A stretch of DNA of 64,000 nucleotides, from the NCBI GenBank assembly GCA_002104945.1, contig MCFH01000079.1:140154-204153 (forward strand), in the 5' to 3' direction. Each line of letters starts with the position of its first letter. The stretch's first letter is position 1. The notes under the pieces were generated by a model. The model had not been told where the DNA came from and searched no databases. It was given only the letters and a program-made list of their open reading frames with translations. The position numbers and the translations under genes are program-made. The DNA is from Piromyces finnis finn (Eukaryota > Fungi > Neocallimastigomycota). Below, one piece after another: positions 1-64,000 of this stretch.

Positions 1-373
1 ATGAAGACACTGTTAAATTTGGTAAACTTTATATAAATAATTATTGTTAAAATTATAAATATATAGAAAAACAGTATATTAACAAAAATATTCAAATTTT
101 GTTTTTATTTTTCATATAGATTTAGTATACAATAAAAATGAAACCCTTAATAATGGTAATGATAGTTTAAAAAAAAAAAGAGTGAAATATTATTTTTTTA
201 ATTAATAAAAAAAAATATGCACATCAAAGTAATATCGAAACTAATGTCAATGTTTTTTATTGTTATTATTATAAAAAACTATAGAAATGAGTAAAATTAA
301 CAATGAAGCCTACCTCCAATATTATAAACCAGAAAATATTGTTGTTTCTTACTCCAATGATAAAACATTATAA
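1..373 (+). CDS. 3' end of an unidentified multi-exon gene truncated by the window edge (exons <1-21, 120-155, 285-373)
   Basis: GT-AG introns with consistent phase 1 give an open frame ...EDTVKF-DLVYNKNETLNN-EMSKINNEAYLQYYKPENIVVSYSNDKTL*. No recognisable family. Confidence 0.55.
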
Positions 374-988
374 TTAAAAAAGCATTTAATTTTTTTTTAC
401 TCCCTACTCCCATTTTAAAAATTTTCTTCTTCAATAACTTTTATTTATTGTATATATTTCTATTAATTATTTCATTACCTATTATCATTATAAAAATAAA
501 GTGTAGGAGAAAAGCGATTCATAAATATATAAAATTATATCTAAATCATCATTTATTAAATAAAATCAATCTATACAAATTGTTAAATTTAAATGTTTTG
601 ATTATTTTATGTGTTAAGCATCCATGATGTCTGTCCAAAGATATATATATATATAAATTCCTTTTTAATATTATATCTGTTTTTTTAAAAGTGGTATATA
701 AAAAATAGGTTAGATTTATTAAATTATTATTAATATTAGTATTGATATAAAAGCCACAAATGCACACTATTTTTGTATTTCTAGTTTTTCTATATAAAGA
801 TATATAATGAATCAGCCACAATATATTAGATTTTATATTATTTAATAATTTGTAATTAAGAAAAGATAAAAATTTAATTAAATAATTTTAATAATTTGTA
901 TTCATAAAATAACTTTAAAAGTCAATAAGCAAAAAAAAGAAATTAAAATAAAATAAAAAAAAAAAAAAATAATAAAAGTAAAAATAAG

Positions 989-3595
989 ATGGATCACAGT
1001 AATGAAATTCAAACTTTTGTTTCTATTGCTCAATGTTCTGAAGAACAAGGTTTATACATTATAAATTAAAATATTTCTTTAAATGAGTTGTCCATTAGAT
1101 TTTTAACATTTAAAAAAAAAAAGGAAAAACTTATTATAATATGTTTAAATAACATATAACATATGTTAACTACTTTTTCATATAATAAGCATTAACTATT
1201 TTAAAATATGACAATAATTAAATACTATCAATATTTAATAAAAATCAACAATTTATTATTAAATTAAATTTTATTCAAAGTCATATAAATATTTATCTAT
1301 ATATAAAAAAAAAATATTAATTATATACACAACTTTTTTTATGTAATTTAGCAAGAGAATGTTTAGAAAAATATGATTGGGATCTTAATGTAATTTCAAT
1401 ATAATAACATAAATTTAATATTATATTAATATATTCTTAATAATAATAAATATTTGAAATATCTAATTATCGATATATTATAAATAAAAATTTTAATCTT
1501 TTTTACAGGAAGCTTTAAACCATTTTGATTACTCTCAACATTCAACTAAAAAAACATCTTCTCAAAGGTATTTTTAAAGTTTAAATTTAAGTAACCTATG
1601 TATTATTAATAAAATCAAATTTCTATTTAAAAATATAAATTAGATATATATTAATAAATTTTATTTTATATTTCATTTCCTATATCATATACATAATATT
1701 GTTTTGAAACATTTTGAAAAAAAAAAAAAAAAGTTACTACCAAACCAACAAATTCGCCACTTTAGATAGTTTCAGACAACAACAAAATTCTAATAATGAT
1801 AATAACGATAATAAACAAAATTACTTTGCTGGTGGAGAACACTCGTAAATTTCCAATTCTATACATATAAAATGACAAAAGTGTTAAATTCAATAATTCT
1901 TTTCAAAAAAGTATACTTAATGAAAATTTTGTCTATTTATTATATATAATCCATTTGTTTTTTATTTTATTAGAGGAATTCTTATGGAAGGTGGTGAAGG
2001 TAGTCATACCAACCGTTTATTAAAAAAGATTTTTGAACGTGCCACTCAGTAAATATATTTATTTTTATTTTTTTGATATTTATTTCAAAACACAAGAATT
2101 ACTTATTTATTATTTAATACCCTTTCCTTTAAAAAAAAAAATCAATACCATTTTATTAATCAATATTTATAAAAATGATATTCTAATTTAAATATAAATA
2201 TTCAATTTTGATAGAGGTGGAAAAGCCAAGGCTGATGAAGAACAAGAAGAATTACCACAAGAACCAGAAAGATTCACCGGTGGTGGTAATTAACTATATT
2301 AAGAGTTATTTATATAAATTCTAATAGAAAAAAAAAAAAAAAAAATATTAATATTCTTTTATTATATAAAATTATAAAATTGAAATTTATTTTTAAAGGC
2401 TATAAATTAGGTAGTGATCAAGTAGATAGTGAATACTTTGGTGCTACATCTACAAATAAACCAAAACAAGAAAAGGTATTTAAATAGAATTTATTTTAAT
2501 AATTTTGATAAAGTGATATGTATATTATTTTGTTATTTCTCTAACTTGAGAGTATATAAAATAAAAAAAGGTAAAACGTATGATTACTTTCTGGAAGAAT
2601 GGTTTCAGTATTGATGACGGACCATTAATGGATTATGAAAGTCACAAAAATGTTTTAGAAAACTTAGAAAAAGGGTATAAAAATAAAATTATCATTTCTA
2701 TAAATACTCTCTATCATTAAATCTATATATTTTAAGATTGTAGATTGATTAATATAGTTGAGATAAAGCTTAAATAGTTAAAAAAAAAATACCTAATGAT
2801 TATATATTATTAATTCAAATATAAATAGTTACGCTCCAACTGATCTTTTCAATATTAAAAGAGGTGAAGAACTTTCAGTTGAAGTTTCACATCGTATGAG
2901 TGAAAATTACATTCCACCACCAACAAAGTTAAAGCCATTTGAAGGGGTTGGTCAAAAGTTAGGAAGGTAAGCGAGATAAATGAATTTAATTGTAAAAAAA
3001 AAAAATCATTACTCTCTAGTTTTCATTTATAATAATTTTTTTCCATAATTATAAAAAAAATATGCCACAGTTATGTTCCAGGTGTTGATGTTTCAAGTCC
3101 ACCACAACAACGTAAAGAAAGTCAATCAGAAACTAAAATTGAAGTTGATGAAAGTCAACCAACCACTTCTCTTCAAATCCGTCTTTCAAATGGTTCAAGG
3201 TAAGCGATAAATATATATATATACAAAAGTCATTTTGTATTATATTCGTCAATATATGGCATATTTAATTATTTTTTTACCATTAATTTTTTTTTCCTTT
3301 TTTATGAAACAGAGAAATGGCTACTTTCAATCACACCCACACTGTTGGTGATGTCATGCAATACATCAAGAGGTAAAACATATTATTTATATTTCATAAT
3401 CTATTCAATACAATAATATTTATATATTAAATAATTTTCTTTTTTTATATATTATATTATTATATTAGTATTAATTCTGACGCAAGACCATTCATAATAA
3501 AAACTTCTTTCCCAAACAAGGAATATCGCGATGTTAACCAAACTTTAAAAGATGCTGATCTTTTAGATGCTGTTATTATTCAACATCACTTATAA
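989..3595 (+). CDS. SHP1: p47/Shp1 (NSFL1C)-family Cdc48 cofactor, UBA-like + SEP + UBX; 12 exons (989-1049, 1352-1389, 1509-1567, 1734-1844, 1974-2048, 2215-2285, 2399-2475, 2571-2674, 2829-2966, 3071-3199, 3313-3372, 3469-3595)
   Basis: Spliced translation contains [20 protein letters not shown], the SEP motif [15 protein letters not shown], the SHP box [10 protein letters not shown], and [16 protein letters not shown]...[10 protein letters not shown]...TSFPNKE...[14 protein letters not shown]. All junctions are GT-AG and in frame. Confidence 0.92.
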
Positions 3596-5497
3596 ATTTA
3601 ATATAATATTATTTTTTGATTCATAAAAAATATTATTAATTTACATGATTTTCAATAATTATCAACAATTATCAGTACCAGTAGTAATTCAAAAAAAAAA
3701 AAAAATACTATTACTATTATTTTGTATTTAAATTTATTCATAAATAAAAACTGCTCATATTATAAATTCAAAAAAAAAAAGAAATAACTAGTGAATAAAT
3801 ACATAAATTTATTTATTATCCTCATATTTTATGTATAAATCACATGGATATTCTAAATTAAATTTTGTGTCACCATTATTTTAAGAAAGATGATGGTATT
3901 ATCCACCTTGACACAAATTTTTTTAATGCTCTATAAAAAAAGAGAATGTCGGATTAATTATTTTTAACCAATAATTATTTCCGTAAAATTCCGACCATAC
4001 CTATTTATATTAAAAATGATGTTGAAAGAGTTTTTTTTTTTTTTTTTGTTATATAAAAGAAGATTTTTTTTGGTTTTTTTTTATCAGCATAATACTTTTA
4101 ATTCTTTTTAAGAATAATAGGTTATAATGTTGTTATTATATAATATAAAGGCACCTTTTTATTCTAAATAATTTTATGCTTATGTATACATACTATTTAT
4201 CTACTATGTATAGTATAGTAATAGCTAATAAGTCGTTATAGCATTACCTTATTAAATTTAGTACATCATATTTAAAAAACAAATTTCTTTCCTTTAAATA
4301 AGAGTAATATTCATTATTTTGTTATTATGCTTTATAAAATATCAATTTTATATGAAAAAATCAACAAACTTATATTTTATTATATAATAGTAAATGCTGT
4401 TATCTTTGTTATCATACTTTATACAATAATATTCTTTTTTATTATTATTATTAGTAGTAGTAGTATTATTATTCATTGAACTTTTATATCTTATTAATGC
4501 TTAATAACATTTTTCCTTTCTTTCTACTTCATCTCTTCTCCTACAGCTACGTCCAAGGCATGCATAGACTAAAACTCCGCTACTTTTACATTAAAAATTA
4601 ATACATTAAAATGTATCAAATTTTGTTACATATTTTGTATTATGTAATTGTAAAATGTATCATGTAATTGTAATATTTCCATTATTATTTGTTGTATTAT
4701 CTCACTTTTTTTATTGATAATTACGGTATAATTAATTTTATTCAATCCCACCAATAATATTTAAATAATAAATTTTTTTTTATTTATATTAAATAGATTT
4801 ATATATAGAATTGAATGTATATATAAAATCAATAGTAAAATGTAATAATTAATACTTTTATATATGATTTAGTGATATGAAAAAAAAAATGTAATAAATA
4901 TTTTTTTGTTTTGATTTTATTCTTTTTTGGTTATTTTTATTAAATAATAATCATTATTACTTTTTTTTTTTTTCATTTAACCTTTTTTATACCTACTAAC
5001 AAAAAAAAATTATTAATTATAAATGCATTTAATAATGTCAAACTTTTTGAATATATAAAATAAATAAATAAAAATGAATTAAAAAGAATTATTATTCTCA
5101 TGTTATATATAGTCAATATGAGTTTTAAAAATGGTGTAGATATAGCATTTTAATAATTATATTGATAGTAAAAATTAAGTGTATTATGAAATATCATTGA
5201 TTCCTATATAAAAAATTATTCTCTTTTCTTCCTTTTAAAAAAAAATAATATCAATAATATTATATTATATATTAATGATTTATCAATATTAGAATTGAAT
5301 TTATTATATATGATTGTATATGTGTTTTAATATATTATCTTTGCATATATAATATATTAATCAATTTAACTTTTTTTTTGGTAAAAAATTTTTCTATAAA
5401 AAAGAAATTTAGTTAAAATAAATCTTTTTTCTTTTCGTAATTTCATTAATAAAAAATATATTAATATTTTTTTAAATCGCCTTACCAAGTCATCAAA

Positions 5498-7109
5498 ATG
5501 ATTTCTGGCAACGTTCTCACTAAGACTTCAGGTAGAATATATGAAAGTTCAGAGATATATGGAGTGAAAGTTAAAGATGGAGAAGAGTTAAAAAAAAAAA
5601 AAAAAAGCAACAATTAAAAAATAGAATAGATAGTATACAATAAGTAAATGAAATTGAATGTGAAATGAATAGATGATGTCATTTATTAATCAAAATATAC
5701 ATTTGGAATAAATAAATAATAAAAATAAATAAATAAGTGAAAAGGTGGAATGGAAATGTTTAATAAAAAGAATGAAAAATAATATGAATATGATCAAAAA
5801 AAAAAAAAACATTTTAAATAGAAATCTATATACTAAAATTGTATAAATTATTTAAATATTTAGTCTCTACTTGCAAGAGATTATACTCTACTGCCTACGA
5901 TGCTACCTTAAAGAACTTACTTATCAACAAGAACACTAAGGTCATCACCCAAGGTTTCACTGGTAAACAAGTATGTAAAATAAAAAAAAAAAAAACATAG
6001 ATTAATCAATCATTAAAAAAAAAAAAATCTAGATTCATTAATGAAAATGTAATATATGTTAATCTTGTTAATGTTTAAAATATTATTTTAAAATAGGGTA
6101 CTTTCCACGCCAAGAATGCCCTTGCTTACGGTACTAAGATGGTCGGTGGTGTTTCCCCAAAGAAGGCCGGTACCGTTCACTTAGGTCTTCCAGTCTTCAA
6201 GTCTGTTCAAGATGTAAGTTTTAAATATTATTAAAAATAAAAAGAAAAATTGATTATTAAATTGAAAAATATTAAATTTAAATAGGCTTGTGACAAGCTT
6301 CACCCAGATGCTTCCGTCATCTACGTCCCACCACCAGGTGCTGCTGCTGCTATCTTAGAAGCTATTGAAGCTGAAGTTCCATTAGTTGTTTGTATTACCG
6401 AAGGTATTCCACAACAAGATATGGTTAAGGTAAATTAAAAAAAATGATATCTATATTATACATATTTAGTAAAGTAATTTTGAAAAAAGATTATTAAATA
6501 TAACCATAAAATTTTTATGAATAGGTTGTTGATGCTCTTAACTCCCAAAACAAGTCTAGACTTGTTGGTCCAAACTGTCCAGGTGTCATTAAGGCTGAAG
6601 AATGTAAGATTGGTATTATGCCAGGTCACATTCACACCAAGGGTAAGATCGGTATTGTTTCTCGTTCTGGTACTCTTACCTACGAAGCCGTCAACCAAAC
6701 TACCAAGGCTGGTTTAGGTCAAACCTACTCCTTCGGTATTGGTGGTGATCCATTCAACGGTACTAACTTCATTGATGCCCTCAAGATCTTCCTTGATGAT
6801 GACAACACTGAAGGTATTGTCCTTATTGGTGAAATTGGTGGTTCTGCTGAAGAAGAAGCCTCTGAATTCCTTAAGCAATACAACCTTACCCGTAAGGTTC
6901 CAAAGCCAGTTGTTTCCTTCATTGCTGGTCGTACTGCTCCACCAGGCCGTCGTATGGGTCACGCTGGTGCCATTGTTGCTGGTGGTAAGGGTGGTGCTGA
7001 CGACAAGGTCAAGGCTCTCCAATCCGCTGGTGTTGTTGTCTCCGCTTCCCCAGCTCAAATGGGTGTTAAGTTAAGAGAAACTATGCTTGCTCGTGGTTTA
7101 ATCCATTAA
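5498..7109 (+). CDS. LSC1: Succinyl-CoA ligase (synthetase) alpha subunit, probably hydrogenosomal; 5 exons (5498-5531, 5864-5970, 6097-6213, 6286-6429, 6525-7109)
   Basis: Motifs [48 protein letters not shown] and the phospho-His loop [10 protein letters not shown]. The N-terminal extension [20 protein letters not shown] resembles a mitochondrial-type presequence. Confidence 0.97.
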
Positions 7110-9726
7110 ATTATTTAATCATACTTAGAAATTTTGTGATTTTATTTTTTTTCTTTTAATTTCTTTTTTGAACCCTCAATGTGAGCTTTGAAAGTACAAC
7201 GTAGAATAGAAGAAAAGAATAAAATTTGCGAGTAATATACCTAAATTATATCAATAAAAAATAAATAACAAATTATAATCTTATTAATACATAAAAAAAG
7301 GTAGTTTATCATAATGAACTTTATTTTTTTATTAATAAATTATGAGTAAATAATAAAAAAAAGCCTCCCAAATCCATAACAAATAATTTTTAAAAATTTT
7401 ATTATATATATATTTTGTTAAAAACTAAAAGTTAAAAAAACATATTTATTCTGCTTAATAATACAAAATTACAAAATATTCTCTTTTATTTAGAAAAATT
7501 ACAAAAAAAAAATTTGCAAATTACAATAAAAAAAATACAATTATATAATAAAAAACTCAACATTTTTTATATATAAAATATTTAGAGTTGACTTTTTTTT
7601 AAAAAAAAAAAAGTATACCTTGGTATTTTCTTGACTTTTTGTAAAAAAAATGGAGTGAAAGGTTTAAAAAAAAAAAAAAAAAGGAAAGTATCAATAGGTT
7701 TTTTATAGTAATATCAAAAGTGTTTTGTAAAACGTGAATCATTTCAAAAGCATTGGTATATGGGGGTAGGAATTTATATTTTAATTCCAGTACATCAGAT
7801 GTTGGTTTTTTTTTTATTAGTAGTAGTAGTACTAGTATTTTTATTACTTTTTTTTTTTCGATAATTCAAAAACATCTTTTAAAATAAAAGTTTTTTTTTT
7901 TTTAATTTTGTATTTATGAACACCGTTTATTTAAAGCTTAAACCTAAAAAAAAAAAAAAAAGTTTAAAAAAATATAACACACTCTATTTTTCACACGATT
8001 TATCATCTTTTCTCTATTTTTTTTTTTTTTACACTTTTATAGAAGGATAACATTTATTCTTGCAAGTCTATTTATCCTTTTTTATTAGTAGTAGTAGTAG
8101 TAGTATGTTTTTTGCTTTTTTTTTTTTTTTATTACTTAATATTGTATTTATTTTATTCCCTTTACAAAGTTTAAAAAGAATTAAAAGTGAAGCAACCTAT
8201 TTCACCCATTATTAAAAGGAAAAAAAATTCAATGGTTGTATAAAGTTTAAAATTAATACGATTAATAATATTATTTAATGATGTTGTATTAACAAAAAAA
8301 AAAAAAAAAAAAAAAAAAGCGACCTCATTTATTATTCTAAAAAGAGTTGTTGTTTATTTGTTATTTGCGATTTTTCTTGTCTAGTGATACTATTATTAAT
8401 ATAAATTTTTTTAAAGTTTTTTTTTATAAACATCATCATTATCACCATTACACCATTACAACTAGTAGTACCTTCCCCTATTAATAAATAGTTTAGTGTG
8501 GTTAAATAATACCAATAATAATAATTATAAAAATTGGGTTAAATCTATACCTTTTTGTCTTACTTTATTATTACCTATTCATTTTAAATTATTATTTCAT
8601 ATAAATATATGAATTTTTTTTTTTTTTGCTTAGTAAATTAGTAATAATTATTTATTATTATTTATTATTGTTTATTATTAGATAAAAAAAGAAAAAAAGA
8701 GGGAATAAAAAATTTATTTAATATAAATAATTAAACTGAAAAATAATATATTAAATAATAAATAAATATATAATCGACCATATATTATTTCTTAATATAT
8801 TAATCAATTAATAAATCTTTTAAATATATATAAAGAAAAAAAAAAACAGTGTAATAATAAGCTTTTTTTTTTTTAAAATTGTGTAATATATAAATATCCA
8901 AAGGTAGATGTTAAAAAAAAAACAATAAAATTAAATGTTGTACATATACATAGTTTTCATTAGTAGATATTATGATATGTTAAATAAATTGTATATATAA
9001 AAAAACTTGTACATTTGATGAAAGAGAAAAATGAATTTTAAAAGATTTAATGAAATTAAAATATGGAAATAATCAAAATGAAATTATATTATTTTCAATT
9101 GATAATATAATGAAAATCAATGTAGTATATAGAGGAGAAAGTGAAATAACATTGAATTAATTCGATAACATCATATTAACACTAATATAAATGGCATAAA
9201 ATATACTATTTAAAAATATATATATTATGGGAGTACTAAAATGGATGATAAATTAATCAATGAAATAATTTATAGCAAAAATTTTATTAAAATTCAATGT
9301 TCAATATTCTACATAAATGTAAAAAATAATTGTTTGATAAAAGTAAAAATAATAATAATAAATGAAAGAAACCGCCGCTAATAAATCCATATTTAAATTT
9401 ATCAAATTTGAATTTAAAAATTGAATTTTTATATATTTTTTGAAAATTTGATGAAAAATCAAATAAGAGATTTTCATATTTAATATATAAAATTCTCTAT
9501 GCCTATATAGAATATATAAAATACTAAAACATTGGCATACTCAATAAAAATTTGAATATCATATAAAAAAAAAGATATTTGAATTTAAGTGAGATCTTGT
9601 TAAACTAATAAATAATATATACTTTATGATTACTAATATATTATAAATAAATAATTTTTATGACAATAATAATAATAATAATAATAATAGAAAAAAAAAG
9701 AAAGAAATAAATAAAATAAATATAAA

Positions 9727-12255
9727 ATGTCGGCAGCCCAAACTCTTCAAAGACAATTTAGAGGTAAATTACTTTAAACGAAAATATAATAGTTGACATA
9801 TATATAAAGTTATAATAAAATATTAACTTTTTTTTTTTTCTAATGAATGATTTTTATATATATTTATTTTAACTATGGATAATAAAGAATTTCAAAAAAA
9901 TCCACTCCCAGGTTTTAATGTAAGATGGTTTTTTTAAAAAAAAAAAAGAAAAGGTTGATTAAGGATTATATAATATTAATACAAAAATGAATAAATAATA
10001 ATTTTTAGGTTGAATTAAAAGAAGATAATATTTTTGTATGGGAGTATGTATTATGTATTATATACTATATTTTAAAATATAAATAAATGTTTTTTTTTTC
10101 TATTAATAAATTAGTATATGAAAATCTAATTGTCTATTAATAATTAATCTTTAAAAAAGTATTGGAATTTTTGGTCCACCAGATACTATCTATGAAGGCG
10201 GTTATTTTAAAGTGAGTTTATTTTATATAGATAATCTTTTATTATTATGTTTATTAATTATTTATTTATATAGATAATCTTTTATTATTATGTTTATTAA
10301 TTATTTATTTATATAGATAATCTTTTATTATTATGTTTATTAATTATTTATTTATATAGATAATCTTTTATTATTATGTTTATTAATTAATTATTTATAT
10401 AGATAGTCTTTTATTATTATGTTTATTAATTATTTATTTATATAGATAATCTTTTATTATTATGTTTATTAATTAATTATTTATATAGATAGTCTTTTAT
10501 TATTATGTTTATTAATTATTTATTTATATAGATAATCTTTTATTATTATGTTTATTAATTATTTATTTATATAGATAATCTTTTATTATTATGTTTATTA
10601 ATTAATTATTTATATAGATAGTCTTTTATTATTATGTTTATTAATTATTTATTTATATAGATAGTCTTTTATTATTATGTTTATTAATTAATTATTTATA
10701 TAGATAGTCTTTTATTATTATGTTTATTAATTAATTATTTATATAGATAGTCTTTTATTATTATGTTTATTAATTAATTATTTATTTATTATATCTTTTA
10801 TTTAAAGGCCACCATGAAATTCTCAGAAGATTACCCATTTAATCCACCATCATTCACCTTTAATAATCCATTCTATCATGTAAATATTCTTTAAAATAGG
10901 CATATGGAATAAAAAAAAAATATTAATAATAAATAAAAGAAAAAATCATTTTTCTTGTTTATATGGATATCAAAGTAATTATATTAATCAATATCTATTG
11001 TTTTAATTAATATTAAATTCTATTTATTCAAACAATTGCTATTTTAAATAGCCAAATGTGTAAGTATTTATGAGAATTTATTTAGTAATGAAAAGATAAA
11101 ATTTTATATGTTCATATTTAATAATGATAATATCTCTATTAAATATAATTTATATTTCCTATTCACGTTATTATCAGTTATACTGATGGTCGTTTATGTA
11201 TTTCTATTTTACATCCACCAACACCAGATCCAATGAGGTAGAGTATCATAAGTAAATATCATTCATTAATATATTAAATCTTTTTTTAATTTTACCTCTA
11301 AAATAAATATATAGTGGTGAACGTCCAGAAGAAAGATGGAATCCAACTCAATCCGTTGAAAGTAAATATAGAAATAGAAACTTTAATGATCAATAGAAAA
11401 AAAAGAAGAAAAAAAAAAAGAAAAGAAAAAAAGAAAAATTATTATATTTAATAGTTTGATTATCTAATATTTTTTGAAAATCAATAATGAAATTAAATAT
11501 TATAAATTTCATAATTCAAAAACAGGTATTTTACTTTCTGTTATTTCATTATTAACTGATCCAAATGTTTCATCACCTGCTAATGTTGATGCTGGTGTAA
11601 GTAATTCATAAATTCATACAAATCAGCACTATAGCCAAAATATATTTTATATATATTTTACTAAAAAAAAAAAAAAAAAAAGGAAAAATAAAATATACGA
11701 TCTAAATGTATATATATTGACATGTAATTTTTTTTTTTTACCTTTTTCAGGTTATGTACAGAAACGATAGAAAACAATATGAACAAATAGTCCGTGAAGA
11801 AGTTGAAAGATCAAAAAGAGATATTCCAGAAAATGTTACTGTTCCAAAATCAGGTTAATTATTTTTTTAATCAATAGTTGTTGCTGTTGTTGTTGTTGTT
11901 GTTGTTGTTGTTACAATCAATAATATTTGAATAAATAAATGTTTTTTTTATTATTATTATTATTAACATTTTAATTATTATACTTTGTTTTATTTTCATC
12001 TCTATCGATATTAGCGGAAGACTTTATAGTAAAAAATCAACCAGAAATTGAAGAAGATGAATCTTTCTGGTATGATGATGAAGTTGATGAAGTAAGTGAT
12101 GATGATAACTATTTATAAATTTTAATATTTATTCCTATCCTATTAACTATATTAATGCTGATACTGATAATGATGTTATAATTAATATTATTAAATAAAA
12201 TTAAAAATAAAATTAAAATTAGGAATGGGATGAAGATTACATGTCTGATGAATAA
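9727..12255 (+). CDS. CDC34: Ubiquitin-conjugating enzyme E2, Cdc34/UBE2R type; 12 exons (9727-9763, 9888-9919, 10009-10043, 10160-10211, 10808-10879, 11052-11059, 11178-11237, 11315-11361, 11526-11596, 11751-11853, 12015-12091, 12223-12255)
   Basis: GPPDTIYEGGYFK, YPFNPP, FYHPNVYTDGRLCISILHPP (catalytic Cys), the insertion loop TPDPMSGERPEERWNPTQSVESILLSVISLL, and an acidic C-terminal tail (EEDESFWYDDEVDEEWDEDYMSDE*) typical of Cdc34. Confidence 0.9.
10216..10790. repeat. Minisatellite, 13 x 43 bp, in intron 4 of the E2 gene
   Basis: ATAGAT recurs at 10227, 10270, 10313 ... 10743, an exact 43-bp period. Two variable sites (gataatc/gatagtc; attattt/attaatt). Confidence 0.97.
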
Positions 12256-13933
12256 TTTATAAACTAGCATACCAAAATATAATCCATATATATATGTTTA
12301 TATCTATGTATGTGTATATGTTCAAAAAAAAAAAAACACCAAGTCAGCAACACAACAAAAACTATAATGAAATAAAATAAAAAAAAAAAAAGGAACAAAA
12401 ATATATACTAAAAATAAAAAAAAAAAAAAAAAAATGATGATATATAAAATTAAAATAGTTTTATTATTTTAGTATTTTATACTTTTTTTTTTTTCCTTAT
12501 TATTAATATTTTCCATTTTGATTTTTTTTTTTAATTTTATATTTTATATCTCTAATGTTTATTAAAATTTCACTTTATTTCTTCTTTTTTACTGCTTTTT
12601 TTTTTTTATTATTTTTCTTATTATTATATTTAAGAAAAACAAATAAATAAATAAATAAAAAGTTTTTAAATGTTTTTCTTACTTTTTTTAAAAAAAAAAA
12701 AACTAAACTAAAATTTTAGTGTGTATGATTGAAACCTTTCTTAAAAAAGACCATTTTTTAGGGAAAAAAAAAATCTTTTAAAGGCGTTTATTAAAAGAAT
12801 GTTTAACCTTTATAATAAACAATGAATATGAAAAGAAAATAAAAAGTAAAAAAAAAAATAATAATAACTGTTGTTGTTATTATTGTTGGTGTTGTTGGTG
12901 GTGGTGGTGTTGTTGTTGTTGTTAATAAAATTATAAACCTTTTTTTATTTTCCCCTTTTACACACCCTTATACTTTTAAAAGATTAAAAGTATATTTGAA
13001 TTACACAGCCAGCGCTGTTATTTTTTTTTAAATTAACTAATTATTACTATTAATATAATTAATTTATTTATACATATTATAATATATTGCAATATATTGA
13101 AATTAAATTAATTTTTAATTTTTCAATTTACAAAAACTATTTTTTAAAAAAAAAAAAAACTTTGAAAGTAAAGGAAAAAATAAAAAAAAAAAAAAGGGAA
13201 AAGTGATTGTATTATAAAGTAAAATAAAAAAAAAAAATAAATTTAAAAAAAAAAAAAGTGTGTATATATAGCACATAAGCATATATATACATATAAATAT
13301 AAATAAGAAAGAAAGAAAAATATTTTAAATTTATTTTATTTTCTAAATACACAAAAAACTATCAAGAAAAGATATACACCTACCAGAGTATATACTAATT
13401 TGTATAAAAAAAAAAAGAGGGAAAATAATAAAAATAAAAAAAAAAATAAAACTAATAATTTTATTGAATATATTATTATTTGAAATTCAGAAATATATCC
13501 AAAAGTTAATTATAATAATTATCTTTATGTTATATAGTTGTTGATATATATATTTTTATATTTAAAAATCAGATTTCAAAAAAAAAAAAAATTATATTTT
13601 ATTTCAACAATTAAATTTTTCAATTACTTAAAAACAAACAAAAATTATATAGTTTTTTTTTTATTATTATTATTATTTATTTATTCTTTTTGGAGATATA
13701 CACAATACCATAATTAAAATAACTAATTGTTAATAAGGTAAAAGAAAATAAATATATAAATATTGAAATTATTTTATATATAATTAATGAAATGTAATTA
13801 TTACTATAAAAATGTACATTTTAACAATTAAATTATATAAAAATAATAATTATATTAATATTTTTTTTTCTTACTTCATAATAACAATACATATATATAT
13901 GTTATGTATATTGTTTCTTTCGTAATACCATTT

Positions 13934-14040
13934 AAAATATACTTTATTCATCCTTTACTGGATAAAATTTAATACAAATAATATTAAAAATATACTTTAT
14001 GCATTCTTTACTGAATAAAATTTAATACAAATAATATTAA
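13934..14040. repeat. Two-copy 53-bp tandem duplication just upstream of the lipase ATG
   Basis: aaaatatactttat(t/g)cat(c/t)ctttactg(g/a)ataaaatttaatacaaataatatta occurs twice. Confidence 0.9.
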
Positions 14041-14048
14041 ATAGGAAA

Positions 14049-16253
14049 ATGGCAAACAAAAAAATAGTAGCCATATTTATTTCATTTATACTAGTAATAC
14101 TTTGTTCTAAAGTCAATGCAAAAAATAATTCAAGTATATTGGATAACTTTGAATATATACCAAAAAGGGGTTATCTAATGAATAATTTTGAAGATTTAAA
14201 ACTTGATTTTAAAGAGTCACTAGAAAAGCTTAATAACAATAAAACAAAAGATGAATTGGAAAAGACAAAACTCTTTAAAACAATAAATATAGCAACTCCT
14301 CAGCTATGGTTAGACCAGTGGAAATTGAATAAAAATAATGAACTTTTAAAAAAATATAAAAAAATAATGGCTATACCTGACCCAAATAATAATAACACTA
14401 TATATCAATTATTAATAATGAGTAGAAATGCCTATGTCCCACCAAATAGTGGTGATTGGGTAGATTTAGAAGAATATGGATGGAAAATTGTAAATAGCAA
14501 CTCTTTTATCCCACCATTAATATAGTATAATATATATATATATATAAACTGTTATCAACATCAAACAATTTTTATTTATTATTTATATAAAACAAATATT
14601 CATATAAATGTATATAATGTATATATATATTTACCTATAATTATACGATTAGCAATATCCATTTGGTTGGAATTCTGACCCAAATGAAAAAACTTCAAAT
14701 CGTGTCAGAGGTTATATCTTTAAAAATGAAGAAAAAAAAATAATAGTTATATCTATAAAAGGAACATCTGCTGGATTGTTTGGAATAGGAGGACCAACAG
14801 CTGAATATGATAGATTAAATGTAATTTCCATTTTTATAAAAAAAAAAAAAAAACATTTATAATTTTTACTCGCCATAATTCCATAATATTAATATGATAT
14901 AAATATATATACTTATTTTAAAAAAAAAAAAAGGATAACATGATGTTTTCATGTTGTTGTGCATATGTGGATGCAAGTTGGTCATGGTCAAAAGTATGTA
15001 ATTGTCATTCAGGTATTACAAATACCTGTGAAATGAGTTGTTTAAAAAAAGAGGCATTAAACTATGAAAATAGTTATTACAATCAACTTATGGTAAATTT
15101 TAAATATATATATTAATAATAAATGAAAATTATATATAGATTAAAAAAAAATAGATAAATATTAATGGTATGGTGTGTAATATACTACTACAATTTAATA
15201 ATAATAGGATATTTATTACAAGTCAGATAATATTCAACAATTACGTTTAGAAGGATATGAAGTCTTTTTTACTGGTCATTCCTTGGGAGGAGCTTTAGCC
15301 TCTCTCTCTGGTTTATCAATATTAGCACCTGTTGTTACTTTTGAAGCACCAGGTGAAGAACAATTTGCTAAAAGAATTGGTATTGTTGATAGAAATATAG
15401 CTAAAGAAAAGTATAAAGAATTACCAATTTTCCATTTTGGAAATAATGGTGATCCAATATATACAGGTAAATGTACCGGTATTACCAGTACATGTTACCA
15501 TTCTGGTTTTGCCATGGAAACAAAATGTCATGTTGGTAGAATGTATATGTTTGATCTTGACAAGAATCATGGTAAAGACCCTGCTGATGATAAACCTGAC
15601 GATGATAAGCATGATGATGACAAACCTGCTGATGACAAACCTGATAATGATAAGCATGATGATGACAAACATGATAATGACAAACCAGAAAATGATTATT
15701 CAAACAAAGACCCAAATAAAAATATAAAAGGTTTGTTTTTTTTTTATTTATTTATTTATTTATTCTTAATTCATTCATTATTCTATTAATCTAAAGTAGT
15801 TGACTTGATAATGCAATCAACAGTCTAATTTAACTTTTATAAAAATTTTAAAAAAAAAATTTTTCTTTTCATACAGGAAAAAATAATTATACCCCAATAT
15901 CATCATCCTCATTCTATCGTAAATCGAAAGAATCACCAATATTTTTAATTAATAAATCTAGTATTGATGAACATCAATTCCAACTCTTTTCAAAAAGATT
16001 ATATGAAAAAGAAGAAGAAAAAAATTTATTAACAAATAATGTAGAATCATCCTTAAAAACACCAACAAATCCAGGTAAATTAAATATGTTACATCATCGT
16101 GTTGATTATGTTATTAATTTACTTAAAAAATGGGAAGGACCATGGCCAGAAGAATCTATTCAAGATTCTTGTATTGATTGTGATAATTGGGAATTTCAAG
16201 AAGGTGAAGGGGATGAAGGACGTACAGATCCTATACCTCCAATGAATCATTAA
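14049..16253 (+). CDS. ATG15: Atg15-like lipase (alpha/beta hydrolase, lipase class 3); 5 exons (14049-14489, 14653-14820, 14934-15092, 15208-15730, 15877-16253)
   Basis: Hydrophobic N-terminus, MSRNAY, VRGYIF...IVISIKGTS, DRLNDNMMFSCCCAYV, the nucleophile motif FTGHSLGGALASL, VVTFEAPG, HFGNNGDPIYTGKC, METKCHVG, and C-terminal HHRVDYV...CIDCDNWEF. Confidence 0.88.
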
Positions 16254-16471
16254 AAAAAAAAGTTAAAATTTTAAAAAATTGGAAAAAAAAAAGTATTGTT
16301 GATATAAAATAATAATTTAATTTTATATATATATATATTATATTAAAAAAAATGTAAATAAGTAAAACTAAAATAAAAAAAAAAAATAATAAAAAATAAA
16401 ATTAAATATTTTTTTTTTAATATTCCTAATTCATATTATAATTTATATTTTAAAAAAAAAAAAAAAAGATG

Positions 16472-16473
<2 letters not shown>

Positions 16474-16514
<41 letters not shown>

Positions 16515-16545
16515 TAGAGTAGTAATAATAATAATAATAATAATG
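16474..16545. repeat. (AAT)n microsatellite
   Basis: Visible AAT trinucleotide run with one interruption. Confidence 0.9.
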
Positions 16546-19500
16546 GTAGAGAAATTAAGAAAGAAAAAAGAAAAAAGAAATAAAAAAGTTAAGGATAACT
16601 CAAGATGAATAATAATTATAATAATTTAAATAGAATATTTAATAAAGAATCGACACTATTAAAAAGTTACTTTTATATTATAATAACAATTAAATATCAA
16701 TGAATTATTTTATCTTTTTTTTTTTTACTTTTTTAAATAATTTTATAGATTTTTTCTTTTATATAAAGTAGAAATATTATTCTATGAAATATGAACTATA
16801 GACGAAATCTGTATATATATATATTGATTTAACAAAAGCATTATTTTAATACTTTTATTATTAAATTATATATGAAGAATTAATAAATAACTTTATAGAG
16901 TTTTTTTTTTTTATAACCTTTCTTTTATCTTTTACCATTTATTTTTATTTAATAAAAAAAAAAAACTTTACGATTCTATAAAGGGTTTAAGGTATTTTGT
17001 TTCAATAAAAAAATAACAACCTACAACACCATCCTTAACTTTTTAAATTTTTTCTTTTTTAAAATTTCTCCAAGTTCGTATTTAAACTTTTATAATTTAG
17101 TAATTCTTTATGCAAAAAAAATAAAATAAAAATAAATAAAAAAATGTCGTTAAAATAAAAACTAAAATTAACACAACCTATCAATAATTATAATTTTAAC
17201 ATGGATCACTCTAGATTTATTACAGTATGTTTATATACTAATAATTGTGTATATAAAACATTGATTATTATTTATCTTTTTAATAAATTACATATGCGTA
17301 TATGCGTAATTTCCTTGATATTTTATTTCATATTTTCTTTTTTTTTTTTAGTATTAAAAAAAGAATAAAATGAATTGATTATTTTTTTTTTTTAATTAAA
17401 CTATAAATAATAATTATAAAAGTAAATAATATTAAAATATTTCATAAATTAAAAAAAAATAATAATTTAACTTTATTTAAATTAATCTGACTTTGAAAAA
17501 TTAAAAATTAAATAAGAAAAAAAAAAAGGTATACCCAAAAGAAAAAATAAAAAGCTTATTTTTTTTTAATGCTTATTGTATACTTTAGTCAATGGTCTCG
17601 TCTTTTTTTAAGAAAAAAAAAAAGGGACAAATATATCTTTTTCATCTTTTTTTTTATTTATTTTTTCAGTAAAAAAAGTCATTGACCATCACATGTTTAA
17701 TTAACATTAATTTATGCTGAACTATTTTAATAAAACTTTTTTAATTAAAAAATTTATTAAGATGTTTTTAATTAAATTGTACATTTTAATTATATTGTTG
17801 CAATATATTACAATATAATATAATATATTTTAATTTTATTTATAATTTTTTTATATTCAGCAGAATTTTAATCATCAATCCAACCTTTTTAAAAAAGTAA
17901 AAAGAAAAGAAACATACCCATGAACAATGAACAATAAATAAATGATTTTTTTTTGTTATTTAAATAATTTTAAATAATTCTATTTATTTAACTTTTTATT
18001 ATATTATAATATATTATATTATATTAAAAATTTTTTATTTAAAATTGATGATGATTCATAAAGGTAACTTTTAAAAAAAAATTCATATTTTTGATATTCA
18101 TTCTTTCTAGGATATTGAAAGCTTTTTTTTTTCTCAATTCTAATTATTTATTTTTTATCTTGTTTATTACTCATTTCTTTCTTTTTTTTTTTTATTTGTA
18201 TAAAAGAGAAATAATGTAGATTTAAAAAAATACATATATATTGAAATGAATCCCTTTTTTTAATTTCATAAAGTTTTTTTTATTGTTATTATTAAAATTA
18301 GAATATTTATACTTTTTAATTGCTTGTATATTATAATATAATGAAAAAATACTTTATTAATCTTTTTTTTTAATTAAAATAGAATATATTAATGTGTTTT
18401 TTTTTTTTTTTTTTTTTTTAAAAATTGAAATAAAATAAAATAAAATAAAAAAATAAAGAAATTTAATTTAATAAAAAAAAAAAATTAAATATTTTAATAT
18501 ATAAAATATTAATAAATAAAAATTTTTTATATTAATTTTTTTTATATATAAAAAAATAATTTAATTATTCATTTGTAACATTCATTTATTTTTGGGATTT
18601 TTTTTTTATTTTATTTTAATTTTTTTTTTTTTTTAATTTCTTTTTTGTATTTCTTTTTATTTTGTAAAAAAAAAAAAAAACTCTAATACTTCAGTAGAAT
18701 TACAAGATAATATAAAAAGAAACTCTAAAATATTGTAATAAGAAAGGAAGAAAGTGTGGAGGTGAATACCAAATATTATTTATGGAATATCTAAAAATTA
18801 TTTTATAAAAATTTAGATTTTTTTTTTTTTTTTTAATAATATTATCGAACATGAACAATTCATAAAAGTCAACTTTACAAAAAAAAATACGTGTAGAAAA
18901 ATATATTTTTGGAAAAGTTAAAAAAAAAAAGGAAAGGAAAAAAGGAATATAATATTATAATAATATGATAAGGATAAATGGGGCATAGATATTTTTTTTT
19001 TTAAAAAAAAAAAAAAAGACACTTGGTATATCACTTTAATAAATGGATAACTAATTATATTTAATTCAAAAAAAAAAGTATATATATATAAAAAACGAAG
19101 AGGAATGAGAAAATAAAAAATAAAAATAATATATTTATTTATATGAATAGTGTTGGGATATATATGTATAAAAAAAAAAAAATCAGCTAATGAAATTTTC
19201 ATTTTATTTCTATCAACTATTTTATTAATTAATGATTAAAAATCTAACAGCGATGAAAAAAAAAAAAAAAAAAAGAATTGATTTCTATAATTGATAGATG
19301 GATAAGTAGATAGGATCATATAGTACACTAAATAAAATTATTATTTTCAAAAAAAGGTCACATATGTAATGATAAAGGACAGTGATCATTTTACAATTTT
19401 ACAATATTGCATTGAAATTGAAAAAAAAAAAAGTTTTACAATATTAAAATTAGATTTGGTAGAAAATTATATTAATTAACAAATAATTCAACTATTTTAT

Positions 19501-19750
19501 TTTATTTGTAATTTCTAGTTATTAATATTTTATTATTTTAAAATATATATTCATTTTAAAAATAATCTTTTTTTATGAAAAAAGTAATTGTGGACAACAT
19601 TAATAAATTCAATTGTTCAATAGATATATACCAATCTTTATAGCAAAAAAAAAAAAAACGTTCAATTTTGTTAAATATATATATATATTTTTTTTCTTTT
19701 AATTCAAAATATTTTATTTTGTGAATACCCTTAGAATATTATAAAGCAAA

Positions 19751-21926
19751 ATGTTAGCCAATGAAACTGTACAAGATAAATTAGGTGAACCATTATCACC
19801 TTCTAAAACTACTAAAAAGGAAATGATTCAAACTTCAAATAGTGGAAATAGAGAACTTCCATTACAAGAAGATCGTATGAGAGAATCTGATTATCATCCA
19901 TTATCTTATAATGACCATTATAATAATTATGAATATAGAGACCGTTACCGTTCCTACAGTGGTAGTCGTCGTCCATTATCTCCATATATGTCAAGACACA
20001 GTCGTAGTAGAGGCAGAGATAGATCCTACTCTCCAAGACGTCGTCACAGCTCACGTTCTTCCTACAGTAGAGATGATAGTAGAAGAAGAAGTAGAAGACG
20101 TTCATTCTCTCGTTCTCCAATGAGACGTAGAAGTCATAGCAGAGGTAGTTACTACAGACATCCATATCACCCATCTATGGATCGTGGAAGATACGATAGA
20201 GATTATAATCGTCCAAGAAAGGCAAGATACATTGAACGGTAAGATATACAATTAATTTTTTATTTTATTTTTACTTCAATCCTTTTTTATTTTTAGATAA
20301 TATATATAATTGTTGAGGAAGGAACAAGAGGAGATATATATATATTTTACGCAATCCATATAATAGTTACGTTGTGAGGTGATAAATTGGAAGAAAGGGA
20401 AAAAAAATGGGAAGGGATATAGATGGATGATATATTTTATTATTTTAATTTTTATAGAATAATAGAATAATATAGATAAAAATGAAGAATATAGGTTTAA
20501 AAAAAAAAAAGGAGGAATAAAATAATAAAATAGCTAGGTAGATAGTTTGAATTAAAATAGATAGAAATATATTTGGAATAAAAGTATATATAGAATATAT
20601 ATAGTTTATAGATTATTGGTGAGGATGAATGGAAGGCAGAATAAAAATGTATTGAAGCTATAAGTAAAAAATAGAGAGAAAAGATGATGAACTAGAATTT
20701 TTTTATGAAAAAAAAATTAAAAAAAAAAAAAATAACATCAATAGATGCATTGAAAAGGTTCATCAATAGAGATGTATTTTTATGAAACATGGATTAGAAT
20801 ATATAGAATAGAATTTTTAAAAATGAAAAAGATGCGAATTAAGAGGATAAAAAGATGTATTTGAGTTTTTTGGAGGTTGGAAAGTATTGGTGTTGATATT
20901 ATTAGATGATAAATTGATAAATGAAGGATGTTGAAGTAATGAAAAAAAAATATAGAGATAAATAGGTTACATAGAATGATGAATTTAATATTTATTAAAA
21001 AAAAAAAAAAACAGTAAGATGTCAACCTTTTTTTTTATTTAAACTTTTAATTTTTATTTTCATGAACAAAAAAAAAAAAAAAAAAAAAAAGCACTTTGTT
21101 TCTCCCCTTTAATAAATAATAGATAGTTAAAAAAAAAATTGATTGATTTATAGACATAATATTAATTATTTGTATTTTTCTTTTTTAATATCCCTATCTT
21201 AATAATATTTTTTAATATTTAAAATATATATATAGTGGTACTGAAGAAGATAGAAAAACAACTTGTAATATCTTTATTGGTAATTTACCCTACAGTTACA
21301 CTGAAAGAGATATTGCTGATATGTTTGAACAATATGGCCGTTTAAAGAGAAGTACGCTTTTATATATATATTGTTATTATTATTGTTATTATTATAATGG
21401 ATGAATATCAATAAAAATATTTATTTTTTTTTTTATTTTATATATTCCTAATTAATAGTTACTGTTCCACTTGATAATCGTACTCATAATAATAAAGGGT
21501 AAGTTATTTTATTTGAAGATGAAAAAAAAAAAAAAAACTTATTGAATTATAATGATTAATAATGTATGATGATGTTGTTGATGCTGAATCTCATAAATAT
21601 TCATTTTTTTTTCTTCAATTTAATAGTTTTGCCTTTGTAGAATTTGAAAATAGAAGAGATGCTGAAGATGCTTATGATAAATATAGAGGATGTGTAAGTA
21701 ATTTTTAAAATGAAATTTAAAATTTCTATTTTATCTATTTAACAAGTAGTAATAAATTTTTTTTTTTTTTTCAATTTTCAATATATATATATTTTTTTTT
21801 AACTTTTAGAATTTGGGTGGACGTGCTATTAGAATTGATTGGGATGTTGGTAAGGAAAAGAAATTTAATAACTCCGAAAGAAGAAATAGTTCAAGAAGCA
21901 GATCAAGGGAACCTTCCTACCGTTAA
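19751..21926 (+). CDS. SR-related RNA-binding protein with RS-RRM-RS (Tra2-like) layout; 5 exons (19751-20238, 21236-21351, 21459-21498, 21627-21693, 21810-21926)
   Basis: Exon 1 encodes an RS/RD-rich region. Spliced exons 2-5 give RNP2 IFIGNL, RNP1 KGFAFVEF and LGGRAIRIDW, followed by RRNSSRSRSREPSYR*. Confidence 0.85.
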
Positions 21927-24900
21927 GATGAAATTCAATCTTTTTTTTTTTGAATATATATATAGTAAAAAGTAATATTTAAAAAAAAAAAAAAATTCTA
22001 CCACATCCTTTTCCACAAATAATTAAAAAAAAAAGATGAAAAGAAATCTTGAAATGAGAAAGATACACCAAAGTTTTATAAATCAAAACTTTTTTTTTTT
22101 TAATGATAATAATTAAATGAAAATAAGGAAAATTGAAAATTCAATACTCACCTTTATAGTATTATTATCATAATCCATTATCAATTATATATCCTATTTA
22201 TCATCACCTTTTTTTTAAAAAAAAAAAAGAGTATTTTTCTTTAATTTCAATACTGATCTTTTCACCCTCAAATTCACACATATATATATCATTAATAACA
22301 ATAACAACAACAGCAACAGCAACAATAGCAACAACATTATATAAAAAAAATTATATTTAATAATAGTATATTTTATTTATTTTAGTTTTATAATAAATTT
22401 CTATTTCTTTTTTTATTTTATTATTATTATTTTCAATATTATTATTTATATTACTCTCTCTATATATTTTGTATATAATCATCAAGTTATACAACCCTCC
22501 TTTTTTTTTTCTTTCTCTCTCTTAATTTAAATGATATATATATTTTTATATATTTATATATATACCAATTTTTTTTTATATTATTTTTATTTTTTTATTT
22601 ATTTAATTTTTATCACTTTTAACTGAAAAAAAAAAAAAAAAAACTTTTTTTTAATTTATATAAATAAAAAATATAAATATATATTTTCTATATATATCTA
22701 TATAATAAATTCGATATACAAAAAAAAAATATATATATATATATATATAATAAAAAAAAAAAGGTATATTTTCTCTATGGGAATATAAATATATTTTACT
22801 TTTTAAAAGTTGGTGTATATAGGTGGATGACATCAAAAAGTGTCGAGGTTCATTAGTTTAAAAAAAAAAATGAAGAACTTCTCTTTTTTTATTCTTATTG
22901 GCAATGAATTAAAATCATAAAAAGGAAGAACCTATCCAACCTTTCTATGTTTTTTATGGAAAACTATTTTTTTTTTTTTTTTTTTTTGCTAATTTCTAAA
23001 GTTTAAAAAAAAAATTCCCAAAATTAAGCTATATCATTATCAATTCATAGAAAAAAAGTTTTTTATTCTTTACTGAATTTTCCATATATATGCATAACTA
23101 TCTAATTTTAAATAAGATTTTTATCTTCTTTCCATCTCAACTACTTAAACAACAACAATAATAATGATGATGATGATGAACTTATGAAATATTCCTTTTC
23201 ATTATTTTAATAAAAGTTTACACTTTAAAAATTTAATGGTATTTTTTAATTTTTTTTTTTTAAATTAATATCTAAAAATTAAATATATTTATTATATATT
23301 TTTTAAATATTTTTTTAATTAAAAAAAAATAAATAATTATAATTAGTAATTTAATATAAGCTGGAAAAAAATAAAATCAAACTTTTTTTAATTTTTTTAG
23401 GAAAAAAAATGTTTTAATAGCATAATAATAATTATATTAAAAAAAAAAAAGCAATTAAAATAAAAAAAAAATAAATATTATTTTTATTATTTTATTTTAA
23501 TATTAAATAGTTTAAAAAGAAACAATACTTAATTACATTATTATTTATTAAATCAAATTCCTAAATATTATTATTATTAAATATTTTATTTTTTTTAATA
23601 CAATACTAATTGATAATATTAAAAAAAATTTAAATCTTTTATTAGTGTTACATTTTAAATTTTATTAATCTTTTTTTTTTATATTAAATTATAAAAAAAA
23701 AAAAAAAGAAATAGATTTTTTTTGTTTGTTTTTCTCTATATTTTCCTTATTTTATTCCTTTTCTTTTTTTTTAATTATTTTAAAATGACAATTTTACAAA
23801 AAAAAAAAAAAAAAAAAATACTTAAAAATTTTATTTTTATTTTTACTCCTAAAAAAAATTCAAAAATGAATTTAATAAAAAAAAATTTTTTTTCTTTTTC
23901 TTTGTAAAAATTTGTTTGGTTCAATTTTTATATTAAATATTATTTTAACTATTTTTATTATTAGTATTATTATCAATTATTATTATTTAAATAAAAAATA
24001 ATAATTGAAGAATTGAATAATGAATAATAATAATAAAAGAATGTTGACCAGTTTTTTTTTTTTTTTTTAATTTTAAAATTACATTTTATTATTTAAAATC
24101 AAAGTATTTTAAATAATAAAAATAGTCAACCTTTCAAAGTATTTCATCCATATTCTATAAAGGTATCTTTTTTTTTTTAATCTTGATGTTCGTTTAATTA
24201 TTTGTAAATGAGCTAGATGATCTAAATGAAGAATAAAAAAAAAAATTCAAGAATACATTATAATTCATAACCTATAGAAAATAAAGAATTATGTTTTTTT
24301 TTTAACTGTTAAAAAATAAAAAGATGCATTCATAATAATAATACATTTCTTTTTTATTCTTTATGATTTTAATGTATACTTTTTTTTTTGTAAAACTTTT
24401 AAAAAAATTAAGGAAATATATAAAAAAAAATGATAAAAGTAAAAATTCTAAACTATCTAAATAAAATAAAATTAAACTTGTTCAAGGTAACCACCTTCAT
24501 TCCTTTAAAATTATTCTTGTTATAAAAAAACGGCTCATTCTTTTTAATAAATTATTAAATTTCAATATTAATTAAAATTTAAATTATTTTTAAATTTAAA
24601 ATGAAAGAAAAAAAAATTATATAAAAGTATGATGAATGGTTTAAAAAATGTTTAAAAAATGCACACTCACACAAATAACAATATAAGAATATGGTAAAAA
24701 AAGAAAACTATTATTATTATTTGTTCAACTTTTTATTAAAAAAAAAATATATATATCTATATATAAATAAAAAAAAAAAAGGTTCATTAATTTTAAAATT
24801 TTTAAAAATAGTGATACATTAAAGTTTTAATTATTTTTTTTTTTTACTATAGCATATACCATAAAAAATTTAAATAAAAAAAAAACTTTTAATTATCATG

Positions 24901-25087
24901 TCTTTTAATTAAAATAATAATAAAAAAAAAAGTTTTCTGTCTTTTATTTTAAATAAATAAATAGTTTATTACTTTTTATTATTCAATTTTTTTTTTTAAT
25001 GATTCATTTTTATTTACAAAAAATAAAAAAAAAATTAAATTAAAAGATTTTAATTTAACTGATAAATATCTTTTTTTTATTATTTAC

Positions 25088-25206
<119 letters not shown>

Positions 25207-27475
25207 TATGATCATTTTAAAATAAAATAAAATAAAAAAATGTTTGAATTTTAATAATTAAAAAAAAATGTTGACCTTTTTTATAGAGTCCAAGGGTTGA
25301 TGCTACAAAATGAACATTTCAATTTAAATTTAATTAAATTGGCTATTTATATTATGAAATTAAAGGAATGACAGCATCACCTATACATTACATTAGAAGT
25401 ATATTAATTGTCTTTTAAAAGTTTATTTCAATATTTTTTTAATGCAAATACAAATCATTAAATTAATAATTAGAACTTTATTAGTAAAGTGGAGTTCTTT
25501 TTTCTTCATTATCATGACATGTCTTTAGAGTAAAAAAAAAAAAAAGGAAAATTTAAAATTTTTTATTACCATATCAAGACTTTTTTTTTTTTTCCCTAAA
25601 GAAAAGTATAAAATAAATAAACTAAAAAAGGAATTAATTTTTAAAAGATATAAAATAAAAATTAATAAAATTACTAATTCATTTATACTTTTAAAATAGG
25701 TATAATAGAAATATATATGTATATATGTATATATTTATATATAAGCAATTTTTATTATTTCTATTCATTTTATTCGTTTATTCTAGTTGTTGTTGTTGCT
25801 GTTGTTGTTCTAGTTGTTGATTTATTATTGCTGGGTATCACCTCAATTTTACTTTGTCATTCTTTATGTTTTTTTATCATTATTTTTTGTATTAATTCTT
25901 AATTTCAGCCAAATGGGTTTTTAATTAAAATTTTAATTATTTTTTTATATACAATTTTACCAATATATTCTAGTATTCATTATTAATTAATTATTGCACT
26001 GTACAAAGTTTATTGTTGATTTTTTTTTTTAATGTGTTATGGCATAAGAAAAGTATTCAAAAATGATAATACTACCATTTAATTAATTAATAATAAATAA
26101 ATAATAGTAATTATCATTACTCTAATCCCAAGTATAAATACAAAATGGGAATGATTCATGAATTGAAAATTTATTAAATCAATATATTCTAACCCTTATG
26201 CAGTATTACCTAAAACTATATAAAAATTCATGCTTAATCGTCGTAGCAGACAGTAGTCACTAGTAATCCTAATAATCATAAGCATAATAATAGCATAGTA
26301 GTATTGCTATAATTTTTATTATACTTATTGTTTATTATAAATCAATCAATCTTTATCCAAAAACATACTTAACACTTTTAACTGTAAAAAAGGTTTCAAT
26401 GCTGTCTATATCTCAACAACAATAACAATAAAAAAATGGTTGATTTGCTTTCTACTTTGGTAAATGTAAATTTCTATTTTGTAAAAGCATTTTTTTTTCT
26501 TCTTTCTTTTCCATCCTTCTCTTTTCTTTCTTTTAAAAATTTGCTTTTTTTCGCAAAGTCAAACTTCATTATACTCTAATATATTTGCACCATAAATTAT
26601 ATCAATTTATTTAATTTATTTTCAATTCTATATCATATGATCTATTCTAATTTTTAACTTTTCACTTTTTTAATTATATTAATTTTTCTATACATTTAAA
26701 TTAATCTAATTTAATTTATATATTTATTCCATTCTATTATTAATATATGAATAATATATGGGATTTTTTTAGTTAAAAATTTCTCTTTCTGGTAGAGTCA
26801 CCACCTGCAGTAACAAAAGGGTAGTAACAACATAGCAACAACAGATGAAATAAAAGGGAATATTATAATATTATGATCGTATCATAATTTAAATTTTGCT
26901 AATAAAACTTTTAATTGTCAATTATTTTTATGCTCTAAAGTTTTGTTATTTTTTTTATTTTAGTGTATCATCAATTTTAAAGGATTAGATTACTTTTTCT
27001 TTTAAAAAAAGAATGTTAAAAAATTGAACCAACCAATTTTTTTTTAAAAAAAAATTTCTTTTTGTAACAGTAACAATACCAACACTTTTTTTGATTTTCT
27101 TTAAACAATACCAACATAATTAACACAATTTTAAAACATTTTTTTTCTTTATTTCATTTTCATTCCTCTTTTCATTTCATTTCTTTTTTATATTTCAATG
27201 TTTTTTCTTTTCTTTAGTTCTTTTATTGCCTTTTTTTTTTTTTTTTTTATTTAAATCAAGCTTTCTTTCGGCTTCATCCTTAAATCCTTTCTTTTGCTTT
27301 AATTTCAACCATTAAACTATTAATCTAACCCTTTCTAATTAAATATTAAATATATTCCATTATACTCTAATCTATAGAAAAATGTATGGTGGTACAAAAA
27401 GTTTTAATTAAATTAGGATGATACAGTTCATTACCAAATTTAGTAAAAATTAATGAATGGAGAGGAATTTATTAA

Positions 27476-27598
27476 AATAAATGAATGAATTAATAATAAA
27501 ATTAATAAATTTATAGTATAAATAAATGTAGAACTAACTAAATGAATGAATTAATAATAAAATTAATAAATTTATAGTATAAATAAATGTAGAACTAA
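27476..27598. repeat. Two-copy ~61-bp tandem duplication
   Basis: atgaatgaattaataataaaattaataaatttatagtataaataaatgtagaactaa starts at 27481 and again at 27542. Confidence 0.9.
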
Positions 27599-30061
27599 AT
27601 AAATGAATTACTAGTAATATAAATAAATATTATATAAAAAAAAATAAAAGTATTGACTACTATGCCTAATAGAAAGAAAAAATAAAAAAAAAAAAAAAGA
27701 AAATTTAGTTTAATTCTTAATATTAATTTCTCTTTTTATTTTATATTCAAGATGCTACACTATTAAACCAAAACTACTGCCACTTTTTTTTTATACTTTT
27801 TCATCATACCTTTTTTTTACACTCAAAGCAAAGCTATTATTTTATATATATTAGAGTGTATTGTATTTCAATTGATTTCATTTAATTCTTATATATGAAT
27901 CATTTTTACAGAAAATTAAACATTTTTTTATGGTAACTTTTTTTTAATCCATCAGCCTTTGATTATATTTTAATAAAAGGTCATTTAAATAGTTTTATTT
28001 AATTATTCATATATTAAACTTCATCCACAATTTAATTTAATATATGTCTTAAACCCAATATAATTTTTAGAAAGAAAAAGAGGCCTTTACACACACACAC
28101 AAAAAAAAAAAAAAGTGCAAGCAAAGAAACTATTCATTATTAAAAGTAATCCTTTATGGCCTGCTTCATTTCAAATATCTTTTCTTTCTTTCTACCTAGC
28201 TGTCTTTTTTTATAAAAGAAGAGTGAATTAAAAATAAAATAAAATTTCTTTTTTAGCTCATTTTCTTTTTTTTAATTATGGAATAATGATTCATACCTAA
28301 AGAAAAATTAAAAATATTAAATTAATAAAAAAGAAATGCTTTCATTTTATTAATAATAAATAGTTATTTTTTATTATTGCGGTTCATACTGTTTATTTAA
28401 AAGTGATTGTTAATACCACAATTACAATTAGGTTTAGGATGAATATCAAGAATAATCTAATTTGACTCATGGATATAAAGATTTTAATCTAACAAAACTA
28501 AATAAAGAAATAGATAGGCAATTTACATCAAATCTTCATACACCAACTAACTAAATAAGAAATTATTGTGTAAAATGATAAAGCGCTAAAAACCCTTTAT
28601 CCTTTCTAATTTATATTCATTCTAGTAGGATTTTCCTTAAAACTTTACGGCAATCTGGTTAGAAAAAGAGGCCATCATTTTTGCAACTTTGAAAGAAAAC
28701 ATCTTATAATGATCTATTAAAATAACAAATATAATAAAAATATATTAAAATATATAAATAAATATTATTTTATCATATATTAAACTAAATAATTATAAAT
28801 AAATATTAAATATATTACATAATATATTACATATTACAATGTAATAAATACTATTTTATTATATATATTAAATATTAGATATTTATATTATTAAATGTAA
28901 ATAATAAATTATTAATTTAATACATACTATTTATTTATTGTTTTATTTATTTATTCATTCATATACTGTATAATCATTTATTTATTTATATTTCATATAT
29001 CCACTTAATATTTATATAGGTTCAATAGTTCAATAGTTAAATTCAGGTTTATTCAAAGGATTACATTGCGGCTAATGTTGATAATCATTAAGAAGGGAAT
29101 AGATACTATTCATTATCCTTAATAGATCCACCCTAAATTTAAATTATATACTAGTATAATGTTGATATATTTTTTTTTCTAATTATTATTTTTTCCTTTA
29201 TTCACTCCCTTCATCTCCTTCAACCTTTCTTATGATTTTGGCATCATAAATAAAATAGAAAATTAGATGATTCTATTTTTTCATTTATTTAGGAGAATTT
29301 TGATGATTTATTTTTTAATATTTGATTATATTGTAATATATTGTAATATATATTATTTTCAACATTTTAATTTAAATATATTGTATTTTAATTTATTGTT
29401 TACCTTTTTTTTTATTTGCTTCCACATATTTTTTTACTAGTAAAAAAAAGTCATTTTAAAAAAAAAGAGAAACCTTTGTCGTGCATCTTTTTATTAATAA
29501 TAAAAATAATACTAAGAATAACAATAACAATAACAATAACAATAACAAGATTCGTATACTTTATTTCTTTTATTTTTTATTGTTAATATTCAACTATTTA
29601 TTTATCATTCAACTAGAAATAAATAGTCAACTTAGATTTATCTATCTTTGTACTATTACTTTTATTGTTTAATAACATAAATTAAATTCGAAAAGGGTAG
29701 AATGACATTTTTTAAACTAAATTCTTCCCAGGTTTAATTTATTTATTTTATTAAAAAAAAAAAAAAAAAGGAATTGAAATGAATGTCATGTTAAAAATGA
29801 AATAATAACAAAAAAGTTTATTTAGAATATGTAAATCATGACTGGGGATTAATAATATTAATGCAATAATTGCTATTACAATTAATAATGTAATAATGAT
29901 TATTAGTAATCCATCTTTGAAATAAATATCAAAAATATTTTTAAACATCAGAAACTCTAATTTTATTCAAAAAATTTCTTTTTTAATTATTATGATCAAT
30001 CATAAGAACAAAAGGAATCAAGTGTTGTATAAGCTTTACCAAGTATAAAAACATTATAAAA

Positions 30062-30079
30062 GTAATAATAATAATTAGA

Positions 30080-30140
<61 letters not shown>

Positions 30141-30250
30141 CAACACTATCTTATATAATAATAATAATAATAATAATAATTAGAGTAATAATAATAATAA
30201 TAATAATAATGATAAAAACACTATCTTATATAATAATAATAATAATAATA
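30062..30250. repeat. Compound (AAT)n array with duplicated interruptions
   Basis: AAT runs interrupted twice by aacactatcttatat and twice by attagagt. Confidence 0.85.
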
Positions 30251-33200
30251 AAACTATGGATAACGAATAAAATCTTTATGGGCTATTTTTAGAATGTAAA
30301 ATTAAATCTGTTTTTTTTTTTGGTTAAACTATACCAATAAAAAAAAAGATCTATTATCTATTGTTAATACGGAAAATAAAAATGACAACTTTTAATTAAG
30401 GATTTAATGAAATTTGTTTTATTTTTTTTTTGTTTATTTTTTCATTATTATTTCTTTTTTTTTTTTTTCATTTTTCATTTTTCATTTTTCTATTGTTCAA
30501 AAGGAAAACAAATTTTAATAAAAAGTAATAATAATAAGGATAAAGGATTCTTTAAAAAGAAAGAACGGCATTTTTTGATTTTATCAATACTTTTTACATT
30601 TAATTAATGTTGAAACGTTCCCTTTTTTATTATATGTCTTTGTCTTTTTTTTTTTTAAATAAATAACAACAACTATTATCCTTTTAATAGTTGAAAGGAT
30701 AATAGACCACTGTTGATATTTCATACTTTTTTACACCCTCACCACACTTTCACTACACCCTTGCACTTTTCCAGCCAGATTCTAATAAAAATAAAAAAAA
30801 AGTGGTATGTAAAATTTTTACTGGTTATCAAATAATTCTTTTTTTTATAATTTTTAATTTTATCCAAACTTTTAAAAAATGGAAGCAATTAATATTAAAT
30901 TAATTTTCAATTTATTTTATTATAAGATGACATAAATTAAATAAATTAAACAATGGATACAAAATATATTTAATAATATATTTGAATAGTATATAAATAC
31001 TATTTAATAATATATCATATTATAGAATGAAGAAAGAGAAAATGAGTTTGATTAAATTTTTTTTATTATTTTCTTTTTATAGTAAAAAAAGTTTATTAAT
31101 AATAAATTAAATTTTAATTTATATTATTAAATAAAGTTTATTTATCTGGATTGTTTTAATTAATGATATAAAAATCTAATTATTATCCAGCGGTTTGTAC
31201 ATTTTCAATAGAGAATCATTCCATATTTAGAAATTTTAATTTCCAAAACTTTCAATATAATTAATTTTAAAGTTTATATTCTTTTTTTTTTAAAAATTTA
31301 TCTATTAAGATTATTAATTTTTCTATATATTAAATTATATTTCAATATATATCACATTTTATTAAATAAATTCATTTATTTATGAATTTTATTCATAATA
31401 TAATTTGAATGTAATTTGAATATATGGTATATTTATTAAATTTTCAAAATTTAATTTATTTTTAATAATTAGTGCGTTTCTATTCTACTATAAATTAATT
31501 ATTTCTTCAAAATTGCTGATAAAAAAAAGTGAGCCTAGCCTAGCATAGCCTAGCCTAGACTATCTCTATCCTAGACCTAGACCTATCTTTGGTCCTACTT
31601 TTTAAAATAATACCATCCTTTTATTTTAAAAAAACTATTTAAAATATTAGTACTACCAGCTGGTGATAACAACTACTTTAATACTATTCATCAAAAGATT
31701 TACAAACGTGTTTTTCTAGATTAGTGTAAATCCTTTTTTTCTATTAATTTTTGTTTATTTTTTTTTATAAAATATACAAATAATCCATATATTAGAATAA
31801 ATATACAATGTATTCTAATGTATAATAATATATCAATATTTATATTGCTTATTTATTTTTTTATATTAAAAATTTTTATTCCTTTTTTTTTTTTTATCAT
31901 CATTATTAGTATTTTTTAATTTATGATTAATCATTTCATCATCATGATAATTTTAATAAAATCAATTAAAAAAAAAACAACAAAAAAAAAATTTACCTTT
32001 TTTTATTATTTAATTAAAAATCAAAATTTTTATTTCCAGCAAACTATAAAAAGATCAAAAAAGTTTACCAAAAAAAAAATTAAAATCTTTTTAAAAAAAA
32101 ATCCTTTTTTTTTTTTTTTTTTTGGTATAAAAAACAAATTTTTTTTTTTTTAAAAATAATATTATTGTGTATTTTATTTGTACATAAAGAAAAAGGTACA
32201 CTACCACTTACGCCAAAAAAAGTTTAAAAAATATTAAGGAAAATAACGCCAATCTATTTTTTTTATCTTTTTCTGATATAGCTATTACTTTTTTTTTTTT
32301 ACACAAAAGTAAAATATATAAAAAAGTAGTATTAATATCTATAATTTTTTTTTTGATAAAAAAAAAAAGATAAAAAAAAAAAAAGTTATTTTAAACAGCG
32401 TTCATTAATATATATATAAAATTGTTTTTTTTTTTATTTTTATCAGTCTTTCATTTTTTTTTAAAAAAAAAGAAAAGCAAAACTATTAATAAGACAAAAA
32501 ACAATTTTTTAATAATATTATATTGAACCCTTTTTTTTTTCAAAACAGAAAAATATATAATAGTTAAAAGATAAATTTGTTTTTTTTAAATAAAAGAAAA
32601 AAATAGAATTTAAATTGATTTTAAATATCTATTTTTTTTAACAAATCATTTTAAAAAGTTTTTAAGAGAAAAAGAAGTAAAATTGTGTTTTTTTTTTAAT
32701 TTATGAATAATTCATAAAAGAAAAAAAAAACGAAAATAATCAACAATTTAATATACATACGAGACACACTATTAATAATAAACTAGCTTTATTATTCAAG
32801 TATTTTAAACACCCTATAAGAAAAAAAAAAATTTTTTTTCAATTACTATTCTGTGGTTTAAATTTTTCTTTATTTGACAAAAAAAGAAAAAGAGAAAAAA
32901 AAAACAATAATAAAAAAAATTTATGTCTTTAGTTAAAACTAAATAGTATTTTTTTTTCAAACAAATTTTTTTTTTCAATTTTTTTTTAAAAGTTTTTTTA
33001 TATCTTTTTTTTTTAAAGACTACGAAACGTACCTAAAAAAAAAGAGAAAAAAAATTTTAAAAGTATGGAAAAAAATTTTTTTCATTTTAAAAGAATATAA
33101 TAATACAAGGATAAACAAGTGAAAAACAACAACAACTATATATATAAAGAAATTATTTATCAGAATTGTAGCAATAATTGAAGAAAATTATTTACTACCA

Positions 33201-33383
33201 AAAAAAAAAAAATTAACAAAATCAACAATATCGGAAACTTTTTTATAATTAACATTAAATCATATTACACCAATTATAATATATTGCACCAGTTATACTA
33301 TATCACTCCGGTTATAATAATCCCTTTTTTTTAGTATTAAAAGCAAAATTAATTTTTTAAAAAAAAAAACATTATCAGAAGAA

Positions 33384-34649
33384 ATGAATTCAAATCAAAA
33401 AAGACGCTCTTTAACTTTTGCTGAAAAGTTTGAAGTAAAATTCTTTTTTAAAGCAGAAGCTCCAAGAGAAGTTGCTTTTTCTGAAACAAGCTTTACTACA
33501 GGTAGTGAAAGCTATTATGATGATGATGAATATTGGGATTTAGAAGATTCTTACGATGAAGAAGAAGATTATTATGATAAACATCAAGATGAGGATGATT
33601 ACTATACCTATCATGGTTATCAAGATTATGAAACAAATACTTATGATGATGATGACTATTATTATTATGATGATAACTATGGATACTACAATAATAATAA
33701 TAATAATGTCAATTTTTCTATTCGTTATGAAATGGATCGTTTAAATCATCATTATCAAGATTATGAAGATAGATATGAAGAAGAAATTAGAGGTCGTAGT
33801 TACAGAGAACTTTTTAGTGGATTCAAAAAAGAAGAAGTTAGTGAGGAAAAGGCAAGTGAAAAGTCAACCACTAGAAGATTAGCTTTAGCTAAATTGGAAA
33901 AAGGTCTTTTTCGTCGTCAACAACTTCGTGATTCAGAAAGCTTTAGTGAAACAGAAGAATCAGAAGCTTCTAATTCTAATTCTGAATCTGATCCATTTGA
34001 TGAACCATTATCCCTTACTTCAAATAAAGATTTTATAAAGGATCTTAAACGTGCTAATTCTCCAGTAACTATTAAAGCAACATTTACTAGGGAAATTCCT
34101 ATTTCTATTCCATTGACCAATTCAAGTAGTTACAAGGTTAAAGGTCATGAAATTTCCCAAAGCTTTGATACCTTTAATAAACGTTTACCTTTTTCAACAG
34201 ATATTAATGATCGATTCAAACCTTCTTCTCTTTCAATTTTAGATGCAGATGAAAATCCATTTTCTGCTTTGGATGATACACTTTTGTCTTGTACACCATT
34301 AACCCTTCTTAATAAGACTCCTTTAGTCGTCAATTTATCTTCCACCACCAAAGAACCTGTAAAGGATTTATTAAAATCATCATCAACATCCTCGTCAAAT
34401 AAAACTAAATCATTTGATGTAAAATATATTCCTTCGCTTAATTCGAATGATTTAGTGAAAACAATTTCAAGTAAAAGTCTTTTGTCAAATCATCATAAAA
34501 CAACTCAAGATACTACTTCTATTACAAATATCTTGAGTAATTTACACAATAATACAAATAGTAAGGGTGCTAGTCATAAGGGAATGAAGAAAAGAGCGAG
34601 ATCTTATTCTTCTCCTTCATCCTTACAACAATTATTACCATGCTATTAA
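33384..34649 (+). CDS. Intronless 421-aa hypothetical low-complexity protein (Tyr/Asp-rich N-half, Ser/Thr-rich C-half)
   Basis: A 1266-bp open frame in AT-rich DNA with coding-like GC content and codon usage. No domain recognised except a possible PP1-docking motif at the N-terminus. Confidence 0.8.
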   Translation: MNSNQKRRSLTFAEKFEVKFFFKAEAPREVAFSETSFTTGSESYYDDDEYWDLEDSYDEEEDYYDKHQDEDDYYTYHGYQDYETNTYDDDDYYYYDDNYGYYNNNNNNVNFSIRYEMDRLNHHYQDYEDRYEEEIRGRSYRELFSGFKKEEVSEEKASEKSTTRRLALAKLEKGLFRRQQLRDSESFSETEESEASNSNSESDPFDEPLSLTSNKDFIKDLKRANSPVTIKATFTREIPISIPLTNSSSYKVKGHEISQSFDTFNKRLPFSTDINDRFKPSSLSILDADENPFSALDDTLLSCTPLTLLNKTPLVVNLSSTTKEPVKDLLKSSSTSSSNKTKSFDVKYIPSLNSNDLVKTISSKSLLSNHHKTTQDTTSITNILSNLHNNTNSKGASHKGMKKRARSYSSPSSLQQLLPCY

Positions 34650-37600
34650 TCTATTTTTATTTACTTCCACATCGACGATAGTAGCTTTTTTTTTTTTTTA
34701 AAAAAAAAGCAAGCGCACGAAAATTTTCATTAGAATTTGAAAAAAGTTTATATTTTTATAAAAAATATTTTTATTTTTTTCATCCTTTTTTTATTTTCTT
34801 TTTTTGTAAATATTTATTTGTTTAAAAAGAAAAAGAAATAGTTAAACGATAGAAAAACAAGCAAACAAAAAGCAAGTCTTTAAAAAAAAGTAATTGAATT
34901 CGATACGTTAAAGAGTTTGATATTCTTTATTAGAATTCAATAGTAGATATCAATTTTTATTTTATTTTTAGTAACATTCAACCCCATTTGTATATATATA
35001 TACTAATATTAATAATTATTCTAATAAATCCTATTAACAACAAAAAAAAATCATAAAGATAATTTTATTTTTTTTTTTTTAAAATGAATTTTATCCACAC
35101 TAGATGATTTTTTTTTATAACGCTACATCAATATACATATACATGTATATAGTATTCATTGGAATGAGGAAAAAAAAAAAAAAGCGTAGACGAAAAACAT
35201 TATCAACTATATTCATTAATCTAAAAATAAATAATGAAAAAAAAAAAAGAAAGACCAAAAAATCAAAAAAATAATGAAAAAGAAATAAAAATTGAATGGA
35301 AATTTTTTTAAAAGAAAAAATGTTAAGCTTAAGGAACCCCCAAAAAGGATATCAATTAATAATATAAAATTGGATGAAATTTTGGAAAAGAACGAAAACA
35401 TCAAAATTCTGGAAATTTTAATGGATAAAAATTAAGTTTTGGGGAGTAAAATGGTATCGAAGAAGAAGAACATTACAATCATTTAAGTAAAATGTTTTTT
35501 TTTTTTTTTTTTATAAAATTTCTAATTACAATTCAACATAAATTTTATTATATATAAAAAAAAAAAATATTAAAATTTTAGAAATAAATGTAGGAGTATT
35601 ATAACTATAAAAATTGAAGTATCATAAAAAAGAAAAGTGCATCACTTTTAAAAAGATAATTCATTTTTATTTTATATACTAATTTATTTTTAAATATTAT
35701 TATTATTTTTTTTTTTTTTTTAATTTTCATTGATTTTTATAATTATTTTTCTTTCTTTTTTTTTATCTTTTTGAAAACAATCAAAAGGATAAAATACTTT
35801 TTTTTTTTATTACTTTATCTCTGGTAGAATTAAGTATTCAATAGCCATTAGCCATTTATTTTATTTTATTTTATTTTTTTTTTATTTTATTAAAAAAAAT
35901 TCAAATATTTTTTAATTATTTAGCATTATAAAACTATTTTTCTTTTATATTTTTATTCATATTATAGTAAATAGACCATACATATATATATATATTTATT
36001 TAAATTATTAATAATAAAACAAATTATTTTTATCAAAGAAATTAATAATAAAAAAGCAAACAAATTTTAAAGGTAAAAAGAAAAAAAAAAAAAAAAAAAA
36101 GCAGAAGAAAAAGGAAAAGAGGAAAAGAAAAAAAGAGTTAAAATCTTAATTCTATTTTCCCCTTTTTCTTCCAATTTTTATTTTTAATTTTAGTATAGTT
36201 GAAGAATTTCTCAAAGAAATGTAGAATAAGAAATTAATATTTAGTTTTTTTTTTTATAAAAAAAAAAGAAAACACCAAAAGTCAAGAAAGATCATCAGAG
36301 TATATGAAAAACTAAAACAAAAGCAACCTATTTAGATTAAAAAATGAAATAAGAATTGTAAAAATAGAAACCCTAATATCAATAACAATGAAAAAAAAAA
36401 AAAAAAAAAACAAACCCTTTTCATCCAATGAAAAAAAAAAAACAAACAAATAAAAATAAAGATTGGATTTTTACACCTAGAAGAAAGAAAGAAAAAAAAA
36501 ATATAAAAAATATATGAAAGATTTTAAAAAATATATATTTTTTTTTGTTTTAAAAGAATAAATATAAAAAATATCAAATAAAAATATATATATAAAACGA
36601 AAAAGAAGAAAGAACCAAAACCCCAAACCTATATAAGAGAAACAAACAAACAAAACAAACAAACAAACAAACAAAAAAAGAAACACAATGAAAACAAATA
36701 ACCAAAGAAAGAAAAAAAAAATTGACTATATTCATTTAGTATTATTTCATTTTATTATTATTAGTGATAGTATTGATTATTTTTAATAGAAACCTTGATG
36801 ATACCTAGAAAAAAAAAAAAAACATATTGAAAGAGAAACAAACAAGCAAAAAAAATGTGGAATCATAGTAGTGAAAAAAAAAAAAAAAACAATATAAAAT
36901 GGATAAAATGGAGAATAATAATATTTTGGAGAATAATAAATATTAGTATGAAAGAAAAAAAAAAAAAAAGAAATTAAATTTAACCCCAATTATATATATA
37001 TTTTTTTTCTTTCATAATTAATTGTTTATTTGTGGAAAGTGGAAAGTGGAAAGAAAGGAAAAACTCTGGAAAAATTGGAAAATGTTGGAAAAAGTTAGAG
37101 AATGGGTGAATTAATGATAGTTTAGAGGAATGAAATATTAAAATTGAGGAAAAAGTTTGAAAAGTATTAGAATGATGATAATAATAAAAATATTGGAAAT
37201 AAACGAGTGGAAAAAAAAAAAGAGAGGAAGAGGAATGTTTTTTTATAAAAAGAAAAATTAAAAAAAAAAAAAAAAAGTAGAAGGATAATGATAATGGGAA
37301 TATTCTTTTTTTTTTTTTTTTTTAAATAATAATAATGAATGAAAATTAAAAAAAAAAAAAAAAAAGATGGGTAAAAATAAATTTAAATCAATATTAAAAA
37401 AGAAAGAAAAAAATTCTTACATAAAATTAAAGATTTTAATAGGTAAGAAGGAAAAAACTTTCTTTTACTACCTATTTATTTTCCTATATTTTTTTTTTTT
37501 TTTTTTTTTTTTTTATTTATTTATTATTATTATACGTTTTTTTTTATTTTTTCTTTTTTCATCATTATTATTTGAAAAATAATTTTTTAATATAGAATAA

Positions 37601-40276
37601 AACAAAAAGAAGAAAAAAGCAAATGGGAAAAAAAAAGTTGGATTGATAAAATAAAAGATAATAATAATAAAAAAAAGTCAAACATAAAGGAATAAAAGTA
37701 AAAAAAAAAAGAAAGAAAAATAAAATAAAAATTAAAAAATCAAAATAATATATAATATATACATGGAAAGATAAAAGTTATAAGAATTATTATATATATT
37801 TATATATATAATGGGATTGAACTTTATATTTATTCAGTAAATATTAATATGAATGACGACAATGACAACCATAACAATCATAACAATAATAATAACAATA
37901 AATAAGAAACATATTACTAAAAATAAAATAAATAATAAAAAAAAAAAGAATAAAAACGACAAAATAAAAACAAAAAATCAAAAGTAAAAATGAACAAACA
38001 AACAAAAAAAAAAACAAAAGTTAAACAATTAAATATTAAAAAAAAAAAAAAAGAAAATAAAAAAAAAAAAGGATTTCAAATTCAAATTTAAAATTTTCTA
38101 AACAAACCAAACGAACAAAAAACAAAAAGTAAAAAATTAAAAAAAAAAAAAAAAAGATATATATATATATACCCAAATTTCGAAAAAAAAAAGAAAAAAA
38201 AATATAATTCAACAAAAACAATATTTTTTAAATTTTTTTTTTTTTTTTTAATTATCACTACTATTATTATATTGATTAGTTTTATGATTAGTTTTTTTTT
38301 TTATTTATTTTTATTTTTATTCATTTTTATTTTTTAATGTATATATATTTGTAAAATTATGTAAATATTTTTTTTTATATATAGTTTTAAAAACCTTTGT
38401 AATTTTTTTTTTTTAAATATTAAAAAGAAAAAAAGAATTTGTCTTGTAGTAGTAGTATCCTATTAAATATTGTATATATGTATATAAGTTGATTAGAAAA
38501 AAAAAAAAAAAAAAAAGAAATTGTAAATAATTTAAAACACCTCAAAAAAAAAAAATTTTTTTTTCTAACATTTAAAATAAAGTAACAAAAAAAAAAAAAA
38601 AAAAAAAAAAAAATAAAAAATAAAAAAAATTAAAACAAATAAATATTATATATAGTATATAAGCTATCACTCTATTTTAGAGAATCATTGCACGCATGAA
38701 TAAATTAATGTTTATATTTATGAAATGAAAACGTTTTTGATTCAATAAGTTAAAAAAAGGGCTCCACCTTAACCTAGACAATAGATACTTTATTACTAAC
38801 CATAAAATACATCTTTGATAGAACGTATATTTTTTAATTATCCCATAATAAATATCGGATAAAGAATCCATAATGTAATTCTTAAAGCAACATTTGTAAA
38901 GACTAATAAGTCTAAAATCTTTTTTTTTTTTTGTAATATCTTTTAGTCTTTTTTTAATAAAACATTTTTTTTTATGCAATAAAATGTAGGATTCTTTAAC
39001 CCCCTCTCCTCCAAAAAAAAAAAAGAAATATTGGTATGAAAGAAATTTGATGATGTCGACCTGCCGTTTGGCTGACCGGACTAGTTCTTTTTAAGTATAA
39101 TATAATATATTTGATTTTAATTTAATTTTTTTTTTTCTACATATAAAAAATTTTTTTTTTATTTGTTGTTAAAACAATATAAATGCTGCTTGTAAAGAAG
39201 AAGAAGGAAGAAATGGTGGTGGTAATCCTTATTTATTTATTTATTATTTTTTTTCTGAAAAAGTTTATACAAACTAAATATTCCTTTTTCTATACCAAAT
39301 CATTATTTTTATTACTCTGGATGAAGAATCGTTAGAGAAGTCCTCTATAAAATTAGCTTTAAGGAATAGAGGAAATTGAAATTACAAAATTTATTTTTAT
39401 TGGGAAGTAAGTCACGGAAATATCATAGAAAATTTTTTTTTTTTTTTTTAACTTGGAATATAGAAAGAGGAAGGAGGGAAGGAAGAACCAGAAGGATTAA
39501 TGAAAAAAAAAAACTTTTAAAAAGTGAATAATAGATAACAGTTTTTATCCTATAATTTTTTTTTATGTATAGGTTTGATATGTAAACAAAATAAAAAATT
39601 AAGAATTAACTAAAAAAAAAAAAAATAAAATAAAAATAATTTATCGCAATAAGAAAAAAATAAAACTTTTTTTTTTTAAAATTGAAGAAGTAATTACCGA
39701 AATGCCAAAAATAGTTGAGGGTTTACCTCATTAGAGGGGGAAAATGAAAATTTATTAAAAATTAAAATGAGTTTAATACTTGTAGATCGTCTATTGAATA
39801 AATAATACAATAAATAAATGGATGAAAATAATAATAATAATTGGTAAAAAGAACCCATAACATAATATTTTTTTTTTTAAAATTTTAATAGATCATTTTA
39901 TTTCTTATTTCTTAAAAAAAAATAATAGATTTTATAAATTAACTTGAAAATATTTATTTATCATGGATAGATAGATTTAATAATTATAAAAAAAAATGAA
40001 AAGAAAAAAAAAATAATTTTAATGTTTTTTTTTTTTTTTTTCATTTGTTAAAAAAAATAATTTTTTAAAAATTATCTATAATTCAACTATTCATAAATAA
40101 AAATGTTATTAATAATTAGGATTAAAAAAAAAAAAGAGAAAGGATATATAATTTTCTCTTTAAAAAAATATTATTCTTTAATATACTACTTTATATTAAA
40201 AATAAAAGAAAATAAAAAAAAAAATTTTTTTTTCTATTGTTGTCATTGGTAAAAGTCTTTTTTTTTCGATTTAGGA

Positions 40277-40935
40277 TTAAACATTACATTTACCAAATTC
40301 AGATTGACATCCTGTGGAACAATAAGAAGAAGTAGTACCACAATATCCCTTCTTACTACAACATTGACCGCTTGGACAGGATCCCCATTCAGAACCACAT
40401 TTACCTTCAGTACATTTTCCATAATTCTTTTGACAGCCAAGATTAGCAGAACAGTAGGCACCACTGGTACCACAGTATCCCTTCTTACTACAACATTGAC
40501 CGCTTGGACAGGATCCCCATTCAGAACCACATTTACCTTCAGTACATTTTCCATATTCCTTTTGACAGCCAAGATTAGCAGAACAGTAGGCACCACTGGT
40601 ACCACAGTATCCCTTCTTACTACAACATTGACCGCTTGGACAGGATCCCCATCCAGAACCACATTTACCTTCAGTACATTTTCCATATTCCTTTTGACAG
40701 CCAAGATTAGCAGAACAGTAGGCACCACTGGTACCACAGTATCCCTTCTTACTACAACATTGACCGTTTGGACAGGATCCCCATCCAGAACCACATTTAC
40801 CTTCAGTACATTTTCCATATTCCTTTTGACAGCCAAGATTAGCAGAACAGTAGGCACCACTGGTACCACAGTATCCCTTCTTACTACAACATTGACCGTT
40901 TGGACAGGATCCAAAATCAATTCCATTTAGAATAC
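40277..40935 (-). repeat. Five tandem 132-bp (44-aa) CBM18-coding repeats
   Basis: The motif tcttactacaacattgacc recurs at 40351, 40483, 40615, 40747 and 40879. Internal copies differ by only a few substitutions. Confidence 0.97.
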
Positions 40936-42079
40936 CACATTTAAAGTTACATTTATTTTCATTTAAAGCGTCTTCATTACATAAACTATATGATGAAGTA
41001 TTGAATATGAATATATATATAAATATATTAAATACATTATAATTTATTTATTGATAAAAAAATAGGTTATACACGTTGAATCTATTTGTTATTGATAGTC
41101 TACACCTCATAAAATAGTATATAAAATTACTATACAAAAAAAAAAAAAAAACATTGATTTTCTTACATTTTATCAGTAGTATTAACATCTTGACAACTAA
41201 AGCAGTTATTTGATACATTTCTAATTTTTTTTTTAAAATTATTTTATATATATATAATTATGAATTTAATAAATTTTTTTTTAACCTATAAAGAAAAAAA
41301 AAAACTATACACTAATTTTTTTCATAGATAGACAAATAAATAAATAAAAAAAATACTAATATTTACAATTTAAGTAATTGAGTTAAATTTTTAACGGAAT
41401 CTGGAATAGTTCCATCAGTTAATCTATTATTGTATAAATATCTAATATCATTATATAAATTGTAATATATATATATAAATAAATAAATAAAAAATAAGTT
41501 TATAGATTATAAATTTAATTATAGTAATAATTAAAGAAAAAAAAAATAGTTTTTAGTTACAAGAACTTTAAAGAAGCTAATTTTCCAATAAATTCAGGAA
41601 CGGAACCAATAAAGAGATTATTATTTAATAATCTAAGTTATTTAAAAAAAAATATATATATATAGAAAGAAAGAAAGAAAGAAAGAAAGAAAAAATTTTA
41701 GAAATAATTAAAATGTGGTTTGTTCATATTAAAAATAATTTTTCTTATCATATTGTGTATTAAAGAAAATATATAGTTACAAATTGGTTAATTTAGTTAA
41801 ATTTCCAATAGAAGAAGGAAGAGTACCACTTAAATTGTTATCTTGTAAAATTCTGAAATTTTTTTTATATTTATAATAAAAATTAAAATCTTTTTTTTTT
41901 TTATGATAAAATAGTATTTATAGTTTTGTTTTATTATAGAATATAAATGATTTTTCTTTTCTTACAATGAATCTAATTTAGTTAAATTTCCAATAGATGA
42001 AGGAATTGATCCAGTAAGCTTATTAATATTTAATTCTCTATATAAAGGTATATATAAAGAATAAATCTATTAGAAAATT

Positions 42080-42112
<33 letters not shown>

Positions 42113-43419
42113 CCATTTTTATAATGACTTTTTTAAAAAAATTATAGATAAATTTTTTCATCTCTTACAGGATAACTAAATTTTCCAAGTTTCCAATAGA
42201 TTCAGGGATATAACCAGTTAATTTATTATTACCTAAATATCTATTGAATGAATTGGTATCATTGATAATAAAATAATTCCAAATATATATATATATATAT
42301 ATAATATAAAAATATTAATCATGGATTGTCCTTTTTTTTTATATTTAAAAAAAAAATATAGTTTTTTTTTATTATGAAGATTATCTTATTTACAAATTAA
42401 CTAATTTTTTTAAATTTCCAATAGAAGAAGGAATTTCTCCAGTGAGACGATTAATATTTAAATCTCTATAAGGATAGAAAAAAAATCAGTAATTAGTTTT
42501 TCCTTTGCTTAATCAAACTTTGATTATTTGTGTAAAAGTTAAAAATTATTAAAAATTTTTTGATAGTATTACAATTCAACTAAATTTTCTAAATTTCCAA
42601 TGGATTCAGGAATGGAACCAGATAAATAGTTATTACCTAAATTTCTATAGAATTGATTTATTATATATATATATATATTTTTTTTTTTACATTTATAATA
42701 ACAATAATATGAAAAAAAAGATATTATTATTATAGTACATATAAAATATATATATATATATTATTATTAACATGATAATAATTAGCTTTCATTACAAATT
42801 AACTAAATTTTTTAAATTTCCAATAGAAGAAGGAATTTCACCAGTTAAATCATTATCACTTAAATTTCTATATTATTTTGGTAAATAGATTATAAAAGCA
42901 TTAATTTAATATAAAAACATATATATATTTTTTTTATAATAATACATTAAATAAGAAAAAAAAAGAGACTTTACAAAATTTTTAAATTTGATAAATTTCC
43001 AATGGTAGAAGGAATACTTCCTTTTAAGGATTGGAGAGTTATTACTCTAAAAGATAGTAATAATAATAAAATATAAAAATTAATATTTTTTTTTATTTCT
43101 ATAATAATAATACTAATGCTACTTCTACGACTACTACTACTACTACTACTATCACTACTATTAATAATGCTAATAATAAAATAGGATAAAATAGGATATA
43201 CTACATTTCTTCTATAGAACTCTTATCTTCTGAACATTTAATATAGGCATGCTTATTACTATATTCACAACAATCATAGTCAGCTCCTTGTCCTAATAAA
43301 CTATTTATGTATTTACATTCTTCACCTACTTCTACACGTTTTAATAGTCTACCAATACTATAGCCAAATGTAGTATAGGTAACGGCTAAAAAGATACCGA
43401 ATAAATTAAATAATTTCAT
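40277..43419 (-). CDS. Secreted LRR + 5 x CBM18 (chitin-binding, hevein-like) protein; exons 43419-43205, 43046-42975, 42867-42796, 42644-42573, 42465-42394, 42240-42169, 42037-41966, 41852-41781, 41632-41561, 41441-41367, 41220-41167, a short linker exon ending at 41073 (start uncertain), 40985-40277
   Basis: Signal peptide + KR site + Cys cap (EECKYIN...DCC...IKC). Nine LRR exons of consensus LxLxxNxLTGxIPxSIGNLxxLxxL. The last exon encodes five repeats of CGSGWGSCPxGQCCSKKGYCGTSGAYCSANLGCQKEYGKC. All introns are GT-AG, phase 2. No TM segment seen. Confidence 0.9.
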
Positions 43420-43865
43420 GATACTGTTTATTTTTAATTAATTTTAATATTGAATTAATTTTCTTTTATCTGTCCTTTTCTTCTTCTTTTCAATAAAATT
43501 TTAAAAAAGTAGATATAATATATATTTTTTAAAAAAAAAGGAAAGAAAGTAATGTAATTTTTTTTTTTAAAAAATAATCTTAAATATATATACTTTTTTA
43601 AGAAATTAAACTTTAATTATACATTAATTAAATATAAATTATAGTTTATATATATATATATATATAAAAGAAATATTAAAAATGGGTTGAACCTTTTTTT
43701 ATTATTTTTATAATATATATATTTTTTCCTAAATCATCTTTTATATTTTACCTTTTTTTTTTTTTATAATATTATAAAAATACTTTTATTTTTAATCTTG
43801 ACTATTATAATGATGATGGTGTGATGACCTTTTCTAAACTTTTTTTTTATATATAAAAACAAAAA

Positions 43866-44108
43866 CTAACCGGGATCAAAAATAAAGTTTTTTTTTTGTT
43901 GGCATTTTTTGTACTACACTACTAGTCGTTAAAATAACAATAAAAATTTATTGCATTAACCGCCATCAAATTTAATTTTTAACTTTATACGAAATGAAAA
44001 TGTATTATGCACTTCTCTACCTATAGAATTAAAAAAAAAAAAAAAAATAGTATTATTGTCATCATCATGACAATGAATAAAAAAAACTTTATTTTTGATC
44101 CCGGTTAG
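43866..44108. mobile_element. MITE-like element (~240 bp) with ~29-bp perfect terminal inverted repeats, possible TA target-site duplication
   Basis: ctaaccgggatcaaaaataaagttttttt at 43866 has its exact reverse complement ending at 44108. TA lies at 43867-68 and 44106-07. No internal ORF. Confidence 0.7.
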
Positions 44109-46289
44109 CATTTATCTATTTATTTATAGTTTTTAATTAAAATCAATATTATTGGTTAGAACGGTTAAGTGGTAGATACATTTAGATAATTTCTTTAACT
44201 TTTTTTTTTTTTTTTGAATTATAAAGTCTTTTTTTATGAAAAATTAAAAAATAAAAAATAAAAACAATAATAAAAATAATAGTAATACTAGTGTTATAAT
44301 AATTATATATATTAACCAATAAAAAATTTTTAATATAATAGTGTAATTAAAAATTATGTGTTTTAAAGTACAACTAAAAAAAAAAAATGTTCAATTGTAC
44401 ATATATAGGTTTATTTTATAGGGTGTAGTTATGTATTGTGTTAAGTAGGTTTTAGCTATTTGATACATTTCGGATAGAATTATTTTATAATAAAAACATT
44501 TTTTAAATTATATTAATATAGTAAAATATTAACTTTTACATATATATTTTTTCTTCATAAAGTTTAAAATTGTACGAAAAATTTTTTTTTTTTTTTAACT
44601 TAAAAAGTAAATTTAATTTATCCCATTTTATTAAAAAAAAAAAGAAAAGCAACATATTTTGAAGATTGGTATAAAACATTTTAATTTATTACAAAAAAGG
44701 CTAAAGTATCATTAATTCTATCTACATAAAACAAAGATATAATTCTTTGTATATAAAAAAAATGTAAAGGAGAATGGGTAAACTTTTTTTAATAAAAAGA
44801 CTTAAATAGTATTATTTGTATAGCTAAAATATTAATTATTTTCAAAATGAGAAAAGAGAAAATTATTACTTTTAAACCTACTGGTCTCTATACTATTTAA
44901 TATTTTTTTTTAATTTTAAGGAATTAAAATAACAGAAAAAAAATCTATAAATTATTATTACTTTTTTTTATGATATTCATATTGAAATTCTTTAATTAAG
45001 ATTTTTCATAATACTATTAAAAATGGTTGAAAAAAAAAAAAAGTATATCTTTAATTAATTTATTAGTATTATCTATCTATAGTGTATTTATTACTATTTT
45101 AGCTTTTTTTTTTTATTTAATTAAATAAATGAATGTATCTAAATATATTAATAGCATTGTAGTAGTGAAAAATTAGAAAAAAAAAAACTATCCTTATTAT
45201 AATGTAAAAAATACTTTAATTTTTTTTTATAAAGAATACTTTTTCTAAATACACACATACATACATACACATAGAGTATTGGTATTATCCTTGTTACTAT
45301 TATTTTCTTTTTTTTTTTTTAAAAAAAGAAATATCTACCAAAAATTCAACCAATATTTTTTGTCTACATTTTTTTTTTACTTTTTAATTAAAAAAAAAAA
45401 AAAAAAAAAAGCTTTTTTAACTTTTTTAATTAAAATAAAATATTTATATAAAAAAAAAAAAAACGTAGTGATTAAGTTGAAAATGGGGGTAGATGATCCA
45501 TACAATGTAATCTTTTTTTTTTAAATAATGTAGACAAAAAAAAAACTATTGTAATAAAGTGAAAAAATGTCACCCACTTTATTGGTAAAAGTAAAAAAAA
45601 AAAAAAAAAACTTTTAATAATAATTCTTTTTTTTTTAATTTAAACAATTTTATTATTTTATTTTATTATTTTTCATTTTCTTATATATAAAGGAATAATG
45701 AATAAAAAGAGTATGTGTATACTTTCACCTCTTTCACTCATTATTATTTCATTTTCATCTTTATTATTTTAATTATTATATATATATATATATTTATAAA
45801 AAAAAAAACTTAAAGTATCTTTTTAATTTCATTATATTGAAACTATCTTAATTTTTTCTTTTTCTTTTTTCTTTTTTTTTTTATCTTATTAAATTTCTTT
45901 CTTTTTTTTTTTTTTGTTTTATGAATTCATAATCCTGATTATTTAGAGGTTATTAAAAAAAACAAATCACTTTTTTTAATATACATTTCTTTATCTTTTA
46001 TTTATTATGTTGTTTAAAATAAATAAAAAAAAAAAAATAAAATAAAATGGGCCTATGTATTCATAAATAGATATTTATATATTATATATTATTTTGTATA
46101 GGGTAATTAAAAATTTAAGAGATAAAAAAAAAAAAAGAATTGATTCATTTTATGAACGTTCAAGGTAGAAAATGTATCAATAATTTTTCAAAGGGCTAAG
46201 AAGAAAAAAACAAAATTTATGTATAAAAATATATATATAGAAAGGTGATAAGAATGATAAAATGATGATAATGATTTTCTTCCCTCTTA

Positions 46290-47435
46290 TTAAGCACTAA
46301 ATACAGGAGTTCTTATTTGAGATTGTTTTCTTTTTTCGTCATTACTTCTACTACGAATACACAAAACGATTATGAAAACTACAACAAATGCTAAGAAACC
46401 AATCAAGATATAAATATATATCATTTTATTTGGTATATAATAGTCATAGATATAGTTAGTATTTTTCTCAATAGGACAATTATAGGCTTCTTCAGCAACT
46501 TCCGGGAAGGTAAAATCGGTTGAATCTTCGACAACTAAATAATCCAAAATTCTATGTTCCTCCGATTGAGAATAAAGAATGTTAAAATTATTTTTTGAAA
46601 TTTGAGAATTTTTACCAATTAAAAAATAGTCGTATTTTTTATTATTATCATTACCAGATTTAAATTCCATTCCATTAATTTTTGGGTCATCATAGGTGAC
46701 ATCCATAGCATACCATAAACCATCCTCCATTTGAACCAAATTCCATTCATGTGTTTTACTACTGACAATGACACTGGGTATTCCTACTAATTGACAAATA
46801 TAGGTGAAGGCTTCAGCATATCCTTCACAAACACTTGCATGCTCAACTAAAGCACCGTATAAATTATACAAACTATACTCTTCTCCGTTTTGGTAGACAA
46901 CATTTTTAATTAAATAATCATGAATTTGTTGTAATTTATGACAAGTGGAGGGTTGTTTTTTCACATTTTCAATTAAACCACTAATATTTTTATTAACTTT
47001 ATCTAACATACCAACCAATTCTTCTTCTTCATAGCTACGTTTAAAAGAAATTTTTATTTTTTGAATGACATTATCTAACGTGGTAATCGACTGTTGATTT
47101 CCACGACCAACCCAAAAATATTTTGGATTATCCATAACAAAGGCACTTGTTACTCTTAAACCTGCATGTGAAGCATCATTTGCATCGTTTAACTCAACAT
47201 TAGAGATAGTAAAATCGTATAATGGGTGTCCGGTTTCCAAACCCTCTTCTAATTGTTCTTTTAATTTATCATATATAATTTTTTCATAACTATGTAATTG
47301 GTTGTAATAATAATATAAAGATGATTGTTGGTCATTTTCTCTTTTTTGAATGGTGGTGTTATATGTAATAGAATAAGAAAATATTGTATAGAATACAAAT
47401 CCTGATAATATGATAAAGTGATTAAAAAATTTCAT
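46290..47435 (-). CDS. Intronless transglutaminase-like (TGc/papain-fold) type I membrane protein, 381 aa
   Basis: Signal peptide + KR, HDYLIKNVVY, SVCEGYAEAF (Cys), THEWNLV (His), WYAMDVTYDDP (Asp), then a C-terminal hydrophobic helix IYIYILIGFLAFVVVFIIVLCI and a basic tail. Confidence 0.88.
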   Translation of the reverse strand: MKFFNHFIILSGFVFYTIFSYSITYNTTIQKRENDQQSSLYYYYNQLHSYEKIIYDKLKEQLEEGLETGHPLYDFTISNVELNDANDASHAGLRVTSAFVMDNPKYFWVGRGNQQSITTLDNVIQKIKISFKRSYEEEELVGMLDKVNKNISGLIENVKKQPSTCHKLQQIHDYLIKNVVYQNGEEYSLYNLYGALVEHASVCEGYAEAFTYICQLVGIPSVIVSSKTHEWNLVQMEDGLWYAMDVTYDDPKINGMEFKSGNDNNKKYDYFLIGKNSQISKNNFNILYSQSEEHRILDYLVVEDSTDFTFPEVAEEAYNCPIEKNTNYIYDYYIPNKMIYIYILIGFLAFVVVFIIVLCIRSRSNDEKRKQSQIRTPVFSA

Positions 47436-48826
47436 TTTCGAAAAAAAATTTTATATTAATATAACAATAATGTGGATAAAAAAATATTTATGGTATTATT
47501 ATTCCTTTTTTTTTTTTTTTCCAAAAGAGTAATTGGTATTATTATTATTATGTATTTATATATGTATACTCTTAGAGTAGGTATAAAATGTATATTAGGG
47601 TATGACAATATTATGACAATATTTTGATTTTGTTTAAAATTTCAATATATTTATGTATTATTTATATATAGATTGGATATAAGTTTGTATTTAATGATGA
47701 AAGTATATATATATTTGAATGCAAGTCTGTAATTTGTGATAAATGTCGAAAAAAAAAAATAAGAATTTGCCAATAATAAATACTTATTGATTAATGAGTT
47801 TGAAAGTATTATTTTAAACTTTTATAAAAGTATAAATATATACAATGGCATAAGTATTTTTTTTTTTTTTTTATTTTAAATATATATTTATATTTGAAAC
47901 TTTATTTTTTTGCTAAATATATTATAAATATTTAGCTAATATTGTTTTTCTGAAAGTCTAAAAGTAAAATACCTTTATATATATATTTATTTAAAAAAAA
48001 ATATCAAATTATGTATAATTATATATATTGCAATGTTTTATATATTTTTTAAAACTTTATGTTTTGTAATGAACTTTTTTTTTTTTTTTTAACAATTGCT
48101 TATCGATTTTTTTGATTATTGGAGGATAATCTTTTTTTTTTTTTTTTTTTAAATAACTTTTAATACAAAAAAAAAAAAAAAGAGTTAAAGTTAATTTTTC
48201 TTTCTTTTAGTATTTATTTTTTCTTTTCTTTTCTTAATAGAAGTAGCTTCTGTTAAAACAATTTAGATTAAGAAAATTCTTTTAACTATTTTTAAAGTAA
48301 TTTGAAGAAATGAATATAAATTTATAAAGTTCTTTTTTTTTTTTTTTGTAATATTTTAATGAATAGATAAAACAATTAATAAAAAAAAAGAGGGAATTTT
48401 ACAAAATAATAGTAATTGATTTTCTTAATTTGTGTAAATGAAAAGAAAATCAATTAATTTTTTATTTTAAAATTTAATATATCAAATAAAAACGTTAATT
48501 TTTTAAAAGAAAAAGTTCATATAATCTTATAATATAGTTTGTTAAAAATAAATAAAATTCCGTTTAGATTTAACTTTTTTTTTTTTTTCCTTCTTTTATT
48601 GTTATGTTTCAAAGAAAAAAAAAAATTCAGAATTTATTGACAGCTGCCACTTTTTTTCATTTATCTTTATTTTTTTTTTAATTTATAATAATAATAAATA
48701 ATAAAAAAAAAAAAAATTTTTTTAATATACCCAAAAAAAAAAAAAAAGAATTTGAAACAACAACAAACCAAAAAAATTAACAACCACTCCAATTCATGAT
48801 TAATTAGTTATTTTAAGGAATATTAA

Positions 48827-50404
48827 AATAGATAAACACATAAACACACACATAAAAAGAATACTTTTTATAATCCTTAACTTTTTTTTTTTTTATCATT
48901 AAATATTATATTCTTTCTACCATTTTATTATTCTTTTTAACTATAAAAAAATAAAGTTTATTTTTTTAATATTAAATAAAAATCTACCAATAAGCATTAA
49001 ATTTATAAAATCATACCACCTTTCCAAAATTTTATTGCTTTATTAAATATTAAGAATGAAAAGAAAAAGGTATTTGTGTTGTAAGAGGTGAAATTGAATA
49101 CTTATAAATAATCAAAGCCTTCAATAGACCAAATAATTAGTTATAATAATAATAATAATGATAATAATAATAAAAAAAAGTTTCTCTTTCAATCAACTAG
49201 AAAAAAAAACCAAAACTTTTTAATTTAAATTTTATTAAACTTTAATATAAAATAAGCCTTTTTTATTGGTCTCACAATTTAAGATCAATAAATTTTATTA
49301 TATTTAATTTTGGTTAAATTAAATAGTGGAAGCAGATGTTTCTTTAAATTTTCTATTTATAAAAGTAAATGAATGAATAAATACAGAAATAAATAATTTT
49401 TATATTTAATTATCAATGAATAAACAATATTTTAAATAAAATGAATCGCTTAGACCTTACATTTCTTTTATGTGGATATTCTATCAGAGAATTAGGTATT
49501 AACTAAAAAAGCATGTTATTTTTTTTTCAATATTAAAAACTTTGAGAAAAAAAATTATATAAAGGATGTATATAATAATAGGAAAGATGAATTCATAATA
49601 ATGGATATATATAATATTTATTCCTTTTAACAAATCAAATATTGGATTTTTTAAAATCAATAACATATAACATTTTATATATAGGACAATTTTTATTTTT
49701 CTGTTACATTAGTGTTAGATTCTGGCTATTTCTATCATTTTTTTCCTATTGATATAAAAAAAATTAATGCTTTATTAAAGATGCATAAAAAAAAAGGGAT
49801 AGAAAAATTTGTATTTAAACTATTTCTATTTTTACATTTAAAATTATTAAATTCATACTTTTTTTTTTTATAAAAATTACCCTTGATAACCATAATTTAT
49901 TTACTAATCATTGGTTCAAAAAATTTCTCATAACTTTCTTAATTTTATTCCAAAAAAAAAAATAGTTTTTCTGTTACATAAATCACAAAGGATATAAGAT
50001 AAACCTTTGTATTTTTATCCTAATATTTTTTTTAATTGAACAAGTTCTGAAATAATTAAGAATGATCTTTTTATCATTTTTTTTAATTATAAACTAATAT
50101 TTTTTTTTTTTAAAAAAAAAAAGATAATGCTTTTATATTTTTCTTCTTCAGACAGACAGACAGCAGACCATTCAACCCTTTTCTAAATAAAATCTAAATA
50201 ATTTTGTTATTTAAAATAAAGGATTGATTTAATAAACTTCTTATTTAACTTTTTCAAAAAAAAAAAAAAAAAAAATTAAATGAGTTTTATACCTTTTTTT
50301 CTATCTTTATTATGATTGGCTTTTATCTATTTTTTTTTTAAAAAAAATTTTAAAAATTAAAAAAGTATTATTTTTATGTGTGTGTGTTTATGTGTTTATC
50401 TATT
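48827..50404. mobile_element. ~1.58-kb segment bounded by ~43-bp inverted repeats; candidate non-autonomous DNA transposon
   Basis: aatagataaacacataaacacacacataaaaagaatacttttt (48827-48869) matches the reverse complement of 50360-50404 with one mismatch and one extra TG. No ORF inside. Confidence 0.5.
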
Positions 50405-51338
50405 GCAGCATACATAATGTAAAAAAGTATCGTTATTTTTATTGTCTCTATTGCTGTTTAATAAAAAAAAAAGTTGTATTTCTAAATTTAGATACTTGAT
50501 AATAATGTACCAAAAAAAAAAAAAATAAAAATTTAGATATTTTTTTTTTATGATATCAACAATATCAAAACCGTTTTTAACTTTATAATAAAAAAAAAAA
50601 AGTATACTAAATAGACTTTATGACTTGAAAGTAATTCATTTAGTCCTTTATTAATGAATATTTTGTCTAATCCTTTCTAGACAAAATACTAGTTTTATTG
50701 GATAGTTTATAACTAGGGAGAGAGATAAAATGATACAAAAATTGATATTCATTAAAATAATATCCACTCTTAATACTAATATTACTATTAAATGATTAGT
50801 ATTACCTTTTTTTTTAAATAAACCAATACAAAATACTTTGATAAAATATTAAACTGTGGTTTAAACAATTTTCAAAAGTATTTTAATATATTCTATATTG
50901 TCCTTTTTACATATAAAAATAACAATAATAATAGTAAAAAAGATTATCTCATGTTATAGATAATATTGTATGCTTTTCAAAATAATAAAGACCTAATGTA
51001 TTATGTATATATAAGTTAATTATAATAATGTCTAATTATTATTAAGGTATTTTTCATCCCTGATAAGGTTAAAATGGAGGATACATACATGTTCAAAAAG
51101 GTTTAGAAATTTGTCAATAATAAAAAAAAGAATCCCTCGATATTTTTATTTAATGGTTATATAGGTGAATATTTATTATTCTATAGGTATTTATTCAAAA
51201 AAAACGGATTTATTTTTGAATTTAAAAAAAAAAAGTTTACAAATATAAAAAAAATAATAATAATAACTAGTTATTTTAAGGAATAATATATTTAGCTCAT
51301 TAATAAATAGTAAAAAAAATTTTTCCCTATTATTATTA

Positions 51339-51339
51339 T

Positions 51340-51394
<55 letters not shown>

Positions 51395-51904
51395 CTTCCA
51401 TATATCCTCATCTAACCCCCCTGAGTTATATATGGTATGTGATTGTACATTGCCATATCAGAACGACGTCGGCACAATCATCCCTCTGGGCAGGGCTAAT
51501 ATGGAATGGCTTATTGCTCTTAACGATCCTATCACACAAAGACCGAGCTACCAACACCAGTGATCTCCTGAACCTTTATTGGCGAAGGATGATTAACGAT
51601 GAGAACAACCCTCAAAGACCATAGTTAGTAATCTGTGAATTAATTGATACCCCTTCCTACATATACTCTAAACTTCAGTGGGAAAACCGCTTGATACGGA
51701 GAAAACTACCAATCTGAATTAACTGCTTAGGGTAGAGTCCGGTGGTATAGTTATACTTACCTGAATTGACCTTTAACCCCTATACTTTAAGCGCAAACCT
51801 GAAACAGGAAAATCGCTAAAGAACTGTCAATGGCGGGGGTCGAACCAGAAGCCTTATGAATGCTAAGCGGGGGTCTTAACAACCAGGATAGAAACTGGAA
51901 CGAC
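51339..51904 (-). mobile_element. tRNA-Ala-derived SINE with poly(A) tail and 17-bp target-site duplication
   Basis: Minus-strand 79-nt head (51904-51826) has a B box GGTTCGACCCC, anticodon loop TTAGCAT (Ala-AGC) and a partial acceptor stem. It is followed by a ~430-bp GC-rich body and an A-tail of ~50 nt (T run 51342-51391). TSD tttccctattattatta at 51322-51338 and 51905-51921. Confidence 0.88.
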
Positions 51905-54457
51905 TTTCCCTATTATTATTAAACTGAATTTTTTAATGAAAAAAAGGTTAGAAGGAAGCATTTCATATAATGAAATCATGTTTTCCTGATGAATACCACA
52001 TGCAATAGTCATAGATTTATGAATTATTTTATAAATTTATGTTACTGGAAGAACAGATAGGATTTATTAAAAATAAGGTTTAATATCAAATATTAAATTA
52101 ATCCATTGACCCTGGTAAATTTATTAAGAAATATAATCATCTATATATTTTCTGATTTAGGTTGTTTTCTATTGTTTCATCCTATAGAGTTGAATATATT
52201 GGAATATAATAATTTAATATATTATAAAAAATAAATTATTTTTTATTTAATTTAATTTTTATTTTAATTAAAAATTTATTAATAATAATAAAGGTCACTG
52301 CCAATTTCTTAGCCATTTAAGCAATAATAACCAAAACAACAATAAAGCAACAAAAAGCACCAAAAAGCAAGAATAACAAGAATATAGAATCAATAATGAT
52401 TTTCATTCTATTAACAATTTTTCAAAATATATTATACTTTATAACATGAATTAAGCTTTAACTCTGCCTTTGCCAAACAACTTATCAGAAAGAAATTGGC
52501 ATTGTCATTCACACCCAGATTATTAATAAAAAAAAGTCCTATATATTATTGCTAACACTTTTATTTCTTTCTGCCTCAAATAATATTTATTATATAATAA
52601 TATTTAATAAATGATATTTATATACTACTAATAAATAAAGATATAAGATATATATCCATTTATCCATGGGTAAATACTAAATAGGAATACTATTAATATA
52701 TAATCAAAGGATATAATAAAGGATAATAAATAATACGATTTATTGCATTTATTATTATTTATTAGTACCTAGTATAGTCTAGTATTTATTAGTATCGATT
52801 TATGATTTATAAATAGTATTCATAACAGTCCTATTATTATTCTATTATTCATAGTTTTATTCTATATAAATGGTATTAGAGGATTTCATACTTTAAAGAT
52901 AAAAAAAATCAATGATTTCTATAATTTTAAAGTTATCTAGTAAAAACTTTAAAAAGTTTATTTTCATTTATTTTTTTCAAAAAAAAATAAAAACAATCTT
53001 AATAACTTTAAAAAAATACACAAATATTTCATTGGTCCCTCATTAAAATAAGCTTTTATAAAAATTGTATATTAAAGTTTAACCATCCATTTTCATAATT
53101 CAAATAATATTATTTTAATATTATTAAATTATCCATATAGGTTTAAATTATTTCATCCATCCAATAAATTGAATGCATCTTTTTTTAAAAAAAGTTTATT
53201 TATTAATAAAAATTTTAATAAAAATTTTAATATAAAATATTTATATTAGAGTAATTATATAGATTATATATATAATTTATTTCTAAAAAAAATTAAAACT
53301 CTTGTAGATCATATGATAATAAAATTAAAATGATTTAATTATAAAATATATAGGAAATAGGTATAATCTATAGAATGCTTATATTTGATTATATTATTTC
53401 ATATATTAATTAAATAAAACAATTTAAAATGAGTGACTATTGAAATGACTAATTCTTTTATATCGTTAAATTGTACGACAGCTGCTACTAGCATCAAGGC
53501 TTAAATAAAAATTAGGCGATAATAAAAATTTAACCAACCAATCAAGCAACAACAAAAAATATAACAACATTAATAGCAACAATAAGCAGCATGTAATAAT
53601 AAAGAACAAGTAGCCTAGTCATGGAATGAATAGTCATTAATCTAGGCAAACAAATCAGACAAATAGGAAAACGTTTTTATTTTATTTAAACCTGTTTTTT
53701 TTTTTATCAAACAATGACTCAAGATTTGGTTTTGAGTCATTGTTTGATGAAATTGGTTTAATTCAATTTTATTTTTTTTTTTATAGAAAGTATAAAGAAA
53801 ATATACTTTTTTTATGAACCAAAAGACATTTTCAAATAGAATATTATGCAAAAAAAAAAAGTTTTTAATTTCAAAGTCGAAGTATGTAAATGATGTTGGA
53901 TAGAATATGTATTTATTTTTATTATTAGTTTTTTTTAATTCCTTTTTGCAATTAATACAAATATATATAAATTAAATTGATACATTTCCTAAAAAACATC
54001 CATTTGAAAAAGATACATTCTATGAATTTAAATGTAAACAAAAAAAAAGGTTTTATTTTATAACAATGAAAGATATAATGTATTTATATAATATATATAT
54101 AAAATTAAAGTATTTTTAATCCTTTCATTATTCTTTTATCATCAAGTCTAGTCAGAGTGATGATATAAAATATGTCTTTTTATTTTTACTTTTTTATTTT
54201 TGTACATTTTATATTTAATTAAAATAATTAAAAAAGCATGTTCATTGGTTTGTTTCCAATACAAAATAAAACAAAACCTTAAATATTATATTTTTTTGAA
54301 ATTTTAATATTAATTTTTTTAATTTATTTTTTAATTTAAAAAAAAACATATTTAAAAAAAATAAATTAATAAAACACTACTTTTTTATAATTAAAATATT
54401 TATGAAAAGACAAAAGAATGATGTAATAACAAAGTTTTATTTTTTTTTTTTTTGGAT

Positions 54458-54557
54458 ATTACTACTAATAACACCATTTAATTATTTTAGGTAATAATCA
54501 ATAGTTCATTACTACTAATAACACCATCTAATTATTTTAGGTAATAGTCAATAATTC
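54458..54557. repeat. Two-copy 50-bp tandem duplication
   Basis: attactactaataacaccat(t/c)taattattttaggtaata(a/g)tcaata(g/a)ttc starts at 54458 and again at 54508. Confidence 0.9.
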
Positions 54558-56106
54558 ATTCTTTTTTTAATTTTAAATATTTTTAAACTATTATTATAAT
54601 TCCACATAATGTAATAAATCATGTAAAATGCGAAAATGTAATTAAAGGATGACGAAAATAAAAAGGAAAGTTTTTTTTTTTATAAAAAAAAATGTTTTTA
54701 ATATTAAATTCTATTATTTAATAAAGTTTTATGCTAATTTTAATATATAGAATAACTTTTTTTTTTAAAAAAAATATTAAATACTTCTAATAATAGGTTT
54801 AAATTTAAAACTTGTAAAAATGTAATTAATATAATTTTTATTCTAATTAATAACTCTCATTAAAAATAAAATTTTTTTAAAACTAAAAAAACAAAACAAG
54901 CTTTGAATTTTATCGGAGTTGAAATTTAATGGATATTTCATAGTGTTATTATTTAGTGTAGCCTGTTCATTTCTTATTTATTTATTTCTAAATAGTGATT
55001 TCATTTCATAAATAAATCTAGAGTTGAATATTTTTTTTCTTACATTAAATGGTAATTTTATTAATATTTATACTTTTTAGTAAGAATAGGAAAACACCAA
55101 AAATCAAACAAACAAATAAAGCATTGCTTTAATAAATATTATTTTAGTATTTAGTTTTTATTAGAATACTGAATTTTTATGTCAAACTCTCTATTTTTAA
55201 ATTTCAAACCTTTATGAAATCTAAAAAACTTTAATAATTTTAGAATTTTTAATTAAAAATTTTATTTGTATATTTTTAGAACACCACTATAAATTAATGT
55301 ACAATAAATCTAGTGTAATACACTACAAAATATATTCTATTGGACATGGTATGTGAAGCATTGTAAATATGAATTTTGAATTTTTTATTATGTGTAATTT
55401 TAATATATATTTAAAATTTTATTGGTTAATGAAATACTAGTACAAAGGTGTTGTTGTTATTGTTTTTAATTTACCATAATTCCTCTTTTTTTCTTTTGTA
55501 TAGGTGTTGTTGGCTTAGTGTTATTTGAATATAACCATCAAAAAGTCAACTAAATAATTTATTATTTAAAAATTTACTACCAACTAACCAATTCAACTTT
55601 TAAAAAATCATTAGCATCTGAAATGCATGTATCATGTATTTTTTATGTATATCTGTGTAAATTCATGTTTCATTCTTTTTAAAAAAAAACGTAAACAATA
55701 TACCTCGTCTAAACATTCCTTTTTTAATAATTTAACACTACTCACTTTTTATTTGTAGCTATTTTTAGAAATAGTTTATTTCCCTTTTTTTTTAAAAAAA
55801 AGACTACATCATCATCTTTTTTTTTTTTGAAATTTATTTATTTATCTTTATCCATTTATTTTAATTAATAATTTATTTAATTCTATATATAATATCTATT
55901 GAATTATAATTTAATCGACATGTTTTTTAATACAATATTATTTTTAAAGTATTATTATTATTACTCATCATTTTTAATAATCTTAATTTAATAAAAACAA
56001 TTTTAATTGTTATATTAATTTTATAGTGTAACTTTGAATAAACAATTTTTCATATTAAAAAAATGCTCAATAGAAAAATTAAAATGGAAAAGGAAATGTT
56101 CAGTTG

Positions 56107-56258
56107 AAAAAAAAAAAAGTTTATTCATTAACACCTTCTTTTTCAATAATAATAGTAAAAACTATAATTAACAAATTTATATGAAAAAAAAAAAGTTTAT
56201 TCATTAACACCTTCTTTTTCAATAATAATAGTAAAAACTATAATTAACAAATTTATAT
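56107..56258. repeat. Two-copy 76-bp tandem duplication
   Basis: gtttattcattaacaccttctttttcaataataatagtaaaaactataattaacaaatttatat starts at 56119 and again at 56195. Confidence 0.92.
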
Positions 56259-59200
56259 AAAGACAACAACTTTTTAAATACTCAATAATAATTCTTTGAA
56301 TAGAATTATTGTTTTTTTTTTTTTTTGTTATAATTAGAAATTGGCATTTTAATAGGAATTAAAATTTTAAAAATTCAAATGAAGTTAATATAAAATAAAT
56401 TAATTTTTTTTGTTCTTCATCTGGGTCTAGACCTTTACCAAAATTTTAACTTTAAAAAGTTTCATATCACATGACTTCATTTAATATAATTTTAATTTAA
56501 TTTCTATAATTTTATTTTATAGTAATTTTTATATTAAAAATTTCACCAAATTTTTAAAATTTTCATTCTTTCATAATTTGGATGGAATGAGAATTATAAT
56601 TAAGAGAGGGGAAAAAAAAACCTGTGACGATGTTGATCTAATAATGAATTAAAAGGTAATAATAATTATTTTTTTTTAAAAAATTATCCCTCATTCTTTA
56701 ATAAAGTATATAATTTAAAAAAAATTGGGATGAAAATATTTTGTCAAAAGATGTATCACCAAAAAACTTTTTCTATCGATTTAGAAAATTATTCATTGAA
56801 ATAAATAATCTATCTAGAATGAATAATATAATTATTAAGAATGAATGAGAGTGTGGTAATATAAAAAAAAAGACTTACTGTTGCCTGTGCTGCCTATTAC
56901 ACTATATCACAATGTATACAATGTATGTTTAAAGAGAAATGGTAGTTAATAATACTTCTTGTTACCTATGTTCTATTGGTTTAATGACTAATATTTAAAT
57001 TTTTGTCCATTTTACTGATGCACACACTGAAAAATATAAAATAAATATAAAGAGTCATCAAATTCTATTCTTATAAATTAATATTTATATTAAAATATAA
57101 ATTAATATATGGTATTGTATATAGATTTTCATATTCTAGTATAAATTTGATTTAAATTTATTTTTATTATAAAATAAAGTTACACCATTTGAAGTTTCCA
57201 AACTTTAAGATTTTTTAACAATTTTTTTAATCTATTTTAACCAATAAAAAATTAAAGTTTATTTATTACTAAAATTAATAATACTATGTTATATTAAATT
57301 CAGTCTAAAATCAATATATTCATATTTTATAAAATTGATTATCTCATATATTCTATAGTATAATAATATATATTTAATATACATATTTAGTATATATTAA
57401 AGTGTAACTATAAATGAATATAAACTATTTTTTTATCCAATAATTAAAATAAAAAATAATTTATCATTCAAGATGCACATTCCTAACCATTTTAATGTTT
57501 AAATTTAATATAAATTTGTCAACATTATTTAACTCTATTTTTGTACTATTGTATACATTACAATAAATTACAAACAAACAAACAAAAGGATCCTTTTAAT
57601 TTAAATGAATAAAAAAACAAAAGTCTCAAGAACAAAAGAAAAAATGAAAAAAAAAAAAGGTCAAAAAATCATTTTATAATTATGAATGAATAGTATAGAT
57701 TATTGTTCAAGATCCTCCCATTATTCTACATTATATTGATAAATAATTATTAAAAATTTATAATGCTAATAATAATTCATGATTAATTACTATAATTATT
57801 TAAATATCTAAAAATAGATTTATAATATTCTATATACGATATTTCTTGTATAAAAAAAAGTGTTTGCCATAAATTCTAAATTTTTATAATTAATATTATT
57901 AGGGTTAAAAAGGTTCCATTTGTAATATTATCTGTCTTTTGTATAATTAATTTTTTATTCATGAGATTTGATTTTTTAATTATAACTTTATTAAATAAAT
58001 TATAGTAGTAGTAATAATAATAATTTTTTTTTTAGTCTAGACTCGATTTTATATTTATATTAAAAGAAAAATGATAGCCGGTAAACCGTATTGGTTCCTT
58101 TTTTTTAATAATAATAATAATAATAGATAGATTATTTTGAATACTATGTAAAGGTAAAAATTTTGGTACTGAATAATATTTTGATCATCCTACTTTATAA
58201 ATGAATAAATATTTATTAAAGGGATGAACATACATTGAATAATACTAAATATATTATTTAACCTGTGAATTATATGAACCAAAAAAAAATATTTAGTGGA
58301 TGAATAATATTAATTAAGGTTCACAAAAAAAAATAATAATAATAACATCATCCTTAATTCTTTCTATTTTTGTAGGAAAAGTAGAAAAGTAAAATAGACT
58401 ATTTTTTATTTTATTTTAAAAATAATAATAACTTATAGATATTTTTATACAATAGAATAAATGGATTATTTTATTTTTAAAAAGGAGATAAAAAAAAAGA
58501 CTTCAATGTCACTCCTGTTTTGTCATTGTCATAATAGAATCAACGGCGGGATATTAGATTTATTTTGATTAATTGGATAATCATAATAATAAAGAAATAA
58601 TTTACAATTATCAATAATACATTTTATAAACGACGTATTAATGTATTATTTTTAAAAGATGAATTAGGGTTGAATCTTTTTTTTTTTTTTATTTATTTAT
58701 TACCGTCATGTTTATCATCATGCATTTAGGAAGTGATTAATTTAATGGATATGGAATGGTCATCATGGTTAAATGGTTAAATAATTTTAATGTCTCATAA
58801 TAATAGGATCATTTAGAAAAAAGAAGAAAAAAGGCATTATAAACTCAATAAACTTTATTAATAATAATTTTTTTTTTATTTAGGTTTATCAATAATTATG
58901 GCATTTTATAAATTTCCTTTTTTTATGTGGTATAAGCACTCCATGAATTCAATACAGAAAATTTTGATCTGCTGACTCGTTCTAGAAGGAAATTTTAGGA
59001 AAAGCCTGCGAATGTTAGGGAAAAAAATATACATTTTTTTTTAAATCATACATTCTATAAAATTTCAATAAAAATCTGTATATTTCTTGTTGTCATGTTG
59101 TCTGCCATAAATTATCGGCAATAATGATTGAAAGATATCAACTAATATTAATTAATAATTATTGTAGATACAAAAAAAAGAAACTATGGTCTAATCATTT

Positions 59201-60342
59201 GTATACATTAATTGAAATGTGTTTGTCCATCGTCTGTATAATTTTTTTTTTTAGACAATAAAAAAAATTTATTTTATTTAGTATTATAAATAGGTTAGAG
59301 TTGTTTTCATTCATTTATTTATATATTAAATTCTATTCATAATAATATAAAAATAAATTGAAATATATATTAAAATGCTTCATGAAGTTATTATTAATAT
59401 ACTATTATATATAAGGTATGATACCTTTCTAATATATTTATTTATATTCAAATATATTATATATAATTATTTACTATTTTTTTAAAAAAACTTTATTAAA
59501 TATAAATTTAAATATTATTATTTAATATATCATTTTTATACTAGAATATATTTTGTTATATATAAATCAATAATATCAGCATATATTTTTGAATAAACAA
59601 ATATATTAAAAATATACTTTAATTTTATTTTGTATAATTTTTTTTCTAGACTTTACACTTTATTTTAAATATGATGTTATTATATTAAAATAAATTAATA
59701 ATATATTGTTGATTTAATTAATATACATACTAGTAAATTATAATATATGTTTTAAATAAATTATCTCTTTAAGTCGTGTTATACAATAATAATATATAAA
59801 CTTTATTTAATAATGAATTTATTGGATTGATACAAATATATTACAGTATACTATAATATATTATATTCTAATATTAAAAATAGGGTCAATAGAAAAATGT
59901 TAATTTTTATAAATCATATAAATATACCCTTTTATCCTCAAAATTTTATGAAAATTTATTTTATTCTTTTATTATATTTTTACTAAATTTTAAGTAAAAA
60001 AGTGTTAGTTTGCTTAAAAAATAATAAAAATTATAAAAAAAAAAAGAAAAATATAAATTAATAAAAAAATTTTTTTATTTAAAAAGTCAAAATAAAAATA
60101 ATAAAAATTTAAATACCAAAACAAAAAAAAAAAGAATGAAATTTTAGTTTTAAATAACTAAAAAAAAAGATAAAGAAATTAATTTAAGTTTACATTCAAT
60201 TAAAATTTGCAAACCAAAACAAAAAAAATAGGATAGTAATTCTATATTAAAATATAATTTTATCAATCAATAAAATTATTATTGTGAAGTATCGTAAAAA
60301 AATAAAACAAAATACATAATAAATAAATAAATAGTATATAAT

Positions 60343-61063
60343 ATGCCAACAAGAACTGTTAGTAGTTTCAACATGTATGAAATTCAAAAGTCTAACTATA
60401 TTGGTATGTATATTAATATATTAAAAATTAGTATAAAATTATTCTTGAAATATGTATTAATTGAAATATATAATTATTATATACTCATTAGCTCCAGAAA
60501 TGAATACATATAGAAGTAACAAGCGTAGCAGTATTAGCTCAAATTATAGTTACTATAGTAACAAAAGTGATGAATATTATAAACCATTAAGTTCTGGTAT
60601 AATAGGTTTTACTGCTGAATTAGTTGCTGCAGTAATTCCATGTTCTGGATATAATGCTAAGCATCCAAAGACTCGTTATCTTCCAGAACTCTTACCTTTT
60701 ATTAATAAAGTTTGTAAGAAGTGTAGAGTTGAATTACGTACTATGCTCTACGCTTTAATATATGCTAAGCGTTTTGGTGAAGCTTTAGAACGCCAAGGTT
60801 CTAGTGCTAGAGGTGAATATGGCACTTGTCATAGAATATTTTTAGCTTCATTATTATTAGCAAAGAAAGCACAAGACGACGATGAAGTATTTTTTGATAA
60901 TAATCAATTGGCCGAATGCACAGATGGCATTTGGAGTGTTAAAGATATTGAAATGATGGAAAAGGCATTAGCCTCAACCATTGGTTTTGATTTCATAGTT
61001 GATGAAGAAACTATTAAGGGCTTTGTTGAAGAACATCGTTCTGAATTATGCTGGTTTCGTTAA
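60343..61063 (+). CDS. Pho85-type cyclin (Pcl1/Pcl2 family); 2 exons (60343-60403, 60492-61063)
   Basis: Cyclin-box motifs LPELLPFI..., TMLYALIYAKR, GEYGTCHRIFLASLLLAKK, WSVKDIEMMEKAL...IGFDF. The true ATG is upstream of the ORF-track start, across a GT-AG intron. Confidence 0.88.
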
Positions 61064-62280
61064 TCATAATATACCTTTTTAATATCATAAACATTAAACT
61101 ATGCTGGATATGCAAAAAAAAACATTGGCATTTTTAAAGCTAAACAAAAAGTAATCTCATCAAACATATATTAAAATACCAAATTCAAATGATAATTCGA
61201 AAAAAAGAAATGTTATTTGAAGCATTCACATAGCTAATTAATATAATGGATAAAATTCTTTATAATTGCGCTTAGTATCATTATTAACTTAACAAATTTT
61301 ATATATTTATATATATATAAAAAGTAATAAGAAATTAACATATTATAATGAATTTATAGTTGTTAATTTAAATATTTAATTTTATATTAAAAAACATCAT
61401 AGAATATTTATTTTAAGTATTTAATATTTATTTAAAAACACATATCGATATATTTAACATTTTTTATAGAAATTACAAAATTTATTATTTTATTTTAAAA
61501 ATTATTTAAAAATTATTCATATTATGCATAAACTTTTTAAAATATTGTATAAAGTCGTCAAAAATTGATTATGTATAATTAAAATAACATATACCCATAA
61601 ATAAAATAAAATAAAAATGCAAATAATAATTTAAAAAAAATAATAATAATAATAATGGAACCATTTAATAATTTTAAAATTTTTTAAATATTGGCATTTT
61701 TTTTTTTAATTTATTGGCTTAAAACAAAACAATTAATAGTGTATAATTAAAATTTAATTATTTGTTTTAGATATATCCTACTCGCCAACCAAATTAAAAA
61801 TTTAATGTTATACAACCTCCTATTTGATTCAAAGTCAAATTTTGGTATTGTAATGAATTGATTCACCAATACATTTTTAATCTTTCATTTTTAAAATAGA
61901 CTACCACCTATTGGTTAAATTAAATAGGAAATCCATACCTGTTGCCTAATTTTTTATTTATCATTTTATTTATTATAAAGTAAATAAAAAGGTGTGTGTA
62001 AAGTAAAATGGGGGGGGGGAAGTAAACTCTAAAGAAAGAAATAGTAGATTAGAAATATTGATAATATGAAAAATCTAGACATTTTTTTTTAATATTGACA
62101 AATCCTATGAGTCATAATTAGTAGTAAAGGTTTTATTTTAAAGGAAGGAGGCCCATCATTTAGGATAGGCCAATAGGGCTAATGCCTAGGATCAAATGAA
62201 TGGAATATTTATCTCCTAAATAAATTGAGGATTAAGATTTTTAAACTTGTGAAAAAAAAATAAAGTCCATTAAATTAATG

Positions 62281-62520
<240 letters not shown>

Positions 62521-62527
62521 ATTGTTT

Positions 62528-62804
62528 TGTTATAAAAAAAGTTTATTTATATTTATTAATAACTGATTATATTTTACATAATTATTTGAAAATTTACTCT
62601 TAGTTATACTAAAAGTGGCTTATGCCTTTAACAATGAATAATTTAATAAAATGAATTTAAATGTACAACGAAGTCATTCAAATAATCTAAAAATATCTTT
62701 CAATTATATTTAATTTCGTTGACATTTATTTAATCTTTGATTCATTCTTTGTATTCTAACATTCCCCTTCATTTAATCTTTAATTCATTCTTTGTATTCT
62801 AACA
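62528..62804 (-). repeat. Putative 3' LTR of the Copia remnant
   Basis: On the minus strand the PPT tgaaggggaa is followed by TGTTAG.... A matching ...ATAACA end lies at ~62528. Confidence 0.65.
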
Positions 62805-62811
62805 TTCCCCT

Positions 62812-63545
62812 TCAGATCAGAATGTTTTGATTGCCAAAAATTTGGTCTCTGAACATCTTCATCTTTGGTCCGCTAAAGTCCTTAGTAAGAGGATCAGCCA
62901 ACATTTTATCTGTTTTAATATATTCTAAAGTTACCTTTTTATTTTTGATATTATCTTTGTTGAAATAGAATTTTATGTCAATGTGTCTTAATCCATTATT
63001 TAGTTGTTCATTTTCAATAGTAGTTTTGCTGGCTAAATTGTCCGTATAAATTTTTATTGGTTTGTTGTAGTTGAATAATTCTTTTAAAATATTTTTGATA
63101 TTTAGTACTTTCTTGATACATTCAGACATAGCTGTTGATGTTGCAACCAATGATTGTTTCTTTGTTTGCCAACAGATAGGGTCATTTTTCATTAGTATAA
63201 TATATCCAGAGGTTGACTTCCTATCAGTTAAGTCGCCGGCAAAATCCGAGTCACTATAAGTTACAATTTCCCCTTGACCTTTATATGTAATTTTAAAGTT
63301 TTTTGTTTAATTTAAATATTTTAAAATATTGATTACCTTTTTCTAGTCATTACTACACATCTTGATACCTTGCTTACAGCAAATAATATATCTAGACGAG
63401 TACATTTTGATAAATAAATTAATGATCCCACTACAATCTTAAAGGTAGTTTTATCAAATTCCTTTTTATTTTCCTCTAATGTTGAATAATTACTTGCACA
63501 TGATGTATTAGTTGTAACGTATAAAGGTTTTGTACCTTTTCCAAG
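62812..63545 (-). mobile_element. Degenerate Ty1/Copia pol 3' fragment (RT C-terminus + RNase H), 5'-truncated
   Basis: VVGSLIYLSKCTRLDILFAVSK, YSDSDFAGDLTDRKSTSGY, ICWQTKKQSLVATST, IYTDNLAS, RHIDIKFYF and MLADPLTK. It carries in-frame stops, a frameshift and loss of the AEY motif. Confidence 0.92.
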
Positions 63546-64000
63546 AAATTGCTAATAACGGATTGGTAGTTATATTACAACTTTTTAAACTACTTTTTCA
63601 TTACCATATATTGTTTTATCTCGACAGTTATTGTACGAGCTTTAACAATACATAAATTTATAAAATATTTGATTTTATATCAATTATATTTTTTTTTATA
63701 ATAAACTATAAAAAATATTTAATAATTATTTTTATAATATCAAATTTATAATATATTTATAATTATTATTTATCATTGTTGATATATATTTCATATATAT
63801 TAATCAAGTATCAATAAAAAAAAAAAGGATAAGTAAGTTGGGAATTATAAAATAATATATTCTAATATGAATAACACAATAATAATGATAACTCAGTTTA
63901 AAATACAAAAGTAAATAATTAAGTTTTAAGTCTTTTTTTCTTTATTGTTTTAAATTTTTAGTTTTGTATGTTATAATAATAATTTAATTTATTACAACCT

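What the first reader, a model, noticed from the sequence alone, without database searches (positions are those of the whole stretch)
40277..43419. Secreted plant-type LRR solenoid fused to five chitin-binding CBM18 modules: candidate wall-tethered recognition or inhibitor protein
The architecture is signal peptide, KR site, Cys cap, nine 24-aa LRRs of the plant-specific class (LTGxIPxSIGNL, as in RLK/RLP/PGIP ectodomains), a Cys linker and 5 x CBM18, with no TM or kinase. CBM18 would anchor it on the fungus's own chitin wall while the LRR face binds a partner. Possible roles are sensing or adhering to rumen microbes or plant tissue, or inhibiting bacterial chitinases in a PGIP-like way. Fungal innate recognition is usually described through intracellular NLRs, so an extracellular LRR-lectin would be a different system. 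LRR and CBM18 expansions are known in gut fungi, but I know of no functional characterisation of this fusion.
Basis: partly seen in the sequence, partly recalled or inferred. Interest (0 to 1): 0.8.

Follow-up and report, generated by a model that had tools for sequence, protein, structure and literature searches.

The report
Secreted LRR–chitin-lectin protein, gut fungus
An intact gene of the anaerobic gut fungus Piromyces finnis encodes a secreted protein that joins a plant-receptor-like leucine-rich-repeat horseshoe to five chitin-binding lectin modules; it belongs to an unstudied family found across gut fungi, and what it binds is still unknown.

Summary
On the minus strand, 43419..40277, lies a clean 12-exon gene (all GT-AG, all introns phase 2, 1629 nt, 542 aa). 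It encodes a signal peptide, a KR site, a Cys N-cap, nine plant-type LRRs (one per 72/75-nt exon), a Cys C-cap exon, and one exon with five CBM18/hevein modules (Pfam E 6e-35). There is no TM, GPI tail or kinase.

The window is Piromyces finnis GCA_002104945.1. The public annotation calls only a 5'-partial 298-aa gene here, so the full model is new for this locus.

The fusion itself is real as a family. A P. finnis paralogue (P0068) has the same exon plan. Six uninterrupted ORFs on metagenome or transcript contigs carry the same signal peptide, caps, 7-23 LRRs and 1-8 CBM18.

The scan had already noted sister genes elsewhere in this genome. No paper found describes the fusion.

Function is inferred, not shown. 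Most likely a multivalent, WGA-like lectin array tethers a PGIP/LRX-like binding solenoid to a GlcNAc polymer, probably the fungus's own wall. One caveat: all five modules have Lys where hevein has its first stacking Trp.

Moderately interesting; new variant of a known kind.

The parts
43205..43419 (-). Exon 1: start codon, signal peptide (about residues 1-19/22, window 43419-43354), dibasic KR at residues 27-28 (43341-43336) followed by acidic residues (Kex2-type site), then a 4-Cys N-terminal cap (C..CC..C)
   Evidence: The maximum Kyte-Doolittle 19-residue window is 1.26, at residues 4-22. The same signal peptide, KR site and cap motif ECKYIN..CC occur in P0244 and in L005/L007/L010/L011. 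Pfam finds no family for this exon.
42975..43046 (-). Exon 2: LRR 1 (72 nt, phase 2-2; irregular first repeat)
42796..42867 (-). Exon 3: LRR 2 (72 nt)
   Evidence: Pfam LRR_1 E 0.0014 for the single exon.
42573..42644 (-). Exon 4: LRR 3 (72 nt). The public 298-aa gene call starts inside this exon, at 42634.
42394..42465 (-). Exon 5: LRR 4 (72 nt)
42169..42240 (-). Exon 6: LRR 5 (72 nt)
41966..42037 (-). Exon 7: LRR 6 (72 nt)
41781..41852 (-). Exon 8: LRR 7 (72 nt)
41561..41632 (-). Exon 9: LRR 8 (72 nt, more divergent)
41367..41441 (-). Exon 10: LRR 9 (75 nt, one extra residue)
41167..41220 (-). Exon 11: C-terminal LRR cap with Cys pair (NNCxSC) and two N-glycosylation sequons
   Evidence: The same xNCxxC cap occurs in P0068, P0244 and L005-L011.
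40277..40985 (-). Exon 12: short Cys-containing linker, five CBM18 (hevein) modules, and the stop codon at 40279-40277. It has no Met codon, no TM segment and no GPI-type tail.
   Evidence: Pfam PF00187 E 6e-35 with 5 stretches. The best solved relative is wheat germ agglutinin, E 2.7e-13. Also.
40808..40939 (-). CBM18 module 1 (8 Cys, with a 4-residue insertion in the first loop)
40676..40795 (-). CBM18 module 2
   Evidence: It is part of the 132-nt tandem array, 98% identical.
40544..40663 (-). CBM18 module 3
40412..40531 (-). CBM18 module 4
40286..40399 (-). CBM18 module 5 (shorter last loop)
   Evidence: best Pfam stretch 196-233.

Best explanation
This is an intact 12-exon gene of Piromyces finnis for a 542-residue secreted glycoprotein with two working halves. 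The N-terminal half is a plant-ectodomain-type LRR solenoid: Cys N-cap, nine 24-residue repeats and a Cys C-cap. It is about the size of PGIP or of the LRR domain of plant LRX proteins. The C-terminal half is a wheat-germ-agglutinin-like string of five hevein/CBM18 modules. After signal-peptide removal and probable Kex2 cleavage at the KR site, the multivalent CBM18 string most likely holds the protein non-covalently on a GlcNAc polymer, most probably the chitin of the fungus's own wall. The concave face of the solenoid, where the repeats differ from each other, then binds a still unknown protein or peptide partner at the wall surface. The protein has no membrane anchor and no signalling domain, so it would act as a wall-resident binding or adaptor protein (LRX/PGIP-like logic), not as a receptor in its own right. 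What is shown: the gene structure, the domains, the absence of a TM or kinase, and membership of a gut-fungal family with variable LRR and CBM18 numbers. What is inferred: secretion, Kex2 processing, chitin binding, wall location and the existence of an LRR ligand.
For: Gene model. There are 11 GT-AG phase-2 introns and no internal stop. E12 has no Met codon, so it needs the upstream exons.

Domains. CBM18 scores E 6e-35 with 5 stretches. The plant-type LRR consensus is invariant at its framework positions and variable at repeat positions 1, 3, 4 and 6, the xLxxNx strand.

No other anchor. No hydrophobic segment exists beyond the signal peptide, and eight N-glycosylation sequons lie in the LRR/cap part.

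Paralogue. P. finnis P0068 has the same signal peptide, KR site, cap, one-LRR 72-nt phase-2 exons, C-cap exon and CBM18 exon.

Whole architecture in one ORF. P0244/L004 (354 aa on a 1065-nt contig) and L005, L007, L008, L010 and L011 (639-927 aa) each carry it uninterrupted.

Structure. The LRR part of P0068 matches plant GSO1, FLS2 and MIK2 ectodomains at E 1e-110 to 1e-94. The AF2 model of P0244 (pLDDT above 90 over the solenoid) matches MIK2, ERL1, RGFR1 and BRI1. PGIP reaches TM 0.57 by target and LRX 0.47-0.48. E12 matches WGA over four modules.

Literature. CBM18-only lectin-like proteins in chytrids are proposed to coat the fungus's own chitin (PMC3569864). LRX proteins are wall-anchored LRR proteins that bind RALF peptides (PMC12759080).
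Against: The 0.30-0.31 share of words in four possible RNA runs fits exons only but cannot tell which exons.

The public annotation models only 298 aa here, so an exon-skipped or shorter product is not excluded.

All five CBM18 modules read S-K-K-G-Y...Y. The residue equivalent to hevein Trp21 or WGA Tyr is Lys, so affinity or specificity for chitin may differ from classical hevein domains.

Nothing identifies an LRR ligand or a downstream partner. Variable x positions are a property of every LRR protein, so they are not evidence of recognition.
Confidence: 0.55

Rival explanations
1. It is a secreted bridging lectin aimed at foreign surfaces. The CBM18 string would bind GlcNAc-containing walls of other organisms: bacterial peptidoglycan, methanogen pseudomurein, or other fungi. 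The LRR part would bind a second target or the fungal surface. The protein would then agglutinate or dock partners or competitors.
For: CBM18 genes are the most strongly induced CAZyme-class genes when Caecomyces churrovis is co-cultured with Methanobacterium bryantii, and the authors suggest a role in fungus-methanogen association (PMC8665504). An 'LRR receptor-like' gene and a 'chitin binding protein' gene are among the top regulated genes in Pecoramyces co-culture (PMC6414434). Gut-fungal CBM18 modules are also fused to lysozyme, NlpC/P60 and phage-tail-lysozyme domains (PF00959, PF00877, PF18013), which points to peptidoglycan as a possible CBM18 ligand. The Lys-for-aromatic change may mean an altered sugar specificity.
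Against: None of the cited expression data concern this gene or this subfamily. Hevein/CBM18 modules are classically chitin binders, and the producer's own wall is the nearest and most abundant ligand. No binding data exist.
Confidence: 0.25
2. It is a wall shield or inhibitor. The CBM18 string would coat chitin as Avr4 or chytrid lectin-like CBM18 proteins are proposed to do. The PGIP-sized LRR domain would directly inhibit lytic enzymes of rumen bacteria, such as chitinases and glucanases.
For: The LRR domain has PGIP dimensions and caps. The PGIP structures 1ogq and 8ikw are structural matches to the homologue model. The shielding role of chitin-binding proteins is discussed in PMC3569864.
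Against: PGIP is not a closer relative than the receptor ectodomains. It is absent from the 60 best sequence matches and ranks 40th structurally. The wide variation of LRR number in the family, 7 to about 23, fits a diversified binding repertoire better than one inhibitor-enzyme pair. No assay exists.
Confidence: 0.1
3. The 542-aa model is not the real product. The locus would instead make a shorter, exon-skipped protein like the public 298-aa model, or LRR-only and CBM18-only products.
For: The public annotation calls 40277-42634 with 298 aa. By arithmetic this fits part of E4, one 72-nt exon, E11 and E12. All LRR exons are symmetric (phase 2-2), so skipping keeps the frame. Every donor reads xx|GTA(A/G), so any retained intron ends the protein at once.
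Against: The public model is 5'-partial: it starts inside an exon without an ATG or a signal peptide. E1-E3 are intact, in phase and homologous to the N-termini of family members. E12 has no Met codon. Relatives encode the full architecture in single ORFs.
Confidence: 0.1

Closest known systems
Piromyces finnis 'L domain-like protein' (P0068, 408 aa) and unnamed relatives P0244 and L005-L011
   Same: They share the signal peptide, the KR site, the Cys N-cap (ECKYIN..CC type), plant-type 24-residue LRRs, the xNCxxC C-cap, and CBM18 modules of the CCS[AK]KGYCGT type. None has a TM segment. P0068 has the same one-LRR-per-72-nt phase-2 exon plan.
   Different: Module numbers differ. The window gene has 9 LRRs and 5 CBM18. 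P0068 has 4+2 LRRs in two cassettes and 2 CBM18. The others have 7-23 LRRs and 1-8 CBM18. Several relatives have their LRR array in one long exon. None has been studied.
Plant LRR-extensins (LRX)
   Same: These are secreted proteins without a TM segment or kinase. They have an N-terminal plant-type LRR domain with a Cys-rich end, followed by a C-terminal domain whose job is to hold the protein in the cell wall. LRX2 is a sequence match and a structural match (6qxp/6qwn).
   Different: The LRX anchor is a Pro/Hyp-rich extensin that is covalently cross-linked into the plant wall. Here the anchor is a non-covalent lectin array for GlcNAc polymers. LRX proteins bind RALF peptides and work with FERONIA; no such partners are known in gut fungi.
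Plant PGIP (polygalacturonase-inhibiting protein)
   Same: PGIP has a signal peptide, a Cys N-cap, about 10 plant-type LRRs and a Cys C-cap, and it is secreted to the wall. It is a structural match with TM 0.57 by target.
   Different: PGIP has no lectin domain. It is not a closer relative than receptor ectodomains. An inhibitory function was not tested here.
Wheat germ agglutinin, other multi-hevein lectins, and chytrid 'lectin-like' CBM18 proteins
   Same: They carry tandem 8-Cys hevein/CBM18 modules, and WGA aligns over four modules. Multivalent GlcNAc or chitin binding is their known or proposed function (PMC3569864).
   Different: They have no LRR domain. In this protein the first stacking aromatic of the binding site is Lys in all five modules.
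Plant LRR receptor kinases and receptor-like proteins (GSO1, FLS2, MIK2, ERL1)
   Same: They give the best sequence and fold matches for the LRR solenoid and its N-cap.
   Different: This protein has no transmembrane helix and no kinase. The lectin string takes the place of the membrane anchor.
Second gut-fungal LRR-CBM18 group (P0018, P0033, P0050, P0054, P0070, P0106, P0114)
   Same: They join an LRR domain to a C-terminal CBM18 array, and they come from Neocallimastigomycota.
   Different: Their LRRs are of the 'typical'/SDS22-like kind (..NxIxxIP..) with a different C-cap (GNxNIxGKTLTN..C). Their CBM18 modules keep the aromatic residue (CCSKYGWCG). They are probably an independent fusion.

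Membership tests
CBM18 / hevein domain (Pfam PF00187 Chitin_bind_1) | A module of about 40 residues with the 8-Cys pattern, scoring above the Pfam gathering threshold | tested here: met
   E 6e-35, 119.7 bits against a cut-off of 27.8, with 5 stretches; 42 Cys in 235 residues and a regular C-C-CC-C-C-C-C pattern.
CBM18 / hevein domain (Pfam PF00187 Chitin_bind_1) | A sugar-binding Ser plus three aromatic residues (hevein S19, W21, W23, Y30) | tested here: inconclusive
   All five modules read S-K-K-G-Y .. Y. Ser, the second aromatic and the third aromatic are kept, but the first aromatic is Lys (alignment to WGA). Family members share this.
CBM18 / hevein domain (Pfam PF00187 Chitin_bind_1) | Binds chitin or GlcNAc oligomers | not testable with these tools
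   This needs a pull-down or ITC with recombinant protein.
Plant-specific class of extracellular LRR (RLK/RLP/PGIP/LRX ectodomains) | 24-residue repeats with the consensus LxxLxxLxLxxNxLsGxIPxxLGxL | tested here: met
   eight repeats of 24 residues and one of 25. G, P, I-G and two L positions are invariant and N is nearly invariant. Single exons reach LRR_1 E 0.001-0.1. The homologues P0244 and P0068 pass the LRR_1, LRR_8 and LRR_14 thresholds.
Plant-specific class of extracellular LRR (RLK/RLP/PGIP/LRX ectodomains) | A Cys-pair N-terminal cap (LRRNT_2, PF08263) | tested here: inconclusive
   E1 has four Cys (C..CC..C) but no Pfam hit at E<=1. The cap of P0068 aligns with the GSO1 N-cap in phmmer.
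Plant-specific class of extracellular LRR (RLK/RLP/PGIP/LRX ectodomains) | The closest solved structures are plant ectodomains | tested here: met
This was tested on homologues only: P0068 by sequence and the P0244 model by fold.
LRR receptor kinase / receptor-like protein | A single transmembrane helix after the LRR domain (plus a kinase for RLKs) | tested here: not met
   no 19-residue window is above 0.84 outside the signal peptide. The ORF ends 2 residues after the last CBM18. Pfam finds no kinase.
LRR-extensin (LRX) | A C-terminal extensin domain (Ser-Pro(n) repeats) | tested here: not met
   E12 has 5 Pro in 235 residues, all inside CBM18 modules. The protein works like an LRX at most; it is not a member.
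PGIP | An LRR-only secreted protein that inhibits polygalacturonase, and a specific sequence relationship to PGIPs | tested here: not met
   An extra CBM18 array is present. PGIP is absent from the 60 best sequence matches and ranks 40th by fold. Inhibition cannot be tested here.
Gut-fungal SP-KR-cap-plant LRR-cap-CBM18 family (unnamed; P0068, P0244, L005-L011) | A shared signal peptide, KR site, ECKYIN..CC cap, xNCxxC cap and CCS[AK]KGYCG-type CBM18, in that order | tested here: met
   E1 is 28/74 identical to P0244 and 27/70 identical to P0068, and E12 is 60/102 identical to P0068.

The most novel reading that the evidence does not exclude
The family would be a wall-tethered extracellular recognition repertoire of a fungus. 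A constant lectin anchor would display variable plant-type LRR arrays (7 to about 23 repeats) that recognise non-self molecules or dock syntrophic partners such as methanogens. It would work together with the membrane-anchored plant-type LRR proteins of the same genome. That would be a surface LRR recognition layer in a kingdom where extracellular LRR receptors are described as almost absent (PMC2939053).
Probability: 0.15. Interest if true: 0.8.

Novelty: new variant of a known kind. Interest (0 to 1): 0.5.

Why it matters
Fungi are textbook examples of organisms without extracellular LRR receptors: Soanes & Talbot 2010 found them absent from 45 of 49 genomes. Gut fungi break that rule. This gene shows one way they use the plant-type LRR ectodomain. 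It is placed on a lectin string that should stick to a GlcNAc wall rather than on a membrane anchor, a design parallel to plant LRX proteins.

CBM18 genes are the strongest responders when gut fungi meet methanogens, but their functions are unknown. An LRR-CBM18 fusion gives a concrete, expressible bait for asking what these proteins bind.

In practical terms, the locus is mis-modelled in the public annotation (298 aa partial against 542 aa). Counts of secreted LRR and CBM18 proteins in gut fungi are therefore likely to be underestimates wherever one-repeat micro-exons are involved.

Tried and rejected
My arithmetic on the 0.31 share cannot tell apart E1+E12+UTRs, E12 plus micro-exons, or the public model, so I use it only as a hint.

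2. Word search with P0068 as a whole. It was swamped by bacterial and plant LRR proteins. The window's own protein did not appear, and no other LRR+CBM18 protein was listed.

3. Word search restricted to the cap+CBM18 part of P0068. It gave only 10 candidates, but these included P0244, which was useful.

4. Pfam on E1 and on two LRR exons gave nothing. A FNIP hit on E10 is below threshold and I disregard it.

5. I compared L017 with L007 to look for a retained intron. They are collinear, so this gave no information.

6. I first read the metagenome contigs as cDNAs. L006 keeps a GT..AG intron at the position of window intron 1, and L009 has an insert at the LRR phase-2 position. The contigs may therefore be genomic or partly unspliced, and I rest only on the fact that the ORFs are uninterrupted.

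7. The big representative search was not run. The operators ask to spare it when the domains are clear.

8. Literature searches for the fusion found nothing.
Full report
**What is in the sequence.** The window is extremely AT-rich: intergenic and intronic GC is 8-19%. On the minus strand between 43419 and 40277 I defined twelve exons.
- E1 is 215 nt.
- E2-E9 are eight exons of exactly 72 nt.
- E10 is 75 nt, E11 is 54 nt and E12 is 709 nt.

All eleven introns are 107-181 nt long, start with GTA(A/G), end with AG, and interrupt the codon after its second base (phase 2). The exons add up to 1629 nt, or 542 codons plus a stop, with no internal stop. Every donor reads xx|GTAA or xx|GTAG, so reading through any intron hits a stop at once. 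This is why the mechanical ORF list shows only fragments.

**What the exons encode.**
- E1 encodes a hydrophobic N-terminus, the only such segment in the protein. A KR pair followed by acidic residues comes next, then a four-Cys cap.
- E2-E10 each encode one repeat of the plant-specific LRR consensus. The split codon is the Leu that precedes the xLxxNxL strand.
- The framework positions are invariant across the 72-nt exons: G, IP, IGNL and the Leu residues. The positions of the xLxxNx strand and the last turn vary.
- E11 is a Cys-pair C-cap.
- E12 holds a short Cys linker and five hevein/CBM18 modules, and ends two residues after the last one. Pfam Chitin_bind_1 scores E 6e-35 with five stretches.
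- Modules 2-5 form a 132-nt tandem array that is 98% identical.

Strict LRR and CBM18 motifs occur nowhere else in the window.

**Source and public annotation.** Two neighbouring single-exon ORFs of the window are exact products of Piromyces finnis GCA_002104945.1, contig MCFH01000079.1. In that record the only gene called at this place runs from window 40277 to 42634 and has 298 residues. It starts inside my exon 4, without an ATG or a signal peptide. By arithmetic it fits part of E4, one 72-nt exon, E11 and E12. The full 542-residue architecture is thus not what the public annotation holds for this locus. No protein of the window appeared in the two word searches whose length range could have held one.

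**Is the LRR-CBM18 join real?** I could not get RNA evidence for this locus. Four runs, guessed to be RNA, hold 0.30-0.31 of the sampled words. That fits exons without introns but does not tell which exons. This was a filter and is no evidence of anything. The join rests on four other lines of evidence.
1. All eleven junctions, including E10-E11-E12, keep the frame.
2. E12 has no Met codon in 235 codons and no signal peptide of its own, although it is a Cys-rich extracellular module.
3. A P. finnis paralogue, P0068, has the same layout: signal peptide, KR site, cap, 72-nt one-LRR phase-2 exons, C-cap exon and a final CBM18 exon. It is annotated 'L domain-like protein', is 408 aa long and lies on another contig.
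4. Relatives carry the whole architecture in a single uninterrupted ORF. These are P0244 on a 1065-nt JGI contig (GC3 15%) and L005, L007, L008, L010 and L011 from the metagenome collection (639-927 residues).

All of these relatives share a signal peptide of the MK(L/F)..L(F/V)..VLYTTF type, a KR site and the ECKYIN..CC cap; the window's E1 reads ECKYINSLLG..CC. They also share 7 to about 23 plant-type LRRs, an xNCIDC cap, and one to eight CBM18 modules of the CCS[AK]KGYCGT type, with no hydrophobic tail.

Two further contigs show that these contigs need not be cDNA. L006 keeps a GT..AG intron at the position of window intron 1, and L009 has an insert at the LRR phase-2 position. Whether the contigs are cDNA or genomic, the fusion is one reading frame.

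**What the two halves resemble.**
- The LRR part of P0068 matches solved plant receptor ectodomains (GSO1, FLS2, MIK2, ERL2, PEPR1) at E 1e-110 to 1e-80. The alignment runs through the N-cap.
- An AlphaFold2 model of P0244 was built with a 26-sequence alignment. Mean pLDDT is 82, and it is above 90 over the solenoid.
- The model's best fold matches are MIK2, ERL1, RGFR1 and BRI1. Proteins of similar size follow: a plant ice-binding LRR protein (TM 0.61 by target), PGIP (0.57) and LRX (0.47-0.48).
- E12 aligns over four consecutive modules with wheat germ agglutinin, E 2.7e-13.
- In that alignment, the Ser, the second aromatic and the third aromatic of the sugar site are kept. The first aromatic (WGA Tyr, hevein Trp21 by established numbering) is Lys in all five modules. 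The same holds across this family. The other gut-fungal CBM18 modules mostly read CCSKYGWCG.

**Context.**
- Word search with E12 shows that CBM18 in gut fungi is fused to many partners: CE4 deacetylases, lysozyme-type and NlpC/P60 domains, CotH and others.
- It also shows a second, different LRR-CBM18 group with SDS22-like repeats and another C-cap.
- First-stage and follow-up notes of this scan list several more LRR-CBM18 genes and arrays of membrane-anchored plant-type LRR genes in the same genome. I did not re-test those.
- Soanes & Talbot 2010 found extracellular LRR receptors in only 4 of 49 fungal genomes; no gut fungus was then available.
- LRR and chitin-binding domains are both listed among the most abundant domains of gut-fungal genomes, without mention of a fusion (PMC6004548).
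- CBM18 genes are the most induced class in Caecomyces-methanogen co-culture (PMC8665504).
- No paper with LRR plus CBM18 or chitin-binding in gut fungi was found.

**How it most likely works.**
- Shown: a secretory-type N-terminus, a plant-type LRR solenoid with caps, a WGA-like five-module lectin string, and no membrane anchor or catalytic or signalling domain.
- Inferred: the protein is secreted, trimmed at KR, and N-glycosylated (eight sequons, all in the LRR and cap part).
- Inferred: its multivalent lectin string holds it on a GlcNAc polymer. The producer's own chitin wall is the nearest ligand.
- Inferred: the LRR concave face then offers a binding surface at the wall. This is the logic of plant LRX proteins (wall-anchored LRR proteins that bind peptides; PMC12759080) and of PGIP.

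I put this at about 0.55. The main rival, at 0.25, is a bridging lectin aimed at foreign GlcNAc walls such as peptidoglycan or pseudomurein. The co-culture data, the lysozyme-CBM18 fusions and the altered binding site keep this open. A PGIP-like inhibitor or shield (0.1) and a wrong or alternative gene model (0.1) are the remaining readings.

**Membership.** The protein is a member of CBM18 and of the plant-specific LRR class, by tests made here. It is a member of the unnamed gut-fungal family defined above. It is not an RLK/RLP because it has no TM segment or kinase. It is not an LRX because it has no extensin. It is not specifically a PGIP. It may nevertheless work like LRX or PGIP.

**Novelty and score.** Both domains are known, and the fusion is already present, unnamed and unstudied, in public protein sets and in this scan's notes on other DNA of the same genome. 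New here are three things:
- the full model of this locus;
- the demonstration that the plant-type subfamily has its own signal peptide, caps and a Lys-substituted CBM18 subtype across several gut fungi;
- the LRX-like reading.

I rate it a new variant of a known kind, with interest 0.5.

All searches were done exon by exon or with stored homologues.

Noticed in passing
window 40277-42634 (-): The public P. finnis annotation (GCA_002104945.1, MCFH01000079.1) calls a 5'-partial 298-aa gene here. It starts inside LRR exon 4 and must omit most LRR micro-exons. One-repeat 72-nt exons seem to defeat the gene caller.
   Followed up: partly
window 40335-40912: CBM18 modules 2-5 form a 132-nt tandem array with 4.4 copies at 98% identity. 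This points to very recent duplication or concerted evolution. The LRR exons, by contrast, are only 76-86% identical to each other at best.
   Followed up: partly
window 41167-43205 (all 11 donor sites): Every intron is phase 2 and begins GTAA or GTAG. Retention of any intron therefore adds one residue and then stops translation. An unspliced or partly spliced RNA would give truncated LRR-only products.
   Followed up: yes
L006:620-700 and L009:815-890: Relatives on metagenome contigs have their LRR arrays in one long exon. They still keep an intron or insert at positions homologous to window intron 1 and to the LRR phase-2 site. The L009 insert lacks a GT donor. Intron number in this family varies strongly between gut fungi.
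   Followed up: partly
proteins P0018, P0033, P0050, P0054, P0070, P0106, P0114: This is a second, different LRR-CBM18 fusion group in gut fungi. It has SDS22-like/typical LRRs, a GNxNIxGKTLTN..C cap and classical CCSKYGWCG modules. It is probably an independent fusion of the same two domain types.
   Followed up: no
proteins P0024, P0034, P0080, P0086, P0241, P0243: Gut-fungal CBM18 modules are also fused to phage-type lysozyme, NlpC/P60, phage-tail lysozyme and CotH domains. This hints that some CBM18 modules may target bacterial peptidoglycan rather than chitin.
   Followed up: no
protein P0001 (303 aa, JGI contigs): This protein is the best match to E12, with 73% identity. It carries the same Lys-substituted CBM18 subtype behind an unrelated Cys-containing N-terminal domain that has no Pfam family.
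   Followed up: no
window 46290-47435 (-), 33384-34649 (+), 6618-7109 (+), 60461-61063 (+): These are the neighbouring ORFs. They are a transglutaminase-core protein (PF01841), a 421-aa protein with no Pfam family, an exon of succinyl-CoA ligase (PF00549) and a cyclin N-domain exon. None is related to the LRR-CBM18 gene, which has no paralogue in this window.
   Followed up: partly
They lie in an AT-rich intron.
   Followed up: no
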